Below, piece by piece: positions 1 through 64,000 of a stretch of DNA of 64,000 nucleotides (position 1 is the stretch's first letter; the number at the start of each line of letters is the position of its first letter). The DNA lies in the IMG/VR virus record IMGVR_UViG_3300033816_000828, positions 16,156 through 80,155 of that record, one strand, 5' to 3'. Below the pieces are notes generated by a model, which did no database searches, was not told the DNA's origin, and worked only from the letters and a program-made list of their open reading frames with translations. This DNA is from a virus. The position numbers and the translations under genes were made by a program.

Positions 1-536
1 ATTTCAAAAAAATTATCATCAATTTGTGTGATTAAATCTATCGTGCCTTTTAAGGCTAAATTTCCTTCTAGTACTCCATCTTCAGTATCATATGAATATT
101 TTGCCCAAGGCTTATCTATGATAAAATCAAAATGTTGTTCTGGACAAATTATATTCCGATTGCGAGGATCAAACATACCATTATTAAATTCTAATGTTTT
201 ATTAACCCACTTTAAGCAATCTTCCTTATCTTTATCTTTCCATTGATGATGACTATTATTTTTTGTGTAATGGTTATATACGATATCAAATATATCTGAT
301 ATACTATAATTATTAATATTAATTATTCCAGCAATATCATCAGTAAAAAGAGTATTTTTATTTTGTTCTGTTTGTTTAATAAATGCTAGTATTTCTAGTA
401 CTTTATGTACTATGGTTCCCTTATCTGCTTTTTGATTTGATGGACCTCTCCACCCAAGCACATACTCTATAAAGTATTGCTGCTCACATAAGCTATGAGT
501 ATTGAATGACGAGCTACGAAAATATGTTATTATAAT
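1..536 (-). CDS. PD-(D/E)XK nuclease (RecB/Cas4-like exonuclease), runs off the window edge; probable non-AUG (ATT) start
   Basis: Manual translation IIITYFRSSSFNTHSLCEQQYFIEYVLGWRGPSNQKADKGTIVHKVLE...LKGTIDLITQIDDNFFEI. No in-frame ATG/GTG/TTG before the upstream stop at 582-584; AAGGG SD-like sequence 8 nt upstream of ATT. Not in the ORF track. Confidence 0.8.
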   Translation of the reverse strand, partial: MIITYFRSSSFNTHSLCEQQYFIEYVLGWRGPSNQKADKGTIVHKVLEILAFIKQTEQNKNTLFTDDIAGIININNYSISDIFDIVYNHYTKNNSHHQWKDKDKEDCLKWVNKTLEFNNGMFDPRNRNIICPEQHFDFIIDKPWAKYSYDTEDGVLEGNLALKGTIDLITQIDDNFFE

Positions 537-1126
537 TGTAATAACCCTTTCTTTTTTAGAAAAGTGAGTATAGCATAATTTTTATCTGATACAGATAAAT
601 TGTGGTTATAGACAACCAAGTCAAAATTTTTATGGTTATAGTTTGTTTGGTCTAATGCTGTTTCACTATCATGGTCAGAGTTGTGTGGATTAAGCATAAG
701 CTTGATAACAATGCCACCAGCCTTTTTAACGGCTTCAACCTCATTAGGAAATCGACAATCTGCAATAATAGCTAATTTAGGATTTTCTGTCTTAATCTTA
801 TTAATAGTGGCTTCGGCCCAGATATTTGGTTTCATTTTTCTAAAAATATCGGTACCGACAAACTGCATCACCTCTCTGGCGGTCATTTGTTTTCCGTCCC
901 ATTGCAAATCTGTGATTTGATTTTTAAAATTATCATCGCCATAACATTGTTCGTGTGATAATCCTAAAATTTTCATACAAATATCATTTTTTAACGGATC
1001 GGCAAAGTTATATATTTTAATTCCTGTACTATTACCAACAACTTTATCATAAAAGTCAAGAATCATTTCTGATGATGATGTTTTACCGGATTGTTTTCTT
1101 CCGGCAAAAGCAATTATCTGTGTCAT
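530..1126 (-). CDS. Deoxynucleoside monophosphate kinase (T4 gp1-like)
   Basis: GRKQSGKT P-loop, FADPLK, REVMQFVGTD, DCRFPNE, HDSETALD. Confidence 0.9.
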   Translation of the reverse strand: MTQIIAFAGRKQSGKTSSSEMILDFYDKVVGNSTGIKIYNFADPLKNDICMKILGLSHEQCYGDDNFKNQITDLQWDGKQMTAREVMQFVGTDIFRKMKPNIWAEATINKIKTENPKLAIIADCRFPNEVEAVKKAGGIVIKLMLNPHNSDHDSETALDQTNYNHKNFDLVVYNHNLSVSDKNYAILTFLKKKGLLQL

Positions 1127-2247
1127 AAAAATACCTTTATTTCTTTTTCTATTTCTGTGGATGTCATTTCGGCTATATCATTTTTTGATATGGTAATATT
1201 TTTAATATTGTATGTTTTATGGCATTTATCATGAATTAATTTAGCTGCTTTAATACCAGCATCATCATTATCCATAATAGTAATTATAGTCATTGCGCCA
1301 CTCATATCCAAAATAGTTTTCTGTCTATCTGTTAGATTTGAGCCGAATAATGCCACACTGTTATGGATATTATTTTCTTCAAGTTTCCATACATTACCAG
1401 GACTTTCTACCAGTATAACAGTGCTTGAATTCATTATATATTTTTTAGCATACCAGTAATTGTATAAATGGTCTTGAGTTTTAAAGCCAAAATTATGTCT
1501 CCATTTACTGTGTTTCCAACTGTTTTCTTCATCTGGACATTCACCATCATGATAAGATTTACATTGGGTGCATTTTTCAAAAATACTACGTCCTGTACAC
1601 CCTACCATAAATTTATGATCAATATCGTATACAGGTACCACAGCCCTGTTAAACATTTCTTTATTGGCATTCAAACAATCGCCAACATCATATTTATCTA
1701 GTATGTTTTTAGCAAAATTTCTTGATAAGAAATATTCACTAGGAACACGTAAATGATTCCTAATATCTTGTCGTAGAATACCCTGTTTATTATTAATGGT
1801 AGTTTTTTGAAGAAGTTTAACATTGTTTACAAAAGTATTCTTGTCTTTTGTATTTTTATTGATTTTAATATCATCAAGAGATACATTTAGAAAATTTGTA
1901 GCATAATCCAGAGCCTCTTTAAACGAACAGCCCTCGTCGCCATCTTTAGACCAATTATGATTTCTGTTAGATAATATTCCACGAATAAAACCAATAATCG
2001 ATCCCTTAAACGTTTCCTCACAGTGATGTGTGCGACACTTCCAATTGCCCCTATAAAAATCTCCTACATGATACAAATTTAATGCGCTATTATTGTCACC
2101 GCCATGTATGGGACAACTCATGGAGATAAATTTACCATTAGTCTTAAATTCGAGATTAAAATGTTCTAATAAATCTTCTATACGATCACATAATTTATCG
2201 CAAATAATTTTAATTTTATTTTGATCAAATGAAGTCGATTTTTTCAT
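1123..2247 (-). CDS. DNA primase (Zn-binding domain + TOPRIM); start more likely 2247 than 2298
   Basis: CPIHGGDN...WKCRTHHC zinc finger, VILVESPGNVW, MDNDDAG TOPRIM acidic motif. Confidence 0.88.
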   Translation of the reverse strand: MKKSTSFDQNKIKIICDKLCDRIEDLLEHFNLEFKTNGKFISMSCPIHGGDNNSALNLYHVGDFYRGNWKCRTHHCEETFKGSIIGFIRGILSNRNHNWSKDGDEGCSFKEALDYATNFLNVSLDDIKINKNTKDKNTFVNNVKLLQKTTINNKQGILRQDIRNHLRVPSEYFLSRNFAKNILDKYDVGDCLNANKEMFNRAVVPVYDIDHKFMVGCTGRSIFEKCTQCKSYHDGECPDEENSWKHSKWRHNFGFKTQDHLYNYWYAKKYIMNSSTVILVESPGNVWKLEENNIHNSVALFGSNLTDRQKTILDMSGAMTIITIMDNDDAGIKAAKLIHDKCHKTYNIKNITISKNDIAEMTSTEIEKEIKVFL

Positions 2248-3691
2248 TTTCTGTTTGTTGTGAGCCAAATTGCTTATCATTAGTAACAAATCCTCCATTA
2301 TTATTCATAATTTCTATTCTTGTTTTACCTTCTATAATTTTTGCACACCAACCCTTCATATGACAATTAATATAGTCATTATCCTCTATTCCTGGTCCGT
2401 GTCTACTAATTACAGGAATCAGTTTTCTGTTTCCAGAATCAGAACCATCATCCGCTATTTCTTCATCGGATTTACGTTTAAAAATGGTAAAATTGCTACA
2501 CAACCATATAATTCTGTCTGATCCTGATGCTGTGTCGGTTGTTTCTTTTGTAATACCATCCCTATTTAATTGAACAAATGCGACAATTGGTAATTGATAT
2601 TTACACGCAAAATTATGTAAACTCGTCATCATAAAACCCAAAACTTGATATTCTTTCATATCTTGACCAATGCCCTGACTATCCATAAGTTTCAAATAGT
2701 CATAAAAAATCACACAAGGTTTAGCAGATCCATCAGTATTTAAGCCGACCTCCTTAACTATCCATCTTTTCATAATAGATAATTGTTCATCAAACGGCTT
2801 ACCCGCTATCGGTTTATAAAACAAAGGAGTCTCTTTTAATTCTTCAACAGCTTTGTTTACTTTATCTATCATTACAGTAGAATCTGTAAATTTACCAGTT
2901 TCTATTTTTGATATTTCTATTTCTGTAATCATGGCTATTAGCCTGTTTAGATGATCTTCTTTTGTCATTTCTGTATCAAGATTTAAAACTGGAATTTTTA
3001 ACTTATTAGCAATATAAAATCCCATATTATCAGCTAATAGCGTTTTGCCTGTTTTTGGTCTAGCTGCTATGACATTGATTGTGCTTTTTCTTAATCCTCC
3101 ACCTATAGCAGAATCATATACTGGGAATCCAGTTGAAATACCAACTTGTTTAATCGGATTATTAATTAGATTGTCTATATAGGCTTCTAAATCTGTGGCG
3201 ACGTGTGCTGGACCATTATCGCTGTCTGTTAATTTAGAAGAAAAATTGAAAATACCATCCTCTGCAATGCTTAAGATTTGAGTGATACTTTCTTGTCCGG
3301 ATACTTCTAAGATTTTATCTTTGGTTTCTTCTAATTCATTATAAAGCTTTCTGGCTATCTCTAGTTTTTTAATTTTTGCGGCGAAAGTTGTTGCATTGGC
3401 TTTATTGGCTGGAAAATCTAATATAGCCTTCAAGTGTTGAACTTCTTCTTTTCTTTGAAGAATATGATCAACGCCAATATCTTTAGCTGCTGAGTATAAA
3501 ATACCAATATCTATAATAGTATTGGCATTTTGTTCTAGTATATGCTTTAGGCACTGAAATATAATTTTATTACTATCTATAGTAAATGTGGTTTCAGAAA
3601 TTAGATCAGAAATTTCTAAAAATACAGATTCTCCATATTGACATATGGTAGATAGTAAGGCTCTTTCAGCGGAAGGGTCTGATAGTATCAT
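2225..3691 (-). CDS. dnaB: DnaB-like replicative helicase; start more likely 3691
   Basis: ISTGFPVYD, AARPKTGKT Walker A, DTEM, FYDYLKLM, VQLNR. Confidence 0.92.
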   Translation of the reverse strand: MILSDPSAERALLSTICQYGESVFLEISDLISETTFTIDSNKIIFQCLKHILEQNANTIIDIGILYSAAKDIGVDHILQRKEEVQHLKAILDFPANKANATTFAAKIKKLEIARKLYNELEETKDKILEVSGQESITQILSIAEDGIFNFSSKLTDSDNGPAHVATDLEAYIDNLINNPIKQVGISTGFPVYDSAIGGGLRKSTINVIAARPKTGKTLLADNMGFYIANKLKIPVLNLDTEMTKEDHLNRLIAMITEIEISKIETGKFTDSTVMIDKVNKAVEELKETPLFYKPIAGKPFDEQLSIMKRWIVKEVGLNTDGSAKPCVIFYDYLKLMDSQGIGQDMKEYQVLGFMMTSLHNFACKYQLPIVAFVQLNRDGITKETTDTASGSDRIIWLCSNFTIFKRKSDEEIADDGSDSGNRKLIPVISRHGPGIEDNDYINCHMKGWCAKIIEGKTRIEIMNNNGGFVTNDKQFGSQQTENEKIDFI

Positions 3692-3698
3692 TATGGTC

Positions 3699-4067
3699 TC
3701 AACCTGGAGATGAGGAACACCTATTACATTTATATCTGTCTGGCGACTCATACAAAACAGCAGGATTTATAGACTCAGATCTTCCACAAACCCTGCACTT
3801 GACATCTATTGTTTTAAATTGTCTATTGCGTGGTGTTGGAGGATTTTTTTGTAGCATCTTATCTATTGCTACGTCTTCCTTATGTAAATTATGAAAACCC
3901 AGAGAAATGAACTTATTTTCTGTCTTTGGTTCATTTCGTTTAATGGGTTTGATCTGATGTTCTAAATCTGATTGTGTTGGTGTCGTAGGGCTAGTCTTAT
4001 TTTCAGAAGACAATCCTTTTTGTAATATAGCGATTAATTGTTTAATATCATCATTATCAAGAGGCAT
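3699..4067 (-). CDS. Hypothetical protein with C-terminal Zn ribbon
   Basis: CRVCG...CNRC; abuts its neighbours. Confidence 0.7.
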   Translation of the reverse strand: MPLDNDDIKQLIAILQKGLSSENKTSPTTPTQSDLEHQIKPIKRNEPKTENKFISLGFHNLHKEDVAIDKMLQKNPPTPRNRQFKTIDVKCRVCGRSESINPAVLYESPDRYKCNRCSSSPG

Positions 4068-4563
4068 GTTTCACCTTTATTTTTTGTACTGAAAGTATAA
4101 CATCAGATAAGTTTTTAATACCATTAGCCAGATATGATAATCTGTCCATTCTCTGTTTTGCGTATTTTTGTATTTTATGCAATGACTGTGCCTTGTCATT
4201 ATGTTTAATTGCTTGGTAAGATTTTTCTAAATACCCATAACCTTTATAATTATTAATCTCGTCCGCAATCGTCTCCTTCACCGTTTCTTCTGCCCAATTA
4301 TATCTAGCGATTTCTCTATTTAATGTTCTTTGTAAGTAAAAAGAGTATTGTGCTAGTCTATAAGATATTTGAGCACAATCTTCAGGAGTTAATTTTTCAA
4401 TTTGATCCCTACTCATTGTGAAATATATATTGAGTTCTTGATCATTAAATCCGTGTGTGTTTTGATATTGACCAAGACCTATTGATGACTCATATTCATC
4501 TAATACTTTATCCCATTGTTCGACTTGTTCTTTAGTTGTTTGCAACGATATGCTCCCATTCAT
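4057..4563 (-). CDS. Helical/coiled-coil protein, possibly a UvsY-like recombination mediator
   Basis: Helical character and position two genes from recA; function is inference. Confidence 0.45.
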   Translation of the reverse strand: MNGSISLQTTKEQVEQWDKVLDEYESSIGLGQYQNTHGFNDQELNIYFTMSRDQIEKLTPEDCAQISYRLAQYSFYLQRTLNREIARYNWAEETVKETIADEINNYKGYGYLEKSYQAIKHNDKAQSLHKIQKYAKQRMDRLSYLANGIKNLSDVILSVQKIKVKHAS

Positions 4564-4933
4564 TAATAGTATTATAAGCTAGTTCTATATATGATATACC
4601 ATTAACACGACACCATTCGCATTTATCTTTATCTCTCTTTTGTGCTTTTAAGAAAGACAATTTATTATTATGATAAAAGGATGAAAATGCGTAATGCTGT
4701 TCACCATGCACTTCTATGCATTTACGATTTAGTGGTAAATAAAAATCTAAATATAAAACTTCTGATTTTCTGACATGTACTGGAACTTCCTCTAAAATTT
4801 GCATTGTGGGATATATTTTTTTAAGTACTTCTCTGGCTTTAATATGATAACTAGACTTATGCTGATAAGATTTACTCATATTACCAGTTAATTGCCAAAT
4901 AGAACTATTACCGTCCAAATCAATCACATTCAT
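4532..4933 (-). CDS. Vsr/DUF559-like PD-(D/E)XK endonuclease
   Basis: LYLDFYLP...IEVHGEQHY...RDKDKCEWC. Confidence 0.75.
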   Translation of the reverse strand: MNVIDLDGNSSIWQLTGNMSKSYQHKSSYHIKAREVLKKIYPTMQILEEVPVHVRKSEVLYLDFYLPLNRKCIEVHGEQHYAFSSFYHNNKLSFLKAQKRDKDKCEWCRVNGISYIELAYNTINEWEHIVANN

Positions 4934-5943
4934 TATATACCCATAGTCTTTTTGACTTCCTGATAAAGATTTTCATAAATATCTTTATTTTCAATTAGAA
5001 AGTTTCTGACCTTTTCTGTTCCTTGAAATTTGTTCTTATCGTCATTCATAAACGATAGTGTGTACCAAGCTCCACCCTTATTAATTAGTCCTATATCCAC
5101 AGCAAGATTGATAAGCTCCATTTCTTTATCAATACCTTTACCATATCTAATAAAAGATGTGATATTACCACCGGGAGGACCTAATGCTGAACACATAGTT
5201 TGCCATTCAACTTCTTGACCTATTTGAGTATTGTCTGTACCTAATAACCAAGGTTTAAAACTTTTGGCCCTAAGCTTAATATCTGTTTGATAAGCTATTG
5301 CCTGCCCACTCTTTTCTTTAAATTCTGCACCATATCCAGTTGGATTACCCATAAGATGGGTTATGCCAATAACAATATTTTTATTAACAGGAATCACATT
5401 GGCAACTTTTCTACAAAATTTTGCTAATAGTTTTGCCCCATCTGCTCTTTGCATCTTATCCATATCACTGGTAATTTCTGCCTCAGTACACAAAGCTGAA
5501 TAAGAGTCTATTATTAGTACAGATCCAGGATCTTCATTAATAATTCTTTCGCCAATTTGTAGATATTCTTCTGCGTGTAAAATTTTACCTGTTTGAGACC
5601 CTATAACATCAAATTTATCTAAATTTAGATTCGGTATGCCCTCAATATCTCTTTTTTTCAATCTTCCTTCAATATTCAAGTAATATACATTTCTAGGCTC
5701 TGAACCAATTGCATATTCTTCTCTTTGTGAGGTAGCGGCGAAGTCTAAACTCGTTGTTGTTTTTCCGCACTTCGGTTGACCTGTTAATACAACAAAACTA
5801 CCTTCTGGAATACCTCCATTTAATATTAAGTCTAGTGCTGGACTTACTGGTATAACTATATTTTTTTTATCAATAATGCTATTAGCTGATAAAATTATAT
5901 CATTACCAAAATCTTTTTTTATACTATCTTGAATTGCTACCAT
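4933..5943 (-). CDS. recA: RecA/UvsX recombinase
   Basis: SPALDLILNGGIPEG, GQPKCGKTT, IIDSYSAL, GAWY. Confidence 0.93.
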   Translation of the reverse strand: MVAIQDSIKKDFGNDIILSANSIIDKKNIVIPVSPALDLILNGGIPEGSFVVLTGQPKCGKTTTSLDFAATSQREEYAIGSEPRNVYYLNIEGRLKKRDIEGIPNLNLDKFDVIGSQTGKILHAEEYLQIGERIINEDPGSVLIIDSYSALCTEAEITSDMDKMQRADGAKLLAKFCRKVANVIPVNKNIVIGITHLMGNPTGYGAEFKEKSGQAIAYQTDIKLRAKSFKPWLLGTDNTQIGQEVEWQTMCSALGPPGGNITSFIRYGKGIDKEMELINLAVDIGLINKGGAWYTLSFMNDDKNKFQGTEKVRNFLIENKDIYENLYQEVKKTMGI

Positions 5944-6358
5944 TGTCTATGTCCTTTAATTTGTCTAGAATATTTTTTTTATGGCCGGAGTTTTGCTTAC
6001 CTTCTTGAAGAAAGTTTCTATCAACAGGTGGTTTGTGCGTATGATCTTTTTGCGAAAGCTCTTTCTTCGCTTGCCTATCTACTATATCGATCAGGTGAGG
6101 CGCTCGCAATGAATAAATTTTTACGCCATCACTAGTGGATAATGCGCTAATTATAGTTTTTGGATTATATTTTTTTAATAACTTATGCGCAGTAGCAATT
6201 TGTCCTTTATATTCTTTTTCCCATTCTGATGAAACCCAAAATCTATAATGTAAATCCTTTTTATTTTTTTTTGCTATTCTTTCACATATAATCTCAGTAA
6301 TGAATTGGGCAGCAGTGACAGTTTTACCATTAGAATACTTAGATGGATACTTGTTCAT
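5924..6358 (-). CDS. Hypothetical phage protein
   Basis: Translationally coupled ORF. Confidence 0.7.
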   Translation of the reverse strand: MNKYPSKYSNGKTVTAAQFITEIICERIAKKNKKDLHYRFWVSSEWEKEYKGQIATAHKLLKKYNPKTIISALSTSDGVKIYSLRAPHLIDIVDRQAKKELSQKDHTHKPPVDRNFLQEGKQNSGHKKNILDKLKDIDNGSNSR

Positions 6359-6684
6359 TTATTTGGCTTAAAAATATGATCCTGTGATCTTCCTTGATGA
6401 TTAAATTTCTTTTTTGCATTATCATTGAATGCTGACGCTTCTCTAGTCATAATAGAGACATTATTGGTTTGTTTGTCTCTGGTGTGTCTTATCATTAATT
6501 CTTTAGATGATTTTACAGGTTCACTTTTGGTTGCAAGTGTATTTGTATTTTGCACATGATGTTTTTCTATATGCTCTTTTACGGTATCAATTTGTAAATT
6601 TAATTCTTCTGCTATTTCGTCGATTGATTTATTATTACTATATAGCCAATTAATAGCATATGTCGTTGATTTAGATAATTTCAT
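6355..6684 (-). CDS. Hypothetical protein with N-terminal HTH
   Basis: KSIDEIAEELNLQIDTVKEHI. Confidence 0.6.
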   Translation of the reverse strand: MKLSKSTTYAINWLYSNNKSIDEIAEELNLQIDTVKEHIEKHHVQNTNTLATKSEPVKSSKELMIRHTRDKQTNNVSIMTREASAFNDNAKKKFNHQGRSQDHIFKPNK

Positions 6685-7059
6685 TTAATTTAACTCCCTT
6701 TCGGCATTGGTTAGCCAAGCCCTATTTTTTGTTCTTAAAAACGTCAAATACATCTCAAATACTTTGGCATTGACTTGTTTAAAGTCCCAAGCCTTTTTGC
6801 CAGTTTTTGCTAAAAATTTAGCACCTGTTCCTTCTGAGTATAGTCCGATTGGATCATAGATCTTACCGTATAATCCGGTTTTGATAAAAAATTTGGTAGA
6901 TTGATCACCTATAATTTTTTTTGCACACACGTTTGGTTTTTCACTATTGAGTCTAGGATTTTTATCTTCGTCTATATATTCGTGTTGTCCAATCATAGTA
7001 AAATATTCTATGGTATTATTTGTATTATCTTTTGGCCTTACAAAAAAATCTTGATTCAT
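6685..7059 (-). CDS. Hypothetical phage protein
   Basis: Coupled ORF. Confidence 0.7.
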   Translation of the reverse strand: MNQDFFVRPKDNTNNTIEYFTMIGQHEYIDEDKNPRLNSEKPNVCAKKIIGDQSTKFFIKTGLYGKIYDPIGLYSEGTGAKFLAKTGKKAWDFKQVNAKVFEMYLTFLRTKNRAWLTNAERELN

Positions 7060-7439
7060 TTTTTAATATTCCTTCTTTTTTTATTTCCAGATGTTCCTGG
7101 CCATTTTATTTTTGGTTGTTTTTTTACCCTAGACATTCCAGAAGGTAAAGGTTTTTTATATTGATCATCTTTATAGGCATTGTGTTTACTGTATAAGGCT
7201 TGTTTTTCATCATCGCTCATTCTTTCTGAGTTTCTCAATGCTAGGTCACCAATTGTTTTTAGTTCTGTATCAGATTTTTTTACAGAAGTATTTAATGTGA
7301 TAGCATCTTTGGTTATGTTTCGCTCTGTTGAACCAGATTGACATACTACACATGATGGATTTGAAATATAATCTTTAATATAGAAAAATAGCTCAAATTC
7401 AGAATGGCATTTATTACAAAAATAAGAATATGTTGGCAT
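7056..7439 (-). CDS. FmdB-family zinc-ribbon protein
   Basis: MPTYSYFCNKCHSEFE...CVVCQS. Confidence 0.85.
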   Translation of the reverse strand: MPTYSYFCNKCHSEFELFFYIKDYISNPSCVVCQSGSTERNITKDAITLNTSVKKSDTELKTIGDLALRNSERMSDDEKQALYSKHNAYKDDQYKKPLPSGMSRVKKQPKIKWPGTSGNKKRRNIKK

Positions 7440-8026
7440 TAATAGTTAGATAATTGAGGCAAGTAGTTGACCCATTCTTCTGGCATATCGTCTTTTATTT
7501 TATTCAAAAGCTCACACACAGGCAAGTATTTCAAATGTTTATTGGGTTTTATTGGGATATTGCACAATGGCATATTGGCCTCTTTGGGTGTTCTATTTCT
7601 TTTTTTTCTATTACATTCTATACAGGCTGTTACTATATTTGTCCAACATGTTGCTGATCTATTATCATCATTCCATTTAGATTTCGGTATTACATGATCA
7701 TATGTTAAAGTATTTATATCATATTTTTTATTACAATACTGACATGTATAATTATCTCTTATATAAATATTTTTTCTAGAAAATGTCACCAGTTGGTGAT
7801 TGATCTTAAAAAATCTTTGAGTCTTGGCTATTGCCGGTATAGGGTATTTTTTATCGACCCCATTAATATAATCATTTTTGTAAAAGTCTAATATTTCTAT
7901 GCCATACTTTGGATTATGTTCAAATCTCATAGACCATATCATAGCTCTTTGCCATGATATAATATTTAGAGGACTATAATCAGCATTTAATAATAAACAT
8001 TCTTTATGCTTGTGTTCCATTTTCAA
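7439..8026 (-). CDS. HNH endonuclease (McrA-like)
   Basis: RDNYTCQYC...TYDHVIPKS...WTNIVTACIECNRKK. Confidence 0.9.
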   Translation of the reverse strand: MKMEHKHKECLLLNADYSPLNIISWQRAMIWSMRFEHNPKYGIEILDFYKNDYINGVDKKYPIPAIAKTQRFFKINHQLVTFSRKNIYIRDNYTCQYCNKKYDINTLTYDHVIPKSKWNDDNRSATCWTNIVTACIECNRKKRNRTPKEANMPLCNIPIKPNKHLKYLPVCELLNKIKDDMPEEWVNYLPQLSNY

Positions 8027-8732
8027 AAGTGTCTAATCTTGATAAGATCTTGGCTATAATAGGATTTCTGACAATATCTGAAGATTCTAGTTTACAATTT
8101 CCAATACCTTCAATTCCGTCCAAAGCGTTGATCATATTAATAAAACCTCCTTGTAGATGTCGGCTCAAGTCGGACTGACCTATATCTCCAGTAAGAATAA
8201 GTTTACTGTCATGACCTACTCTTGTCAATAACATTTTTAATTGCTCATATGATGCATTTTGGCATTCGTCAGCAACTATAAAACAATTATGAAAATTACG
8301 ACCTCTCATAAGCCCTAATGGGACAACTTCGATTTTATTATTTAGTTTTAGAGACGCATATTGTGCCATACTGATAAAATGATTAATTTCATCAATAATC
8401 GGCAATAAATAAGGATGTAATTTTTCTTCTGCTGTTCCTGGTAAATATCCAATTTTTTCCCCAGCTTCTATAACTGGTCTTGTAATAACAATTCTATTAA
8501 CTTTCTGGTCCAATAAATATTCTAACGCCATACCAATTGCTATATGAGTTTTACCTGATCCGGCCAAACCTTGACAAAAAGTTATGGTATTTTCAGCAAC
8601 AGTTCTTATATACTCTTTTTGATTATCGCTTCTTGGTTTTAATTTATTTCTAAATATATTACCAATTTGGGTATGATTATCAATATTATTAGTTAAATCA
8701 ACAGCTTTTTTCTTTTTGTTATTTTTTCTCAA
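8004..8732 (-). CDS. phoH: PhoH-family ATPase
   Basis: GLAGSGKT, GYLPG, MRGRNF, DECQN, TGDIGQSD. Confidence 0.95.
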   Translation of the reverse strand: MRKNNKKKKAVDLTNNIDNHTQIGNIFRNKLKPRSDNQKEYIRTVAENTITFCQGLAGSGKTHIAIGMALEYLLDQKVNRIVITRPVIEAGEKIGYLPGTAEEKLHPYLLPIIDEINHFISMAQYASLKLNNKIEVVPLGLMRGRNFHNCFIVADECQNASYEQLKMLLTRVGHDSKLILTGDIGQSDLSRHLQGGFINMINALDGIEGIGNCKLESSDIVRNPIIAKILSRLDTFENGTQA

Positions 8733-8754
8733 TGGTTACCCTTTATGAATAAAG

Positions 8755-10947
8755 TTAAATTAGACATGCACCACCAGCGCAACTAATTTCCTCTATTCCG
8801 ACCGTGTTATCCTCCGTTTCAGATAGTTGCGTATAATCAACCTTCTTAAAACTATTAAACAGATCGCAGTATATTTTCCAATTATATACATCTTTCATAC
8901 AGTAAGTTAATCTTCTAGTATCCCCATCAAAATATTTACCGGCAAAGTTTTTCATTTTTGTCACAAATATTAATTTGGATTCGTGATGATCTTTGCTTGC
9001 TTGATTCAAAGTTACATAATCACAAGCTGCCCATAGATTATTATTGAATGCATTAAGAGCTAATTCAATTAAACCAGAGCACCATAATGCAGCATCCCCA
9101 TACTCTTTAACAATTTCACGACTTGTATAAACTGTTGTAAATGGTGCTTGTGGATAGTCTTTGTCTCCACTTTGTGGGATTAAACTAATACCAGCAAAAT
9201 ATTTACGATTATCATAAATAAATTTGGTTACATCAGTCCACTCTTCTGGTTTAACTGTGACAGTGTTGCTCACATTATGGCTAAGATATTCTTGGGTACA
9301 TAATGATTTATTTTTACCAGAATAGACCCAATTTTTTTGAGTATCTTTTACAATAGATAACATTTCTACTGCTGGTAATTGATTCTTTAATTTAGCACCG
9401 TCTGGTACTTCTATTGGGAATTTAATTACCTCATCAGTATTATTGGCTGACCAACTAGACTTCTCACAGGCTTGCGGGTTTAGTTTTTTAAAGTGCTGAT
9501 ATGGTGCTTCTAAAATATTGGCCTGTACATGTCTTATATATCGTTTGGCGTGATGAGGATGAATACCAGAACTTGTTCCCAGCATACTTGAACTGGTGCC
9601 TTCTGGCTTTAAACAGGTCACTCTAGCGGCCTGATTGATATTGATCTTTTTTGATAAAACCTTATTAGTTTCAACGGCCACTTTAGCTCCTGTTCTTAGG
9701 ATCTTTTCTGATAGTACAAGGTCATGCTTTTCCATAGTGCCAGTTAGAGAAACTCCTAATAAGGCCTCTCTTGCAAAGATTTTGCAACTGGTCTCTCCGA
9801 GATAGTCTAATTTAGTAAAGCCAGCTTGTAAAGTACCAATAATTGCTGCCGCTTTGCATCTTTCATAAAAGTCATTTTCGTCTTCTATTGATGAACAATT
9901 AATAGTAGAAAGATTGCATCCTTGCCATCCGCTTTTTCCGCTTTCCTCATCTACTGGCCACATACCTACCTCAACACATGGATTAAATGTCATTTCAGTA
10001 GAATCACTCCAAATAAATCCTGGTTCTCCAAATTCTTTAACAGACTCCATAAGTGTGTTGAATTCTTCAAACGTAACACTGTCTCTGAGTAAAAGGGCTG
10101 AATTGTTGCTTCGTGCTCTTTGGGGATTATCTATATACCAATTGCCAGTTTTAGCTTTTGCCATTTCTTCGTCATCATGACTAAACAATGCAAGACTAGC
10201 AGATCGTCTAACTCCGCCACTCAATACAGCGTCGCTACTATGCATAATAATATCATAAGCATCAATTGGACGTAATTTTTTTTGTCCATTAGCAATACAA
10301 CGGTCTAGTAGGGTTCGTATTTTTTCTAAGCCGTTCGCTAATGGTTCATAACCAGGAGCCTTACCTACTCCAGAAGCCAAAGAAGATCCTTTTGGTCTAA
10401 TATTAGAATAGTCAAATAATATGTGACAATTTTTATATTGTTGGAATTCTTCGATAGGTTTACTAAAGTAACTACTCAATAAAACACCTAAAGCGTCAGA
10501 CCAACCCTCAATACTATCATCAATTACATATTTAGTGCCTATGTCCTCTGGAGGATTGTGTTCTAATGTTGGTAATTTAGAAACATGGTGTTTTTGTACA
10601 CTAAACCCCGTACCACTACCACACAATAATAGCCAGAAACACTCTTGAAAAAATCTTAATCTGTCACAATAAGAACTTGTACAATTATATATTTTGGCAT
10701 GTCTTTTTAAAATTGGTTCGCCACCAAATTGTAATGCTCTTTGGCTTCCAAGAACTTTCTTTTTATACATCATATCATAAGCCCAATCTATATCGTCTTT
10801 TATATCAAACCCACCATAAACAGTGTGCATCATATTGCGAACCCTGTCTACTGCTTCCTTCCAAGTTTCACGACGATTTTTTTCTTCGATCCAACGAGCA
10901 TATTTACTGACAAATGTATAATTCTGTAGTTCTTGAAGCGAGGACAT
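8755..10947 (-). CDS. nrdJ: Class II (adenosylcobalamin-dependent) ribonucleotide reductase
   Basis: YNC, GGVRRSA, NPCVE radical Cys, KPEGTSS, C-terminal CAGGAC; no beta subunit nearby. Confidence 0.92.
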   Translation of the reverse strand: MSSLQELQNYTFVSKYARWIEEKNRRETWKEAVDRVRNMMHTVYGGFDIKDDIDWAYDMMYKKKVLGSQRALQFGGEPILKRHAKIYNCTSSYCDRLRFFQECFWLLLCGSGTGFSVQKHHVSKLPTLEHNPPEDIGTKYVIDDSIEGWSDALGVLLSSYFSKPIEEFQQYKNCHILFDYSNIRPKGSSLASGVGKAPGYEPLANGLEKIRTLLDRCIANGQKKLRPIDAYDIIMHSSDAVLSGGVRRSASLALFSHDDEEMAKAKTGNWYIDNPQRARSNNSALLLRDSVTFEEFNTLMESVKEFGEPGFIWSDSTEMTFNPCVEVGMWPVDEESGKSGWQGCNLSTINCSSIEDENDFYERCKAAAIIGTLQAGFTKLDYLGETSCKIFAREALLGVSLTGTMEKHDLVLSEKILRTGAKVAVETNKVLSKKININQAARVTCLKPEGTSSSMLGTSSGIHPHHAKRYIRHVQANILEAPYQHFKKLNPQACEKSSWSANNTDEVIKFPIEVPDGAKLKNQLPAVEMLSIVKDTQKNWVYSGKNKSLCTQEYLSHNVSNTVTVKPEEWTDVTKFIYDNRKYFAGISLIPQSGDKDYPQAPFTTVYTSREIVKEYGDAALWCSGLIELALNAFNNNLWAACDYVTLNQASKDHHESKLIFVTKMKNFAGKYFDGDTRRLTYCMKDVYNWKIYCDLFNSFKKVDYTQLSETEDNTVGIEEISCAGGACLI

Positions 10948-11036
10948 TATTTCTCCTAATAGAAAAGAATATGGCTATATCGCCAATTGATTGTGTAGAT
11001 TATTTTTCATTTTAGCGATACCGTTATTAGTTATTA

Positions 11037-11504
11037 TCATAATACACCACCCAAGTCTTTAAGCCAAGAAAGATTAGGTTGTATATAAATAATTTCTATT
11101 CCGCTCATTGAAACGAAATTTTTAAAAATATTTTTTGCTTCTTCATCGAATAAATGTGTGCCATGATTATTTGACATAACTACTTTCTTGATACCTTCTT
11201 GCCATAGTGCCATAATACAATCATTACAACTTTGACCAGTAACATATGCTATTCCATTATCTGGTCTTACAACACAGTTTGATAGAGCATTTCTTTCGGC
11301 ATGAATCATCCACGGATATTTTTCTGGCCGTGTTTTAGGTAATAAATCATCATCAAGTCCGCGAGGAAAGCCATTATATCCTACGCCTAGAATTCTATCC
11401 CTAGAATCTGTGATAACACAGCCGTGCTGTGTTTGCATATCGTGACTACGTTGAGAAACAACTTTAGCCAAACCTAAAAAATAATCTGTCCACGATGGTC
11501 TCAT
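11037..11504 (-). CDS. dCMP deaminase
   Basis: GYNGFPRG, HAERNA, SCNDC zinc ligands. Confidence 0.92.
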   Translation of the reverse strand: MRPSWTDYFLGLAKVVSQRSHDMQTQHGCVITDSRDRILGVGYNGFPRGLDDDLLPKTRPEKYPWMIHAERNALSNCVVRPDNGIAYVTGQSCNDCIMALWQEGIKKVVMSNNHGTHLFDEEAKNIFKNFVSMSGIEIIYIQPNLSWLKDLGGVL

Positions 11505-11510
11505 GGAACT

Positions 11511-11538
11511 ATTATAACAAAATGGATGGTCTGGTCAA
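11511..11538 (-). promoter_or_regulatory. Sigma70-type promoter, probably giving a leaderless dCMP deaminase mRNA
   Basis: TTGACC-N16-TATAAT with extended TG; the ATG lies 6 nt after the -10 and there is no SD. Confidence 0.65.
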
Positions 11539-11541
11539 GTT

Positions 11542-11790
11542 TTATTTTGTTGTGAGCTTGTTATATAAAACTAGAGATAAAACGCCACCAGCAACACCCA
11601 TAATTACTCCTGCTGGAGAAACAGCTTCGTAACTTCCTAGTAGATAAAGTATGGCACCTCCCATATATGAGCCAGCAACACCTAATGCTACTGTTTTTAC
11701 AAAACCAAAATTTTCTTCACCGGGTACTATACTTTTGGCGATAGAACCCACAAATAAACCATATACGCACCACACTAGAATATTAAACAT
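11542..11790 (-). CDS. GlsB/YeaQ/YmgE (transglycosylase-associated) small membrane protein
   Basis: GLFVGSIAKSIVPG...LGVAGSYMGG, three hydrophobic segments. Confidence 0.8.
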   Translation of the reverse strand: MFNILVWCVYGLFVGSIAKSIVPGEENFGFVKTVALGVAGSYMGGAILYLLGSYEAVSPAGVIMGVAGGVLSLVLYNKLTTK

Positions 11791-12208
11791 TTGCTGCCTC
11801 CACTAAGGTTATGACTTCATCATCCTTGAGATCTGCTCCTGTATCTAACATAGCATTTAATAATTGCATACCATATTTAGCATATTGTTCTTTTGATAAT
11901 TCTCGTCTTAATATTCTTTTTATTCTCATTTTTGTAAACATACCACGACGAGAACTATATTCTTTGATTTCTGATCCATAAAGATTGTATTTATCTTGAG
12001 CAGTATACTCGCCAGATAGTTTATTTTTATTGCACTCTTGTAGTACTCTGATAACTGTTAGAATAATACTAATCATCATAAGTATAGCAATAACACTACC
12101 AAATTTTTCGTCTTCGGGTACTCCAGCTTTATTTAAAACTTTGGCAGAAATAGCTTTTAACTTTTCATTATTCATTTTCGTATTACTCTGCATCCATTTG
12201 GAGTACAA
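11783..12208 (-). CDS. Single-TM hypothetical protein (start possibly 12175)
   Basis: SVIAILMMISIILTVIRVL hydrophobic helix. Confidence 0.7.
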   Translation of the reverse strand: MYSKWMQSNTKMNNEKLKAISAKVLNKAGVPEDEKFGSVIAILMMISIILTVIRVLQECNKNKLSGEYTAQDKYNLYGSEIKEYSSRRGMFTKMRIKRILRRELSKEQYAKYGMQLLNAMLDTGADLKDDEVITLVEAANV

Positions 12209-12498
12209 ATAGTACCACTTTTAATTACACCGGCTTGAGGAAGACTCTGCATATGTGTTCCTGTTTCTGGTTCACAATATCCACAATCAACCATCTTGAT
12301 ACCGTCGCCACTAAGATACTTACCAGTACCCTTGCATACTGGACAATTTTTTCTCTTATATTTTGTATCTGGCATTTCGATATGTGTTGATTTGATTATT
12401 CCACCAGCCAGAACAACAGATGCTGTAGTAGATCCTTTGTATTGAGATGATCCAAATAATACGGTTGCTATTAGTACCAACCCTAATAATTTATTCAT
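12172..12498 (-). CDS. Secreted or membrane protein with DnaJ-like Zn-finger motifs
   Basis: Signal-like N-terminus, CPVCKGTG...CGYC, C-terminal CTPNGC. Confidence 0.65.
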   Translation of the reverse strand: MNKLLGLVLIATVLFGSSQYKGSTTASVVLAGGIIKSTHIEMPDTKYKRKNCPVCKGTGKYLSGDGIKMVDCGYCEPETGTHMQSLPQAGVIKSGTICTPNGCRVIRK

Positions 12499-12658
12499 TT
12501 TTTACTCTTGGAAAGATTCTTTTTCTTTTTGGTTTTGGATGATCCACGCTATCATCAGCTTCTGTCTTTTCTGGTACTATTAATTTAAGTACCGCCAAGA
12601 TAAAAGTTAATAGCATACTAATTAGTCGTTGCAAAGCGATTCTATCTATTAGTCTCAT
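12491..12658 (-). CDS. Small single-TM protein (55 aa), not in the ORF track
   Basis: MRLIDRIALQRLISMLLTFILAVLKLIVPEK...KPKRKRIFPRVKNE; fills the gap and overlaps the next start. Confidence 0.65.
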   Translation of the reverse strand: MRLIDRIALQRLISMLLTFILAVLKLIVPEKTEADDSVDHPKPKRKRIFPRVKNE

Positions 12659-12669
12659 TATTATACACC

Positions 12670-14712
12670 TTATAAGTAATCAAACCCATAATCTGGTAAT
12701 TTTTGTACAGGAAATCCATTAAAATTACTAAAGGCATAAGTTCCATTTTGTTTAATCATGCCTTCTGCTACGTCACTATGAATTAAGAATGAACCATCTG
12801 GAATTGGACCCCATTCTGGATGACCACCATCATTCCACTTGCCCCAACTGTTTTGTACTAAAAATGCTGTTTCACCATTGGTATCATCGCAGGCTATCCA
12901 AGCCATACAATGAGCCCAACTACCACTAGTTCTAGCAAAACCCTTACTATCTCTTTTATTACTAAAACCATAATTAGAACAGACTGCTAATCCGTAGCCA
13001 TTCGCTAATGCGTCTCGTGCTTCTTCGACACTTTTAATAAGTGATGTGGTTCTAATTTGATGGTCATTAGCTAAATCTAATACTTTATCTGGAACACCAC
13101 GACCACCCCATCCGGCACCTAGCATTCCGTCATATTTACTCAGATCAACAACACCCTTATAATTTTTACGAACAAGTACTCCGCCAATCTTATTAACAAA
13201 TTCAGCAGCTTTACTGCCTGTCATACCTTGACCACTCCAACCACGAGCACCATAAATGGCTTCGGTTGCTCCTCTTGCTACCCAACTTTCCTTTTCACCT
13301 AATATATCAATCTCTACTGCTCTACTAATATCACATGCGTTTCTTGTGCCGTGTGAGACACAGTTGTGTGAAATTATTCCATTTGCTATAAAAGAATGAT
13401 CATCTTTAACGTTTATACAATAAACATTATTGGTATAAGTTTCTTTTATTATTTTACTTATGGGAGCTAATAGACCTAAACTACAAGTTAACCGATTTTG
13501 TTTAGAACGCACTTTTGTCATCGTTGATAGTTCGGGATAAATCTTATATACCTGATCCCCATATAAATCTACCTGATACGCTTCTTTGCTTTTGTTTCTT
13601 GGAGGTCTAATTGTAATGGTATGTTGAATTTGTAAAGAAATTAATATATCTGAAATATTATGTATCAGTGTTTTAGATACCGATACTCCTACTAATTTTC
13701 GTCTTTTTTCTGTGGTAACACTACCATCTCCATCAGACCAGCCTCTTAAAAATGATAGCTTGTGCCATTTAGAAGAATTAAGAATTTCATTATCGAGATT
13801 TTTGGTCCATTGATTACCTTTAACAAAGTGAGCAAATAGTCTGGCTACAATAATATTGGAACATCTCACACAACAGACATTTTGATCAACACGATTAAAA
13901 ATACTAGATTTAGCACCAAATATATCAGATAACAAATATACTATACGGTCTCTGAGTTGAGTTTCTTTGATATTTAGATTAAATGTTATTCTTTCTTTAT
14001 TTGCTCCATCAACACCTCCTTCTGCGGCATAAAGTCCTATAAGCCACATAAGATCATTAGAAAGTTTGATAAATCTTTTAAGTTTATTCTTACTAAATTT
14101 AACTCTAATAGTATCATTAATAATTTCATATTTTAAATCTGAAATATAGTTACTTAGATCTAAGATTTTATCATCGACCGAATTATTATTTTGTTTTGGC
14201 AAAACTAATAGATCGCCTTCCTTTAAAGATTTAGCTTCTATCCATTCATAACCACTATCATTAAATACCATGACTTTGTGATCATTTGTCATAGATAAAA
14301 TTTTATCATACTTTTTAATATGTACATGGTTAATTTGTTTTTCTGTTGGCAATTTATTAATTAGTTCATAAACCGGTTTAGGTCTGTTATTGTGTGTAAT
14401 AACGCTTTCTCCAATTTGTATATCTTCGATATTTTTAAAAGAACCATCAGACATTAATACTTTGGTACCTTGGATTAAACAATCACCAGTAACTTGTCGT
14501 TCTTCATAAGGTTTTTTATCAAACTTCAATACGCTTTTGTATGGTGTTGATAATTTACCTTTACCACTATTTGTTATTCTAGAACTAGCATCACCAAAGT
14601 ATGGATATTTTAAAATTTCCATTAAGTGATCAAATTCTAGTTGATTCCAAATAGCTCCTTGAAAGCCTTGTCTATAGTTATTATAAAGATCAATTGGTGA
14701 TAGTCGAGCCAT
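12670..14712 (-). CDS. Papain-like (C1) cysteine peptidase interrupted by an intein
   Basis: Spliced form reads RQVTGD|CVSHG (oxyanion Gln and catalytic Cys), WAHCM (His), QNSWG (Asn). Confidence 0.88.
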   Translation of the reverse strand: MARLSPIDLYNNYRQGFQGAIWNQLEFDHLMEILKYPYFGDASSRITNSGKGKLSTPYKSVLKFDKKPYEERQVTGDCLIQGTKVLMSDGSFKNIEDIQIGESVITHNNRPKPVYELINKLPTEKQINHVHIKKYDKILSMTNDHKVMVFNDSGYEWIEAKSLKEGDLLVLPKQNNNSVDDKILDLSNYISDLKYEIINDTIRVKFSKNKLKRFIKLSNDLMWLIGLYAAEGGVDGANKERITFNLNIKETQLRDRIVYLLSDIFGAKSSIFNRVDQNVCCVRCSNIIVARLFAHFVKGNQWTKNLDNEILNSSKWHKLSFLRGWSDGDGSVTTEKRRKLVGVSVSKTLIHNISDILISLQIQHTITIRPPRNKSKEAYQVDLYGDQVYKIYPELSTMTKVRSKQNRLTCSLGLLAPISKIIKETYTNNVYCINVKDDHSFIANGIISHNCVSHGTRNACDISRAVEIDILGEKESWVARGATEAIYGARGWSGQGMTGSKAAEFVNKIGGVLVRKNYKGVVDLSKYDGMLGAGWGGRGVPDKVLDLANDHQIRTTSLIKSVEEARDALANGYGLAVCSNYGFSNKRDSKGFARTSGSWAHCMAWIACDDTNGETAFLVQNSWGKWNDGGHPEWGPIPDGSFLIHSDVAEGMIKQNGTYAFSNFNGFPVQKLPDYGFDYL
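13363..14481 (-). mobile_element. Intein (373 aa) with LAGLIDADG homing endonuclease
   Basis: Starts CLIQGTKV; block B TNDH; LIGLYAAEG and FLRGWSDGDG motifs; ends VYCINV...IISHN followed by Cys+1. Confidence 0.95.
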
Positions 14713-15210
14713 TTATTTTGCTCCTTGTGAACAAGCCCACGCCAATGCTTTAAAACCCTCAGCAGCCTGAATGCGGGATTCTCTATTTAATGCTACACTA
14801 TCATCGCCAATAGCCTCAACTATTACAGCCTTACAAGCTTCTGCTAATTTAGGATATTTATTTTTAATATCCAGTTTGAGCATAGTTCCCGCTAATTTGT
14901 TGGCTTGTCTAATTTCTTCTGTATTTTTAATAACCTCATCATCACCATCTAAGGTTACAAGAGTTGCTAAATCTACATATAAACTAGATAATCTTTTACC
15001 ATCAGTTTTACGATCAGGATCACCGTCTTTTAAAACCCTAACAACCTCATCAGCTTTAGCTTTTAAGCCTTCTCTAACCGGTGCAGATAATTCTGCAATA
15101 TCAACAACAACAGGTTGTGGACGATCTACCAATGATCCAAGATCAGGTTTGAATAATCCAATTCCTATTAGTATAAAAGCTAATGCTAATAATAATGTTT
15201 TAGTATTCAT
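14713..15210 (-). CDS. Exported or membrane-anchored hypothetical protein
   Basis: N-terminal hydrophobic signal/TM. Confidence 0.7.
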   Translation of the reverse strand: MNTKTLLLALAFILIGIGLFKPDLGSLVDRPQPVVVDIAELSAPVREGLKAKADEVVRVLKDGDPDRKTDGKRLSSLYVDLATLVTLDGDDEVIKNTEEIRQANKLAGTMLKLDIKNKYPKLAEACKAVIVEAIGDDSVALNRESRIQAAEGFKALAWACSQGAK

Positions 15211-15584
15211 GTTGACTCCTTATCTCCACAAACAACAGGACTTAAAAATGGAAACATTTGATCAGCAACTTCAACCGCTTTGTCGCAGCCACATTCAGAC
15301 GCTAAATCTCGTGTTTGTTTCCAACTTACAATGAGCTTAAAAAATATATCCTCTTTAGTTGTAACTACAGGTTTGACTGATGGAACAACTACAGCAACAG
15401 GAGTTACAGGTTTTAATGGAGATACATTCTTAAATTTTTCTACTAATCCGCCTAGAAATGTTTGAACAGGGCTTAGTTTATCCTTAAATAATACCCATAG
15501 TATTAAACCAACACCGGCATACAGGGCCAAATCCATTGGTCCAACCTTGCTAGCAAACTCTTCAAAAGTTTCTGTGTAATTCAT
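15207..15584 (-). CDS. Single-TM hypothetical protein
   Basis: LALYAGVGLILWVLF; Pro/Val linker. Confidence 0.7.
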   Translation of the reverse strand: MNYTETFEEFASKVGPMDLALYAGVGLILWVLFKDKLSPVQTFLGGLVEKFKNVSPLKPVTPVAVVVPSVKPVVTTKEDIFFKLIVSWKQTRDLASECGCDKAVEVADQMFPFLSPVVCGDKEST

Positions 15585-15967
15585 AGTCCAGCCTCTCTTT
15601 TAATAAAAACCCCAGTATTTCTAAAAATTGTAACAGTAGCATCAATAGTAGCGCCCACCATAATCATGAGGATATTTTTGATGTACTTATGTATAATAGG
15701 CTCAACAAGATTAGGAACAAATGGAACATCTACCACTAAAAATACCTTATCGTAAAAACTATTTAATAGTTCTAATGCTATGGCCTTTTTATCTGGACCA
15801 CTCAAATCATTAGCTACTTTTTCTATAATTTGAACTAAACTTGCCGTGGCCAATTGTAATAGTTTCCACGCTTCACCAATCGCTATATTTTTAATGCCTG
15901 ATATTGAATTTTTTGTTTCTTCTGTAATCTTATTAAATTCTACTAAAATTAATTCTTTCGGTGTCAT
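15581..15967 (-). CDS. Hypothetical protein
   Basis: Coupled ORF. Confidence 0.7.
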   Translation of the reverse strand: MTPKELILVEFNKITEETKNSISGIKNIAIGEAWKLLQLATASLVQIIEKVANDLSGPDKKAIALELLNSFYDKVFLVVDVPFVPNLVEPIIHKYIKNILMIMVGATIDATVTIFRNTGVFIKREAGL

Positions 15968-18729
15968 ACAATAGTTTCTCCAGTATTGATATTTATAGTA
16001 CCAAGATTTTTAGGTATTGGTAAATTTGTTTCTTTGCACATACAGTTCATACGCATTCTAGATTGAGTATGATCAACATCATAAATTCTCGTACTATTGA
16101 CCTCTGGATCGCCTTCACTAGCACCAGGATTAATTTCTGTGTATCCTAAATCTACTAAATGTTTTAATGTTAATCTGCTTAAAACTCGTTTCTCATTTGG
16201 CTCTGGAGCGTATCCAATCATCAATTCGTCCCAAACTCCATAATAAAATGGTTCTGTAGATTGTTGTAATCTCAATCCATCTTCCCAATGACTATCAACA
16301 GTAGTTATATTGCCCTGAGCGGCTCCTCTATTTTCGAGAGGTGTTTTTGTTCTTGATAATCCAGTTATACTATTATAAGCGGTTTGTGTTTGTGAATATG
16401 CTGTACCATTTAATAAGTGATTAATTGGTCGAACACCACCAGATAGAGTGCTATATTCATAATTCCAATAAACTCCCAGCCCTAATGCATGACACAACTC
16501 GTGCGCAAAAATATCTACCCAATTTGAATGATTATATCTATTTTGATAAAAGGTATTTACTCCCATAACATAAGAAATTGTATTGGCTTTTACCCCTGGC
16601 AATCCATAAACCTGAGCAAATGAGTCGATGCCAGCATATGCAACGAATGGACCATCTTCTTCATAATGAAAATCAATATAAATTGGAAAAGCTCCACTCC
16701 ATTCAGCACCATAAAAATTACGTATAGCCTGTACAACAGTATCATCATATTTAATGTATTTAGATAATCTATTAGTAGCTTCTAATATATATTCTTTCCA
16801 TGGAGATATGGCTGTTATATTATTATAGTCTGCATGAAATTGTAATATTTCATCTAATTGACTATTATCAAATAATATTGGAGGAGTTTTAGGCGTGACA
16901 ACATTACTATTATCAGAATATGGGCCAGTTCCAACAGAATTAATAGCAGCAACCTTAAATATATAAGATGTGTTATTAGTTAAATTATCTACTATATAAC
17001 TAATTTTATCACTATTTATAGTAGCAACATCTGTCCAAATTGATCCACTATTTGTCGATTTTTGAATTTTATATGAAATAATTGTTGAGCCACCATTGTC
17101 TGATGGTTGTTTCCAATTTAATACAGCCTTGGAATCTAATGGTTCAGCTTTAAGATTAGTTGGTTTTTGCGGCACTGTTGGCTGAGGAGTAACGCTAGAA
17201 CTTGCAGAACTATATGGGCTGCTACCAATAAGATTTGTGGCTGATACTCTAAATTTATATGAGGTTCCATTTGTAAGTCCTGTTATTAATACGCTATTTG
17301 ATGCCACTGCTGATCCATTATTTGATAATGACCATGAAGCGCCATTATTTGATGATTGCTGTATTGTATAATTTAATATGGGTAATCCACCAGTATTAAC
17401 TGGAGCATCCCATGATAATAATACTGATTTATTTTTCGATACACCCTGCACATTAGATGGAGCATCTGGTGGTGGTGAACCAGGAACAACAGGGATAGAA
17501 TTATCGCTATATGAACTAGTGCCAATATTATTCACTGCTGCTACTCTAAAAACATATGATTGTCCAACTGTGAGATTTTCTACTGTCATTGAAGTATTTG
17601 ATGTAATTGAAGCATAAGTAATCCAATTACTTCCATCATTATATTGAATTAAATAATATAATATTGGAATATTTAATCCTCCGGTATTTGTTGGTGCTGT
17701 CCATGATATGGAAACTGAACTATTACCCAAACCAGTTATTTGCATATTTGTTGGACTGCCGGGAACACTTGTTGGTCTAATAATAATTTTATTACTCCAA
17801 ACACTACTACCATCTGGTATATTATATTTTTCACTACCAAATACATTGAATGCTCTTATTGTTAATGCATAATATAATCCGTTAGTTAAATTAGAAACTG
17901 TAAAACTATTAATATTATTAGTATTATTAAATCTTCTTCTAGATAGTTCAAAAGGAGTAATGTTTTGAGGTGTTGGTATATATTTTTGTGCTTCTGCTAG
18001 TGTTTTAAATCCAGCACATCTAATAGCATACTCAACTATATTTTTTCCACCATTATTGGTTGGAGGTGTCCAATTAACTAAAGCGGCACCACCGCCACTA
18101 GCAGGACTACCAACAAAAGATGTTGGTGGTGATGGTGGAGCAAATACTAACACAGAAATAGGAGAGGTTGTTGGACTCCAGCCGTTTTGGTTTTTTGCTG
18201 AGATTCTGCATAAATACGTTGTACCATTTGATAATCCTGATATAGTATAACTAAATATATTAGAAGATATACCTGTTATTGGTGTCCATGAACTGCCACT
18301 ATTGCTAGAATATTCAATTTTATATTCACTAATTGGTGTGGCTCCAATATTGGTAGGAGATTTCCAATTAACTAAAATACTATTGATATTATTTAAAGCG
18401 GTTACATTTACTGGTACTGATGGAGTTACAGTTAATGGTTTTACCGGAGATGTTTGTGGGCTGTATGGACCAATACCAAAAGTATTCGTTACAGCTATTC
18501 TAAATATATAAAATAGATTGGGATTTAATGATGATATTGTGGTTGTTGTTACTGTGCCATTTATTCTTCCTGGTGGTGTGGGGAACGTTGTCCATGATGA
18601 GCCACTATTTGTACTATATTGTATTGTGAAAAAACTTCTACTAGGAACACCAGGAAGCTTATTCCATCTTAAAACTATAGATAAGATTTTGGGAGTAACA
18701 GAGGTAATAACTGTTGACTGTGTGCTCAT
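15964..18729 (-). CDS. Six fibronectin type III domains plus a C-terminal leishmanolysin (M8)-like zinc metalloprotease
   Basis: Repeated W..P...GG..I..Y...L.NG..Y.FRV.A.N..G; HELCHALG, SHWE, DELM. Confidence 0.85.
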   Translation of the reverse strand: MSTQSTVITSVTPKILSIVLRWNKLPGVPSRSFFTIQYSTNSGSSWTTFPTPPGRINGTVTTTTISSLNPNLFYIFRIAVTNTFGIGPYSPQTSPVKPLTVTPSVPVNVTALNNINSILVNWKSPTNIGATPISEYKIEYSSNSGSSWTPITGISSNIFSYTISGLSNGTTYLCRISAKNQNGWSPTTSPISVLVFAPPSPPTSFVGSPASGGGAALVNWTPPTNNGGKNIVEYAIRCAGFKTLAEAQKYIPTPQNITPFELSRRRFNNTNNINSFTVSNLTNGLYYALTIRAFNVFGSEKYNIPDGSSVWSNKIIIRPTSVPGSPTNMQITGLGNSSVSISWTAPTNTGGLNIPILYYLIQYNDGSNWITYASITSNTSMTVENLTVGQSYVFRVAAVNNIGTSSYSDNSIPVVPGSPPPDAPSNVQGVSKNKSVLLSWDAPVNTGGLPILNYTIQQSSNNGASWSLSNNGSAVASNSVLITGLTNGTSYKFRVSATNLIGSSPYSSASSSVTPQPTVPQKPTNLKAEPLDSKAVLNWKQPSDNGGSTIISYKIQKSTNSGSIWTDVATINSDKISYIVDNLTNNTSYIFKVAAINSVGTGPYSDNSNVVTPKTPPILFDNSQLDEILQFHADYNNITAISPWKEYILEATNRLSKYIKYDDTVVQAIRNFYGAEWSGAFPIYIDFHYEEDGPFVAYAGIDSFAQVYGLPGVKANTISYVMGVNTFYQNRYNHSNWVDIFAHELCHALGLGVYWNYEYSTLSGGVRPINHLLNGTAYSQTQTAYNSITGLSRTKTPLENRGAAQGNITTVDSHWEDGLRLQQSTEPFYYGVWDELMIGYAPEPNEKRVLSRLTLKHLVDLGYTEINPGASEGDPEVNSTRIYDVDHTQSRMRMNCMCKETNLPIPKNLGTININTGETIV

Positions 18730-19034
18730 TTTTTAATATTCTTTCTTTTGGTGGTTGTAGTTTTCTTTTTTGTTGTTACTGGTTTAATATTATTTTCTTT
18801 ATTATCTGTATTGATATATATTTTTTTAATTTCTGTTCTGCCTTTTATATATCTAAATAATACACTTAATTGTCCAATAATTAGTATCAAAGCCTCAAGA
18901 CCTCTACTAGTTTCTTGAATAAGATCTTCTTTTTGAGAATGATCATTTAATATGCCTAATAAATATAATCCACTAAATAAGAAACTTACTAATGTAAACC
19001 AGAATTCACTAGTCTTGTATCCTGGTTTTATCAT
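18726..19034 (-). CDS. Holin-like membrane protein
   Basis: KPGYKTSEFW, two hydrophobic helices, highly basic C-terminus. Confidence 0.55.
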   Translation of the reverse strand: MIKPGYKTSEFWFTLVSFLFSGLYLLGILNDHSQKEDLIQETSRGLEALILIIGQLSVLFRYIKGRTEIKKIYINTDNKENNIKPVTTKKKTTTTKRKNIKK

Positions 19035-19246
19035 CAGACATCACCACCATCTACGCCTGAGCTACCGTAGTAATAACTAGGATCATCAAATCTATTATCG
19101 TATTTAGATTCTATATCAGCAATGACAGGAGTATTTTTTACATAAGTATTTAGAACAGAATATTTACCGGTATTAGAGCATGTAACAATGGCTGTGCCAT
19201 TTTTTAATAGATTTTCTGAAATTGCTTTAGTAATATCATTAGCCAT
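19034..19246 (-). CDS. Hypothetical protein
   Basis: AAGGA SD, coupled ORF. Confidence 0.65.
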   Translation of the reverse strand: MANDITKAISENLLKNGTAIVTCSNTGKYSVLNTYVKNTPVIADIESKYDNRFDDPSYYYGSSGVDGGDV

Positions 19247-19279
19247 AATATTTTCCTTATTTTAGAAGATATTTAATAT

Positions 19280-19606
19280 TTAGTTTATTGTGACAGTACC
19301 GTCTTGATTCATAGTAAAATTACCGATTACTGAATTGCCTTCGGCTATTGCTTCTGGTTTTACTGTTGCCAAGAGTTGACCTAGTTTGTAATGTAACTCA
19401 AAAACCTCTTTAGCATCAGTTCCTAATTCAGCAGCAATTTGTTCTGGAGTTGCACCAGTACCGTTTTGCCAAAATGTGTTTGATCCACGATTAAATGCGT
19501 TGACCATTTGTTGATATGTTTGTCTTGTGGTTTGAATTAGTCTATTAGCGGCCAACTTTGCTGGCGACATTGGGGCTGGAACATTATTTTGATCTAATAT
19601 ACTCAT
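19280..19606 (-). CDS. Hypothetical protein
   Basis: ORF in operon. Confidence 0.7.
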   Translation of the reverse strand: MSILDQNNVPAPMSPAKLAANRLIQTTRQTYQQMVNAFNRGSNTFWQNGTGATPEQIAAELGTDAKEVFELHYKLGQLLATVKPEAIAEGNSVIGNFTMNQDGTVTIN

Positions 19607-19607
19607 T

Positions 19608-20408
19608 TTAATTTCTCCATATTTCTAGATTTTTGTACTTATCACTCAAAAATTTACCAAGAGTTTTTTCACTATCATGAGGTACAGGATTTACTATTGG
19701 GCGAATAGAGTGTAGATTGGGAATTCTATGAACACCTTCATCGTCCTCTTTAGTATACTGTTCAACATTATTAAAATTGTGATTAAAGTAAGGCAATTCT
19801 AAATAATCATACACCAACTTCATAGTTTGTGCTGGCGTTGATGTTAATGCGTCAAATTCCAAAAAAAATAACTTATTCTTATAACCACGACTTATAGCAT
19901 CTTTGACTCTGTTGTAGGCTAATCCTACTGGCTGACTTTGATTTGACCATATTTCACACCGACCTTCCACAGTTTGAGCTTTAAAATAATCACTTTGTTC
20001 AAAATTCCATTGAGAAAATCCTGTGCTTTTTCTCCATAATTTTTCAAAACTACTTAATATTTCATTTAAATTACGTACCGGAACAATAATTTTAGGAGTA
20101 TATCCCAAAATAAATTCCATCATTTCTATTAAGCTTAACCAGCCCCTGCCCTTATCTATTAACAAGTTTTTATCTGTAGTATGATAATTATTAAGAACAG
20201 ATGTTAGTACTCTTTTTAATTGATCGTAATCCACACCTTCTGCTTGATGTTCAATTAAACGATCCCACTGATTGCGTATATTAAATAAAATGTCGTGGCA
20301 TCCGCTTGTAGCTTTGCTAACAAACAAATTATCATTTTGAGCCAATATGTTGCAAAGTAGTGTGCTTCCTGATCGTGGAAGTCCGCTAATAAAAAAGAAA
20401 TTTTTCAT
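19608..20408 (-). CDS. Sulfotransferase-family protein
   Basis: GLPRSGSTLL 5'-PSB loop, VRNLNEILSS 3'-PB, EFDALTSTP. Confidence 0.85.
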   Translation of the reverse strand: MKNFFFISGLPRSGSTLLCNILAQNDNLFVSKATSGCHDILFNIRNQWDRLIEHQAEGVDYDQLKRVLTSVLNNYHTTDKNLLIDKGRGWLSLIEMMEFILGYTPKIIVPVRNLNEILSSFEKLWRKSTGFSQWNFEQSDYFKAQTVEGRCEIWSNQSQPVGLAYNRVKDAISRGYKNKLFFLEFDALTSTPAQTMKLVYDYLELPYFNHNFNNVEQYTKEDDEGVHRIPNLHSIRPIVNPVPHDSEKTLGKFLSDKYKNLEIWRN

Positions 20409-20447
20409 AATATTCTCCTATGACTATACTATATTATAGCCAAGCGA

Positions 20448-21674
20448 TCAACCATACGCAATTTCTACACCATCAACATGAGCAACCCAGCGAATAGTTT
20501 CACCAGTTTGCCCGATCACATTAATTTGAAGAGCATCATTTGTATCATCGGCTGTTATTGATACATCATAAGAAGCGTCATCTTCAACATCTGTGCCTAA
20601 TATACTAACTGTTCCTATAAGGCTTGTGGTTCCGCTTATGTTTTTAATTGCTACTTTACGAATATAATGAATGGCTTTGCTACCACCATTAATAATACCA
20701 GCAATAGAAACTGTAGCAAATAAAGCCTTGCCAGACGGAATAGTTAATCTTATACTGTTACTATCAAGAAAGAGTTCTGTTGGTGTGTCATCTGACGTAA
20801 TTTGACGTAGAATAAAATTTACTCTTTGTGCATCACCGTCAGATGCAAAACTTCCGGCGGAATATGCTTGCATTCCGTACCTGTCGGCTTTAGCCTGTAA
20901 CCCGCCGCTTATGGTGCTGCCGATGGCGCTAGCATTGTTGTTATTGCCGCCACTCACAGTGCTGTAGTACGCGCTGGCGGTATTACTGCCGCCGCCACCA
21001 ATCGCAGAAAGGGGGCCACTGGCCGTGTTGCTGTTACCGCCGCAAATGCTGGCATAAAAATTTGTGGCGCTGTTGTAATTTCCGCCACCAATAGTGGCAT
21101 ACAAAGCACTGGCGGTGTTATGCGAACCGCCGCCAACAAAACCTTCGTTTTCCGCCGTGTTGTAACGACCGCCGCATACAACGGAATAAGGAGCGATAGC
21201 GGTGTTGTTTTGACCGCCGCCGATAAACGCGTAGTCGCTCCCGATAGGAATTGAATTGTAAGATCCGGCGCTAATTCCGGCGTATGTGCTTTCAACAGTG
21301 TTCTGATAGCCGCCGCCGATAAACGAGTAGTCGCTGAACTGAGCGTTGTTATTTTTACCACCTCCAACCACAGCATACGAACCGCTAACCGTATTGTTGT
21401 CTCCACCACCAACAACGCTACTGCCAGCGTTAACACCTACACTATTGCCGCCATTAGTTGGTAAAATATTAAAATTTTCGTCAAGTATATATGGAAATGC
21501 TGGAAATAGTCCGCTAACACTACTATTAAAATCTGTTATATTTGAACTGGTATGAGTATGTCCACTAACGCTAACAAATACATTATTTAATGTTAAGCCT
21601 GTTGTAAAATTACCACTAGAGGCAATAAGATTGCCGCTTGTTGTAACATCATTATTACTATAATTAATTGCCAT
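20448..21674 (-). CDS. Tail-fibre/adhesin-like protein with GGGxxNxA beta-roll repeats
   Basis: About 14-residue GGG..N.A repeats; C-terminal domain (TIRWVA) paralogous to the end of 21710..26248. Confidence 0.75.
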   Translation of the reverse strand: MAINYSNNDVTTSGNLIASSGNFTTGLTLNNVFVSVSGHTHTSSNITDFNSSVSGLFPAFPYILDENFNILPTNGGNSVGVNAGSSVVGGGDNNTVSGSYAVVGGGKNNNAQFSDYSFIGGGYQNTVESTYAGISAGSYNSIPIGSDYAFIGGGQNNTAIAPYSVVCGGRYNTAENEGFVGGGSHNTASALYATIGGGNYNSATNFYASICGGNSNTASGPLSAIGGGGSNTASAYYSTVSGGNNNNASAIGSTISGGLQAKADRYGMQAYSAGSFASDGDAQRVNFILRQITSDDTPTELFLDSNSIRLTIPSGKALFATVSIAGIINGGSKAIHYIRKVAIKNISGTTSLIGTVSILGTDVEDDASYDVSITADDTNDALQINVIGQTGETIRWVAHVDGVEIAYG

Positions 21675-21709
21675 TTAACTTCCCCCCATGTTTATAATAA
21701 TTAATAAGA

Positions 21710-24700
21710 TTATGGACTACCAGTACTAACCTGACTAATATCAATTACTGCCACCCAACGTATAGTTTTGCCACTTATTCCAGTAACATTTATGTCGAGT
21801 GTTTCAGTGGTATCATTAGCAACAACTGTTATATTTGCTGAACTAAGAGAGCTTTCCGCAAAACTTTCAGTAATTAACCCACCAATTAATGATGTTTGAG
21901 CCGATGCATTTCTTCTTATTCCTCCTCTGAATATCCACCACCCTCCCTCGTTATCAGTATCATTATATGCGCTGACTTTAATTTCGAATGTCCATGTTGT
22001 TTTGGGTGGAACCGTTATTGGTCTTAATGAGCCATCAAGATATAGTAACGCCGGTGTATTTGTATTAGTGCTTCTACGAGCCACTAAAATCATATGTTGT
22101 GCATCTCCGTTAGCAGCAAATTTGCCAGCGGCGTGACATAATGCTCCATAATGACTAGTTTTGCCATTAAAACCTCCGGGTATAGTAGCATAATTACTAT
22201 TATAGGATTCATTTTGATATCCTCCGCCTATAGTATTGTGTGATGCATACCAGTGTATGTAATTGCTTTGTCCACCACCAATCGAACTGTATGGAGAATA
22301 ATCTTCTACTATATTCGAACTACCTCCAGCTATAGTATTGGCGCTGGAATTAGCGCTATTTTGTTCACCACCACCAATAACAGTGTATGTTCCCCCAGCA
22401 TAATTATTAATGCCACCAACTACCACATTATAATTACTTGTAGTCTCATTATCATCACCACCACCAATAAATGAATAGGATCCATCTGATATGTTATTTG
22501 CTCCGCCACAAATTACACTATAGTCTCCTTTAGCAACCATGGTTCCTGTTGATCGTACAGTTTGCCAATCATTAGCATATTCACCCCTAACATTTCCACC
22601 GCTATCTCTCTGTATGGATCCTATACCAGAAGGTTGAATAATTATATTTCCATTAGAATTTTGACTACTAATAGTATTACCGTCTAACCTCAAATTATCG
22701 ATATCAATAATTCCACTAACCGCTAGTATAGTTCCGTCAAATGTTAAATTGGTTTCGGCATTAATTTCATTAGATGTTCCAGTACTAGTCAACACCCGAT
22801 TATCTGTATAATTTGTTATTATTATTCCGCCACTAGATGCTATGGTATAGATTCCACTATTTGTAGATACTAATATCCCACTACCAGAAACAATATCTTT
22901 AACTGGTAATAAACCACTAACAGAATTACTAAAATCTGTAATATCGGCAGAAATGTGGTTATGGATAGAGTTAGCATAACTTCCGCTGGGTTGTAGACCA
23001 GTAACACTTATCGTATAGATATTATTAACGAATGATGTTGTGACATATCCACTACCACTAATACTAGGTAACAGACCACTAACACTACTATTGAAGTCAG
23101 TAATATTACTACTAGTATGAGTATGTCCATTTAGACTAACACCAGTACCATTAACATTTAATGATGTAAAACTACCACTAGCAGCACTTAATAATCCACT
23201 GCTAATTGTTAAACCATTAGTAAAAGTATGAACAGCATCAATAGAACGAGCCTCATTGATATGAATATATTGATAGTGGTCATCATCACCTAATCCGAAT
23301 AAGTTGCCGTGATCATTTTGACTAACACCATAAGTTGCCGTAATAATACTTTTGCGTAAATCTAAGATACTTTGTAAACTACTCTTGGGAGTATTGGTAA
23401 ATGTATCATTAGTAACAAAGATTAATCTGTATAATGGTCTTAATTCATTTGTTGGAATATTTGTGAGATTAATATCACTCCAATTATTATTATTCTCAGC
23501 GGACTGTAAGCTACTATCTTCTCGTTGACCCATAATAGCTAATATAGGATCATTAATATCATTAGTACCAACAATCCACATGGCAAAGTATCTATTATTA
23601 GTAACATTTGGTGTTGTCCATGTTCCACCAGAATATAAATTATACAATGCTCTAGTACCATTATATTTTAATGGATATGTTGTCGCGACATCTCTCACCC
23701 ACTGTCCAGTAGATCCAAGATGATAATAAACTGGAATATAAGCTATTGGATTTAGCTGTTGAATAAATGCTCCAGCGCCTGTTCCATTGGTGATATTAAT
23801 AATAATATCTTCTTGATAAAGAGTACCATCACTAATATCAATTTGAGCATGGCTGTTAGAGCTTCCATTGCCAAGAAGAGTATATCCACCAATACTTAAT
23901 CCGTCAATATATTGCATACCGAAAGTGTTATGTATCCACTTATGGGTGCTACTATCCATTCGTATGCCGTGACGCTCTTCACCAAAGAATGTGCTTTGAT
24001 TAATGTCGCTATTCCAATGAATATAGGCGATTGGAACGTCGGTATCAAAATTAAAGCCTGTGGTTTTATTGCTTAACAATCCAGTACTAGTATCAAAATG
24101 AAGATAATTTAGTGCTGTGCCGCTTCCTATAACAATGCTTTCACCCAATGTTTTGGTAACTTTAACGCCTTCAATATAAATATCATAACTAGAACCCGTA
24201 GGAGCAATTGTAAATGTTCTTGAAGAATCATCAAAAGTTATAACACTATCAACTCTATTAACAAATCCTTGAGGTTCTAAACTAAGCTCATTAATTTGAG
24301 TATGAAGATTATCTAATGTTAAGGTGTTAGCGGCGTCATTATAGGTTAATTGAACACCTGTTCCGGCCACTAAAAAACCACTACCCAAATTATCTTGAAT
24401 AGTTTCTAGAATTACACCACTAACATCAGCATTAATGGTATAAACACCACTAGTTGATGATACGGCTATTCCGCTACCAGCAATTATATCCTTAACTGGC
24501 AGTAGTCCACTAACACTACTATTAAAATCTGTAATATCTGTACTAACATGAACGTGTTCACTAGGATAACGACTAAGTTCAACGTATGGACCAATTAAAT
24601 TATACACTCTAACATGGCCACTATCATAATCAGTATTACCATCATTGAAAATAGCTCCTATAGCTAAAATATTACCATCGCTATTTAAGCTGACGCTGAT

Positions 24701-26248
24701 CCCACTATTATCATTAGCTGCTTCGCCATCAATATCGCTTGCCAATTGAATCCATGAGCTTCCATCCCAATAGTATACTCTAACATGGCCACTGTCGGCG
24801 CCATTATCATCATTACCATTTGCGCCAACTGCTAGAATATTACCATCACTATTTAAACTAACACTATATCCGCTAGTATCATTAGCAGCTTCACCATCAA
24901 TATCATTTCCTCGCTGAATCCATGAGCTTCCATTCCAAGCATAAACTCTAACGTGACCACTATTGCTACCATTACCATCATTATAGATAGCTCCTATAGC
25001 TAAAATATTGCCATTGCTATTTAAACTAACGCTATACCCACTAAAATCATTAGTTGCTTCACCGTCTATATCGCTTCCTCGTTGAACCCACAAAATACCG
25101 TTCCAAACATATACTCTAACATGGCCACTATTACTACCGTTATCATCATTGCGAGTTGCCCCTATCGCCAAAATATTGCCATCACTACTCAAACTAACAC
25201 TATATCCACTCAAATCATCCGCTGCTTCGCCATCAATATCTACTCCTAGTTGAATCCATGAACTTCCGTTCCAGCTATATACTCTAACATGACCACTATT
25301 ACTTCCATTACCATCATTAAAATATGCTCCTATAGCTAGAATATCACCATCACTATTTAAATTAACACTAATACCACTATAATCACCAATAGCTTCACCA
25401 TCAATGTCTGTGCCTAATTGAGTCCATATAGTTCCATTCCAAGAATAAACCCTAACATGACCTGTGTTAGTATTATTGCCATATGCTCCTATGGCTAAAA
25501 TATTGCCATCATTATTTAAAGCAACACTATATCCACTATAATTGTAAGAGGCTTCTCCATCGATATCGCTTCCTCGTTGAATCCATGAATTACCATTCCA
25601 AACATATACTCTAACATTACCACTATCATTACCATTATCATCATTATCAGGCGCACCAACAGCTAATATGGTACCATTACTATTTAAACTAACTGACGCA
25701 CCACTAAAATCGCCAGCCGATTGACCATCTATATCATTTCCCAACTGAACAGAATATGGCGATGAAACATATCGATAAATTTTATTGGTATCTAATGTAA
25801 CATATATTGTACCACTAGTTCCAACCGTTGCTAACAATGCTCCATAATCAGCAACTTCTACTACATCATTAACACCGTCCAAAGCATTTTGTAATCCAGA
25901 AACATCAGAAATAATATGACTATGACCATCAAAACTAACACCACTAGTACTAATAGTTAAACTATTTGCTAAATCGTTATAATTAATATTAATACCAGTT
26001 CCAGCAACTAAAAAACCATCTCCTAAAATATCTTCAATATCTTCAGGATCAATAGTAGCACCCGCATTAAAGTAAGCTAAACTATTCCATGGAGTACTTC
26101 CATCTCCAATTTTTAATTTACCAGTATCTTTTTCATATCCTGGTTCACCCAATCGTAAAACTTCACCACCGGGTTGAGGTTCACTTGCTGTCCATTCTGC
26201 TGCTGTTCCACGACGTAATCTAATAATACCATGTTTGTTGTTTGACAT
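21710..26248 (-). CDS. Large modular tail fibre/receptor-binding protein
   Basis: N-terminal LRRGTAAEW...GEPGYEKDTGKLKIGDG anchor, 7 propeller repeats, HxH repeats, GGGxxN repeats. Confidence 0.82.
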   Translation of the reverse strand: MSNNKHGIIRLRRGTAAEWTASEPQPGGEVLRLGEPGYEKDTGKLKIGDGSTPWNSLAYFNAGATIDPEDIEDILGDGFLVAGTGININYNDLANSLTISTSGVSFDGHSHIISDVSGLQNALDGVNDVVEVADYGALLATVGTSGTIYVTLDTNKIYRYVSSPYSVQLGNDIDGQSAGDFSGASVSLNSNGTILAVGAPDNDDNGNDSGNVRVYVWNGNSWIQRGSDIDGEASYNYSGYSVALNNDGNILAIGAYGNNTNTGHVRVYSWNGTIWTQLGTDIDGEAIGDYSGISVNLNSDGDILAIGAYFNDGNGSNSGHVRVYSWNGSSWIQLGVDIDGEAADDLSGYSVSLSSDGNILAIGATRNDDNGSNSGHVRVYVWNGILWVQRGSDIDGEATNDFSGYSVSLNSNGNILAIGAIYNDGNGSNSGHVRVYAWNGSSWIQRGNDIDGEAANDTSGYSVSLNSDGNILAVGANGNDDNGADSGHVRVYYWDGSSWIQLASDIDGEAANDNSGISVSLNSDGNILAIGAIFNDGNTDYDSGHVRVYNLIGPYVELSRYPSEHVHVSTDITDFNSSVSGLLPVKDIIAGSGIAVSSTSGVYTINADVSGVILETIQDNLGSGFLVAGTGVQLTYNDAANTLTLDNLHTQINELSLEPQGFVNRVDSVITFDDSSRTFTIAPTGSSYDIYIEGVKVTKTLGESIVIGSGTALNYLHFDTSTGLLSNKTTGFNFDTDVPIAYIHWNSDINQSTFFGEERHGIRMDSSTHKWIHNTFGMQYIDGLSIGGYTLLGNGSSNSHAQIDISDGTLYQEDIIINITNGTGAGAFIQQLNPIAYIPVYYHLGSTGQWVRDVATTYPLKYNGTRALYNLYSGGTWTTPNVTNNRYFAMWIVGTNDINDPILAIMGQREDSSLQSAENNNNWSDINLTNIPTNELRPLYRLIFVTNDTFTNTPKSSLQSILDLRKSIITATYGVSQNDHGNLFGLGDDDHYQYIHINEARSIDAVHTFTNGLTISSGLLSAASGSFTSLNVNGTGVSLNGHTHTSSNITDFNSSVSGLLPSISGSGYVTTSFVNNIYTISVTGLQPSGSYANSIHNHISADITDFSNSVSGLLPVKDIVSGSGILVSTNSGIYTIASSGGIIITNYTDNRVLTSTGTSNEINAETNLTFDGTILAVSGIIDIDNLRLDGNTISSQNSNGNIIIQPSGIGSIQRDSGGNVRGEYANDWQTVRSTGTMVAKGDYSVICGGANNISDGSYSFIGGGDDNETTSNYNVVVGGINNYAGGTYTVIGGGEQNSANSSANTIAGGSSNIVEDYSPYSSIGGGQSNYIHWYASHNTIGGGYQNESYNSNYATIPGGFNGKTSHYGALCHAAGKFAANGDAQHMILVARRSTNTNTPALLYLDGSLRPITVPPKTTWTFEIKVSAYNDTDNEGGWWIFRGGIRRNASAQTSLIGGLITESFAESSLSSANITVVANDTTETLDINVTGISGKTIRWVAVIDISQVSTGSP
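24596..25750 (-). repeat. Seven ~56-aa FG-GAP-like repeats (probable 7-bladed beta-propeller)
   Basis: Unit IQxGxDIDGEAxxDxSGxSVSLNSDGNILAIGAxxNDxNGSNSGHVRVYxWNGSSW. Confidence 0.85.
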
Positions 26249-26249
26249 A

Positions 26250-26570
26250 TTATGTTCTTTCTATTCTATCTTCTAAGGCTTCTAATGTTTTACCTAAGGT
26301 TGCTATTTGAACTTTTAATTCATTCATCACATCAGTATTTCTTTGTAGTGCTGATGCAAAAGCTGCCTGTGTTTCTTTATTACTAGCTAATCTTTCCATA
26401 ATAAATTGACGATCAATAAGATATGGACTATCATTTTTAACAATTTCTAATACTTCACTTTTGGTTACCATTTTTCGGCCTATTGTTACCCAAAATCCTA
26501 ACATCGTAACAATTATACCAATACTGGTTGTTGCAATATTTTCCCAAAAATGAATAATAGTATCACTCAT
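26250..26570 (-). CDS. TM + coiled-coil hypothetical protein
   Basis: N-terminal TM, C-terminal heptads. Confidence 0.7.
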   Translation of the reverse strand: MSDTIIHFWENIATTSIGIIVTMLGFWVTIGRKMVTKSEVLEIVKNDSPYLIDRQFIMERLASNKETQAAFASALQRNTDVMNELKVQIATLGKTLEALEDRIERT

Positions 26571-26587
26571 AGATAGTGTCTTTCTGT

Positions 26588-26630
26588 AAAAAAATATAAG
26601 CTAGCGATATATTTACCACTAACTTATATT
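26588..26630 (-). terminator. Rho-independent terminator candidate
   Basis: AATATAAGTTAGTGG/TCGCTAGCTTATATT stem (G-U pairs fit the minus strand) followed by a T tract. Confidence 0.6.
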
Positions 26631-26663
26631 ACACTAAACTTTTAATTGAGTATCAGAAATTGA

Positions 26664-27251
26664 TCAGCCGGTTTTCTTTTTATAAGCATCCGTAACAATC
26701 TCAGGACTAGATGTTTTATATGTTAATTCACCAGGAACATCTCGTGTTGGACGAGCAGCATCATCTTGACTAAATGTATCAATAGCAACAACAGGATAAC
26801 CAACATCAAATTCCCCACTATATTCATTCCAGTGACCTTCTCTAATAGCTGTTGTTAAGCGACGAGTTCTAACTCCGTCGTTACAGCCCATTCCACAAGC
26901 TTTAATATAATGAATACTTTGGATTAGGTCTGGTTGTGATGCTCCACTTAATAGAACACTATTTGCTGATCCATTAAGTTCTGTTGTTACTTTTTTAGCA
27001 ATTGGACCGGGATTATTATAGGCTAATATGCCACCACCGTAAACTTTTTCGATATCGTTTGTATCAACAACTGATGAACCAAACACACCAGCATCGTATC
27101 GTGATACACTAACGCCATCTAAAAGATTGGTATTTGAAGCTTTGGCAACTGAACCACCATTACCACCAGCACCACTACCACTAACATTTGGAGGTACTGT
27201 ATTATAAGGACTACCATCGGTTTTGACTGCGACTACTTGTGAAATGGCCAT
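26664..27251 (-). CDS. Hypothetical protein (possibly virion-associated)
   Basis: GGAG SD, Gly/Ser/Val-rich, in the structural region. Confidence 0.7.
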   Translation of the reverse strand: MAISQVVAVKTDGSPYNTVPPNVSGSGAGGNGGSVAKASNTNLLDGVSVSRYDAGVFGSSVVDTNDIEKVYGGGILAYNNPGPIAKKVTTELNGSANSVLLSGASQPDLIQSIHYIKACGMGCNDGVRTRRLTTAIREGHWNEYSGEFDVGYPVVAIDTFSQDDAARPTRDVPGELTYKTSSPEIVTDAYKKKTG

Positions 27252-27331
27252 TTTATTTCTCCATATTATATTAGTAAAAAGATCAATATTCTTTTACACC
27301 AAATTTAAATGATATTTTATTTATTATTATA

Positions 27332-28015
27332 TCAAGGTTCAGGTGTTGGGGTTGGCGTAGGAGTTGTATATGTTGGCGTAGGAGTTGTATATGTTGGCGT
27401 AGGAGTTGTATATGTTGGCGTAGTGTTGTAACAGGGATCAACACCTGTTTCTTCCAAACATTGTGAATATCCTTCACATAGCTGTTGTGTAAAAGGTACG
27501 CACGATACCGTCGTTGTTCCTGTCTCGCATTCGCCGGGGCCTATTATAGGATCAGTGGTTACACATTCAGAACAATCATCAACAACACGATAACGATAAT
27601 ACCATTGAGAGCGAGCGGCCGCTGCTCCTGTCTCACGAAATGGTTCGGACGAATTATAACACGCTGTTCCAGGATAATTAATATGATCTTGAAAAATACC
27701 AGAAGTACCAACACATCCACCAAAAGTGTCACCAACAACATAAAGAGTTCCGTATGGCTGTTCAGACGGAACAAGCTCTGAAGTCATAGGACTAGCATTT
27801 CCTCCTTCTGTCCATGTTACGTTATAATAACCATCTACTTTCTCAGTGCATAGGAAGCGATTATAAGAATCGCATATGCACGGATTGATTGTTGGTGTTG
27901 GTGTAGTTGGCGTAGGTGTTGGCGTGGTCGGTTCAAAAATAACACATTCTTCACAAACATTATCTATTATTCTACGATTAAATCGATTATAATTTATTAT
28001 TAATCTTTTAGACAT
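27332..28015 (-). CDS. Cys-rich protein flanked by Pro/Thr-rich (mucin-like) tracts
   Basis: PTTPTPTPTTPTPT and (YTTPTPT)n. Confidence 0.75.
   Translation of the reverse strand: MSKRLIINYNRFNRRIIDNVCEECVIFEPTTPTPTPTTPTPTINPCICDSYNRFLCTEKVDGYYNVTWTEGGNASPMTSELVPSEQPYGTLYVVGDTFGGCVGTSGIFQDHINYPGTACYNSSEPFRETGAAAARSQWYYRYRVVDDCSECVTTDPIIGPGECETGTTTVSCVPFTQQLCEGYSQCLEETGVDPCYNTTPTYTTPTPTYTTPTPTYTTPTPTPTPEP
27351..27423. repeat. 21-bp tandem repeat, about 3.5 copies (YTTPTPT)
   Basis: gttggcgtaggagttgtatat x3 plus a partial copy. Confidence 0.95.
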
Positions 28016-28037
28016 AATATTTATTCATCATATTTTT

Positions 28038-29879
28038 TTAAAATGGATTATCTAATGCTTGTAATATAAATTTTTTATTTATACTCTCTTCTAAACCATC
28101 AGCTTCTGCTTGTTCATCAAATAAAATAACTGGATATAAATATTTTGATGGTGCTATTCCGCCAACATTTGTTGCGCTATTAATTTGACCAAGATCAATA
28201 ACCTGATTTATATTGTATACATTCCCACTTGCCGGTATCAAATCACCATTACCAGAAACAACAAATCCTGGAGCATGATTATAATTTTCACCGCCATTAT
28301 ACCAACATGCCCACCCTTTTTCAGATCTTGGAGGTTTATCATTACTTTGTATAATGACTTCTTTCATTAATGCCATATCATCAAGAATTAGATCCGGTGC
28401 TGATTCATTGTTTGGCATTACACTAGTTATTGCGCCAGGAGCATTTGGAACATAAAATGCAGGACTTATTGAACGTCCAGACCTGATTGGTCTGGCATAA
28501 GTATTAGCACTATTCGCATCTCTGCCTTTTAAAGTATAAGGCAACATCATTAATCTATTATATGAATCTGTAAAGCCAGGATCGGTTGCATTCTCATTAG
28601 GTTCAAAATATATTCTTAATGTTCTGTTAATTGGCTTGCCACCCACTATAACTGCATATGTTAAATTTATATAATCTATATAACAATCATATTTATAGTC
28701 TATATTATCAACTTCATATCTGTATCCTTGTGGACACGGACATCCGTCTTTACATTTAAAATTAGCTGTACCATGAATTTTATTAATAAGATTTTGTAAC
28801 GTATTAGCTGTTTCTACAATTTTATTATCAATACTTGTGGTTGAATCCTTAATATAGTCATTAATAGTAAAATTATATGAAAATTTATCTGCTAGTGATC
28901 TAGCACTAAGACTATTATTAGGAATATCCAATATTTCTGACATATGATCGTACATATAATTTATAGTGAATTCTCGTGCTACTTCATTTCGTCTTGCCTG
29001 CCACTCTGGCGTGTCAGCACGAATACGTCCTAGTTTGGCATCTTTCTGTATAGCCTGCTGTAGATCAAGAACGTAACCTGGAGGCATTGTAAGAGTTCCA
29101 AGATCATCGGACACATATTCGACTTCTGGAGGTTTATCTTTAAAATCAAATACTGATGCACTATAATGATATTTCAGTTTTGTTGTTTCATTTGTTTGAT
29201 TATTTATTCTATTAATATGAAAAACTATATCAAGACGATCTTTTACTTTTATACCAATTCTTACATTTCTTGTGGGTGCGTCCGGATCAGTAAGATTATT
29301 AAAACTAAATTTCATAGTGGTATAATGCTCGTCTCCTGGATGACCATTAGGATCACCAGAATCAGTTCCAATCATAAAAGGTCCAAAAGTATCAAAAAAT
29401 AATTGTAATTTACATAAGTCAAAAAAATCAATATTGATACTAGCGTTAGTTTTTTTATTAATAGCAACCAGCTTTAAATCTGTTAAGTATGTCAATGCAC
29501 TAAAATCAAAAGTATCTATTTTCCCAGATGATGTTGTAAAGACTATTTTAGTAATAGATTTTTCTGTAAACAATTTATATAATACATTATTTAATGGTCC
29601 ATTGTATTGTAATAATGAAGTGCCAAACACAATAGGATTATAATTTTTGGCGAATCTTGGAAGCGGTTTCCATAGATCTAAATTACAATCATCATCATTG
29701 ATTTGTAGTCTTTGAGTTTCTGATGTTCCTTTTGGTGCTTCGTGCCAAAATTTTACAGTATCATACCTATACTTATCATGTCTTGGTTCATCATCTCCAT
29801 TCCAGTCTGATCCGTCATTAAGAATGATATTTTTAAGTCTTTTAAAATCATCCAACTCATTAGTTGTAAAATTTGGCAT
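28038..29879 (-). CDS. Hypothetical protein (613 aa)
   Basis: Long ORF, no recognised motif. Confidence 0.75.
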   Translation of the reverse strand: MPNFTTNELDDFKRLKNIILNDGSDWNGDDEPRHDKYRYDTVKFWHEAPKGTSETQRLQINDDDCNLDLWKPLPRFAKNYNPIVFGTSLLQYNGPLNNVLYKLFTEKSITKIVFTTSSGKIDTFDFSALTYLTDLKLVAINKKTNASINIDFFDLCKLQLFFDTFGPFMIGTDSGDPNGHPGDEHYTTMKFSFNNLTDPDAPTRNVRIGIKVKDRLDIVFHINRINNQTNETTKLKYHYSASVFDFKDKPPEVEYVSDDLGTLTMPPGYVLDLQQAIQKDAKLGRIRADTPEWQARRNEVAREFTINYMYDHMSEILDIPNNSLSARSLADKFSYNFTINDYIKDSTTSIDNKIVETANTLQNLINKIHGTANFKCKDGCPCPQGYRYEVDNIDYKYDCYIDYINLTYAVIVGGKPINRTLRIYFEPNENATDPGFTDSYNRLMMLPYTLKGRDANSANTYARPIRSGRSISPAFYVPNAPGAITSVMPNNESAPDLILDDMALMKEVIIQSNDKPPRSEKGWACWYNGGENYNHAPGFVVSGNGDLIPASGNVYNINQVIDLGQINSATNVGGIAPSKYLYPVILFDEQAEADGLEESINKKFILQALDNPF

Positions 29880-30154
29880 TAATAGTATCTCCTAATAGGA
29901 TAGTTAGGAGCAAAAGTAATTGGTTCATTATTTGCTATTCCAAAAGATGGATCACTATGAATAATATATGATCTCAGATCATTCATATCCAATACGGTAT
30001 AATCGTTTTGAATACTGGTATTAATACTTTTATGTAATTTTATTTGAATATTATTTTCTAGAATTGGTAAAGGATGATCCATAGGATCATTATATATATT
30101 ATATCTAATAATATTAGAATCTATTGTAAATGAATAGATAGTATGTATGCTCAT
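29879..30154 (-). CDS. Hypothetical protein
   Basis: Coupled ORF. Confidence 0.6.
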   Translation of the reverse strand: MSIHTIYSFTIDSNIIRYNIYNDPMDHPLPILENNIQIKLHKSINTSIQNDYTVLDMNDLRSYIIHSDPSFGIANNEPITFAPNYPIRRYY

Positions 30155-30193
30155 AATTAAATAGTCTTTTTTACTTAATTTAATATTTATATA

Positions 30194-30919
30194 CTACACC
30201 GTTTTAAATAGATTATTCCAATTGTCATACGCTACACACTGAATATTATTCTTACAGCTATCAGATCGTTGTGTTTTAGAACCAAAACTAGAGCTAGCTG
30301 ATACTAATTTAGTATTGGAGCAATAAACTTTGAATTTATTAAGATTGGCCGATATACTACTATCAATCTGTTTGTTTAATGGAAAAACTGATAATAATTT
30401 TTGAGCACCAGACGGTGTGACTATGTATCCGTATGTTCCTGTAATCAATCCTGACGGTTTAGCAATAACATCATCTATTGTGACTTTTCTAAATCCTGGA
30501 ATTTCATTATATCCAATATAGAAAATATCATAAGATAAATTTGGTAATATGGTATATAGCTTATTAAAAATATTATTAAAATTTTTATGAGGTATAATAT
30601 CATCTTCAAAAATTAAATATGGATTTTTAGCTTGTGAACATTCTTCCCAAATTTTTTTATGAGAAAGTGCGCATCCTAAAGATCCGTATGTTAATGATAC
30701 GCCATAGATTTTTTGTTTTTGAGATGTTATAGATTTACGACCATCATTAGTAATAATGCTATCATCAATAGTATTTATATCGATAGTTTTTCCATCCACC
30801 CCAACAAATCTTTCACACTTATCCTTAAAAATAGTTTTATTTATTTGCTGTATAAAAAAAACATTTTTTTTAGTATCACAATCCAAATTTACATAATAGA
30901 TTTTATCAAAATATAACAT
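30194..30919 (-). CDS. Glycosyltransferase family 25
   Basis: YYVNLD, GVDGK, GCALSH, IFEDD, YIVTPSGAQKL. Confidence 0.9.
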   Translation of the reverse strand: MLYFDKIYYVNLDCDTKKNVFFIQQINKTIFKDKCERFVGVDGKTIDINTIDDSIITNDGRKSITSQKQKIYGVSLTYGSLGCALSHKKIWEECSQAKNPYLIFEDDIIPHKNFNNIFNKLYTILPNLSYDIFYIGYNEIPGFRKVTIDDVIAKPSGLITGTYGYIVTPSGAQKLLSVFPLNKQIDSSISANLNKFKVYCSNTKLVSASSSFGSKTQRSDSCKNNIQCVAYDNWNNLFKTV

Positions 30920-30920
30920 A

Positions 30921-31832
30921 CTATTTAACCAAATTATATACGTAGATTTTATCTGTTAATTGTTCTTTTACGAATTCTTCTTTGCCCCAATTGTCCCAAT
31001 CTATTATAATTTTATTACCAGTTATTTTAAAACTACCATGATCATCATTATTAATATTATATAATCGATTATTTCTTTTATTTAAATATATATATGATTG
31101 CCATTTGTGACTGCGAAATTGAGCAATGCAGCAGTGTTCATTTTGAATTGTAGTAACATCTTGATCTAATAAAAAAGCAGAAGATGTATTTTTATTATGT
31201 ATATTATATGTAAAAGGCTCGAAATCTTCTATAATTTTACTTTTTAAGTTATGCTGTCTCCAATATGTTCTCCATGAACCGTCTTCAAAATGATGAATTT
31301 TTTTAGCTTGTGCCAGTGTTATATTTAAAATAATATCGCAGGCTTTTCTATTAAAAATATATGTTGGTGGCATTCCAAATTTGATAGAACTTTCGGTGTC
31401 AGGCCCCCACACCCCAATAGACCGAATAGAGTCTTTAATTTTATTATTATTAATATGATGTTTTGGTATATAAGATAATATATCGCAATCTGATGAGCTA
31501 TAGTATTCTATAGATTTTTTAATATAGTCTTTATGATATATATCATCATCATCAATTTTAATGAATAAATCATAATCTAAACTATTATATGATTTTATAG
31601 CATTCAAATAATTAGTATGTTGATCTTTATTACTATTATAGATAATTTTTAATCGTTGATCAGATAAGAAATCTTGTAATAGATTATTATATAATAATTT
31701 TTCTTGATTAGAATTAATATTAATATTTAATCCATAATGAATATCAATATATGATTGATGCAATATAGTATTTATGGCATTATATATATAATAAGGTCTA
31801 TTATAGGATGTAGTAAAGCATAGGATTTTCAT
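30921..31832 (-). CDS. GT-A fold glycosyltransferase (GT2-like)
   Basis: TSYNRPYY, KIDDDDIY. Confidence 0.8.
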   Translation of the reverse strand: MKILCFTTSYNRPYYIYNAINTILHQSYIDIHYGLNININSNQEKLLYNNLLQDFLSDQRLKIIYNSNKDQHTNYLNAIKSYNSLDYDLFIKIDDDDIYHKDYIKKSIEYYSSSDCDILSYIPKHHINNNKIKDSIRSIGVWGPDTESSIKFGMPPTYIFNRKACDIILNITLAQAKKIHHFEDGSWRTYWRQHNLKSKIIEDFEPFTYNIHNKNTSSAFLLDQDVTTIQNEHCCIAQFRSHKWQSYIYLNKRNNRLYNINNDDHGSFKITGNKIIIDWDNWGKEEFVKEQLTDKIYVYNLVK

Positions 31833-33085
31833 AGATTAATAATAATTTTATTAGACCACCCACTATTAGATAATGGAATTATCACACAGCGAAATGGACG
31901 TTCTTCTGTATAAACAGTGGATTTAATTTTATTAGTAAATTTTTTCAAGTATTTTTCTTCTTTAAGATCTTTACGATATAGTAATTTTCCATCTTTTGTT
32001 TCAAAACCAAAAAAGAACATACTATAATTTTTATTATCTGGTATCTGATTTAATGGCCACTCAATATCAAACTCATATTTGTCTAACATACCAGATGTCC
32101 ATTCTTGGTGTGTCATAATGTGTGGCTCTAAATATTCTTCTCTAGGATCGTAGGCGGATTTATGAACTCTTTGGTTTTTAAAATCCAAACCCACATACAA
32201 TTCATAATCATGTAAGGATCTCACATTTCCAAAACCATATTGTTTAAAATCAATATCATTATGATCAATACCAAATAATTTACGCTGTCTTTTTTTAGAT
32301 GATGCGTTTCTATGCTCTCCCTCCTCTACAAATCCATTTTTTTTAACATGATCAATCCAATGTTTGGGGCTTTTTTCTCTTAAATATTCATGCCAAATAA
32401 CAGTATAAGACGGATGAAAAAAATCGTATCCATGAGTATACGCTCTGGCACTTAAAGATAATTCTTCGCCCCTAAAATAAAAATTAGGATCGTACATACA
32501 CTCATTAACAAAATTACCGTGCGTAAATATAAAATGGCCAGATAGTAATCTAGCTTTAATTAGTTTTCTTTCTTTATTAACTGCTATATGATTTTTTATA
32601 TATATAGGGCGAGAAATAATATCTCCATCAGTTCCAAACGATTCAAATGTGCTTATCCTATAAGGTTCATTTTTTAATGGAATATTTTTTTCTGGCCAGA
32701 ATGTTGTACCATATGTTCCAATAATAGGCTTACTGGAACTATTTAATGCTTCATTATACAGGGCGAAAAGGTGTTCGTCCCAATCGTTGATGAATCTATG
32801 ATGACTATCTAGTTGAAGATAAAAATCTTGATTATCGTATAAATGTTTCTGTATAGAATGTCTTGCCCAACAAGCACCCTTACTTTCTCTCCAATCATAT
32901 TCTTCTATCTTAATATTAGATAATTTATTAATATCTGATATATCTTCTGATTCGTCTCTTTGCCAATTAATACCAAAAAATAAATTATTTGGATATTTAG
33001 CTTTACTAATACAGTCTAAAACTGTGGGAACTAATTGTTTATCTCTATATGATGCTATGCTAATAAAAATATTTTTAAAAGTCAT
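31829..33085 (-). CDS. GT60-like polypeptide alpha-GlcNAc transferase (Skp1 Gnt1 family)
   Basis: IFISIASYRD, SKGACWAR, QLDSHHRF, YDPNFYFRGEE, RAYTHGYD. Confidence 0.85.
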   Translation of the reverse strand: MTFKNIFISIASYRDKQLVPTVLDCISKAKYPNNLFFGINWQRDESEDISDINKLSNIKIEEYDWRESKGACWARHSIQKHLYDNQDFYLQLDSHHRFINDWDEHLFALYNEALNSSSKPIIGTYGTTFWPEKNIPLKNEPYRISTFESFGTDGDIISRPIYIKNHIAVNKERKLIKARLLSGHFIFTHGNFVNECMYDPNFYFRGEELSLSARAYTHGYDFFHPSYTVIWHEYLREKSPKHWIDHVKKNGFVEEGEHRNASSKKRQRKLFGIDHNDIDFKQYGFGNVRSLHDYELYVGLDFKNQRVHKSAYDPREEYLEPHIMTHQEWTSGMLDKYEFDIEWPLNQIPDNKNYSMFFFGFETKDGKLLYRKDLKEEKYLKKFTNKIKSTVYTEERPFRCVIIPLSNSGWSNKIIINL

Positions 33086-33711
33086 GGTATTAATTTAAGA
33101 GCTAGAATATTATTACAACTAAATCCATACATATTAGATTTAAGAATCTGTTTAATATGTTGTTGGGTCCAGACATTTCCATTAATAATAGTATTTATTG
33201 ATGTTTTATTATGCAAGTATCCGCATGCTACTATATTATCATCTAAGGAATCTAGAAAAAAACCAGAGGATGGATATACTATGTTAATGCCTGACGATAA
33301 TAATATTTCACAAGCCTTAGCTAAAATTTGATGATCAAATTTCCTGTATTCTAATATATATCTAATTTCTCTATTTTCACATATGTCTAAGTTTTTTTTT
33401 ATATCTTCTCTGATTTTATCGTATTTTCTATTTACTAAATAATAAAAAGGTAATGTTATAGCAATATAGTCTATATTATATTTTATAGCGTCTTGAATCA
33501 TAGAATGCCTATGATAACTTTCACAATTAGCTACAGGATAATCTATAAATGCTCCGACCGTTAGATTTGGAAAATTTTTTTTTATTAATTTAGCACAGTG
33601 ATGGGTGGCTATAATTTTTCTAATAGAAGTATTATTAATTAAATCTTCTAGATTTTTTTTTATATCTATATCTTTCTCATCAATAGTATTGATATAATAT
33701 TCTATATTCAT
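33082..33711 (-). CDS. DeoC-like aldolase fold, probably catalytically altered
   Basis: FIDYP, IRYILEY, KACEILLSSG, YPSSGF in place of KTSTGF. Confidence 0.65.
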   Translation of the reverse strand: MNIEYYINTIDEKDIDIKKNLEDLINNTSIRKIIATHHCAKLIKKNFPNLTVGAFIDYPVANCESYHRHSMIQDAIKYNIDYIAITLPFYYLVNRKYDKIREDIKKNLDICENREIRYILEYRKFDHQILAKACEILLSSGINIVYPSSGFFLDSLDDNIVACGYLHNKTSINTIINGNVWTQQHIKQILKSNMYGFSCNNILALKLIP

Positions 33712-34376
33712 TTATTTAATTTTCTTTTGATAGCTTCTATCGATCCGTATTGGTTTTGACCATATATACCATCAGCGAATCCGTTGTGTACAGCCTCTGA
33801 AGCGTTTAGAATCCAATCTGATTTTTGAGATAATTGTGATGATATATACTTTTTTACACTAGATTTTTTCCATTCTCTCTCTTTTGCTAATGGAGACTCC
33901 AAACATTTATCAGTAAAAATATCTAACATTTTTTTGGCTTCTTTTTCATTCCATTGAATATTACTAATGGCCGCTTTGTGTTCTCCGTCTAGTGAGAAAA
34001 AACCATAATGAATTAATAGATAACTATTTGGCATTAAAATTCTTAATTTAGCAGCTTGGAATATTACGCCGCTAGATGACTCTGCTTTAGCATATGCTAA
34101 AATACCAATAGGGGCTTTGGATTGGATGATGGTGTCATATATACCCAAACAATCTGTCCAATCTCCACCCGGTAAATGCATGTGTACAATAATAGGATCA
34201 GAAGATATAATATTAAGATATCTTATATTTTTTTCAAAATTAATGGCTACCCTATAATCAACACCGCCCTCCTCTTCTCCACTATCTATAAAAGAATGAA
34301 GATAAACTTCTCTATTATCAACATCTAATCCATATTCATGGATATAATTTAATCTATTTTCTTGTCCGTTAATCAT
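33708..34376 (-). CDS. clpP: ClpP-like protease subunit
   Basis: HLPGG, IYDTI, AESSSG (Ser), NSYLLIH (His), DWILNASEAVHNGFADGI. Confidence 0.85.
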   Translation of the reverse strand: MINGQENRLNYIHEYGLDVDNREVYLHSFIDSGEEEGGVDYRVAINFEKNIRYLNIISSDPIIVHMHLPGGDWTDCLGIYDTIIQSKAPIGILAYAKAESSSGVIFQAAKLRILMPNSYLLIHYGFFSLDGEHKAAISNIQWNEKEAKKMLDIFTDKCLESPLAKEREWKKSSVKKYISSQLSQKSDWILNASEAVHNGFADGIYGQNQYGSIEAIKRKLNK

Positions 34377-34761
34377 TGGTTATATTAAAAATTGATGTTA
34401 TTATTGTATTAATATTATTCATAACTTCTCTATCTATAAATGCTTTACCAAAACCAACCCTAAAGCGATATCTAGTAAAAATATCCAATGTTTCTACACC
34501 ATCAACTTCCTGAATTATAGTAGCTATTCTATTAGACAGATTAAAGTTAGTATGGCCTATCCAAAAATTAAAAATTTTCGAACAATCAGTATATTCATTA
34601 TATGGAATCATTCCCATATTTGTTAATAATACTTTGTGATATTTTACTGAATCGTCTACAGTCTCCTTTTCTATGTCTTCAAAATAGTTTGTATCATCGG
34701 TATCATCTTTACCAAATGGATCAGACCATTTTTCCCATATAATTTTAGGACTATCTAACAT
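34369..34761 (-). CDS. Hypothetical phage protein
   Basis: Coupled ORF. Confidence 0.7.
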   Translation of the reverse strand: MLDSPKIIWEKWSDPFGKDDTDDTNYFEDIEKETVDDSVKYHKVLLTNMGMIPYNEYTDCSKIFNFWIGHTNFNLSNRIATIIQEVDGVETLDIFTRYRFRVGFGKAFIDREVMNNINTIITSIFNITND

Positions 34762-35059
34762 TTTGTTTGAATGTTAATAAAGGATCTATCATTGGTTTAT
34801 GTTTATCATTTAAATAGTTTGTTGCCCAAGAACTTAATATATAATCAACAATATGTTTATTATTGCTATTTTTGATTGACTTTAATTTATCTATTATATC
34901 AGCACTAATCGGACTATTATACATCAACAAATGAAGAAATGAACCTATATGATTCGCGTCTATTTCAGACACATTCTGTTTTGGTAGACATATATTATAG
35001 TCCCCATTACTATAGTATTCAATTGAAAATATTGACTTATTACGCTTTTTAAAGAACAT
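34751..35059 (-). CDS. Hypothetical protein (start more likely 35059)
   Basis: ATG just after the sigma-factor stop. Confidence 0.6.
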   Translation of the reverse strand: MFFKKRNKSIFSIEYYSNGDYNICLPKQNVSEIDANHIGSFLHLLMYNSPISADIIDKLKSIKNSNNKHIVDYILSSWATNYLNDKHKPMIDPLLTFKQNVR

Positions 35060-35063
35060 ATTA

Positions 35064-35708
35064 TTATATGAGTCTTTGAATTTTTTCAATAGATTTTTTA
35101 ATATTTTGTCTGACTGCTTCTCTAGTAATATTAAATTTTTTACCAATTTGTGCAAAAGTCTGATTTTCAAGATAATATAATCTTAAACATTCTCTTTGAC
35201 GATCAGATAAAATATTGTTATTATCTGATAATATTTGATCAATCATATGTTTATTTTCAGAACCACTTTCCTTGTCTAACAAAATATCTAATGGGGATTT
35301 GCTAGAGTCTGGTATAATGTCTAATAATGATAAATTTTCATCATTAAATTTAGTATCAATATCGACAGAATGACCTTTATTTTTTTTATACTTCTTTCTT
35401 GTCATATAGCTTTTTATGGCCCAAATGGCACATTGATTTCTATAAGAGTATTTATTCTTTTGTTGTCCACTTTCTCCTTTACGTTCTTTATCCCATCTCC
35501 AATCGGCCATCATGATACAATTAGCTACATTAGCTATAGCGTCTTCACTTTTTAGCATTTCCTTGCCTAAACTTGGAGAAAAGTTTTTAGCAAATTTAGA
35601 TATAGTTTTTTTAGCTAAATCTAGATATACAGATAATGACTCAAATTCAATTGTAGAATGGTCTTGATATTTAATTTTTTGATTACCAACAGATACAATA
35701 TCTATCAT
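35064..35708 (-). CDS. Phage sigma-70-family RNA polymerase sigma factor
   Basis: Region-2-like WRWD...YSY...WAI; region 4 LSDRQRECLRLYYLENQTFAQIGKKFNITREAVRQ. Confidence 0.82.
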   Translation of the reverse strand: MIDIVSVGNQKIKYQDHSTIEFESLSVYLDLAKKTISKFAKNFSPSLGKEMLKSEDAIANVANCIMMADWRWDKERKGESGQQKNKYSYRNQCAIWAIKSYMTRKKYKKNKGHSVDIDTKFNDENLSLLDIIPDSSKSPLDILLDKESGSENKHMIDQILSDNNNILSDRQRECLRLYYLENQTFAQIGKKFNITREAVRQNIKKSIEKIQRLI

Positions 35709-35757
35709 GTTTTTCCTTTTTAAAAGTCCTAGTAAATATATTCTTAACTAATTTTAG

Positions 35758-36339
35758 TTATTTAGTTAATTTTTTCCATTGCTTTGGATCTGGTCGATCC
35801 GGGTCTCCGGGCTTTGCTGGTCTATATTTTTTTCCTTCTCTTTCTTTCTTTTTTCGTATATTTTCCCATAGTCCAGGCTTATCCTCTGACATTGTTTCTT
35901 CAACAGGTGCCGTAACTATACTATCGTCCTTTGAGGGCTGAAAAGTATAGTGCGGAAGATTTTTTATTTTAACTTTTTTTTTATGTTCTGCTGCTTCTGT
36001 GTCAGTTTCTGTGCGTCCAAACATAACAAAATTATGAATTGTTAACATATAATCTTCAGTAATAGCAATTTTACCCTGTAGCCAGCTTTCTGTCAAGGCT
36101 TCTCTTACGGACGGATTATCTAATGCTTGTAATATAACATTAGCGTGTGTCATTATTGACTTTATGGATCCAATGCTCATTTGATAAAAATCATTTTTAT
36201 ATTCCATCATTTCCATTTCTGGACTTTCAACTTCCATTTCTTCAATTTTGGTAAAATCTCCATCTTCTGATTTGGTTTTGAGATTTTCATTTACTGAATT
36301 TAATATATCTTTAAAACGTTCGCTCATTTTAATATCCAT
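35758..36339 (-). CDS. Hypothetical phage protein (start possibly 36327)
   Basis: LTESWLQGKI, basic C-terminal PGLWENIRKK motif. Confidence 0.7.
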   Translation of the reverse strand: MDIKMSERFKDILNSVNENLKTKSEDGDFTKIEEMEVESPEMEMMEYKNDFYQMSIGSIKSIMTHANVILQALDNPSVREALTESWLQGKIAITEDYMLTIHNFVMFGRTETDTEAAEHKKKVKIKNLPHYTFQPSKDDSIVTAPVEETMSEDKPGLWENIRKKKEREGKKYRPAKPGDPDRPDPKQWKKLTK

Positions 36340-36824
36340 TCTTTATAATTAAGATAAAATTGCTTTAAGTGTTCTTCATCTCTTATCATTCCTTCAATTA
36401 TATTACACTGTACGCATAAAATTCCTCTAATCTTACCTGTATCATGATTATGGTCAATTACTGCGGCATTGCCCCTATTTTTTGAATGATGACGAACCTC
36501 AATACCACAGATGCTACAATGTGATATAAGTCTTAATTCTTTTAGTTCTTTATGATCAATGTTATATTTCGTTGTAAATTTATAACAAGTAGTACATAAT
36601 CCTGAATTAAAATAAATGTGTCTAGTTTGATAACATGACTCACATTGACCAATATTTCCCTTGCTCATTCTGCATAATTTACAAAACTTATGTTTTTTGG
36701 ATTTAAAACCAACGCCACATTCACACGTTTGAGATTTTATTTTACATTGATCGCAAAATTTTCTAAAATTTTCTGATACTTGATTTAATTTACATTTTCG
36801 GCATTTTCTCATTATTATCACCAA
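36324..36824 (-). CDS. Endonuclease VII-family free-standing homing endonuclease
   Basis: CSICG...IDHNHDTGKIRGILCVQCN; Cys-rich N-terminus; overlaps both neighbours. Confidence 0.85.
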   Translation of the reverse strand: MVIIMRKCRKCKLNQVSENFRKFCDQCKIKSQTCECGVGFKSKKHKFCKLCRMSKGNIGQCESCYQTRHIYFNSGLCTTCYKFTTKYNIDHKELKELRLISHCSICGIEVRHHSKNRGNAAVIDHNHDTGKIRGILCVQCNIIEGMIRDEEHLKQFYLNYKEWILK

Positions 36825-37327
36825 CTCTTACATGCCCAATACCGACTTTTCCAACGAGGACCAGGATTATCACAATTATGTCTTGCTCTGAAACTTCTAC
36901 GGCGCTCAGGAATATTTTTCTTAATTGTCATGTTAGGATCACCAAATCTAACTATAACAACATTACCACTTTCATTTTTTACATATACCGCAAATTTCTT
37001 AGGACCATCTGGTGTTCTAAATGGCTTATTAAGAGTTACTTTGCGTCCTTGATATTCTGAAGCAATAACTTTACCGTCTTCATCATAAATTTCGTTAACT
37101 TCAACTTCATATACAAATTCATTCCATTCATCATCCCAAGTATAATTTTGTGCAAATAATTCGTCATGTACCTCTTCTAATAAATTTCCTTTTGTACGGG
37201 TTTGTCCGAGACAAATAGCTACTCTTTGTTTATTATCTGGATATTCTTTTTTCATAGTCTCATTACCCATGCAACGAGACACATAAGCATTTTTATCTTC
37301 GTTTTGTTTTCTTTTTGGAATAGGCAT
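36818..37327 (-). CDS. Hypothetical phage protein
   Basis: AAGGAG SD; YQGRKVTLNKP...RFGDPNM...SFRARHNC. Confidence 0.75.
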   Translation of the reverse strand: MPIPKRKQNEDKNAYVSRCMGNETMKKEYPDNKQRVAICLGQTRTKGNLLEEVHDELFAQNYTWDDEWNEFVYEVEVNEIYDEDGKVIASEYQGRKVTLNKPFRTPDGPKKFAVYVKNESGNVVIVRFGDPNMTIKKNIPERRRSFRARHNCDNPGPRWKSRYWACKSW

Positions 37328-37357
37328 ATATTATCTCCTTGTAATTAGATACACCAA

Positions 37358-38425
37358 TCAATTGATCATATTAGAATATATGATATTGGCTGTATTATGC
37401 CAGGATAAATTATTGGCTGTTTTTAATCCATAAGAATTATCTCTTATATTATTTTTATAAACATATCTCATATGTTCGATAAATTGATCGATTTGTTTTT
37501 CTTCTATGGATGCCCAATTTCCACTACCATTAAACCATATACCGTCGTTTGCTGGTACGGTAGTATCTATATCAACTAAATAAGCATTGTCTTTATTGCA
37601 AAACTGTGTGTGTGCAGAATAGTTTGTGATGATAATTGGTTTATCCATAGCCATCATTTCTATTGCTTCATTATTCCATCCTTCTGCCCTTGATGGAAAA
37701 ATACCACAATCAGCATAGCTCATAATTTGTGCCAATGATATTTGATCAGGAATGCGTGGAAAAAATCTTATTTTAGATGATAGTTTAGAGTTATTATATA
37801 AATTTATCCATTGTTTAATTTGGTCTTGATTTAAAAATGGATTATGATTGATCATCCATAGTTCCACATCGTCATTTTCATTAAATGCATTATTAAATAA
37901 ATCCACTAAAATATCATGACCTTTTCTAATTTCAAACTTACCAATATTGATAAATATGTATGTATTTTTATTTTTTTTATCTTCCGGTTTTTGAGCATTA
38001 AAAATGCTAGTATCAACTCCCATAGGACACACGATAATGTCTTTTTTTATTCCGTTATTTTGTAAAACATTTTTTGCCCATTCAGAAGGCATAAATATAA
38101 TATCAGCAATATTATAGCTTTGCTGTTCGATCTCTGTTAATTTATCTATTTCAAAGAAAGATAATACTCCGTATTTACCATCTCCATGAGTTTTAGTAAA
38201 GAAATCATTAGCATGCCATAATTTAAAAGAGGGTGCTGATTTATCAAAATGGCTTCTAGATCCTATGCCATTTTTTATGCATTCTATATCCCATCCCTTT
38301 TCAGCATTAATATTACCTATTGGAAAAAGCAAACTATTATTATTTAAATAATAAATTTGACGCCATATATTATATCCGGTAATCCCATAGCCTGTATAAC
38401 TATCTACTGGTGAAATTATATTCAT
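37358..38425 (-). CDS. GT4 (GT-B) glycosyltransferase
   Basis: RKGHDIL, FPSRAEGWNNEAIEMMA. Confidence 0.9.
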   Translation of the reverse strand: MNIISPVDSYTGYGITGYNIWRQIYYLNNNSLLFPIGNINAEKGWDIECIKNGIGSRSHFDKSAPSFKLWHANDFFTKTHGDGKYGVLSFFEIDKLTEIEQQSYNIADIIFMPSEWAKNVLQNNGIKKDIIVCPMGVDTSIFNAQKPEDKKNKNTYIFINIGKFEIRKGHDILVDLFNNAFNENDDVELWMINHNPFLNQDQIKQWINLYNNSKLSSKIRFFPRIPDQISLAQIMSYADCGIFPSRAEGWNNEAIEMMAMDKPIIITNYSAHTQFCNKDNAYLVDIDTTVPANDGIWFNGSGNWASIEEKQIDQFIEHMRYVYKNNIRDNSYGLKTANNLSWHNTANIIYSNMIN

Positions 38426-39546
38426 TTTTCATAAACCTTATTATGTGTATTATTGACTTGTATAAATGTTGTTTTCTTGCCGAAATCTTTAATTTTATCA
38501 GCACCTATATATGTACAAGCGCTTCTAAGGCCACCATAGATATCATATAGTATTTCTTCTGCTGGTCCTTTATATGGAACAGTAACGCACTTACCTTCTG
38601 CTGTTCGATAATTAGCTACTCCATTATGATGTTTATCCATAGCGTTTTTACTACTCATGCCATAATACTTTAAAGATATTTTTTTGTTAGGAGTAGAATA
38701 TCCTGGATTTAGTGTTTGCCAAAATCCCGGAGCAGAGGATCCTGCCTCAACATAATACTCATACTCCCACTCTCCTTCGCATTCTTCAGTTCCTGCAAAT
38801 ACGCTTCCTAGCATTACAAAATCACTATTACCACCAAAAGCCTTACAAATATCTCCAACTACTTTGCAGCCACCATCAGAACATATGTGTCCACCAAGAC
38901 CATGAGCAGCGTCAGCACACTCCATCACAGCACTCAACTGTGGATATCCAACGCCAGTTTTTAAACGGGTAGTACAAACACTGCCTGACCCTATACCAAC
39001 TTTGACTATATCAACTTTGCCATGAAGTATAAGTTCTTCGACCATTTCAGGAGTAACCACATTACCAGCCATAATTATAACTTCTGGAAAAGTTTTGCGT
39101 AGGTGTGCTGCTGTTTTAACAAATTGTTCTGTATATCCATTAGCAACATCAAGACATATATTAGGCAGTAACATATGATGTTTGTGCAACTTATCGAAAA
39201 CATTATTAATTTTTTCTAAATCTTTTTGTGATGTTCCTGTTGAATAAAAAACATAATCTTTTAGATCAGGGTATTGTCTATAAAAATCTACTAATGATTC
39301 TATAGAATAGTGTTTATGTAAACATACTATACTTTTATGTTTACTAACAACTTTTGCCATATCAAAAGTACCAACAGTATCCATGTTTGCAACCATTATC
39401 GGTATGCAATTTAGGTGTCTAGGAGAATGAACGAAATGAAAATCTCTTAATAAAGAGACTTGTTTTCTACTTGTTAGAAAAGATCTCTTGGGCCTAATAA
39501 GAACATCATCAAAATCTAGTTTAGTTTCATTAATTATTTTTTGCAT
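38422..39546 (-). CDS. guaC: GMP reductase
   Basis: LDFDDVLIRPKRS, ANMDTVGTF, DVANGY, KVGIGSGSVCTTR, YRTAEG. Confidence 0.92.
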   Translation of the reverse strand: MQKIINETKLDFDDVLIRPKRSFLTSRKQVSLLRDFHFVHSPRHLNCIPIMVANMDTVGTFDMAKVVSKHKSIVCLHKHYSIESLVDFYRQYPDLKDYVFYSTGTSQKDLEKINNVFDKLHKHHMLLPNICLDVANGYTEQFVKTAAHLRKTFPEVIIMAGNVVTPEMVEELILHGKVDIVKVGIGSGSVCTTRLKTGVGYPQLSAVMECADAAHGLGGHICSDGGCKVVGDICKAFGGNSDFVMLGSVFAGTEECEGEWEYEYYVEAGSSAPGFWQTLNPGYSTPNKKISLKYYGMSSKNAMDKHHNGVANYRTAEGKCVTVPYKGPAEEILYDIYGGLRSACTYIGADKIKDFGKKTTFIQVNNTHNKVYEK

Positions 39547-40069
39547 TGAAGAAGTACCATCTTTTGTGCGTGTCTATATTTTCTGAAGTGTGTATATGTT
39601 CTAAATAGTTTTTAATCTCATCCCAGTTGGAAAAAATCATTTGGTGAGGAATTGTTCCAAACAGCCAATCTGGAGTTTTATTTTTACCTTGAACCATATG
39701 TACTATAATAGGCTTTTTCTGGCGGTTTGCCCAAAAAATTTCTTCATAGGTTCCACAAGGATGAATATCTAGATCCAAATTGACTATAAGAAAATCACTA
39801 ATATCTACGAGACGTAAATCTACAGCACGAATAGTTTTCATCATTGCACTTAGCTCATCATATCTATTCATCTGTTTGAGCTTTGTTTTTATTTGGTGAG
39901 TATCATGATCTTCTAATCCAATATCTGTTGGTTTACTAATTGGATTAAATACTACTATACCTAAATCTTGTAGGAACGGAGTGATATTATCCCTCCATCC
40001 TGTTCCACGATCTGCTACTCTGTCCATGGCTCCAGCAAGATAAACTCTTTGATTATTTAGTCTCTTCAT
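39530..40069 (-). CDS. Nucleoside 2-deoxyribosyltransferase/Rcl-like N-glycosidase
   Basis: VYLAGAM, DLRLVDISD, GTYEEI. Confidence 0.8.
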   Translation of the reverse strand: MKRLNNQRVYLAGAMDRVADRGTGWRDNITPFLQDLGIVVFNPISKPTDIGLEDHDTHQIKTKLKQMNRYDELSAMMKTIRAVDLRLVDISDFLIVNLDLDIHPCGTYEEIFWANRQKKPIIVHMVQGKNKTPDWLFGTIPHQMIFSNWDEIKNYLEHIHTSENIDTHKRWYFFNAKNN

Positions 40070-40844
40070 TAAAACTCCGCAGTGTCATTCTATACTCGTT
40101 CAAATATTTAATATACAAATTTGGATAGTTTGGTAATGGAATATCTCCCTTTTTCCATCTCGTACTATCCTGTTTTGTAGCAACAGCAAATTGACATCTT
40201 TTAAATCTCGAAATGGATGATAAGATATTATAATATTTAAATGATAATAATAATACTGTTTCTGGATTAGGGTTATGTTTTTTTGATATCTCTTGAAATC
40301 CAATATCAGAATCCATATATTCTACCACACCAAGCATTTGGTGAAAAATTTTAGATGGGAAAATATGATGTCTGTCTGTGATCCCCCCATAATCCTCTCC
40401 TTCTGGTATCCATATTTTATCATTAGGTAGAACTGGATGTTTATATTGATAAAAATGATCCGATCTTGTTAGGATAATTCTATCATATTCATTTATAATA
40501 TTATAGCAATTCTGTTTAAGAAAATGTCTAAATGCAAATATAATAGCTCCAGATCCGTTATATTTGTTTAATCCTCCAGCTAAACCATGACGCTGTCCAC
40601 AAAGAAATGATTTTTTCCAAAAATTATGAAAAAACTGCTCATAGTAATCTGTCCAATCATCATATTCATCTATTTCAAATATATATTTTGCTATCTTGTA
40701 TAGACTAGATGATGCGTTAATAGTTTTACCAAAGCATAACAATAAATCTGCATTATAAGGATCTATAAGATTATTATACAGTGTATTCCATGCGGTTTCA
40801 CCACCACGAGCATTACCTATTAAAATTATTAATGTTTTTTCCAT
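40053..40844 (-). CDS. Hypothetical protein, glycosyltransferase-like
   Basis: YDRIILTRSD, GEDYGGITDR; lies in the glycan cluster. Confidence 0.55.
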   Translation of the reverse strand: MEKTLIILIGNARGGETAWNTLYNNLIDPYNADLLLCFGKTINASSSLYKIAKYIFEIDEYDDWTDYYEQFFHNFWKKSFLCGQRHGLAGGLNKYNGSGAIIFAFRHFLKQNCYNIINEYDRIILTRSDHFYQYKHPVLPNDKIWIPEGEDYGGITDRHHIFPSKIFHQMLGVVEYMDSDIGFQEISKKHNPNPETVLLLSFKYYNILSSISRFKRCQFAVATKQDSTRWKKGDIPLPNYPNLYIKYLNEYRMTLRSFNEETK

Positions 40845-40845
40845 A

Positions 40846-42939
40846 TCAATTATGATTTATTATATGCGGTTCTAGCAGATATTTTTTTTGTTCAAATAAT
40901 ACTGGCGACACCCACCAATAATCCCATGAACGAACCTTATCTTTTGGTACCCAGTTAACATAAGACGGATCATTACTTTTATCAAATGGATTTTTAATCT
41001 TAATATATCCATTAGAAATTAAAATTTTATTATTGTGTAAATTTTCTGCACTAATTAATAGAATTTGTCTTTTATTAAAATCAATACCTTCAATCACTGA
41101 TTCTTCAACTCCTTCAACATCAAGTGATAAATAATCTATTATATATGGCGCATCAATTTCATCTAATAATGAATTTAATGTTTTTTGAGATAATTTTTTA
41201 ATTATTTTATTTTTCACCGCATTATCATAAAGTACAATAATATCTTTTCTACCCATAGAATCTTCTGTTGATAATTTATTGAAGGATTCTTGAGTACAAG
41301 ATAATTCATGATAATCTTGATTAGTAAATTCAATAAAATCAACACTATCACAATTAGAATTGCCCAAAACACAATTAATATTTTTTGAGTTAGGTCTATT
41401 TTTATTTAAAAAATTAAACTTACTTGTTGGTTCAACAAGCACCCCTGTCCAACCTAATATATTTTCTAAAAAATAAGTATTAGAACTATTTTTTCCGTCA
41501 CAAGCACCAGCTTCTATATAATATCCTTTATGGGTATTACCAAATATATAATGTACAAACTGATCGTTATGTGTTATATTGGAGGTATAATTCAATACTT
41601 TTTGTGATTTTGTTATAAATAAATCTTTAGATACAATAAAAGAAGTAATATCATTAGATTCATTAGGATTTTGTTTAATTAATTTTTTATTATTAATAAC
41701 ATATAACTTTTTATCAGAATTAAACCAAACAAACGCTATTGGTGTTTTATAATCAAACTGAATAGCTCTTTGTGTATTAGTATGACAATTTATCCAATAG
41801 TCATTAATAGCTAAATATATATCTTCTATACAATCATATGATCCAATAAAATAGCAATCATTATTATTAAATGGCCTAAAAGTATTTATACTCGGTATAT
41901 CTTTAGATAAGATATTAGTATTAGTTTTAATCAAGCAGTCTTTTACATCTAATGTATCAAAAGTATTTTTATAATATAAATTATATTTTTTAATCCATTT
42001 TTCTACATAATTTGTTACTAGAACATTGGAATTTTTAACTGCTGGATATAATCCACCCCAAGAAAGAGAATTTTTACTATCATAATGTCCACTAAAGGTG
42101 GCATGTTCATAACACCAATCGTTAAAGTGATATACTTTGTTTCTATCCATAAATATCTGTATAGTAACAGCTTGACTAATTAGATCATTCCATCTACGAG
42201 TATATTGATATCCGCTATTATCATAATTTTGAAGAAATTTTTGTACATCATCTCTCATCCAAAAACTTAATTTACTAATCAAGAAATTATTATAATAACC
42301 TAAAATATTATGTTTTTTAGTTGTAGAAATTTCATTATATAATCCATATCTATTTAAAAATGTTGGCGTAATATTATTATTATCACAATAATTTTTACAA
42401 AATTCTATTAATCCACGAGATACAGATATGTGATCGTTACAATACGAGCGAAATCCATATTCATATCCATTGTCATACATGAATTTAAATAAATCATATT
42501 CTATTCTAGAATGTAATAATGAATCATCGTCCATCCTCATGTACCATTCATATCCCAAATTAATTAAATATTTATAAATTAGTATACCATACCATCTCAT
42601 CATATTACGATACCCAACAGAAAATTTCGGGTCTGCCCACAATTTAGGATCCGGATTATTTTTGAGCTCATCACATTGTGGAGGACACCATAGTTCATCT
42701 GGAATTAATTGAAATTTAATTTCTTTTCTGTCTTTAGTTATCTCCCTAATATCTGATTCTGTAAATGGATATTTTTTATCATAAAAAATAATAATATCAT
42801 GTTTAAATTCATTGTTATAATTTAGATATAAAGTATCTAAACTTTTTTCTAACATACTTCTTGAGTCTCTACCATAAGATTCATCTCTTTTGGTATTCAT
42901 GGCTAAATATACAATTACCGTTTTATCTTTATTATACAT
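40846..42939 (-). CDS. Fusion of a GT15 (KRE2/Mnt1-like mannosyltransferase) and an FkbM methyltransferase
   Basis: GYRNMMRW, YMRMDDDS, YNNF, RWND; C-terminal EAGACDG..SNT, LVEP, LSLDVEG. Confidence 0.82.
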   Translation of the reverse strand: MYNKDKTVIVYLAMNTKRDESYGRDSRSMLEKSLDTLYLNYNNEFKHDIIIFYDKKYPFTESDIREITKDRKEIKFQLIPDELWCPPQCDELKNNPDPKLWADPKFSVGYRNMMRWYGILIYKYLINLGYEWYMRMDDDSLLHSRIEYDLFKFMYDNGYEYGFRSYCNDHISVSRGLIEFCKNYCDNNNITPTFLNRYGLYNEISTTKKHNILGYYNNFLISKLSFWMRDDVQKFLQNYDNSGYQYTRRWNDLISQAVTIQIFMDRNKVYHFNDWCYEHATFSGHYDSKNSLSWGGLYPAVKNSNVLVTNYVEKWIKKYNLYYKNTFDTLDVKDCLIKTNTNILSKDIPSINTFRPFNNNDCYFIGSYDCIEDIYLAINDYWINCHTNTQRAIQFDYKTPIAFVWFNSDKKLYVINNKKLIKQNPNESNDITSFIVSKDLFITKSQKVLNYTSNITHNDQFVHYIFGNTHKGYYIEAGACDGKNSSNTYFLENILGWTGVLVEPTSKFNFLNKNRPNSKNINCVLGNSNCDSVDFIEFTNQDYHELSCTQESFNKLSTEDSMGRKDIIVLYDNAVKNKIIKKLSQKTLNSLLDEIDAPYIIDYLSLDVEGVEESVIEGIDFNKRQILLISAENLHNNKILISNGYIKIKNPFDKSNDPSYVNWVPKDKVRSWDYWWVSPVLFEQKKYLLEPHIINHN

Positions 42940-43942
42940 GATTACCTTTGATATTATTTAGTTGATTATTTATCCATTCATATGTTTGTTTAAGTCCATT
43001 AATCAATGGTAATGATGGTTGCCATGATAATTTTTCTGCAATTAATTTATTATCAGAATTTCTACCATTAACACCAACAGGGCCACTAATATTAGATATA
43101 CCAATATTTTTACCAGAAATATCTATTATCATTTTAGCAAATCCATTGATACTCACCATTTCTTCTGATCCAATATTTACTGGTCCTATAAAATCTGATC
43201 TCATTAATCTAATAGATGCTTCAACGCACTCGTCTATAAACAAAAATGATCTAGTTTGTTGTCCATTTCCCCAAACTTCTATAGATGTATTATTAGGTGC
43301 CAATATAACTTTTCTACATAATGCAGCAGGGGCCTTTTCTCTTCCTCCGTCATATGTCCCTTCTGGACCAAAAATATTATGATATCTAGCAATCCTTACA
43401 TTCAAATTATAGTTTCTCATAAAGGATAAATATAATCTTTCACTAAATAATTTTTCCCATCCGTATTCACTGTCTGGTGCTGCTGGATACGCTGAATCTT
43501 CTGAGCATTTTGGATTATTAGGATCTTCTTGATTATATGCTGGATAAATACACGCACTACTACTATAGAAAAGTCTTTTTACAGATTTAAGCACAGCTTC
43601 CTTGGCAACATTAATATTAATTAAAGCGGAGTTATGCATAACATCGGCATCATGTGTGCCAGTAAAAATATATCCAGCACCACCCATATCTGCTGCTAAT
43701 TGATAAACTTCATCGAAACTATTTGAATAGTCATCTTGACTAGTTTGTTTTGGAGCAAACATAGCTCTTGAAACTAGTGATTGGTCTCTTAGATCTCCAA
43801 TTATAAAATCATCAGCTTTTGTTTCGGAAAAATCTGGATATTTTAAATCAACTGATCTTACCCAAAATCCTTCTGATTTAAGCCTTTTGACTAAATGAGA
43901 ACCTATAAATCCCCCGCCTCCACAAACTAATGCTGTTTTCAT
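42932..43942 (-). CDS. NAD-dependent epimerase, GDP-mannose 3,5-epimerase-like
   Basis: GGGGFIG, LAADMGGAG, SSACIYP, YGWEK, REKAPAALCRK, GVNGRNSDN. Confidence 0.88.
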   Translation of the reverse strand: MKTALVCGGGGFIGSHLVKRLKSEGFWVRSVDLKYPDFSETKADDFIIGDLRDQSLVSRAMFAPKQTSQDDYSNSFDEVYQLAADMGGAGYIFTGTHDADVMHNSALININVAKEAVLKSVKRLFYSSSACIYPAYNQEDPNNPKCSEDSAYPAAPDSEYGWEKLFSERLYLSFMRNYNLNVRIARYHNIFGPEGTYDGGREKAPAALCRKVILAPNNTSIEVWGNGQQTRSFLFIDECVEASIRLMRSDFIGPVNIGSEEMVSINGFAKMIIDISGKNIGISNISGPVGVNGRNSDNKLIAEKLSWQPSLPLINGLKQTYEWINNQLNNIKGNHV

Positions 43943-44577
43943 ATAACCTCAACTATATGTTTATATCGTGTATGATATTTAAAATCATGAAATCCAAAAG
44001 AATTATTAATATTTATATCGCCAACTTCAGTAGAAAATGTATAGCCTATTTTAGAATTAGCATATTTACATCCCAATGATTCAAACTTTTGTCTCAATAC
44101 TATACACAATTCAACATCTTCATTATGTTGTATATTATGCTTTTCGCATATTGTTTTTTGACAGCTTAAAAATTGCTTACTTTTTAAGCAAAATCCACCA
44201 TTGCCAACCATATGATTGAACCAGGGCCAAGGAGCACCAATATAATCATATTCCAAAAATTCATCTCTCCAAGCATCAGGATTTACTATAAAACCATCCC
44301 AATTAATACACAAGAAATGACCGCTAAACTTTGGATCAACATTGGATAATATTATTTCTGGACTTTCATAAACAATAAATTTTTGATATTCTTTTATAGA
44401 TGGTATATTTTTTATTAAAATATGTCTAATATTTGATTCGGTAATTATACTATCTGTTAGATATATAGTGTCATAAAATTTTACTAACTTCTGACAATAA
44501 TTGATTGCCTTGATGGTTTCTGGTACTTTTGTTGATCCAAAAGCCACTAGTATAACTTGGTTAGATAAATCTAACAT
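43939..44577 (-). CDS. DUF5672-like (glycosyltransferase-associated) protein
   Basis: WDGF, YDYIGAPW, GNGGFCLKS, EDV, FGFH. Confidence 0.8.
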   Translation of the reverse strand: MLDLSNQVILVAFGSTKVPETIKAINYCQKLVKFYDTIYLTDSIITESNIRHILIKNIPSIKEYQKFIVYESPEIILSNVDPKFSGHFLCINWDGFIVNPDAWRDEFLEYDYIGAPWPWFNHMVGNGGFCLKSKQFLSCQKTICEKHNIQHNEDVELCIVLRQKFESLGCKYANSKIGYTFSTEVGDININNSFGFHDFKYHTRYKHIVEVI

Positions 44578-44578
44578 A

Positions 44579-44710
44579 TTATTTACCTAACCAATAATTT
44601 ATCATACTTTTATTTGGTATTCGATGAGTACAATTCTTTAATTCTATTATAGATTTAGTATATCCTACAGTTAAGCCAATAAATAAAAAACAAATTAATA
44701 GAAAATACAT
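44579..44710 (-). CDS. Small TM protein (43 aa), not in the ORF track
   Basis: MYFLLICFLFIGLTVGY...; fills the intergenic gap. Confidence 0.5.
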   Translation of the reverse strand: MYFLLICFLFIGLTVGYTKSIIELKNCTHRIPNKSMINYWLGK

Positions 44711-44715
44711 AAGTA

Positions 44716-45246
44716 TTATTTTTTGATATAAACATATACTGGAATATTATTCCATATATCTTTAATCAATTCTGAGATAAATTGCCAATCTCCACCAGCT
44801 AATCCGCTACCAAATTTTGGGCAATGTATTTCGGTTTCTGTAGTAATATCACGAGATTTCAGATCTATAGTTTTACTTTTAATATCGTTCATACAATTAG
44901 CTAGTGCAAAATAGTTAAGTGGTCTCGAATTAGATTTACTAATGAGTCCATTTTGTGCTATCATATTTGCAATAAAAATTTTATTACCGGTATTTTTATT
45001 AATATACGCTTCAACAAATTGAGTATACCCTAATTTGGCTTTGTTGCCAAGCATATGAAAATTTTCTTTAACTGATGGAAACATATTGCTGATATAGCCA
45101 GCAAATCCAGCACCAAAACCATTTACATTATTGCATACATGCGGTATAATAATATTATGTGTAGAGGTTCTATCTTTAGCAAGATCAATTATGTCTTTAT
45201 TTTTAATTAAAACGTAACATTTGTCTTTGTGTTGTGTACTATACAT
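44716..45246 (-). CDS. Macro-domain (ADP-ribose processing) protein
   Basis: HVCNNVNGFGAGFA, ANMIAQ, PKFGSGLAGGDW. Confidence 0.85.
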   Translation of the reverse strand: MYSTQHKDKCYVLIKNKDIIDLAKDRTSTHNIIIPHVCNNVNGFGAGFAGYISNMFPSVKENFHMLGNKAKLGYTQFVEAYINKNTGNKIFIANMIAQNGLISKSNSRPLNYFALANCMNDIKSKTIDLKSRDITTETEIHCPKFGSGLAGGDWQFISELIKDIWNNIPVYVYIKK

Positions 45247-45487
45247 TTTCTTTAGTCCATTTATTTAGTGGGCATTCCTGATCAGCCCATGCTAGTTTAT
45301 TCATGAAAATTTTTTTATTATTAACATTACATCCACACTGTAAACATTCTTGATGTTTAGTATCATAACTATCACAGGATAAGCATATATTGTATCTGTA
45401 ATCAATTTGTTGCTGATTACACTTTGGAAGTCCAGATGCAATATGAAAAATCAATGATTTAATAAATACTATTATTTTAGTTAACAT
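45239..45487 (-). CDS. Small Cys-rich protein (start more likely 45487)
   Basis: RYNICLSC...CLQCGC...ECPLNKW. Confidence 0.7.
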   Translation of the reverse strand: MLTKIIVFIKSLIFHIASGLPKCNQQQIDYRYNICLSCDSYDTKHQECLQCGCNVNNKKIFMNKLAWADQECPLNKWTKENV

Positions 45488-45488
45488 A

Positions 45489-45686
45489 TTATTTATCTGT
45501 CTCCCACTCTTTCCATGAGTCATCATCTTCAATAATTTGTTTTTTGCGTTGTTTAAATTGTTTGTTTGCTGCTTTATTATTAGATGTTTCATCATCTAAA
45601 AAATGTTTTTGAGTTTTTTTGTGAGAAAATTTTTGTTTTCTATTGAATTTTTCTTGAAATTGATCGTCATTCATGTACATATTCAT
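45489..45686 (-). CDS. Small charged hypothetical protein (start uncertain)
   Basis: Downstream of the TTGACA/TATAAT promoter; GAGG before ATG 45686. Confidence 0.55.
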   Translation of the reverse strand: MNMYMNDDQFQEKFNRKQKFSHKKTQKHFLDDETSNNKAANKQFKQRKKQIIEDDDSWKEWETDK

Positions 45687-45699
45687 AGCCTCATTAGTC

Positions 45700-45728
45700 A
45701 TTATATATGGCCGTATTTGGTGTGTCAA
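45700..45728 (-). promoter_or_regulatory. Consensus sigma70 promoter
   Basis: TTGACA-N17-TATAAT. Confidence 0.8.
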
Positions 45729-45752
45729 GCACTGAAATAAAAAAATATTTTC

Positions 45753-45781
45753 TTGACTACGACGAATACTACAACTATAGT
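45753..45781 (+). promoter_or_regulatory. Divergent sigma70-type promoter pointing antisense into the subtilisin gene
   Basis: TTGACT-N17-TATAGT. Confidence 0.5.
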
Positions 45782-45800
45782 ATTATTCAGACGGTTGATA

Positions 45801-46715
45801 TTATATATTAGGTAATCTCAATATTCCGTATCCTTGATACTCTTTTGTTCTAAATTTCTTGTTTTTTAATTGACTTGCACACTGTGAAAATATACTGATA
45901 TAATCAGCTGTATTATTTAGTTTCAAAGATTTAGTTTGTCTACTATAAGATAAAAGCAGACTTGCACAACCAACAGCAAATGGATTAGCCATACTAGTAC
46001 CACTCATTGCTGCGTAGGAATTATTCGGAACACAACTGACTATATCTTGTCCTGGAGATAAGAAATCCAGTTCATTACCCTTACATGTAAAGCTAGATCT
46101 GTTTAAATTTCTATCAATAGATCCAATAGCTATTGTTTCATCGTATTTTGCCGGATACATAATTGGACTAGTTTCTCCGCTGTTTCCAGCAGCACAAAAA
46201 ATTACGCATCCTTTTTTTATAGCGTATTTAATTGCATTATATATATCTTTAGAGTTACTTGGTGATCCTAATGACATTGTAATAAAATCACACTTATTAT
46301 CAGCAGCAAAAACTATTCCTTTTGCTATATTAATATTGTTGCCATTACCAGAACCGTCTAGAGCCTTAATTGGTAATACTTTGGATTTTGGAGCGATACC
46401 AACCATTCCATAACCATTATTTTCTCCACAGATTGATCCCGTAACATGAGTACCATGACCATGATCATCATAGGGATCTTGTTTTTTATTTAGTAGATTA
46501 ATTCCTTGTAGAATATTATTTTTCAGATCAGGGTGATTATAGTCACACCCGGTATCAATAACTGCTATCTTTGTATTTTCTCCTTGACTTTTCTTCCAAA
46601 ATGATTGTATATTAAATAATATAATTTCCCAGCCTAATATCTGACTACTTTGTGGAGATAATCCATAAATATTTTCTCTATAATGCGGTAATAGAGAGCA
46701 ATCATTCTTTAACAT
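45801..46715 (-). CDS. Subtilisin-like S8 serine protease
   Basis: VIDTG, HGTHVTG, AAGN, GTSMANP. Confidence 0.95.
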   Translation of the reverse strand: MLKNDCSLLPHYRENIYGLSPQSSQILGWEIILFNIQSFWKKSQGENTKIAVIDTGCDYNHPDLKNNILQGINLLNKKQDPYDDHGHGTHVTGSICGENNGYGMVGIAPKSKVLPIKALDGSGNGNNINIAKGIVFAADNKCDFITMSLGSPSNSKDIYNAIKYAIKKGCVIFCAAGNSGETSPIMYPAKYDETIAIGSIDRNLNRSSFTCKGNELDFLSPGQDIVSCVPNNSYAAMSGTSMANPFAVGCASLLLSYSRQTKSLKLNNTADYISIFSQCASQLKNKKFRTKEYQGYGILRLPNI

Positions 46716-47451
46716 ATCTATTTTCTCTTATCCATGATACAAATTTTGATACTCTAGTATGACAACCCTCATCCATATATGACGAGTCTGGTTTTTTGTC
46801 CACTGCCATGACACAGGAGTTGATTCCTGCCAGTTTGCCGTCAATAAATAAACCTCCACCGCTGTCACCACTAGAAATTAAAAATTCAAGTGCTGTGTGA
46901 TTTTTGGAGCCTCTGCGTGTTGGTGAACATACTAACAAATCCTTTTCAAATGCGTCTACTTTATTTGATCCAGCTCTTCTATTATTATCTGATTTTTTAG
47001 CTCCTGTAAGAAATGTTCCATGTATTCCAAAACCAGATATACAACATACTTTATTTAACTCATCTGTATTTTCATATAATTCAGGATAAAAATCTATATT
47101 AAATGAGGTATCAGAGTGTCCTATAGCAATATCAGAATTTCCAATTTCGCTATTGAAATCTTTATGTATAATAATTTTTTTCACAATAATAGTTTTATCT
47201 TTATCTAATTTAATAAGAGCTAATTTATGATCTTTAACTACATGGGCTGCGGTTAAAAAATTATGATTATCTATTAATACCGCAGACGCACAGAACTGAG
47301 TATCGTCATTATATACTCCACATAGTCGTGTAACGTATTTAAATTTTGATCCATATTCTATATATTTAGAATCTTCCACACTTGGATCTGTCGTTCCACC
47401 AAAACAAGATAATGATGTAAAAAATAAAATCAAAAAGAGGAATTTTTTCAT
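46702..47451 (-). CDS. Trypsin-like S1 serine protease with signal peptide
   Basis: LTAAHV, DIAI, GDSGGG. Confidence 0.92.
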   Translation of the reverse strand: MKKFLFLILFFTSLSCFGGTTDPSVEDSKYIEYGSKFKYVTRLCGVYNDDTQFCASAVLIDNHNFLTAAHVVKDHKLALIKLDKDKTIIVKKIIIHKDFNSEIGNSDIAIGHSDTSFNIDFYPELYENTDELNKVCCISGFGIHGTFLTGAKKSDNNRRAGSNKVDAFEKDLLVCSPTRRGSKNHTALEFLISSGDSGGGLFIDGKLAGINSCVMAVDKKPDSSYMDEGCHTRVSKFVSWIRENRYVKE

Positions 47452-47493
47452 AGTATCCTCCAGTGTTATATGATCTTATTTTAATACACCAAA

Positions 47494-48495
47494 TTATAAT
47501 ATTTGTGATGCTATTAAGCATCCTTTAGAAACCGCATGTAATGGATCTGATGCGTGTTTAATTTGTTTAATTTCTAGAGGAAAATTATTTTCTACTAGTT
47601 TTTCTGAAAATTTTTCTATATAACCGCTGGCCTGCGATGTTCCTCCAGCAATTACTATTGTTAGTGGATTTTTAAATTTAGGTAAAGATTTATGGCCAAT
47701 TAATGCTACACTCAATTGTTTAGTTGTATAGTCAATTAATCTTTCATAATAGGCTGACACCGCCCCCAAAATAGGATTATCATTTGATTCTCCTATTCTA
47801 AAACCTCCATTCTCCTTCTCTGCCTGCACAACGCTATCAGTCTCTCCTGTTGCTACAGCACTCATACGATCTACCCAATCTCCAGACTTTGTTGTGCTAA
47901 ATACTACTGTTGGTTCACCATTAAGCATGACACAAACATTTGTCATACCAGCACCACAACTAATACCTATCCCAGTATATTCCTCATTCTCTAATTCAGC
48001 ATAACATAGAGCCTCCGCTTCATTAACCGATCTTGCTTCATACCCACAACTTGCTAATACTGTTTTGACAACATCTTCATGATAACCAACATCGAAATCA
48101 TCATCTTCTTGATCAACAGGTTGTGCTGGTACACAAAATACTAATTTTTCATTTGGTTCTGATGCTTCTCCGACTACTTCTTTTAGAATAAATGCTAATA
48201 TTCTTTTAGCGTCTTTTTCTTTAGATGATACAACTCCCCTATACATAGGTCGTTTGGCAGTATCATTTCTTTCGATAGCTTTTTCTATAGCGTCTTTTCC
48301 TAAAAGGATAAATGAATTATCGGTATCTTTAATGAATACTTTTCCAGATAATCCTTTCTCTATCATCTTTATAGCGACCGGCGTTGTTGGCTTGATGATA
48401 TAAAATGCGTCTCTAAAATCTTTATATTCAATACCTTTATCTGTTTGTTGAGATAATACTATGAAACTTGTTCCAACGTCTAAACCTTTTGCCAT
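47494..48495 (-). CDS. Actin-like ATPase (MreB/ParM/FtsA superfamily)
   Basis: GLDVGT (phosphate 1), NEAEA, SCGAGMTN (phosphate 2), IAGGTS (adenosine), AVSKG. Confidence 0.82.
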   Translation of the reverse strand: MAKGLDVGTSFIVLSQQTDKGIEYKDFRDAFYIIKPTTPVAIKMIEKGLSGKVFIKDTDNSFILLGKDAIEKAIERNDTAKRPMYRGVVSSKEKDAKRILAFILKEVVGEASEPNEKLVFCVPAQPVDQEDDDFDVGYHEDVVKTVLASCGYEARSVNEAEALCYAELENEEYTGIGISCGAGMTNVCVMLNGEPTVVFSTTKSGDWVDRMSAVATGETDSVVQAEKENGGFRIGESNDNPILGAVSAYYERLIDYTTKQLSVALIGHKSLPKFKNPLTIVIAGGTSQASGYIEKFSEKLVENNFPLEIKQIKHASDPLHAVSKGCLIASQIL

Positions 48496-48498
48496 AAC

Positions 48499-48789
48499 TT
48501 AACCTTTCATATTTTTTAGTTTATTTATTGATGATGATATATTTTCATCTGATACTGTTTTGGTTCCTAGAGTATTAAATTTTTTTTCTAGATTATCTAT
48601 CTTAATTTCTGTAACAACTTTCTTATCATCTATGGTTATTTTTTCGTGTTCTTTTTGATTAAAATAAGATTTCGGCTTACTAATAGATACACCGGCACCA
48701 ACACTATTTAGCCTACCCAATATATAACCAATTAATAAACATATTATATTAATACTTAATGATAATACTATATAATTAATGTCTTGCAT
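48499..48789 (-). CDS. Small N-terminal TM protein
   Basis: Hydrophobic residues 6-24, charged tail. Confidence 0.7.
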   Translation of the reverse strand: MQDINYIVLSLSINIICLLIGYILGRLNSVGAGVSISKPKSYFNQKEHEKITIDDKKVVTEIKIDNLEKKFNTLGTKTVSDENISSSINKLKNMKG

Positions 48790-49162
48790 TATTTAACCAT
48801 TTTTTATATTTGTATTTATTAATGAAGCCTATAATGTTTGATATTTCTACATTTCTTCTTATTATACGAGAATCTGGTATTTTGTGAACTTTATATTCTT
48901 TTATTAAGTCTGGTCGACTATCATAGTCTACAATACAAACTATCGTATCATCAATTGACGGATCATTAGAATCCAAAAATTCGCTCTTTAATAATTTACA
49001 GTTTTTACACCAATCAGCACTAAATACAACCAATATATCTTTATTAGAGGACTCTGCAAGGGCCACAGCATCTTCAAGACTATTAACAAAAACGGGGCTT
49101 TCAGCAGCCCCGTTTATTGCAAAGATCATAATAAATATACATAATATTATTTTTTTTAACAT
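48776..49162 (-). CDS. Exported thioredoxin-family protein
   Basis: Signal peptide, FSADWCKNC. Confidence 0.85.
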   Translation of the reverse strand: MLKKIILCIFIMIFAINGAAESPVFVNSLEDAVALAESSNKDILVVFSADWCKNCKLLKSEFLDSNDPSIDDTIVCIVDYDSRPDLIKEYKVHKIPDSRIIRRNVEISNIIGFINKYKYKKWLNNARH

Positions 49163-50049
49163 ATTTTACCTATTATTCTACCTTTAGATGTTCTGTGTAT
49201 GAAGCCTTTACGAACAAGGTATGGCTCTATACTATTTTCAATAGTTTCTATTGATATGCCTGTTAATGATGATATTGTTTTTAATCCTAGTGGTGTTCCT
49301 TTGTGTTTTTTCAGAATTTCAATATATGATTTATCATACATATCAAAACCATTACTATCAATACCCTGAATATTAAATATATCATCTATATTTTTAGTAT
49401 TCGATTCGTCGCACAGTTTATAATTTTTATACCATTGCAATCTAGAATTTAATATTCTTGGTGTTCCTTTGCTTCTTTTGGCTATTTCCAGTAGGTCTTT
49501 TTCATCAATCATTAGTCCGAGTTTTTCGGCGTTCAATCCTGCTAGTTTGGCTAACTCATCGTCAGTATAAAACGACAAATGTTCCTTAATAATAAACCTA
49601 TCATAGAATGGCTGACTAAGACTTCCTCCACTAGTAGTTGCTCCGACTAATGTGAATTGTGGAACATCAATAGTTTCTGCATTTCCATCAATAACAGTAC
49701 TTAATTTAAAGTCTTCCATCACTGGATATAAAAATTCTTCTACTAATTTTGGAAGTCTATGTATTTCGTCTATAAACAAAATAGATTTTGGTGCCATTCC
49801 AGTTAAATAAGGTAGTATGCTTTTGACACTCCTTAAATTGGCAGCATTACATGTATATAGATTAACGCCCATCTCATTAGAGATAGCACTTGCTATAGTT
49901 GTTTTTCCAAGACCAGGAGGCCCATCAATTAAAATATGAGGCAGTACCGATTGTGAGTGCTTGCAACCCATAACAGATACTTTTAATCTTAAAATTACAT
50001 CAGACTGACCAATGATTTTATCAAAACTATTAGGGCGTAAACTATTCAT
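49156..50049 (-). CDS. ruvB: Holliday junction branch migration ATPase RuvB
   Basis: LRP..F..IIGQ, GPPGLGKTT, FIDEIHRL, LYPVMEDF, GTPRI, EPYL. Confidence 0.93.
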   Translation of the reverse strand: MNSLRPNSFDKIIGQSDVILRLKVSVMGCKHSQSVLPHILIDGPPGLGKTTIASAISNEMGVNLYTCNAANLRSVKSILPYLTGMAPKSILFIDEIHRLPKLVEEFLYPVMEDFKLSTVIDGNAETIDVPQFTLVGATTSGGSLSQPFYDRFIIKEHLSFYTDDELAKLAGLNAEKLGLMIDEKDLLEIAKRSKGTPRILNSRLQWYKNYKLCDESNTKNIDDIFNIQGIDSNGFDMYDKSYIEILKKHKGTPLGLKTISSLTGISIETIENSIEPYLVRKGFIHRTSKGRIIGKIC

Positions 50050-50443
50050 TATTTTTTGAATCCTTTATCCAAAATACAAAGTCATTAGATTTATTATCAA
50101 ATGCGGTTTCAATCATACCTTTATTTACCAAAGAATTTAGTATATTGCTGATCATTCTATCATTCAAAGATTGAATAATCTCATAGTATAGACTATCTGA
50201 TATTAAATATCGTATTTTCTGATTTTTTTTATTAGTCTGTTTTTTAGCTAAACTTTTAACTATCACTAATGATTCATCATGTGATAAAACAGTATCAAAT
50301 TCTTCTTGATCTTCTGGTTTAATTTCATCTAGTAATATATCAATATCTGTTGATTTATCGCTACCAAAATTATTAAATATTAATGTGCGAGTTTTATCAA
50401 CAAATTCTATTATATCTTTAATTATATACCATTCTTCGTTCAT
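50042..50443 (-). CDS. Hypothetical protein
   Basis: Coupled ORF; C-terminus resembles the partial ORF at 63874..64000. Confidence 0.7.
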   Translation of the reverse strand: MNEEWYIIKDIIEFVDKTRTLIFNNFGSDKSTDIDILLDEIKPEDQEEFDTVLSHDESLVIVKSLAKKQTNKKNQKIRYLISDSLYYEIIQSLNDRMISNILNSLVNKGMIETAFDNKSNDFVFWIKDSKNNE

Positions 50444-50450
50444 ATTTTAT

Positions 50451-50870
50451 TTAGTTCAGTATATCGAACAGTCCTTTATAGTAAATGGGCTGACTAACAA
50501 AATATTTGGCATGTGCTTGTAAGTGTAATTTATATTCGTTATTTATAGGATCAGAAATAAAGTATTTCTTTTTCCATATTGGATTACCACCATAATTGGA
50601 TCCCAAATACTGGAAGGAGTTACCCTTACCAGTATCGGGATTCCAACTATTCACAGGTAACGAAACAAACGGAAAGCCAGGAATATTATTTAATGGTATA
50701 GAAGGTATTTGATTCCAATCTATATCATTAAACATATCAGTTAACCATTTTGATAGCGGGCTATCTGCCGACACATCAAATTTAAAGTAATAATGATAAG
50801 GATCTAATGATGGATGATCATAGTCATAATCATCTTCATCGTATTCATTATCGTCATAATCTTCGTGCAT
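50451..50870 (-). CDS. Hypothetical protein with acidic N-terminus
   Basis: ORF with SD-like sequence. Confidence 0.65.
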   Translation of the reverse strand: MHEDYDDNEYDEDDYDYDHPSLDPYHYYFKFDVSADSPLSKWLTDMFNDIDWNQIPSIPLNNIPGFPFVSLPVNSWNPDTGKGNSFQYLGSNYGGNPIWKKKYFISDPINNEYKLHLQAHAKYFVSQPIYYKGLFDILN

Positions 50871-50884
50871 TGAATTATCTCTTA

Positions 50885-50973
50885 AAAAATGGGAAGGAAT
50901 CGAACCTTCTCACATAGCGTTTGTCGAATTTCCCAACCAGAGGCTATGATCTTAGTCACCAGACTCCATTTTC
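50885..50973 (-). ncRNA. tRNA-like structured RNA lacking a canonical anticodon arm
   Basis: AAAATGG/CCATTTT closing stem, AGTC-TGGT-GACT hairpin, CATAGC/GCTATG arm, GAAGG-TTCGATT-CCTTC T-arm. Confidence 0.6.
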
Positions 50974-50982
50974 TTTTAACGA

Positions 50983-51861
50983 TCAATACTGATCGTCGTA
51001 ATCATCCTCATCTTCATCGTCAGCATCAGCGTAGTAATCTTCATCCATATCTTCTTCATCGTCATTCCATGCCCAACTATACTCATGATCATAATCATCT
51101 TCGTCATCATTATAGTCATCTTCAGCAAAGTTAGATGAATAAAGAGGCTTGAGAAGTTCGCCTTGATACTCTCCAACAACTTCATATTGGCAAGTACGAA
51201 GTTTCTCACAATTACAATCACTAGGAACGCTAACAACGTCACAAGGATTAATCTTCACAATAACAATACGGTCACCAGCATCGACGCTGCCGTAACCAGC
51301 AACATAGTTCAATGCTCCAGCATGAAGTCCCTGAGAACAACCGCGACCACGATTATCATCAACTTTTGATCGGGTCATCTTGCAAATATCGCCAACCTTG
51401 TTACGAAACTTTCCAGCATACTTGTCCATATAATCACCACGAACAGCCTTATATGCTAGAAAGCATCCATCCTCAGTAATTGGCAGATGCTCATGCTCAA
51501 GGAAATCATAAAGTTCCTGCTGACTCTGCATACTAGGATTATCCATAAGATTATTCAGAAAGTTAACGAGGGGCTGAAATGGCAGACCCTTGCTCATAAA
51601 CTCCAGAATTCTCTTACTAATACTACCATGAACTTCGTCACCATCATAGAACACCTTACCTTCCTTAATATCCACAAGACCATCGCTAAATACTGCGACT
51701 GCCTTTTGAATATCAACAATCTCAAGTAATTCATCAGCGGTCGCTGTGGGCAAACGCTCAAGAATCATCTTGTAATTAATATGATCCGGCAAAACCTGAT
51801 AACTCTGGTTATTAAGAACCAGTGTCAAATTACCATCAACAAACATAAACGGAACAGCCAT
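50983..51861 (-). CDS. rIIB: rIIB-like protein
   Basis: LPITEDGCFLAYKAV, CSQGLHAG, VKINPCDVVSVP, LRTCQYEVV, acidic tail. Confidence 0.9.
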   Translation of the reverse strand: MAVPFMFVDGNLTLVLNNQSYQVLPDHINYKMILERLPTATADELLEIVDIQKAVAVFSDGLVDIKEGKVFYDGDEVHGSISKRILEFMSKGLPFQPLVNFLNNLMDNPSMQSQQELYDFLEHEHLPITEDGCFLAYKAVRGDYMDKYAGKFRNKVGDICKMTRSKVDDNRGRGCSQGLHAGALNYVAGYGSVDAGDRIVIVKINPCDVVSVPSDCNCEKLRTCQYEVVGEYQGELLKPLYSSNFAEDDYNDDEDDYDHEYSWAWNDDEEDMDEDYYADADDEDEDDYDDQY

Positions 51862-51887
51862 TGTAAAACTCCTATTGTTACCTGTGA

Positions 51888-54569
51888 TTACTTAACTAAA
51901 CTACCAATTTGCTTTCTAAATGCTTCCACATCATTTAGACTTGTTAACCATGTTTTAGTATTACCGCTGTAGTAATGCCTGTCATCAAGTTGTTTAATCG
52001 GTTCATTTGAACCAGATAGTTCTCTTAGTTCGCCAGACACGGCACGACTACCAACAATATACTTCAAAACGGGATTGTTGTCAAGTTCGGCTTTAATATC
52101 TTTTCTAACATCTTCCATTTTGGCAAGATTATATTTCTTTGAAACATCTGGCTTAATAATAGCAAGACACTCCTTCATCATATCTTCGTTATGAATATAC
52201 ATTCTACTCTGAATATATGATACCAAAGAATTATATGCAATATTACTATTACGAACCTTCTGACTATCAAGACCATTGATCCCAATATCACTTAATAGTT
52301 TTGTTATGTGACCAAAATAATCGGCCGCCTTGAATCGCTTGATATCAAAAGAAGGACGATGAACAGTATCAACAAAGAACTCAATAATTAGACAATAATT
52401 GATAGCATCAACTAGTTTCTTATTACTGATATGTTTCTCATAGTCCAAACCAAAAATATTAAGCATATGAAAAGTAAATTGCTTTTCCAGAGTACCATAT
52501 CCATAGTAAGTGTCGCTATTCTTAGCAGAATAATTATTCTGAGTTCTGCTAAATTCAACAATACCATTGTATTCTGACAACTTGTTCAGACTATCTTTGG
52601 CAACTCTTTTGAGTTGCTTCTTGAAGAAAGTATTAAAGTCAATCAGCGTATATCCCTGCTTCTTGAGTTTATCGACAAAAGCACTCTTGATAGCATAAAT
52701 CTTATTAGATCCAAACAAATCCTTGACTAATGATGTTGCAGTAACATCGTTTATCATTAGGTTCAAATCAGAAATTGATGGATATTCATTAGAAGCACTA
52801 GCATAGCGAATGATTGGAACATAAATAATCTCATCACTATCTTCAAAAGCCTCTAATTCATCTTCTGTCAAAACCCTGAGACAAGGAGCATCGTTATAAG
52901 GATTGCTAATTTTGCCGCTATCCTTAGATTCTCCATAGATAAAAAATACATCTTGGTCACTAACAGCACCATTAGAAGATCGACTACTTTGCTTACGAGG
53001 ATTATTACTCTTAATCAAGTCCTTGTAGTCAGAAACCTTCTTGATTTTGTCAGCACCAACATCAGAGATAAGATCGTCAAAACCTTCATCTGCCTTAGTA
53101 TGATCCTTGGTATCAATCATTAGATACGCAAAACAATTATTGTCGTTGCAATATCTAGTAACGATCTTCTTTGCTGTTTCTTCTGTTTTAATATCGCAAA
53201 CAAAGAATGACAGTTCGCCCGTCTTTTTCTGACTATTCCAATAGTATTCCCCCTTACCAGTAAGAGTATTGTGATGAATACTGTTTGTCTGATAAACCAT
53301 GCGACGAGAACGATAGCCAGCAGTACGATAATTAAAAACGTACATACTCTTTCCGGCAGGAATTTTATATTCTAGATCCTGTCCAGAATTAATATTGTGC
53401 TTCTTACCCTTACTGTCAGTCCATTCAGCACCAACTCCCCAACCACCAGCAAGATCGTTAAGGGTATAATAAAGCGTGATTGCTTCTACCTTGGTTTTGG
53501 CAGCAGCGATTTTCTTGCTAAATTGTTCCTTCATCTCAAGATAAATCTCTTGAGTCTTTTCACGCAAGGTTCTAATTACATCTTTGGTATACTGCAAACC
53601 TTCTCTGGAAACGTCCATTTCAAGTTCGCCAATACCAAAGTCAAGTTCAAGATAAAGATTCTGGTTAATAATCTCATTAACAAAACTTTTCCAACTGTCA
53701 ATATCGGCCTTTTGAAAAGCACGATTCCAACGCTGAATAGCATCATTAGTGGTTTGCTTATCCTCACCAACAATCTGACTAGCCTTAACGGGGTACGCAA
53801 TATTGCCCATTAGTGCAACAATGCCACTATCAATATGGTGATGAACATTAGGATAATAATTAGTATCATTATTCAGGCGGCAAACTCTCCAACCATCACC
53901 GCTCAAGATGATGTTTTTATTGCTATATTTATGATCTTTTAGATTAGTTAGAACACCACCCTCAATAATAGGCTTCATCTTAAAGTAATGGAAAATACGC
54001 ATAGACTTGCTACTAAATTCAGCAAAGTCATACTGCTTTACAGCAAAACTAATCTCAAGACCATTAGGTTCGTCGGTTTCGCTGACACTAAAAAGATTCA
54101 GAGTAGGAACGCCACTATCATCAATAGCAGCAACATAAGTATACTTTTGTCCATTGTAATAAGAACTAGTAGTAAAACTCTTGGTATACGCAAAAGGACT
54201 CTTAGAACCTAGACCAAGACAACCAACAAAATCGTTACTAGTATTCTTATTACTAGCACCATAGGTTGTATAAAGATTCTCCATATCGGCCTGACTAAGA
54301 CCAGTGCCATAATCACGCACCACAAAATTAGGATTACCAGCACTAGGCAATACTACCTTAAAAGGATTCTTATTACCAGCAGCAATATGACTGTCATAAG
54401 CGTTAGTGGACAACTCACGAACAACTGCCATCACCTTGTCAGAATAAAGAGAGTCTGACAAAATCTTAAACATTTTACTGGTTTGGGCGATAGTGAATCC
54501 TGCTTCACTCTTAACACCAGCACTGTGAGTCTCAACCGTCCTGTCTGCCAACTTCATTTTCTTCTCCAA
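51888..54569 (-). CDS. rIIA: rIIA-like protein (GHKL ATPase N-terminus); start possibly 54557
   Basis: LYSDKVMAVVRELSTNAYD, DYGTG, GLGSKSPFAY, SREGLQY; adjacent to rIIB. Confidence 0.9.
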   Translation of the reverse strand: MEKKMKLADRTVETHSAGVKSEAGFTIAQTSKMFKILSDSLYSDKVMAVVRELSTNAYDSHIAAGNKNPFKVVLPSAGNPNFVVRDYGTGLSQADMENLYTTYGASNKNTSNDFVGCLGLGSKSPFAYTKSFTTSSYYNGQKYTYVAAIDDSGVPTLNLFSVSETDEPNGLEISFAVKQYDFAEFSSKSMRIFHYFKMKPIIEGGVLTNLKDHKYSNKNIILSGDGWRVCRLNNDTNYYPNVHHHIDSGIVALMGNIAYPVKASQIVGEDKQTTNDAIQRWNRAFQKADIDSWKSFVNEIINQNLYLELDFGIGELEMDVSREGLQYTKDVIRTLREKTQEIYLEMKEQFSKKIAAAKTKVEAITLYYTLNDLAGGWGVGAEWTDSKGKKHNINSGQDLEYKIPAGKSMYVFNYRTAGYRSRRMVYQTNSIHHNTLTGKGEYYWNSQKKTGELSFFVCDIKTEETAKKIVTRYCNDNNCFAYLMIDTKDHTKADEGFDDLISDVGADKIKKVSDYKDLIKSNNPRKQSSRSSNGAVSDQDVFFIYGESKDSGKISNPYNDAPCLRVLTEDELEAFEDSDEIIYVPIIRYASASNEYPSISDLNLMINDVTATSLVKDLFGSNKIYAIKSAFVDKLKKQGYTLIDFNTFFKKQLKRVAKDSLNKLSEYNGIVEFSRTQNNYSAKNSDTYYGYGTLEKQFTFHMLNIFGLDYEKHISNKKLVDAINYCLIIEFFVDTVHRPSFDIKRFKAADYFGHITKLLSDIGINGLDSQKVRNSNIAYNSLVSYIQSRMYIHNEDMMKECLAIIKPDVSKKYNLAKMEDVRKDIKAELDNNPVLKYIVGSRAVSGELRELSGSNEPIKQLDDRHYYSGNTKTWLTSLNDVEAFRKQIGSLVK

Positions 54570-54599
54570 TATGTTTCGTTATCGACCTGTGATTAGCGT

Positions 54600-54627
54600 A
54601 TCATACCATACTGTTATCGGTTGTCAA
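54600..54627 (-). promoter_or_regulatory. Sigma70-type early promoter for rIIA
   Basis: TTGACA-N16-TATGAT with extended TG. Confidence 0.7.
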
Positions 54628-54865
54628 GCCTCGCGTCTTTAGATTTTGTTGCAAGGTACGCACAATATATCGGCAATAATCCTAGCCAGCGAATAGGCGT
54701 AACAAGAGTTAATATCCACCATAATCCATATATCGCACAAAATATAGATAAGAATTGAATTATAATCTTTGGAAAAATATTGAGTTTATTTATTAGTAGT
54801 AATAATGGGCCAAACAATATCATACCCAAGAATATTATTGTAACTAATAATGCTAAACTAGCCAT
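54614..54865 (-). CDS. Small multi-pass membrane protein
   Basis: Three hydrophobic segments. Confidence 0.7.
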   Translation of the reverse strand: MASLALLVTIIFLGMILFGPLLLLINKLNIFPKIIIQFLSIFCAIYGLWWILTLVTPIRWLGLLPIYCAYLATKSKDARLDNR

Positions 54866-55176
54866 TAACTTTCATCTTCTCTACTATTCCAATCATCATC
54901 TTCATCTGGAACCCATGTTTGATCAGTATCATAATCTTCTTCAATATCTTCTGATTCGTCCAGCATTATGGTGAAACTATTAAGTATTTCTAACATCAAA
55001 TCAACTTTATAACCAATATCTCTAACTTCTTTTTTAATTTCACTAATATCTTTAAGTAATTTATCTTGATCTTTTTTTAGTACACATATGTCTTTTGCAT
55101 TTTCTACATCTTTTTTATATAGATCCTTATGAGATTGATCAATTTTCTTACGGATATCATCAAAATCTCGTGACAT
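54865..55176 (-). CDS. Coiled-coil protein with acidic tail
   Basis: AAGGAG SD, heptads. Confidence 0.7.
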   Translation of the reverse strand: MSRDFDDIRKKIDQSHKDLYKKDVENAKDICVLKKDQDKLLKDISEIKKEVRDIGYKVDLMLEILNSFTIMLDESEDIEEDYDTDQTWVPDEDDDWNSREDES

Positions 55177-55186
55177 AATAGGCTCC

Positions 55187-55498
55187 TTATTTTAGTTTTT
55201 TATACTCTTTTATGTCGCCATTCTGGATAATTTTAATATCTTCATATGGAGCAGCAATTCTTCTATAGAATTCTTGTTTCACATTTTCTAATACACCAGT
55301 AATCATAGCGATCTTATTATATGATGGTTGTTCCATTAAGCCCGATAATATACGAGAAAAACAATAATTTATTCGACCTAAATAAATACTAAAGTCGTGC
55401 GGATTATTCAATGAATGTTTAATATCACGAATACAAAGGGTTAATTGGTCAATACAATGATCTAACTCTAGCCTATCATCTTCACTTATATATGGCAT
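55187..55498 (-). CDS. Conserved-looking phage hypothetical protein
   Basis: MPYI...GVLENVKQEFYRRIAAPYED..NGD. Confidence 0.75.
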   Translation of the reverse strand: MPYISEDDRLELDHCIDQLTLCIRDIKHSLNNPHDFSIYLGRINYCFSRILSGLMEQPSYNKIAMITGVLENVKQEFYRRIAAPYEDIKIIQNGDIKEYKKLK

Positions 55499-55507
55499 AA
55501 TATTCTC

Positions 55508-56035
55508 CTAGCATTTACAATTATATTTTGAACAATATCCGCATCTAGGCCCAGGATCAACATTCCCCCAAGCATTAGCATTACCATCAAAACTTTCTTT
55601 GCCAGTGTCAATACAAACTAATTTTTTAGAGCGGCCTCTTTTTACTAGGCCCACATTATACCAATGACAATCCCAAAATTTTAAACCAGTTTTTTCAAGA
55701 ATATCATCAACTAAATTCTGAATTTCTTTCATACTAATAGTAGTATTGGCTTTACAAGTTTTAGCATATTCTGTTATAAATCCCCAATCACTACTTTCAT
55801 AAAATATGACGCCCTCTTCTTCTGCAAAATTTAATTTGCAAACTTTACTAAATATTTTTGGGGCAAGGTCGAATTTGGCTAATTTTTTTTGAATAGAATA
55901 TGCTTCACTGGCTTTCTTTTTGTTTCTAAACTCTTTAAATACCGAACCTTTGTGATTTTTAATAGGATATACTTGGCAGCATCCTCCCTCATCAAACCAA
56001 TCACTATAATCAATTTCAAATTCAGTATTTATCAT
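55508..56035 (-). CDS. Minimal protein-kinase-like protein
   Basis: EGGCCQVY Gly loop, VFK lysine, DCHWYN catalytic loop, IDTG. Confidence 0.7.
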   Translation of the reverse strand: MINTEFEIDYSDWFDEGGCCQVYPIKNHKGSVFKEFRNKKKASEAYSIQKKLAKFDLAPKIFSKVCKLNFAEEEGVIFYESSDWGFITEYAKTCKANTTISMKEIQNLVDDILEKTGLKFWDCHWYNVGLVKRGRSKKLVCIDTGKESFDGNANAWGNVDPGPRCGYCSKYNCKC

Positions 56036-56036
56036 T

Positions 56037-56384
56037 TTACTCTGTCGTTTCTATAATAGAATTACCCATAATAGATTCAGCAATTAATATTGCTTCTTTA
56101 AGACTAAATGTTTCGCTAATCTTCAGAGTATTTCGTGGAATATCTATCCAATAGGAGCCATATACTCCATAAAAAGAATCGCCTTTGTCTGGATTATGAA
56201 AAAGAAAATCTTCGTAAGTATTAAATGAATCGGTATAATATTCGCCGTTTTCATCCTGTTTCTCGTATACCGTATCCACAATTAAAAATCTAAAATTAGG
56301 ATGTTTAGGATTCTTAGGACTATGAACTATGCCACGATAAAATTTATTTGGCAGAGCGACCATATTGGTATCCTCTCCAATCAT
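56037..56384 (-). CDS. Hypothetical protein (start possibly 56363)
   Basis: GGAGAGG SD before ATG 56363. Confidence 0.65.
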   Translation of the reverse strand: MIGEDTNMVALPNKFYRGIVHSPKNPKHPNFRFLIVDTVYEKQDENGEYYTDSFNTYEDFLFHNPDKGDSFYGVYGSYWIDIPRNTLKISETFSLKEAILIAESIMGNSIIETTE

Positions 56385-56640
56385 CTTTTAGAAATTCTTC
56401 TCTATTAGAATATAGAGGAACAACAGTATCTTGGTTTAAATATGGATTATGATTAATGCTCAATCCATACAGATCATGTTTGTCATTAATCCTGCCATAC
56501 GCAACAATTTTAAAAGAGCCTAATTTTTGTCTTAGTTTTTCTAGTTCGTCTTTAGCATTTTGAACTGTGAATAGTTTTGGTACAAGACCTTGTTCAGTAC
56601 AATTCAAAACATAGTCTAATGGATCAGAATATTCGTTCAT
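56344..56640 (-). CDS. Hypothetical protein
   Basis: Coupled ORF. Confidence 0.65.
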   Translation of the reverse strand: MNEYSDPLDYVLNCTEQGLVPKLFTVQNAKDELEKLRQKLGSFKIVAYGRINDKHDLYGLSINHNPYLNQDTVVPLYSNREEFLKDDWRGYQYGRSAK

Positions 56641-56855
56641 GAAACAAATCCGATTTTGGTTTTCTCAACTACTGTAACTTCTAGTTCGTTTGGTGCAAAA
56701 TGTTCAGTGGAATAACTACGACCATTCCACCAACCACACTTATACGAGATACTATTGTCAGCACTAATAGTAGCACTAACTATAGTTCCATAAACATCAT
56801 CAGTCAACTTAACTTTACTGCCGATCTTATATAGTTCCAGAGAATTTTTACTCAT
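56637..56855 (-). CDS. Small SH3-like hypothetical protein
   Basis: YKIGSKVKL...YKCGWW...F...EL. Confidence 0.6.
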   Translation of the reverse strand: MSKNSLELYKIGSKVKLTDDVYGTIVSATISADNSISYKCGWWNGRSYSTEHFAPNELEVTVVEKTKIGFVS

Positions 56856-56890
56856 GATTGTATCCTTATAGAATTAAGTTAATCAATAAA

Positions 56891-56963
56891 TAGGAGTGGT
56901 GGGAGTCGAACCCACACTTGAGGCATTTTAAGTGCCTTGACTCTGCCTTTGGTCTACACTCCC
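56891..56963 (-). tRNA. tRNA-Leu(UAA) with short variable loop, CCA not encoded
   Basis: GGGAGTG/CACTCCT+A, AGGCA-CTTAAAA-TGCCT, GTGGG-TTCGACT-CCCAC. Confidence 0.9.
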
Positions 56964-56970
56964 ATAAAAA

Positions 56971-57048
56971 CAACCGACTACAAAAACCATTGACTTGAGG
57001 TTGATTATCTTGTTGTGCCTCTGTCATTTAAATTCTTGTAGCCGATTG
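56971..57048 (-). ncRNA. Long imperfect hairpin RNA immediately upstream of tRNA-Leu
   Basis: 16-bp stem with 3 G-U pairs, plus inner TGAC/GTCA and GAGG/CCTC helices. Confidence 0.5.
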
Positions 57049-57070
57049 CCTATTGGTTTTAAAAACCCTC

Positions 57071-57382
57071 TCAGCCGTTAGCGTGAGCCTTTAGGCGACG
57101 AACAAAGTCGGCCATAGCCTCAACATTATCCACTGTCTTAGATGGCTTCGCACGTTCCATAGTTGGTAGTTCTTCACCCTTCTTAGCAAGAGCCGCTTTA
57201 GTACGAGCAAAACGAGCCATTGTGGTAGCAACCTTCTGACCCGTCTTGCTGGCAATTTCAGCATAAGTCTTAGACGAAAAAACAGCCTCAAGAAACTGCT
57301 CATCAGAGCAACGAACACGCTTCTGCTTCTCAACAATATTTACATCAGCCATAATCAACCTCCAATTCAATCCAAAATCCAC
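57071..57382 (-). CDS. Small basic HTH-like protein (start likely 57352)
   Basis: GGAGG SD before ATG 57352; TYAEIASKTG. Confidence 0.7.
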   Translation of the reverse strand: MDFGLNWRLIMADVNIVEKQKRVRCSDEQFLEAVFSSKTYAEIASKTGQKVATTMARFARTKAALAKKGEELPTMERAKPSKTVDNVEAMADFVRRLKAHANG

Positions 57383-57429
57383 AAAACAGTACCGATCACG
57401 CGATCAGTTCAACCCTGCTTTGTATTACC

Positions 57430-57457
57430 ATTGTATCCTGTAGTATCGTCTTGTCAA
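57430..57457 (-). promoter_or_regulatory. Sigma70-type early promoter
   Basis: TTGACA-N16-TACAAT. Confidence 0.7.
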
Positions 57458-57480
57458 GACCGCAACTTGAATTTTTAAGT

Positions 57481-57684
57481 TCAAACAGTCTGAATTTCAT
57501 GTTCTTCTAAATCATCTATAATCTTTTTCAGATTTTTATTTTCATTTTCTAATATTGATATGATTTCTCTAGCCTTTTCCAGAGCCTTATGAAGATGATA
57601 CACCTTATTGCTTAATTCATCAGCAACATAATTTTTCATTATCATATCTATCTCCTTTTGAGTTAGCGATATAATAATATACAC
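57481..57684 (-). CDS. Small coiled-coil protein (start likely about 57642)
   Basis: AAGGAG SD at about 57652-57657. Confidence 0.65.
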   Translation of the reverse strand: MYIIISLTQKEIDMIMKNYVADELSNKVYHLHKALEKAREIISILENENKNLKKIIDDLEEHEIQTV

Positions 57685-57965
57685 TATATATTGTTAAGAA
57701 ATACTTTTAATTCATCTATTTGATTTTTGTGCAATATGATTTGATCGGTATATGGTTTTCCGTTCTTTAGTATTTGATAAATGTATCGTATTTTTTGCCA
57801 AAGAGACATTTTAGAAGAAATCAAAGAACTAAATACTGATAGTTCTATCATCTTAAATGTTGCATCATAGTCTATAACTAAAACTTCACTATGACAGTCA
57901 CATCGTATGAAAAGAGTTCGATAGTTATTTATTTTTTGGTCTTTTTTTACCAAAGATTCGTTCAT
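57684..57965 (-). CDS. Hypothetical protein
   Basis: CDCHSE motif. Confidence 0.65.
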   Translation of the reverse strand: MNESLVKKDQKINNYRTLFIRCDCHSEVLVIDYDATFKMIELSVFSSLISSKMSLWQKIRYIYQILKNGKPYTDQIILHKNQIDELKVFLNNI

Positions 57966-58035
57966 AGTTTTTTTCCCATGTTTTTTGATCTACGCTTTTT
58001 GGTCTTTGTTTAGAACCCTTACCATTTTGGCTCAT
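57925..58035 (-). CDS. Small basic protein (36 aa), not in the ORF track
   Basis: MSQNGKGSKQRPKSVDQKTWEKNYERIFGKKRPKNK, GAGG SD. Confidence 0.6.
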   Translation of the reverse strand: MSQNGKGSKQRPKSVDQKTWEKNYERIFGKKRPKNK

Positions 58036-58037
58036 AA

Positions 58038-58742
58038 TTAGTCCTCAAGAACAAAACTCCAATAACGACTATCTTCTTTCTTTTGCAAATTATCCCAATA
58101 CAAGCAGCGGGCAATATATGATGGAATTTTTTGCTTGCCGCAATTTACCACCCAGTGACGTTCAGCCTTTTTATAAATGGTTGAGCCACTCTTACTCTTA
58201 TTATATTTCAAATCTTCCATATCGTAAAGGCGAAGCATATGAACATCCAAACACAATGCTCTGGCCTCATTAGGATGGATCATTTCTAAGGCAAAACTAA
58301 CCTTAGCCAAACCAATGCCACTAATTTTATTTACAATAGAATCACGCTTCTTAACATGACCCTTCTTGGAGGTAAAATAAAAGTCTTTAGGATTAGCCCA
58401 AAACTTACTAGCAAAGTCCCAAATATATTTTGTACGATTATTGTGTAGGCCAACACCACTCTTATGCAATTTATCTCTCAGAATATTTTCATTATCAATC
58501 CACTCATTAAAATTCTTAATAGCATTATATCCCTTAACATTACCTTGCCAAGTGGTATGAACGCTGGTATATGCAAAGAGATAACGACGAAAAATATCTT
58601 CAACATTCTGAGGACGAACACTCTCCCAATATTCTCTATATGCTACAACCTTATCTTTGGGGAATGTAGAGAAGAAAATATCGGCCTTACTCTTGCTCAT
58701 TTCAACAGTATTATTTTCGGCAACAGTGTTCAAAACAATCAT
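58038..58742 (-). CDS. HhH-GPD DNA glycosylase (Ogg-like)
   Basis: ISGIGLAKVSFAL helix-hairpin-helix, LDVHMLR catalytic Asp. Confidence 0.75.
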   Translation of the reverse strand: MIVLNTVAENNTVEMSKSKADIFFSTFPKDKVVAYREYWESVRPQNVEDIFRRYLFAYTSVHTTWQGNVKGYNAIKNFNEWIDNENILRDKLHKSGVGLHNNRTKYIWDFASKFWANPKDFYFTSKKGHVKKRDSIVNKISGIGLAKVSFALEMIHPNEARALCLDVHMLRLYDMEDLKYNKSKSGSTIYKKAERHWVVNCGKQKIPSYIARCLYWDNLQKKEDSRYWSFVLED

Positions 58743-58772
58743 AAAAACTCCAATGTTAGCGATGATGCTACG

Positions 58773-58801
58773 ATTCTACACTACGAGTATCGTCTAGTCA
58801 A
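58773..58801 (-). promoter_or_regulatory. Sigma70-type early promoter
   Basis: TTGACT-N17-TAGAAT. Confidence 0.65.
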
Positions 58802-58812
58802 TACGGTAGACT

Positions 58813-59517
58813 TTAGTCAAATCTATATGGTTGAGACTTGTCCCATATCTGTTGATATCCAACCATATTTTCTGTTTTCCATTGAGTAGAATTATTAATT
58901 TCATTAATATAGTGATTAGATAATTTATATAAATGTATTTTACTTCTATCGCTATTATATCTATTTGATATTTTTCTAATTTTATACATATCAGAAATTA
59001 TATCTAAAATAGCCTCTGTATATTCAATTAAATCTTCATATCGAATAAAAATATAATTATCTACTAAATATGGCATATACAGGTATAAAAATTGTAATTT
59101 ATTAGATCTCATATCAAAAATATCTTGATATTTCTCTTTTGTATACCAATGAGAATCACAAAATTTGTGATAATCAGATAAACCTCTGGCAGATTGCCAA
59201 GGTTTAATATCTAAAATATTGGATGTATCTAAATGATATGGAGTTTTTTTCATACCTCCTATCCAATTGTAAATATTTCTAACAATGCCTATAAATAAAG
59301 TATTGTGTGCTGTATTTAAATTACTCCATTGAGAACAACCAAAAAAATGCTTATGACCATAATCCCAAGTGATTGGAATATGAAATACATCTTTGATTAA
59401 TTTTTCTACCCAATTAGTACCAGAATGTCTTTCCCCATAAATAGTAAAATTTTGGATGGAATAATTATCTATTGTAGAATAGAATTGGTTATATTTAAAT
59501 AGTTCTATTGCAACCAT
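58813..59517 (-). CDS. Sulfotransferase-like protein
   Basis: YGERHSGTNW, VRNIYNW, IRYEDL. Confidence 0.7.
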   Translation of the reverse strand: MVAIELFKYNQFYSTIDNYSIQNFTIYGERHSGTNWVEKLIKDVFHIPITWDYGHKHFFGCSQWSNLNTAHNTLFIGIVRNIYNWIGGMKKTPYHLDTSNILDIKPWQSARGLSDYHKFCDSHWYTKEKYQDIFDMRSNKLQFLYLYMPYLVDNYIFIRYEDLIEYTEAILDIISDMYKIRKISNRYNSDRSKIHLYKLSNHYINEINNSTQWKTENMVGYQQIWDKSQPYRFD

Positions 59518-60808
59518 GAAGTATTTTAAATGTTGGAAATCTTAGACTAATACCACCATCTTGGTTTTTGGTTTCCTCAAAATACTGGACTGTGATAATC
59601 TTTCCAAGAATCTTTTTAGGATGCTGATAAAATTCTTGTCTTTGGTCAATAGCGAAACCGCTACCAACCCTAACAATATGTTCCTTATGCTTAATCATCA
59701 CACAAGATAGCATAGTTTCTTCATGCTCTCGACCATTCAAGACATATCTAAATGGCCCCATTTCAACATCAACAACCTCATACTCGTCATCAAAAAACTT
59801 CTTAACTTTCAGAAGGTCTTTGCTACGCTTGCCCTTATATGGCTCGTCTGCTCGCAGCATTATTCCTTCCCAACCATAATCAGCGGCTTCTTTAACCCAC
59901 TCTTGAAAATGTTCGTCATTATGAATCAGTTCTTGTTCCAGCAGAGTAAGGCATGGACATTCGTTCTTGCTCATAGTCTCTGTCAGATTCGCCAAGCGAA
60001 TAGAATACGGACGATTCTTCTCGCCCTTCTTGCTATAAAATTCATCGTGCGTAATCATATCAAAAATCTTAAAAGATGGATTAGGAATAGTATGATCCTT
60101 CTTCTTTAGTTGTTTCATCACTCCCTGAAAGTCCTCATTACCATCATCATCAACAAGACAAAGTTCTCCATCAAATACTACATTAGTAATGTTAAGAGCC
60201 TTAATACCATCCCTAACGATGCCAAGAGTATCAAACTCTTTTCCCGTGCGGGAATAGAAGGTAGTATCACCATTACTATCAACAATCCCAATACATCTAG
60301 CACCATCAATTTTTCTGCTAACATACCAGCCATCCTTCCAATCTACCAGTTTAGGCTCGTACTTATCTGCCAGAGCAACACTAAACTCTGGAATATGGTC
60401 AGGAATAGCCTTGTTGATAATCTTGTCACCAGCACGGGTTTTCAAATCCTTGTCGATAATACAATGAATCAGTTCCTCGTATTCAGAGTAGTGTTCGATA
60501 AAACTATTCACAGCAGAGATAGCATCATGTCCAGTAATCTTTCGACTCTTTAGAGCATCCAACAAATCAAAGAAATTTTTATATTCGTTCTTTCTGGCTA
60601 CAAGATGATTCTTCTTCTTCAAATTATCGCTGGTCACATTATATTGCCACAACGGATGATAAGTATAAAGTAAAATATTTTTAGTGAAAGATGCTGCGGC
60701 ACTGTTATGTCCGCAATAATCCAAAATAATTCCTTCCTTATCTTTAGTGCTGCTCGTAGCACGAAGATCACGAACCATTCCCATAACATAATTAAAATCG
60801 TGAATCAT
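59495..60808 (-). CDS. ATP-dependent DNA ligase
   Basis: SRKIDG, SRTGK, FDGEL, EGIMLR, LLKVK, VGSGF, SLRFP. Confidence 0.95.
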   Translation of the reverse strand: MIHDFNYVMGMVRDLRATSSTKDKEGIILDYCGHNSAAASFTKNILLYTYHPLWQYNVTSDNLKKKNHLVARKNEYKNFFDLLDALKSRKITGHDAISAVNSFIEHYSEYEELIHCIIDKDLKTRAGDKIINKAIPDHIPEFSVALADKYEPKLVDWKDGWYVSRKIDGARCIGIVDSNGDTTFYSRTGKEFDTLGIVRDGIKALNITNVVFDGELCLVDDDGNEDFQGVMKQLKKKDHTIPNPSFKIFDMITHDEFYSKKGEKNRPYSIRLANLTETMSKNECPCLTLLEQELIHNDEHFQEWVKEAADYGWEGIMLRADEPYKGKRSKDLLKVKKFFDDEYEVVDVEMGPFRYVLNGREHEETMLSCVMIKHKEHIVRVGSGFAIDQRQEFYQHPKKILGKIITVQYFEETKNQDGGISLRFPTFKILHGCNRTI

Positions 60809-60833
60809 CCAAAGTTTCTCCTGTATTTAGCGT

Positions 60834-60862
60834 AGTATACCATACGCTATCTGTATTGTCAA
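60834..60862 (-). promoter_or_regulatory. Sigma70-type early promoter for the ligase
   Basis: TTGACA-N17-TATACT with extended TG. Confidence 0.75.
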
Positions 60863-61236
60863 GTATCGTCAATACGGGTCTTGCTTCTTAAATTATTTAT
60901 TTTAGCAGCAAGTAAATAGTTCATGGCTTTCGTGATACTCTCAAGAGTATCTCCTAATTGTCCTAGTCCCCAATTGCAGTTTTCACAAATCCATCCTCTG
61001 AAACTATTATCATCATGATCATGATCTAAACACCATTTATTCTTAAAAGGAATTCTTCCACAGCATTGACAAACATCTGGTTTTGGTGGTGCTTCTTTAT
61101 GAAGTTGATTTCTCAATCTAGAATGTTTTTTGAGACATTGTTTGCATCGTGTATCTAATCCATCAACACGATTTTTATGTTTAGAAAAAGATTTTTTATT
61201 TTTTCTTTTTCCACAATAAATGCAAACTTTTCTCAT
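60859..61236 (-). CDS. Endonuclease VII-family homing endonuclease
   Basis: CQCCG...LDHDHDDNSFRGWICENCNWGLG. Confidence 0.88.
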   Translation of the reverse strand: MRKVCIYCGKRKNKKSFSKHKNRVDGLDTRCKQCLKKHSRLRNQLHKEAPPKPDVCQCCGRIPFKNKWCLDHDHDDNSFRGWICENCNWGLGQLGDTLESITKAMNYLLAAKINNLRSKTRIDDT

Positions 61237-61352
61237 TTATGTTTCTTGAGTTGTTTCTTTAATTTTTTTAGATATCTATCTTCTGCTAATTCTTCAGGAT
61301 TTTTCTTTTCCTGCTTACGCAGTTTTTTATATATCTTTTTCCAGAAACTCAT
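61233..61352 (-). CDS. Small Lys-rich protein (39 aa), not in the ORF track
   Basis: MSFWKKIYKKLRKQEKK...; ATGA overlap with the next gene. Confidence 0.55.
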   Translation of the reverse strand: MSFWKKIYKKLRKQEKKNPEELAEDRYLKKLKKQLKKHK

Positions 61353-61353
61353 A

Positions 61354-61896
61354 TTATACCTTTATTGATTGACTAACGTTTTTACAAAAATCTATAACTT
61401 GTTCATCAGAAAATCTGTTTCTGGCATAGTTAAACATAAGAGCAACAAAACGAATATTCCCTTTAATATAACCTTTACTATTATCTATTCTATCAACAGA
61501 TGCAGAATATGGTGCTGAAATATTATCGTCACTATATTTTTTTAATACCAGTTTTTGTTTTGTGAATGGACAAATACCGCCTTGTTGTTTCCAAAGCATT
61601 TCCAAGTATTCTATATCTACATCATAGAACTGGTTTCTCTTTTTGGAACTTTTTTTGATTACTTTCATATACCATCTAAAACCAGCATATTTATCTCTTT
61701 GTCTTGTATATTGTGTATTTAAAAAATTATTTTTAAATTTTGTTAGATGTTGTAAATTATTTTTATTTTTCCCAGCACATTTAAGACTACAATAAAATTC
61801 AGTTTTACCCCTTTTTTTCTGTCTTTTTATTTCTGCTGCTGGTTTTTCTGTTTCCTTAGCACATACAGCACATATTATCTTAGTTTTAGTAATCAT
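61354..61896 (-). CDS. HNH-like homing endonuclease (true start 61896; the ORF-track extension overlaps the tmRNA)
   Basis: AAGGAG SD; CAVC/YCSLKC; GICPFT...SVDRIDNSKGYIKGNIRFV..N. Confidence 0.8.
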   Translation of the reverse strand: MITKTKIICAVCAKETEKPAAEIKRQKKRGKTEFYCSLKCAGKNKNNLQHLTKFKNNFLNTQYTRQRDKYAGFRWYMKVIKKSSKKRNQFYDVDIEYLEMLWKQQGGICPFTKQKLVLKKYSDDNISAPYSASVDRIDNSKGYIKGNIRFVALMFNYARNRFSDEQVIDFCKNVSQSIKV

Positions 61897-61956
61897 TTGT
61901 ATCTCCTTAGTTGGTAATTTATAATACACCAAAAATGGAGATGAGCAAGTATTTAA

Positions 61957-62311
61957 TGGAGGCGGGCAGAGTCGAACTGCCGTGCTATCATATTTCAAAT
62001 TACATTTTCTACAAGTTTATTTTATTCATAGATTAAATAGGAGTACAGAATAAACAAGACTAATCCTATCTTACCAACTGCTCTTAACCTACAACCCGTT
62101 GGATATTGTAAGTGCAGAGGGATTTAACGACAGACTTTTGATACCTACCCTCAATCGGTATCGCAGTCTGTTACTGCCGTTTTTTATTAGGCAGCAAGGG
62201 CTAACTGATTTGTGCCAGTTAAAGCATTTGGTAGATTTTTAAAGTGGCCCTTCCACCAACCACTACTTGCCAATATAATAATCTTTATGTAGTCGAAACC
62301 TTTACGCCCCC
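61957..62311 (-). ncRNA. ssrA: tmRNA; tag peptide (A)GTNQLALAA
   Basis: 5' GGGGGCG...TTCGAC, 3' GGCAG-TTCGACT-CTGCC-CGCCTCCA with G3-U70; TAACT then GGC ACA AAT CAG TTA GCC CTT GCT GCC TAA TAA. Confidence 0.93.
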
Positions 62312-62536
62312 TTATTTCTTAAGTACACTTTTTGTATTATCTTCCCAATTTTCTAGTCTCTCAATCTCATTTTTAATCTGCTGAAATTCCATTTGACTAG
62401 TTCCACAACGCCAGAAAACAGAATCAAATTCTAGTTTCTGTAATCTACTATAGAAATGTATATTAAATAGAAAAGACAGTAGTAGTAACCCAATTAAGAA
62501 CGTATAACTTGCTAAATGATTTGAACGATTAGTCAT
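62312..62536 (-). CDS. Small single-TM protein (start more likely 62536)
   Basis: AAGGA SD; TM followed by a coiled tail; stop abuts the tmRNA 5' end. Confidence 0.6.
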   Translation of the reverse strand: MTNRSNHLASYTFLIGLLLLSFLFNIHFYSRLQKLEFDSVFWRCGTSQMEFQQIKNEIERLENWEDNTKSVLKK

Positions 62537-62603
62537 AAATTTTGTTCCTTTTAGACGAAATGGTGTATGATACTTTATCAAGTTTTAATCAAGGAGTTCG
62601 ACT

Positions 62604-63113
62604 ATGAATCATTGTGCTAATTGCTTTAAAAAAACTAGTAATGCTAAATTTTGTTGTTTGTCTTGTAGTGCTACTTATACTAATAAAACTCATCCAAAAC
62701 GAAAACCTCAATCAAATAATAATGCTAAATGTCCTAATTGTAAAAAGAATTTTCATACTGATTATGCTACACAAATTTGTTGTTCCAAACAATGCTCAAC
62801 CGAATATCGCAGACTCCAGAGTGATAAAATTATTGAACAAGAAGGTTTTGGCGATGGGCATTATCATAATCTTAGAATTAGAAAATATCTTATTAGAAAA
62901 CATGGAAATAATTGCATGATTTGCGGGCAATCTGGAGATAATTGGAATGGAAAACCCATTACTCTTATAGTAGATCATATTGATGGCAAATCCAATAATA
63001 ATAAACTTAATAATCTCCGTATAGTTTGTCCAAATTGCGATTGTCAACTTCCAACATACAAAGCAAAAAATAAAGGTAATAGTTCTAGGAAATATTTTAT
63101 AGTTCAAAAATAA
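62604..63113 (+). CDS. HNH homing endonuclease, the only convincing plus-strand gene
   Basis: AAGGAG SD; Cys-rich repeats; VDHIDG..NNN..NNLRIVCPNCD. Confidence 0.9.
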   Translation: MNHCANCFKKTSNAKFCCLSCSATYTNKTHPKRKPQSNNNAKCPNCKKNFHTDYATQICCSKQCSTEYRRLQSDKIIEQEGFGDGHYHNLRIRKYLIRKHGNNCMICGQSGDNWNGKPITLIVDHIDGKSNNNKLNNLRIVCPNCDCQLPTYKAKNKGNSSRKYFIVQK

Positions 63114-63114
63114 A

Positions 63115-63190
63115 TAGGGGATAAAGGAGTTGAACCTTTCTCTTGAACTGCTTATAAGACAGGTGACCACTACCGGCGGTCGCATCCCCC
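63115..63190 (-). tRNA. tRNA-Ile(UAU), somewhat atypical, CCA not encoded
   Basis: GGGGGAT/ATCCCCT+A, GACC/GGTC D-stem, loop CTTATAA, AAAGG-TTCAACT-CCTTT. Confidence 0.8.
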
Positions 63191-63198
63191 GTGTTTGT

Positions 63199-63227
63199 AT
63201 TGTATACTATCGACCGATCCCTGTCAA
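63199..63227 (-). promoter_or_regulatory. Sigma70-type promoter for tRNA-Ile
   Basis: TTGACA-N17-TACAAT ending 8 nt before the tRNA. Confidence 0.75.
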
Positions 63228-63775
63228 CTCTTGAGATATTTTTCGTAGTAGTTGCGATAAATACTCATAATAATACCACTAGTTGTTCCAACATTTAAAG
63301 ACCGTACACTTCCATAAGTAGGAATAGTTAGAACACAACTACAAGCCATAAGAATTGTTTCTGATAAACCAGCATTTTCTTCTCCAAAAATAAAAATTGG
63401 TTCATCAATATTAGAAAAATCAAAACTAAAAGGATCGAATGTGATTTCTTTGTATTCTGGAATATTATTCTCAATAGCAATTAATGGTCGGCCAGTAGAT
63501 TTAATTACTTTAATAAACTCTTCTTCGGTTTTATAATGAAACATTGGAGTGTAGTGATGGGTTCCTACGCTACCTCTTTTATCCCATTTCTTTTTACCAA
63601 CATAATGTACGCTACTAAATCCAAAAAAATTAGCATTACGAACCATTGTGCTGAGATTAAAATCTCCACCAATATTAATCATAGCAACACTTGCTGGAAT
63701 ACTATTTTTATGACAATAGTTTCCGATTTCTGGCACACTCAACTCTTTAAGACTGTCTATCACGTTCATTTTCAA
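63224..63775 (-). CDS. SPOUT (SpoU/TrmH/TrmL-type) RNA 2'-O-methyltransferase
   Basis: NLSTMVR, FGEENAGLS, IPTYGSVRSLNV. Confidence 0.9.
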   Translation of the reverse strand: MKMNVIDSLKELSVPEIGNYCHKNSIPASVAMINIGGDFNLSTMVRNANFFGFSSVHYVGKKKWDKRGSVGTHHYTPMFHYKTEEEFIKVIKSTGRPLIAIENNIPEYKEITFDPFSFDFSNIDEPIFIFGEENAGLSETILMACSCVLTIPTYGSVRSLNVGTTSGIIMSIYRNYYEKYLKS

Positions 63776-63920
63776 GTTCTTTAAGTTTTTGTTCCCAAAT
63801 TTCTCTTTGTTTATACATTTCTATACAATTATTACAAAAATCCGAACTGATATATTCTCTAATATCTGCTAGTTTATTTTTTATCTCCCATATTTTTGTT
63901 TCTAGTTCGTGATTTAGCAT
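63747..63920 (-). CDS. Small coiled-coil protein (start more likely 63920)
   Basis: MLNHELETKIWE...CNNC. Confidence 0.6.
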   Translation of the reverse strand: MLNHELETKIWEIKNKLADIREYISSDFCNNCIEMYKQREIWEQKLKELENERDRQS

Positions 63921-64000
63921 TTGGCTTCTTCTCTTTCTTAGTTTCTTTTTGCCAGAAAACCATTTCGTTGACTTTATCATCCCAAGCACATTCAATCAAG
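63874..64000 (-). CDS. 3' end of a hypothetical gene entering from the window edge
   Basis: LIECAWDDKVNEMVFWQKE...*; resembles MIETAFDNKSNDFVFWIK of 50042..50443. Confidence 0.6.
   Translation of the reverse strand, partial: LIECAWDDKVNEMVFWQKETKKEKKPNAKSRTRNKNMGDKK

Follow-up and report, generated by a model that had tools for sequence, protein, structure and literature searches.

We found that an 88 nt RNA element with the top half of a tRNA, and with a different arm in place of the anticodon arm, lies directly 3′ of rIIB in an uncultured lake phage, within the 64,000 nt stretch of DNA that we analyzed (the window). The element is real, conserved, and single-copy, and it is not a tRNA. A reading made from the letters of the window alone (the sequence-only reading) had described it as a mimic of the tRNA elbow and had offered two functions for it, a decoy for tRNA-targeting defense or a processing signal for RNase P and RNase Z. 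The second of these appears to suit the anatomy and the position of the element better, and we tentatively propose a signal that acts in cis to form ends in the rII operon and that is recognized by RNase P, RNase Z, and CCA-adding enzyme of the host.

Results

Position and Fold of the Element

The coordinates of the element, its parts, and its neighbors are collected in Table 1. The sequence at 50885–50973 (minus strand) is identical to the one quoted in the sequence-only reading, which had included the G at 50973; with this G, the discriminator would gain a G-U pair. The placement right after rIIB also held, as the upstream gene was identified as rIIB by 37%–43% identity and an rIIA homologue (893 aa) lies just upstream of it. 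The nearest rIIA and rIIB proteins of cultured phages are <45% identical, and a search for DNA similarity to cultured phages gave nothing beyond low-complexity matches to the acidic rIIB tail. Pfam gave no family for rIIB, for ORF139, or for a 411 aa primase-like gene of the relatives. The start codon of ORF139 is 14 nt past the end of the element, and its ribosome-binding site begins in the U-rich trailer; because the 14 nt spacer has no room for a promoter, ORF139 has none of its own. From spacing alone, we infer that the element is probably cotranscribed with the rII genes.

Table 1. Coordinates of the Element, Its Parts, and Its Neighbors in the Window
Feature	Position	Strand	Details
rIIB gene, 292 aa	50983..51861	(-)	37%–43% identical to rIIB genes annotated in T4-type and other phages (tblastn)
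Spacer from rIIB stop codon to element, 10 nt	50973..50982	(-)	read from sequence
Whole tRNA-like element, 88 nt	50885..50972	(-)	Rfam, R1 and R2 models, MFE fold
Acceptor-like stem, 5′ strand AAAAUGG	50966..50972	(-)	pairs with 50886–50892; 7 bp
D-like hairpin AGUC-UGGU-GACU with conserved GG	50954..50965	(-)	abuts acceptor strand, no linker
Long arm replacing anticodon arm	50913..50948	(-)	CAUAGC/GCUAUG stem, CUCUG/AAAC loop, distal hairpin
T arm GAAGG-UUCGAUU-CCUUC	50893..50909	(-)	5 bp stem
Acceptor-like 3′ strand CCAUUUU and discriminator U, no encoded CCA	50885..50892	(-)
Spacer from element to next gene, 14 nt	50871..50884	(-)	U-rich start and ribosome-binding site AAGAGA
Downstream ORF, 139 aa (ORF139)	50451..50870	(-)	acidic N terminus, no assigned function

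The MFE fold of 50885–50972 (ViennaRNA) is cloverleaf-like and recovers all of the stems that had been drawn by eye. Its energy (−23.4 kcal/mol, z = −1.4) is not significant by itself, and it is the conservation described below, not the folding energy, that sets the element beyond chance. The element shares with a canonical tRNA the 7 bp acceptor stem, the discriminator, the 5 bp T stem with a T loop of consensus sequence (UUCGAUU), and a GG in the D region. Unlike a canonical tRNA, it has a D arm that is a tetraloop hairpin abutting the acceptor stem, it lacks U8, A14, and R15, and it has no 7 nt anticodon loop. The last of these differences had been seen correctly from the letters: the 6 bp basal stem of the long arm (CAUAGC/GCUAUG) encloses 24 nt, consisting of a 5 × 4 internal loop (CUCUG/AAAC) and a 5 bp distal hairpin (GUUGG-GAAAU-UCGAC).

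Two pairings were considered for the D region. In the Rfam alignment, the D stem is the canonical one (GUCU/AGAU) and encloses an 8 nt loop; RNAalifold and the single-sequence fold favor AGUC/GACU with a 4 nt loop. Neither pairing changes much within the window's subtype, and across subtypes only the AGUC/GACU hairpin shows compensatory change, so the canonical stem was rejected. The earlier wording, a D-like loop with GG, describes the region better than a canonical D arm does.

Searches with tRNA Finders

The sequence-only reading had expected tRNA finders to give no isotype or only a pseudo call. With default settings, ARAGORN called only tRNA-Leu(UAA), tRNA-Ile(UAU), and a tmRNA in the window and nothing at the element, and at gathering thresholds Rfam reported only the tmRNA and tRNA-Leu. 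In a permissive search, the Rfam tRNA model (RF00005) aligned to the element end to end at 27.2 bits, below its gathering threshold of 29; to fit, the anticodon loop takes up an insertion of 20 nt, and a single position is missing where the acceptor stem passes into the D stem. No other Rfam family was significant around the element or in the related loci, and the other subtypes of the element gave no Rfam tRNA match at E ≤ 0.05.

When ARAGORN was run with intron search and a lowered score, it called a tRNA-Leu(CAA) with a 17 nt intron at 34/35. Bacterial tRNA-Leu has a long variable arm. We rejected the call because the element has no such arm, because the anticodon becomes CAC in close relatives, and because a relaxed score was needed to obtain it.

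Conservation and Covariation

We identified 411 relatives of rIIB in IMG/VR and fetched 80 of the loci, followed by 80 more with a divergent query. The relatives are uncultured phages, and several are represented by complete genomes of 197–224 kb. In the first 81 loci, ARAGORN at default settings found no ordinary tRNA near rIIB. R1, a covariance model of the window's type that scores the window element at 109 bits, matched just after rIIB in 80/80 first-round loci; 41 of these matches were strong (87–90 nt) and the rest were weak (50–86 nt). The weak matches share a frame that consists of an acceptor-like stem, a 3–4 bp hairpin with the loop UGG or UGGN, a T arm with the loop UUCGAUU, the 3′ strand, and a discriminator U. 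We also used a core model (R2) that contains only the acceptor stem, the GG hairpin, and the T arm and that represents 12 short variants, none of the window's subtype. R2 recovered the window element (E = 1.2e-7) and gave one match directly after rIIB in 76/80 and 67/80 loci of the two rounds (143/160 related viral contigs). In the four complete genomes of relatives (197–224 kb), R2 gave exactly one strong match each, always at the rIIB site; neither R1 nor R2 revealed further copies in the genome, and their only other matches were weak ones on real tRNAs. The gap between the rIIB stop codon and the element is 6–13 nt in most relatives.

The stems of the element are supported by covariation at two levels. 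Among 23 distinct close relatives of the window's subtype, 96.1% of the cells were paired, compared with 40%–48% when the partners were slid by 1–3 columns, and 11 pairs changed on both sides (61 cells), a result reached in 0/500 shuffles; as this alignment was fitted to the model, these figures favor the structure somewhat. The two-sided changes fall in the acceptor stem, a pair resembling 26-44, the distal hairpin (three of its five pairs), and the T stem. Across the family, an anchor-based parse yielded 61 unique clean elements that stand for 136 loci. In these, the acceptor, GG-hairpin, and T stems were 95.4% paired (67.6% after shuffling), with 2–6 pair types per position. The parser demands pairing in the GG hairpin, so the 100% pairing there arises by construction; the hairpin nevertheless takes the forms AGUC/GACU, CCGC/GCGG, UGUC/GACA, and GUU/AAC, which is real covariation despite the constraint.

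The D-like hairpin is invariant within the window's subtype and elsewhere reads CCGC-UGG(A)-GCGG, UGUC-UGGU-GACA, or GUU-UGGN-AAC; its loop is UGG or UGGN in all 61 unique members. The T loop is UUCGAUU in 53 of the 61, and the pair G53-C61 is invariant while the other T-stem pairs covary, with up to six pair types. The acceptor stem shows 3–5 pair types per position and is weakest at its end, where most members open with an A-U pair and mismatches are frequent in the two terminal pairs. The statement that all stems are intact is thus correct for the window and fails in some relatives, in which those two terminal pairs are mismatched. The discriminator is U in 56/61, the base before the element is A in 50/61 and can pair with U73, and 60/61 have 4–7 T in the 8 nt that span positions 70–73 and the next four. 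The identity of the rIIB proteins of the compared phages falls to about 71%–80%, and the T loop and GG loop are still invariant.

These data bear on whether the element is a decaying tRNA pseudogene without function. Its sub-threshold scores with tRNA finders and the mismatched terminal acceptor pairs of some relatives are what such a relic might show, but the element is present at the same site in nearly every relative, every helix carries compensatory changes, and the two loops have not changed over this range of rIIB identity. The sequence-only reading had argued against simple decay, and covariation together with near-universal presence excludes it; we regard the pseudogene explanation as extremely unlikely.

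The Middle Arm

The arm that stands where a tRNA has its anticodon arm is 10 to 46 nt long and has unrelated sequences in different subtypes. The variants include a 3 bp hairpin with a GNRA cap, a 6 bp stem with the loop UUAGUG, a 13 nt single strand (AUACUAGUUAAAG), a two-tier helix of 40 nt, and, in two loci (L150 and L157), a three-way junction with a nested second elbow, in which both a T-arm-like hairpin and a GG hairpin occur again. The arm is absent from a 47 nt form (GGAGUG-AGC-AAUUUGG-GCU-AU-T arm-AA-CACUC). Single-sequence folds of the variants gave the same architecture each time. In two further loci (L168 and L170), the T loop is lost and a long plain hairpin is followed by UUUU. 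Because the acceptor stem, the GG hairpin, and the T stem covary while the middle arm is replaced or absent, only the tRNA top half is under selection across the family. The proposal of a tRNA-elbow mimic in which the anticodon arm has been replaced thus agrees with the comparison: the acceptor/T stack and the GG loop are conserved, and the arm is replaceable.

Within subtype 1, the subtype of the window, the basal stem and the internal loop (CUCUG/ANAC) are invariant while the acceptor stem drifts, and the distal hairpin covaries (GUUGG/UCGAC, GUAUC/GAUAC, and GUUUA/UAAAC). This pattern suggests that the long arm has some role in the window's lineage.

No anticodon is conserved among the orthologues, which carry unrelated hairpins, a 13 nt linker, or no arm at this position. 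The set of nucleotides that would confer aminoacylation identity is not conserved either: the acceptor sequence is free to vary, and the pair 3-70 is not fixed and is G-C, A-U, G-U, or A-C across the family. The element is not a tRNA.

We also considered a functional tRNA-Gln(CUG) whose anticodon loop is interrupted by a hairpin intron of 16–17 nt at or near 37/38, to be removed before use. The 5′ half of the loop would read C32-U33-C34-U35-G36-G37, and subtype 1 conserves this sequence. Compensatory changes in the inserted hairpin are of a kind that an intron could show, and Rfam aligns the whole tRNA model around a 20 nt insertion in the anticodon loop. The structure at the presumed splice site is nonetheless not a bulge-helix-bulge, as a 5 × 4 internal loop takes the place of 3 nt bulges flanking a 4 bp helix, and the insert, at only 16–17 nt, matches no Rfam intron family. 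No intron-less orthologue was found in 185 loci with rIIB (the first 81 examined with ARAGORN and the later ones with the parse and the core model), and the orthologous position holds arms without an anticodon-like loop, or no arm. A search for splicing ligases that was limited to RtcB found none in this record or in four complete relatives, and a host enzyme could still serve. One complete relative already has an ordinary tRNA-Gln(UUG), located elsewhere, and the tRNAs of that relative all read codons ending in A or U (Gly-UCC, Thr-UGU, Arg-UCU, Glu-UUC, Leu-UAA, Ile-UAU, and others). The sole tRNA intron that we saw in the lineage is a group I intron (66 bits) at the classical U34/A35 site of tRNA-Leu(UAA) in one locus (L086). 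The missing U8, A14, and R15 of the D region likewise count against a functional tRNA. The comparative data largely refute the intron-bearing tRNA-Gln(CUG), which appears very unlikely.

The Site after rIIB in Other Phages

In six more distant phages, we found no tRNA-like element after rIIB. A 595 kb phage (LR756511) has a perfect 11 bp hairpin with a U-rich tail there, Dickeya phage LIMEstone1 has an annotated terminator, and T4-type phages have only 28–41 nt at the corresponding site. As terminators occupy the site in these outgroups and plain hairpins occupy it in the two family members that have lost the T loop, the formation of a transcript end looks like the conserved role of the site.

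A homologue of ORF139 is found downstream in most relatives, either straight after the element or after an inserted gene for a 411 aa primase-like protein. This gene lies between the element and the ORF139 homologue in approximately half of the loci, is absent from the window, and is preceded by a conserved leader motif; its presence is independent of the subtype of the element. The presence of the gene in some loci and its absence from others mark the 3′ side of the element as a junction of gene gain and loss.

Another explanation is that a former tRNA gene has been turned into an element whose main task is to terminate or attenuate rII transcription or to protect the 3′ end of the rII message. 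The A/U-rich closing stem followed by a U run would stop RNA polymerase, and the compact fold would block 3′ exonucleases. In line with this possibility, a U run is found at and after the 3′ strand in 60/61 unique members, the base before the element usually lengthens the stem by an A-U pair, a loose consensus scan flags the T arm (5 bp) with the U run as terminator-like, and plain hairpin terminators occur at the same site in the outgroups and in two family members. However, the parts of the element that are most conserved (the UUCGAUU loop, G53-C61, and the UGG hairpin) are not needed for termination. The hairpin nearest the U run is only 5 bp long and is separated from it by 3 nt, and the closing stem encloses a multibranch loop. 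The U run is not specific to the element, as the genuine tRNAs of the phage share U-rich trailers, and strong termination would silence the next gene, which starts 14 nt downstream and has no promoter of its own. We consider it improbable that termination or end protection is the main function.

Discussion

RNase P, RNase Z, and the CCA-adding enzyme recognize the top half of tRNA, and none of them needs an anticodon arm. The conserved parts of the element are the parts that these enzymes recognize, and its position is fixed, 6–13 nt after the rIIB stop codon in most loci and squeezed between two cistrons; on these grounds, and with the 3′ context, the terminators at the same site in outgroups, and the precedent of plant t-elements, we favor a cis-acting processing signal over the other explanations, as a tentative choice. 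The phage's genuine tRNAs and tmRNA have no encoded CCA, and most of their trailers start with UU, so the element, which likewise ends in a discriminator without CCA and a U-rich trailer, offers the same 3′ context as real substrates.

According to this model, the rIIA-rIIB transcript would run into the element, the 7 bp acceptor-like stem would stack on the 5 bp T stem to give 12 bp, and the T loop would dock on the GG of the D-like hairpin, giving an elbow like that of a tRNA. RNase P of the host reads nothing beyond this top half; it would cut at the 5′ edge and create the 3′ end of the rIIB message. A host activity of the RNase Z type would cut after the discriminator U in the U-rich trailer and free the downstream message at its ribosome-binding site; host 3′ trimming must presumably act in the same way on the phage's own CCA-less tRNAs. 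The excised RNA of about 88 nt may then gain CCA, and the U run may add some transcription termination. The data show the fold with its covariation and conservation, the constant site, the presence of one copy, and that the anticodon arm can be dispensed with; we infer transcription through the element, each cleavage step, and any effect on expression.

Several observations sit uneasily with a processing signal. Generic punctuation might be expected at several operon ends, and the element is present in one copy per genome of 197–224 kb. A pure top-half signal does not explain the invariant basal stem and internal loop of subtype 1. The A before the element that can pair with U73, the A-U first pair, and the terminal mismatches are all suboptimal for RNase P, and a base rich in A and U with Us after it resembles a terminator. 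Finally, an unprotected 3′ end normally destabilizes an mRNA in bacteria, and a cut by RNase P would leave the rIIB message with such an end.

Some of these observations would be accounted for if the element were instead a stand-alone, trans-acting small RNA: a top-half mimic, released by tRNA processing and tailed with CCA, that occupies a host or phage factor that recognizes the elbow or the acceptor end. The target could be a defense toxin that modifies or cuts tRNA 3′ ends, with the fast-changing middle arm serving as a lineage-specific module. A single copy per genome resembles tmRNA more than it does a set of punctuation sites, and the phage's own tRNAs and tmRNA show that it invests in the translation apparatus of its host. 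Nearly every subtype has a well-folded middle arm, but this arm has been replaced repeatedly among phages whose rIIB proteins are at least 75% identical; the invariant internal loop of subtype 1 suggests that the arm matters, and two loci carry a second, nested T arm and GG hairpin. On the other hand, no partner protein is evident (TROVE/Ro60, a CCA-adding enzyme, and RtcB are all absent from this record and four complete relatives), and we found no link to known defense. A stoichiometric decoy against an enzyme would be inefficient, some subtypes are armless (the 13 nt linker and the 47 nt form), and a trans-acting RNA would not require a strict place at the end of the rII operon. We regard a trans-acting RNA as a serious rival, although on the unlikely side. 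Its more elaborate version, in which a dedicated phage RNA has its binding tuned by the swapped middle arm or the nested elbow and acts as an RNA counter-defense or as a regulator with an arms-race module, seems to us rather unlikely.

As for the decoy function of the sequence-only reading, a decoy for defenses that cut the anticodon appears unlikely, because an arm resembling that of the anticodon is missing altogether from many relatives; the element may instead draw off enzymes whose target is the acceptor end.

Nondecoding tRNA-like elements are already known. The mascRNA of MALAT1 and the tRNA-like RNAs of murine gammaherpesvirus-68 are cotranscribed with other RNA, released by RNase P and RNase Z, and tailed with CCA, and they are not used in translation. 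They differ from the phage element in that they are eukaryotic nuclear or viral RNAs with other hosts and enzymes, and there is no sequence relation. The tRNA-like domain of tmRNA resembles the element in having an acceptor stem and a T arm, a reduced D region, and no anticodon arm, and a phage-encoded tmRNA lies 11 kb from the element in the same window. Unlike tmRNA, the element has no mRNA-like reading frame, no pseudoknots, and no G3-U70 alanine identity pair, and the Rfam tmRNA model does not match it.

YrlA and other bacterial Y RNAs are tRNA mimics with features of the T arm and the D arm, and in this respect they are like the element (Chen et al., 2014; PMC4201824). Some YrlA RNAs are phage encoded, and they are substrates of enzymes that recognize tRNA (PMC4201824). 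YrlA adjoins a gene for Ro60/TROVE, and its ends form a long Ro-binding helix, whereas the ends of the phage element form only an acceptor-like stem of 7–8 bp. A search in which the controls were detected showed no TROVE gene (PF05731) in this record or the four complete relatives. We rejected a Y RNA on these two grounds, the missing TROVE gene and the missing helix.

The closest documented analogue appears to be the t-element of plant mitochondria. At mRNA ends, these elements undergo cleavage by RNase P and RNase Z; they are tailed with CCA and base modified but not aminoacylated (Forner et al., 2007, PMC1920247; Arabidopsis tRNA-seq 2024, PMC11658184). The likeness consists of a nondecoding tRNA-like fold at the end of a protein-coding transcript with no encoded CCA. 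Plant t-elements are recognizable relics of tRNA genes that occur in an organelle and at several genes, whereas the element described here is single-copy and belongs to one operon of a phage of bacteria; it also differs in having a hairpin of 4 bp with a 4 nt GG loop for a D arm and a middle arm that turns over fast. A search of the accessible literature returned nothing on phage tRNA-like elements after rIIB, on phage tRNA mimics without an anticodon, or on phage t-elements, and in that literature we did not find the phage case described.

Standard annotation overlooks the element and leaves the region after rIIB in such phages blank. The family also shows, as a natural experiment, what a tRNA top half requires: hundreds of genomes of lake phages keep the acceptor/T stack, the T loop, and the four-base GG loop, and the rest has been swapped, duplicated, or deleted. 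Mimicry of tRNA on transcripts has been documented in plant mitochondria and on some transcripts of eukaryotes and herpesviruses. If the element is trans-acting, it would represent a new class of phage-encoded tRNA mimic. If it is the cis-acting signal that we tentatively favor, it would mean that bacterial phages, too, shape their mRNAs by mimicking tRNA.

Variants of the tRNA-Like Element

The middle arm of the anticodon-less tRNA-like element forms a three-way junction in five of the viral loci compared with the window (L150, L157, L142, L149, and L178). Within this nested arm, a T-arm-like hairpin (GUGG-UUCGAUU-CCAC) and a GG hairpin each occur for a second time, and variants of the L150/L157 type amount to one tRNA look-alike inside another. 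In L168 and L170, a long plain hairpin with UUUU after it takes the place of the element's T loop, and the flank remnants (GAGUGA...GGGCUAU...CCCGC...CAC-UUUU) are similar to the 47-nt form of the element.

Other tRNAs and tRNA-Like Candidates

T-arm-like hairpins (GGUUCGAUUCC) were also seen back to back, with AGUCUGGCGACU between them, in unrelated viral contigs. No rIIB was found near the back-to-back hairpins of L103, L112, and L113, which may represent a tRNA-like array of a different kind. R1, the covariance model of the window's element subtype, gave a weak match of 134 nt (E = 0.06) within the tRNA cluster of the complete relative genome G001. ARAGORN made no call at this position, which may hold an unusual or interrupted tRNA.

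The tRNA-Leu(UAA) of L086 is split by a group I intron (712-907; Rfam, 66.2 bits) at the classical site, between anticodon positions U34 and A35, whereas that of the window is intron-less. The latter is 75 nt long, with a short variable region, compared with 83 nt in G001. A tRNA-Leu of class-I-like type would be unusual for bacteria.

Coordinates of features in the window and in the compared loci
Feature	Sequence	Position	Strand	Remark
RuvB-like ATPase	window	49156-50049	-	
ORF139	window	50451-50870	-	
rIIB C-terminal tail	window	50983-51100	-	
tRNA-Leu(UAA)	window	56890-56964	-	
ATP-dependent DNA ligase	window	59495-60808	-	
Endonuclease VII	window	60859-61236	-	
SpoU-family RNA methyltransferase	window	63224-63775	-	adjoins tRNA-Ile(UAU)
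tRNA-Leu(UAA)	L086	680-965		
Conserved motif	L086	6540-6590		six other loci also
Nested element	L150	2441-2545		
Nested element	L157	2374-2488		
Element without T loop	L168, L170	about 2353-2411		
Back-to-back T-arm-like hairpins	L103	150-230		
Back-to-back T-arm-like hairpins	L112	8720-8800		
Back-to-back T-arm-like hairpins	L113	5280-5340		
R1 match	L197 (G001)	12010-12143		

Sequences Flanking the Element

The element is bordered on either side by acidic tracts: the C-terminal tail of rIIB (...DDEDEDDYDDQY) and the N-terminus of ORF139 (MHEDYDDNEYDEDDYDYD...) are both rich in Asp, Glu, and Tyr. In L086, a conserved non-coding motif separates the element from the gene for a 411-aa primase-like protein, and the same motif lies directly 3' of the elements in L088, L128, L084, L151, L105, and L095. 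It consists, from 5' to 3', of (U)UGAUAAUGAUAG, a short covarying hairpin (AGCA-GAGGU-UGCU, AGUG-GUGUU-CACU, AGGU-GUGGU-GCCU), and UCCCAA or UCCCGG, and had no match in Rfam at E ≤ 0.05. The start codon of the primase-like gene follows at a distance of about 40 nt, and the motif ahead of this gene may serve as a leader RNA or as a binding site for a protein.

Follow-up and report, generated by a model that had tools for sequence, protein, structure and literature searches.

The tRNA genes of phage T4 and the time-dependent codon usage of its genes were reportedly treated by Cowe and Sharp in 1991. T4 has a tRNA-Leu(UAA) and an AUA-reading tRNA-Ile, as does the phage considered here. For Shigella phage Sf14, phage tRNAs have been suggested to serve mainly late genes (PMC12482277). 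Among cellular systems, the bldA tRNA-Leu(UAA) controls TTA-containing genes of Streptomyces (PMC6614811, PMC12772374), and the LeuRS of Streptomyces coelicolor aminoacylates a type I tRNA-Leu (PMC6614811). Mycoplasma mobile has a tRNA-Ile with a genomic UAU anticodon for AUA, which needs a U34-accepting IleRS and carries a risk of AUG misreading (PMC3575796). One-piece tmRNAs occur in large lytic, tRNA-bearing actinobacteriophages, for example those of the Streptomyces BE cluster with 39-45 tRNAs and one tmRNA (PMC12509530, PMC11237712).

Here we describe an RNA gene cassette in the early region of a freshwater tailed phage of ~140 kb, whose host is probably an actinobacterium. The window that we analyzed comprises 64,000 nucleotides of an 80-kb contig that is 58% complete and ends 225 nt past the studied region. 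The initial annotation had placed a tRNA-Leu(UAA), a tRNA-Ile(UAU), a tmRNA and a SPOUT methylase in this region, and all four elements proved genuine. The arrangement appears to resemble T4 and Sf14 in that its tRNAs read codons that are common in later phage genes and rare in the host, with early and late codon use differing. In contrast to those phages, the split here is nearly absolute and is confined to two codons and a few genes. A type I tRNA serves for Leu, the gene for the Ile tRNA directly encodes a UAU anticodon and specifies an odd D-arm, and the cassette includes a methylase and a tmRNA.

Results

AUA and UUA are among the commonest codons of the bulk phage genes and are nearly absent from a few conserved genes that share a block with the RNA genes. 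In the bulk genes, ATA accounted for 839 of 2116 Ile codons (40%) and TTA for 922 of 1795 Leu codons (51%), whereas in the five genes that we term avoiders the counts fell to 4 of 126 (3%) and 8 of 142 (6%; Fisher, avoiders vs rest, 7e-21 for ATA and 2e-30 for TTA). All five lie on the minus strand: rIIA (51888-54569; phrog_612, 1.6e-111), rIIB (50983-51861; phrog_609, 6.7e-71), an ATP-dependent DNA ligase (59495-60808; Pfam and PHROG matches; ATA 2/35, TTA 1/33), an Ogg-like DNA glycosylase (58038-58742; Pfam PF22175; ATA 0/14, TTA 1/15) and a small HTH-like early gene (57071-57382; weak Sigma70_r4_2 match) that contains neither codon. Scarcity in rIIA/rIIB, the ligase and the 57071 gene had been noted before; the per-gene counts confirmed it and brought the glycosylase into the group. 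Orthologs behaved alike, with ATA and TTA at 5% and 3% for the ligase, 7% and 6% for the glycosylase, and 3/73 and 0/93 for the 57071 gene. Both codons keep their standard meaning, Ile for AUA and Leu for UUA: Leu codons made up 70% of the alignment partners of TTA (68% for both TTG and CTA), and Ile codons 58% of those of ATA.

Such a split could arise without any temporal logic, if the avoiders differed by origin (mosaic exchange, phages of higher-GC hosts) or by accuracy selection and the tRNAs offset, in a generic way, the codon usage of an AT-rich phage whose host is less so. The avoiders do have a distinct overall codon style, with a GC3 of 0.31-0.39 as against ~0.18. Since they also shun other A-ending codons and strongly favor AAG, part of the codon signal is a general style difference. 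However, the depletion of ATA and TTA goes well beyond the GC3-only expectation, and no other of the 59 synonymous codons is as strongly depleted in the avoiders (log2 -3.5 and -3.1). The split recurs in orthologs, taken from as many as 27 related loci for a given gene, with neighboring genes at 30-50%, and the bias persists at 60-76% protein identity; after an old transfer, drift to the genome average would be expected, and conservation across the clade argues for selection over recent transfer. The gene at 20448-21674 has no family match, and only its location and high GC suggest that it encodes the major capsid protein; it uses ATA in 8 of 34 and TTA in 7 of 17 cases. Should its expression be high, the avoidance could not be put down to expression level alone.

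Gene layout bears on the same alternative. We scored sigma-70-like promoters with at least 10/12 consensus matches lying no more than 120 nt upstream of a gene, and in this genome they preceded 4 of 5 avoiders as against 6 of the 92 remaining genes (Fisher 3e-4). The sites lie at 54627-54600 (rIIA/rIIB), 57457-57430 (57071 gene), 60862-60834 (ligase) and 58801-58773 (glycosylase, a 10/12 match). The complete relative G004 did not show this association (2/13 avoiders vs 16/175 others), and several small ORFs rich in ATA and TTA lie among the avoiders. Because one of these, at 58813-59517 (TTA 13/15), extends over the ligase stop codon, the codon classes are not clean transcription units. Both observations would suit an explanation without temporal logic. 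Against it, the 11 genes of G004 lowest in ATA+TTA are all confined to a block of ~44 kb that contains all 10 tRNA and tmRNA genes, and we regard this explanation as doubtful.

The tRNA-Ile(UAU) was detected by ARAGORN as a 76-nt gene at 63115-63190 on the minus strand, with G1.U72, A73, a 7-nt variable loop, the anticodon loop CUUAUAA and no encoded CCA. Its D-arm is unusual, with a 6-bp stem and a 5-nt loop, and in Rfam it scored 25.6 bits to the tRNA-Sec model, which is under the Rfam tRNA threshold. Compensatory changes at 10 of 23 cloverleaf pairs among 8 relatives, a group I intron that interrupts one copy (L026) and conserved synteny nevertheless identify it as genuine. The slot is occupied in 26 of 42 related loci, there are ~27 syntenic copies, and synteny is kept down to 37% identity of the SPOUT protein. 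The gene shares with its M. mobile counterpart the genomic UAU anticodon, the IleRS need and the AUG-reading risk; in contrast to that tRNA it is phage-encoded, its charging would rest on the host IleRS, and the window copy has the tRNA-Sec-like 6-bp D-stem. The SPOUT gene lies directly upstream, as had been described, its ORF ending 33 nt before the tRNA. A sigma-70-like promoter, TTGACA-17-TACAAT (63199-63227, minus strand; 11/12 consensus matches), shares nucleotides with the SPOUT stop codon and stops 9 nt short of the tRNA, so that by consensus match the tRNA is predicted to have its own strong host-type promoter.

The second tRNA, at 56891-56963 on the minus strand, is a 73-nt type I tRNA-Leu(UAA) (ARAGORN; Rfam tRNA model, 56.2 bits) located 106 nt downstream of the promoter-bearing 57071 gene. 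It has a 5-nt variable loop, G1.U72, U8, A14, A15/U48, A73, a canonical anticodon loop (CUUAAAA) and no encoded CCA. Three lines of evidence assign this short tRNA to leucine. Cellular type I tRNA-Leu(UAA/CAA) genes match it at 78-82% identity, and 65 of 80 cellular matches share its UAA anticodon; in two relatives (L019, L020) a type II tRNA-Leu(UAA) fills the equivalent slot between homologous flanks; and S. coelicolor LeuRS provides a precedent for charging. The type I tRNAs of S. coelicolor (PMC6614811) and of the other bacteria matched here are similar in their 5-nt variable loop, U8-A14, D-arm sequence and YAA anticodon, although the published isoacceptor, called rare, is CAA and the phage copy UAA. 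The cellular type I family occurs chiefly in Actinomycetota, a hint as to the host.

The phage thus provides its own decoders of AUA and UUA, as proposed initially. The accompanying statement that these are the only tRNAs holds for those recognized in the window and in the whole 80-kb contig; it does not extend to the phage. Among five complete relatives, four gave 9-11 tRNA matches and G003 a single one; the 7-10 additional tRNAs lie 20-30 kb off and read many A-ending codons. The picture of a two-tRNA module arises from the truncation of the contig. A third tRNA-like element (27.2 bits) is present in the window at 50885-50972 on the minus strand.

A one-piece tmRNA lies at 61957-62311 on the minus strand (ARAGORN; Rfam RF00023, 112.9 bits over the full length). 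Its coding part (~62184-62216) specifies the tag GTNQLALAA followed by two stop codons, the acceptor contains G3.U70, and CCA is not encoded. The tags of candidate actinobacterial hosts differ from that of the phage, a point against the explanation favored below. Compared with known actinobacteriophage tmRNAs, the tag is short and begins with Gly, and the tmRNA is fixed beside the SPOUT gene clade-wide; SmpB was not found, in common with those phages. The stop codon of an 89-aa ORF with a predicted hydrophobic stretch (62312-62581, minus strand) abuts the tmRNA 5' end. This ORF had no match in Pfam or PHROG family searches, and homologs lie between SPOUT and tmRNA in four relatives (L043, L048, L050, L051). 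An HNH homing-type endonuclease ORF (62604-63113; phrog_10822, 1.1e-20) lies on the opposite (plus) strand and separates the tRNA(UAU) from the tmRNA unit. The SPOUT-to-tmRNA spacing in relatives is either ~235-390 nt or ~916-950 nt, which fits absence or presence of the HNH insert.

The methylase gene (63224-63775, minus strand) encodes a SpoU/TrmH-class SPOUT 2'-O-ribose methyltransferase (Pfam PF00588, SpoU_methylase, 84.9 bits, 7.6e-24). Its true start is likely the ATG at 63769, giving 181 aa; homologs are 181 aa long and match residues 3-183 of the ORF. Among 91 homologs N40, R46, G131 and E133 are invariant, and S159 and N161 nearly so. The initial annotation had cast the protein as a TrmL-type methylase of wobble position 34 in the U34 tRNAs, and a related possibility is an rRNA 2'-O-methylase (RlmB, RlmP or AviRb type) by which host ribosomes would be altered. 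In E. coli the substrates of TrmL include tRNA-Leu(UAA) (PMC3763551), and here the gene adjoins a U34 tRNA. All NCBIfam equivalog cut-offs were missed (TrmH model, 34.7 vs 227 bits needed) and the best single-sequence score went to the RlmB model (43.7 bits). By structure (AF2 model, pLDDT 96.9), Foldseek placed rRNA methylases only slightly lower than TrmH, with E-values no more than tenfold to a hundredfold away from it. However, Foldseek ranks 1-3 were all TrmH structures, and TrmL entered the list only near rank 34. In a PDB profile search TrmH/Trm3 Gm18 enzymes came first (97, 96, 84 and 82 bits), ~28 bits ahead of AviRb (69), TrmL (68) and RlmB (67). At 181 aa as against ~240-290 aa, the protein has no counterpart of the L30e-like domain that RlmB-type enzymes carry at the N-terminus, and its match to TrmH covers an N-terminal extension (query residues 22-35) absent from minimal TrmL enzymes. 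Its most constant neighbor, found downstream in 31 of 33 loci with sufficient sequence, is the tmRNA, which has no anticodon. The comparison therefore leans toward a G18 enzyme and against the original proposal; we found no evidence for wobble methylation and nothing specific that speaks for or against nuclease shielding, and consider both non-G18 assignments unlikely.

By profile and structure matches the protein is closest to TrmH, the G18 ribose methylase, and not to TrmL; its target is a prediction. It shares with TrmH (SpoU; PDB 1v2x, 1zjr, 7edc; PMC11640301) the SPOUT fold, similar length (181 vs 194-230 aa) and the motif residues Asn/Arg (motif 1), Gly-x-Glu (motif 2) and Ser-Leu-Asn (motif 3). 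It differs in its ~20% identity, its own conserved WDRRGxVGTHxY segment, and its phage-borne, tmRNA-linked setting. Relatives occur in the tRNA-rich phages NiceHouse (31 tRNAs) and LR756508 (27 tRNAs and a tmRNA).

Discussion

The explanation that we favor, with a probability of roughly 0.55, is an early-region translation-support set in which early genes are suited to host tRNAs and the rest are helped by phage tRNAs. Judged only from avoider codon use, the host would decode AUA and UUA poorly. The genes expressed first would be written for translation by the host tRNA pool alone, and other phage genes would rely on, or be accelerated by, phage tRNAs made concurrently. Dependence of this kind has analogues in T4 late genes and T4 tRNAs and in the TTA codons served by bldA. 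As with bldA, expression of rare-codon genes would hinge on the supply of one tRNA, and the codon UUA would be shared if the host is actinobacterial; bldA, in contrast, is a cellular developmental switch, whereas the present case is viral, involves two codons and many genes, and has an inferred regulatory role. The methylase would most likely ribose-methylate a D-loop guanosine (G18-type) in phage, perhaps host, tRNAs or in tmRNA, and action on wobble U34 is unlikely. The tmRNA, with host SmpB, would release ribosomes that stall in infection. Of the translation switch suggested initially, the shift to the bulk phage genes fits the sharp, conserved gene split, and TrmL-type modification of the tRNAs is not supported.

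Quite improbable is nuclease evasion, in which phage tRNAs would replace host tRNA-Ile and tRNA-Leu destroyed by a host anticodon nuclease or by the phage, the methylase would block 2'-OH cleavage of phage tRNAs and tmRNA, and early genes would avoid ATA and TTA while decoders are missing: the atypical tRNA(UAU) body of the clade (6-bp D-stem, G1.U72) could aid escape from recognition, the RNA genes show tight linkage to a ribose methylase, and the shunning of exactly two codons is likewise compatible with a selective loss of two host tRNAs, but both anticodon loops are canonical, the Leu tRNA closely resembles the usual type I tRNA-Leu of cells, no tRNA repair genes (RNA ligase, kinase-phosphatase) appeared among the 55-64 kb ORFs scanned, the methylase looks G18-type rather than anticodon-loop type, and the extra tRNAs of relatives fit general codon supply.

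The cassette, read as a translation-support set, belongs to a known class, though a few of its details are unusual, and is not a new type of system. The phage is a clean instance of a known strategy, in which it carries its own AUA and UUA tRNAs and keeps a few early genes nearly without both codons.

Results

Two codons are nearly excluded from a small set of genes

The record comprises 80,155 bp at 32% GC and is 58% complete according to CheckV, the window being its last 64 kb. Megablast returned no near-identical phage records, and protein searches for relatives led to distant phages only. Codons were counted in 99 ORFs, which a simple greedy procedure had called on the contig. In the bulk of these genes, ATA accounted for 40% of Ile codons and TTA for 51% of Leu codons. 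Five genes avoided both: rIIA (51888-54569), rIIB (50983-51861), a small HTH gene (57071-57382), the Ogg-like glycosylase gene (58038-58742) and the ligase gene (59495-60808). When these were pooled, ATA was found at 4 of 126 and TTA at 8 of 142 positions (Fisher 7e-21 and 2e-30, respectively). The two were the most depleted of the 59 synonymous codons in the avoider genes (log2 of -3.5 and -3.1), with AAA and further codons ending in A next, at about -1.5 to -0.8, and the gene for the SPOUT methylase was intermediate in its ATA and TTA use. Orthologs in related loci behaved in the same way, with 5% ATA and 3% TTA in the ligase and 7% and 6% in the glycosylase, compared with 30-50% in neighbouring genes. 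Counts and orthologs therefore bear out the initial annotation, which had described ATA and TTA as abundant in the AT-rich genes and scarcer in rIIA, rIIB, the ligase and the 57071 gene.

Recoding by the short tRNA(UAA) or by the unusual tRNA(UAU) was rejected as an explanation, since in alignments Leu codons stand opposite TTA, and Ile codons opposite ATA, at about the rates seen for the respective synonymous codons, which means that the standard genetic code is in use. Recent horizontal transfer of the avoider genes was likewise rejected as the sole cause because the bias is kept in their orthologs across the clade. Small ATA/TTA-rich ORFs are interleaved with the avoiders, and the codon classes are thus not simple operons. 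The sharpest local contrast between the two classes is that of the ligase with ORF 58813-59517 (-). The two overlap by 23 nt at the ligase stop codon, yet 13 of the 15 Leu codons of this ORF are TTA.

Promoters were associated with ATA and TTA avoidance in one of the two genomes compared. In the genome of the window, a sigma-70-like promoter (at least 10/12 matches) lies no more than 120 nt upstream of 4 of the 5 avoiders and of 6 of the 92 other genes (Fisher 3e-4), but the association of promoters with low-ATA/TTA genes was not reproduced in G004, a complete relative of 138,480 bp with terminal repeats. In G004, ATA and TTA combined are lowest in 11 genes that all fall within 128-138.5 kb plus 0-34 kb, a block which also contains all ten of its tRNA and tmRNA genes. 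A perfect 12/12 sigma-70 consensus match (TTGACA-17-TATAAT) in the window, at 45700-45728 (-), stands 105 nt upstream of a small gene with no known function (45239-45595), which is not an ATA/TTA avoider.

The tRNA genes lie among the avoider genes

The SpoU-type SPOUT methylase ORF (63224-63775; Pfam 7.6e-24) stops 33 nt before the tRNA-Ile(UAU) gene that ARAGORN places at 63115-63190 (-), and a near-consensus promoter sequence, TTGACA-17-TACAAT, overlaps the methylase stop codon. Past tRNA(UAU), along the direction of transcription, follow an HNH endonuclease gene on the opposite strand, a small ORF abutting the tmRNA, the tmRNA itself (61957-62311 (-), ARAGORN) and two further endonuclease genes. 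These are succeeded by the DNA ligase, the Ogg-like glycosylase, the small HTH gene and tRNA-Leu(UAA) (56890-56964 (-), ARAGORN), with rIIA and rIIB farther on. The HNH endonuclease ORF (62604-63113 (+)) is apparently a mobile insert. In relatives, the distance from SPOUT to tmRNA is bimodal, at about 235-390 nt or about 916-950 nt. Directly after rIIB lies a third tRNA-like element (50885-50972 (-); 27.2 bits with the Rfam tRNA model), with intact acceptor, D and T arms and ~20 additional nt in the anticodon loop.

tRNA-Ile(UAU) has an unusual D-arm

At the Rfam gathering threshold for tRNA (RF00005, 29 bits), tRNA(UAU) gave no tRNA match, and its best score within the clan was 25.6 bits with the tRNA-Sec model. 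Both the low tRNA score and the tRNA-Sec match are accounted for by the D-stem of this sequence type and its nearest relatives, which has an atypical 6 bp closing a 5-nt loop. We fetched 66 related IMG/VR loci using the SPOUT protein and a distant relative of it as queries. Of the 42 non-redundant loci, 26 have a tRNA with a UAU anticodon no farther than 1.7 kb downstream of SPOUT, among them L086, whose SPOUT protein is only 37% identical. At least five sequence types can be distinguished among the copies, all with G1.U72, A73 and the loop CUUAU(A/U)A, and Rfam scores the canonical types above its tRNA threshold, at 51-65 bits. The type of the window and its nearest relatives form a cloverleaf of four helices, with a T-loop and an anticodon loop of 7 nt that has U33 and a purine at 37. 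Among 8 relatives, the anticodon loop CUUAUAA is invariant and compensatory changes occur in 10 of the 23 cloverleaf pairs, the pattern of a cloverleaf kept by selection. In L026, a complete relative of 186.8 kb, a group I intron splits tRNA(UAU) in the anticodon loop (L026:10600-10860; Rfam 58.7 bits). From these comparisons we conclude that tRNA(UAU) is a functional tRNA whose D-arm is unusual. A further group I intron was seen in L080 (12061-12253), immediately after a tRNA-Leu(CAA).

tRNA-Leu(UAA) is of type I

The tRNA-Leu(UAA), at 56891-56963, scored 56.2 bits with the Rfam tRNA model, well above gathering. Its length of 73 nt and its variable loop of 5 nt (CAAGU) make it a type I (class I) tRNA. 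In two related loci (L019 and L020), whose flanks are 81-88% identical, the identical slot holds an ordinary long-arm tRNA-Leu(UAA), which argues that both forms are functionally equivalent. A pattern combining the D-arm of the phage tRNA-Leu with a YAA anticodon loop matched at least 120 bacterial genomes, mainly Actinomycetota (L092-L171), in which type I tRNA-Leu is mostly UAA and less often CAA. Among the 80 matches listed, all have a type I tRNA-Leu of 73-78 nt (65 UAA, 15 CAA), the best being 78-82% identical to the phage copies, with G1.U72 in 16. By record title, ~63 of these 80 are Actinomycetota, and the others include Planctomycetota, Acidobacteriota and one Saprospiraceae. Since such cellular homologs exist, the phage tRNA-Leu(UAA) can be assigned on sequence grounds to a cellular tRNA family, and this membership hints at a host with a LeuRS that accepts type I tRNA-Leu. 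The type I tRNA-Leu(CAA) of Streptomyces coelicolor is charged by its own LeuRS and not by that of E. coli (PMC6614811). This precedent, the slot exchange in L019 and L020 and the alignment of TTA to Leu codons lend indirect support to the predicted charging of the phage tRNA with leucine. The same study, the only one found on type I tRNA-Leu, calls it rare in bacteria and a rare feature of certain Streptomyces (PMC6614811), against which type I tRNA-Leu(UAA) appears to be common in Actinomycetota and their likely phages.

Most complete relatives carry a larger tRNA set

The initial annotation had counted only two tRNAs, which is correct for the window and does not extend to the complete relatives, four of five having 9-11 tRNA matches and the fifth (G003) one. 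The additional tRNAs are clustered 20-30 kb upstream of SPOUT in an array of Glu(UUC), Arg(UCU), Thr(UGU), Gln(UUG), Lys(UUU), Gly(UCC), Asn, Tyr and Asp, together with an odd Ser(ACU). Since the contig of the window ends 225 nt past the cassette, the matching array probably lies in the part of the genome that the contig lacks. The two tRNAs are best regarded as outposts, within the early region, of a larger set composed mostly of U34 tRNAs for A-ending codons.

The tRNA-Ser of the complete relatives is a long-arm species to which ARAGORN assigns the anticodon ACU (L088:11307-11390, L089:994-1082, L090:5293-5382 and L091:2952-3038). Bacteria and their phages do not usually have an ACU (A34) anticodon in tRNA-Ser. 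AGT is the Ser codon used most often in the window phage. The combination of G1.U72 and A73 recurs in the Ile, Leu, Glu, Arg and some Tyr tRNAs of the lineage (the window and the arrays of L088-L091, L080 and L086), and its G1.U72 tRNAs are all charged by class I synthetases. The first pair is G1-C72 in the tRNAs for Lys, Thr, Gly and Ser, and U1-A72 in those for Asn and Gln.

The methylase resembles TrmH and is linked to tmRNA

The SPOUT ORF scored 84.9 bits with the SpoU_methylase family PF00588 (cut-off 29.7 bits), and every top structural match to its AlphaFold2 model (pLDDT 96.9) is a SPOUT enzyme. A TrmL-type role at the wobble position had been proposed for this protein. With the TrmL equivalog model TIGR00185 (Um34/Cm34, cut-off 190.6 bits) it scored 31.6 bits, and none of the 91 SPOUT family members scanned did better than E = 6e-16 with the TrmL model. 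With the TrmH model NF008295 (Gm18, cut-off 227 bits) it scored 34.7 bits, and no NCBIfam equivalog cut-off was reached by the protein. A profile built from the 91-sequence family alignment and searched against PDB sequences placed Gm18 enzymes at the top, namely TrmH of E. coli (97 bits), of Aquifex (96) and of Thermus (82) and the methylase domain of human TARBP1 (84), all above AviRb (69), TrmL (68) and RlmB (67). Foldseek searches with the AlphaFold model returned TrmH structures in the top three places and TrmL first at around rank 34. The wobble role is not supported, TrmL standing below TrmH by profile and by structure alike, and TrmH is the closest solved family despite the missed equivalog cut-off.

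The catalytic and AdoMet motif residues of TrmH (Asn and Arg of motif 1, Ser and Asn of motif 3) are conserved in the family. Across the 91 homologs there is no variation at N40, R46, G131 and E133 and almost none at S159 and N161, and these residues align to the TrmH motifs. A GG is present in the D-loop region of both phage tRNAs and of the tmRNA. Distant family members are located in tRNA arrays (IMG/VR loci L080 and L086) and in the tRNA-rich phages NiceHouse (31 tRNAs) and LR756508 (27 tRNAs plus tmRNA). A literature search found no description of a phage TrmH-like enzyme. The best reading of sequence and model is that the protein is a TrmH-like ribose methylase whose predicted substrate is tRNA and/or the tRNA-like part of tmRNA.

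The most constant neighbour of SPOUT is the tmRNA, which was found downstream in 31 of the 33 loci with enough sequence. No tRNA separates the two in several loci, where the tmRNA begins 51-270 nt beyond the SPOUT gene. The window copy scored 112.9 bits with RF00023 (cut-off 47) over model positions 1-374, its acceptor strands GGGGGCG and CGCCTCC give G3.U70, and ARAGORN identified the tag frame GTNQLALAA, an ALAA end followed by stops. SmpB was not found in the contig.

The host is likely an actinobacterium

The avoiders prefer the codons AAG, CGT, CTT/TTG and ATT. Of the 80 listed genomes with type I tRNA-Leu, low-GC freshwater actinobacterial MAGs show the highest correlation with the codon use of the avoiders (r 0.5-0.63), which is largely a GC effect. 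Relatives of the SPOUT protein are present in Rhodococcus phages, and actinophages are among the published tmRNA-bearing phages. The tmRNA tags of four candidate host genomes (three Actinomycetota and one Phycisphaeraceae) were all unlike the phage tag. Those of the actinobacterial candidates (ANYKRTDLALAA, ADNSRSDFALAA and ASTTAADFAIAA) speak against such a host, as does the fact that a WhiB gene was not found in the contig. An actinobacterial host is likely but unproven.

Discussion

We favour a mechanism in which early genes would be readable with the host tRNA pool, and the remaining genes would be helped or gated by the phage tRNAs. We infer this early/late division purely from sequence statistics. 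In a more far-reaching reading, to which we give a probability of about 15%, the TrmH-like enzyme would be a dedicated partner of the phage RNAs, methylating the D-loop of tRNA(UAU) and/or the tRNA-like domain of tmRNA and so marking or stabilising them to work or to survive host nucleases. Together with the two tRNAs it would then constitute a codon-gated timer, ATA/TTA-rich genes being translated only after the cassette is expressed.

Phage T4 combines its own tRNAs with a time-dependent codon usage. Besides the T4 tRNAs, close known cases are the analysis of phage Sf14 (PMC12482277), the bldA-dependent TTA genes of Streptomyces, tmRNA-bearing actinophages, TrmH for the methylase, and the tRNA-Ile(UAU) of M. 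mobile (PMC3575796). The locus belongs to a known kind of phage translation-support system. What is noteworthy here is that two codons are almost absolutely excluded from a conserved set of genes, that SPOUT and tmRNA are linked throughout the clade, that tRNA-Ile(UAU) has a 6-bp D-stem and that tRNA-Leu(UAA) is of type I.

The locus offers an unusually clean natural test case for the proposed separation of early from later translation by phage tRNAs: a few conserved genes of the early region nearly lack two codons that abound elsewhere, and the matching tRNAs sit among those very genes. It also brings forward three hitherto unstudied subjects, namely a widespread family of phage TrmH-like methylases fixed beside the tmRNA gene, a tRNA-Ile(UAU) whose D-arm resembles that of tRNA-Sec, and the type I tRNA-Leu(UAA) of Actinomycetota and their likely phages. 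Current concepts are left unchanged by the locus, which, given a host, would be good experimental material.
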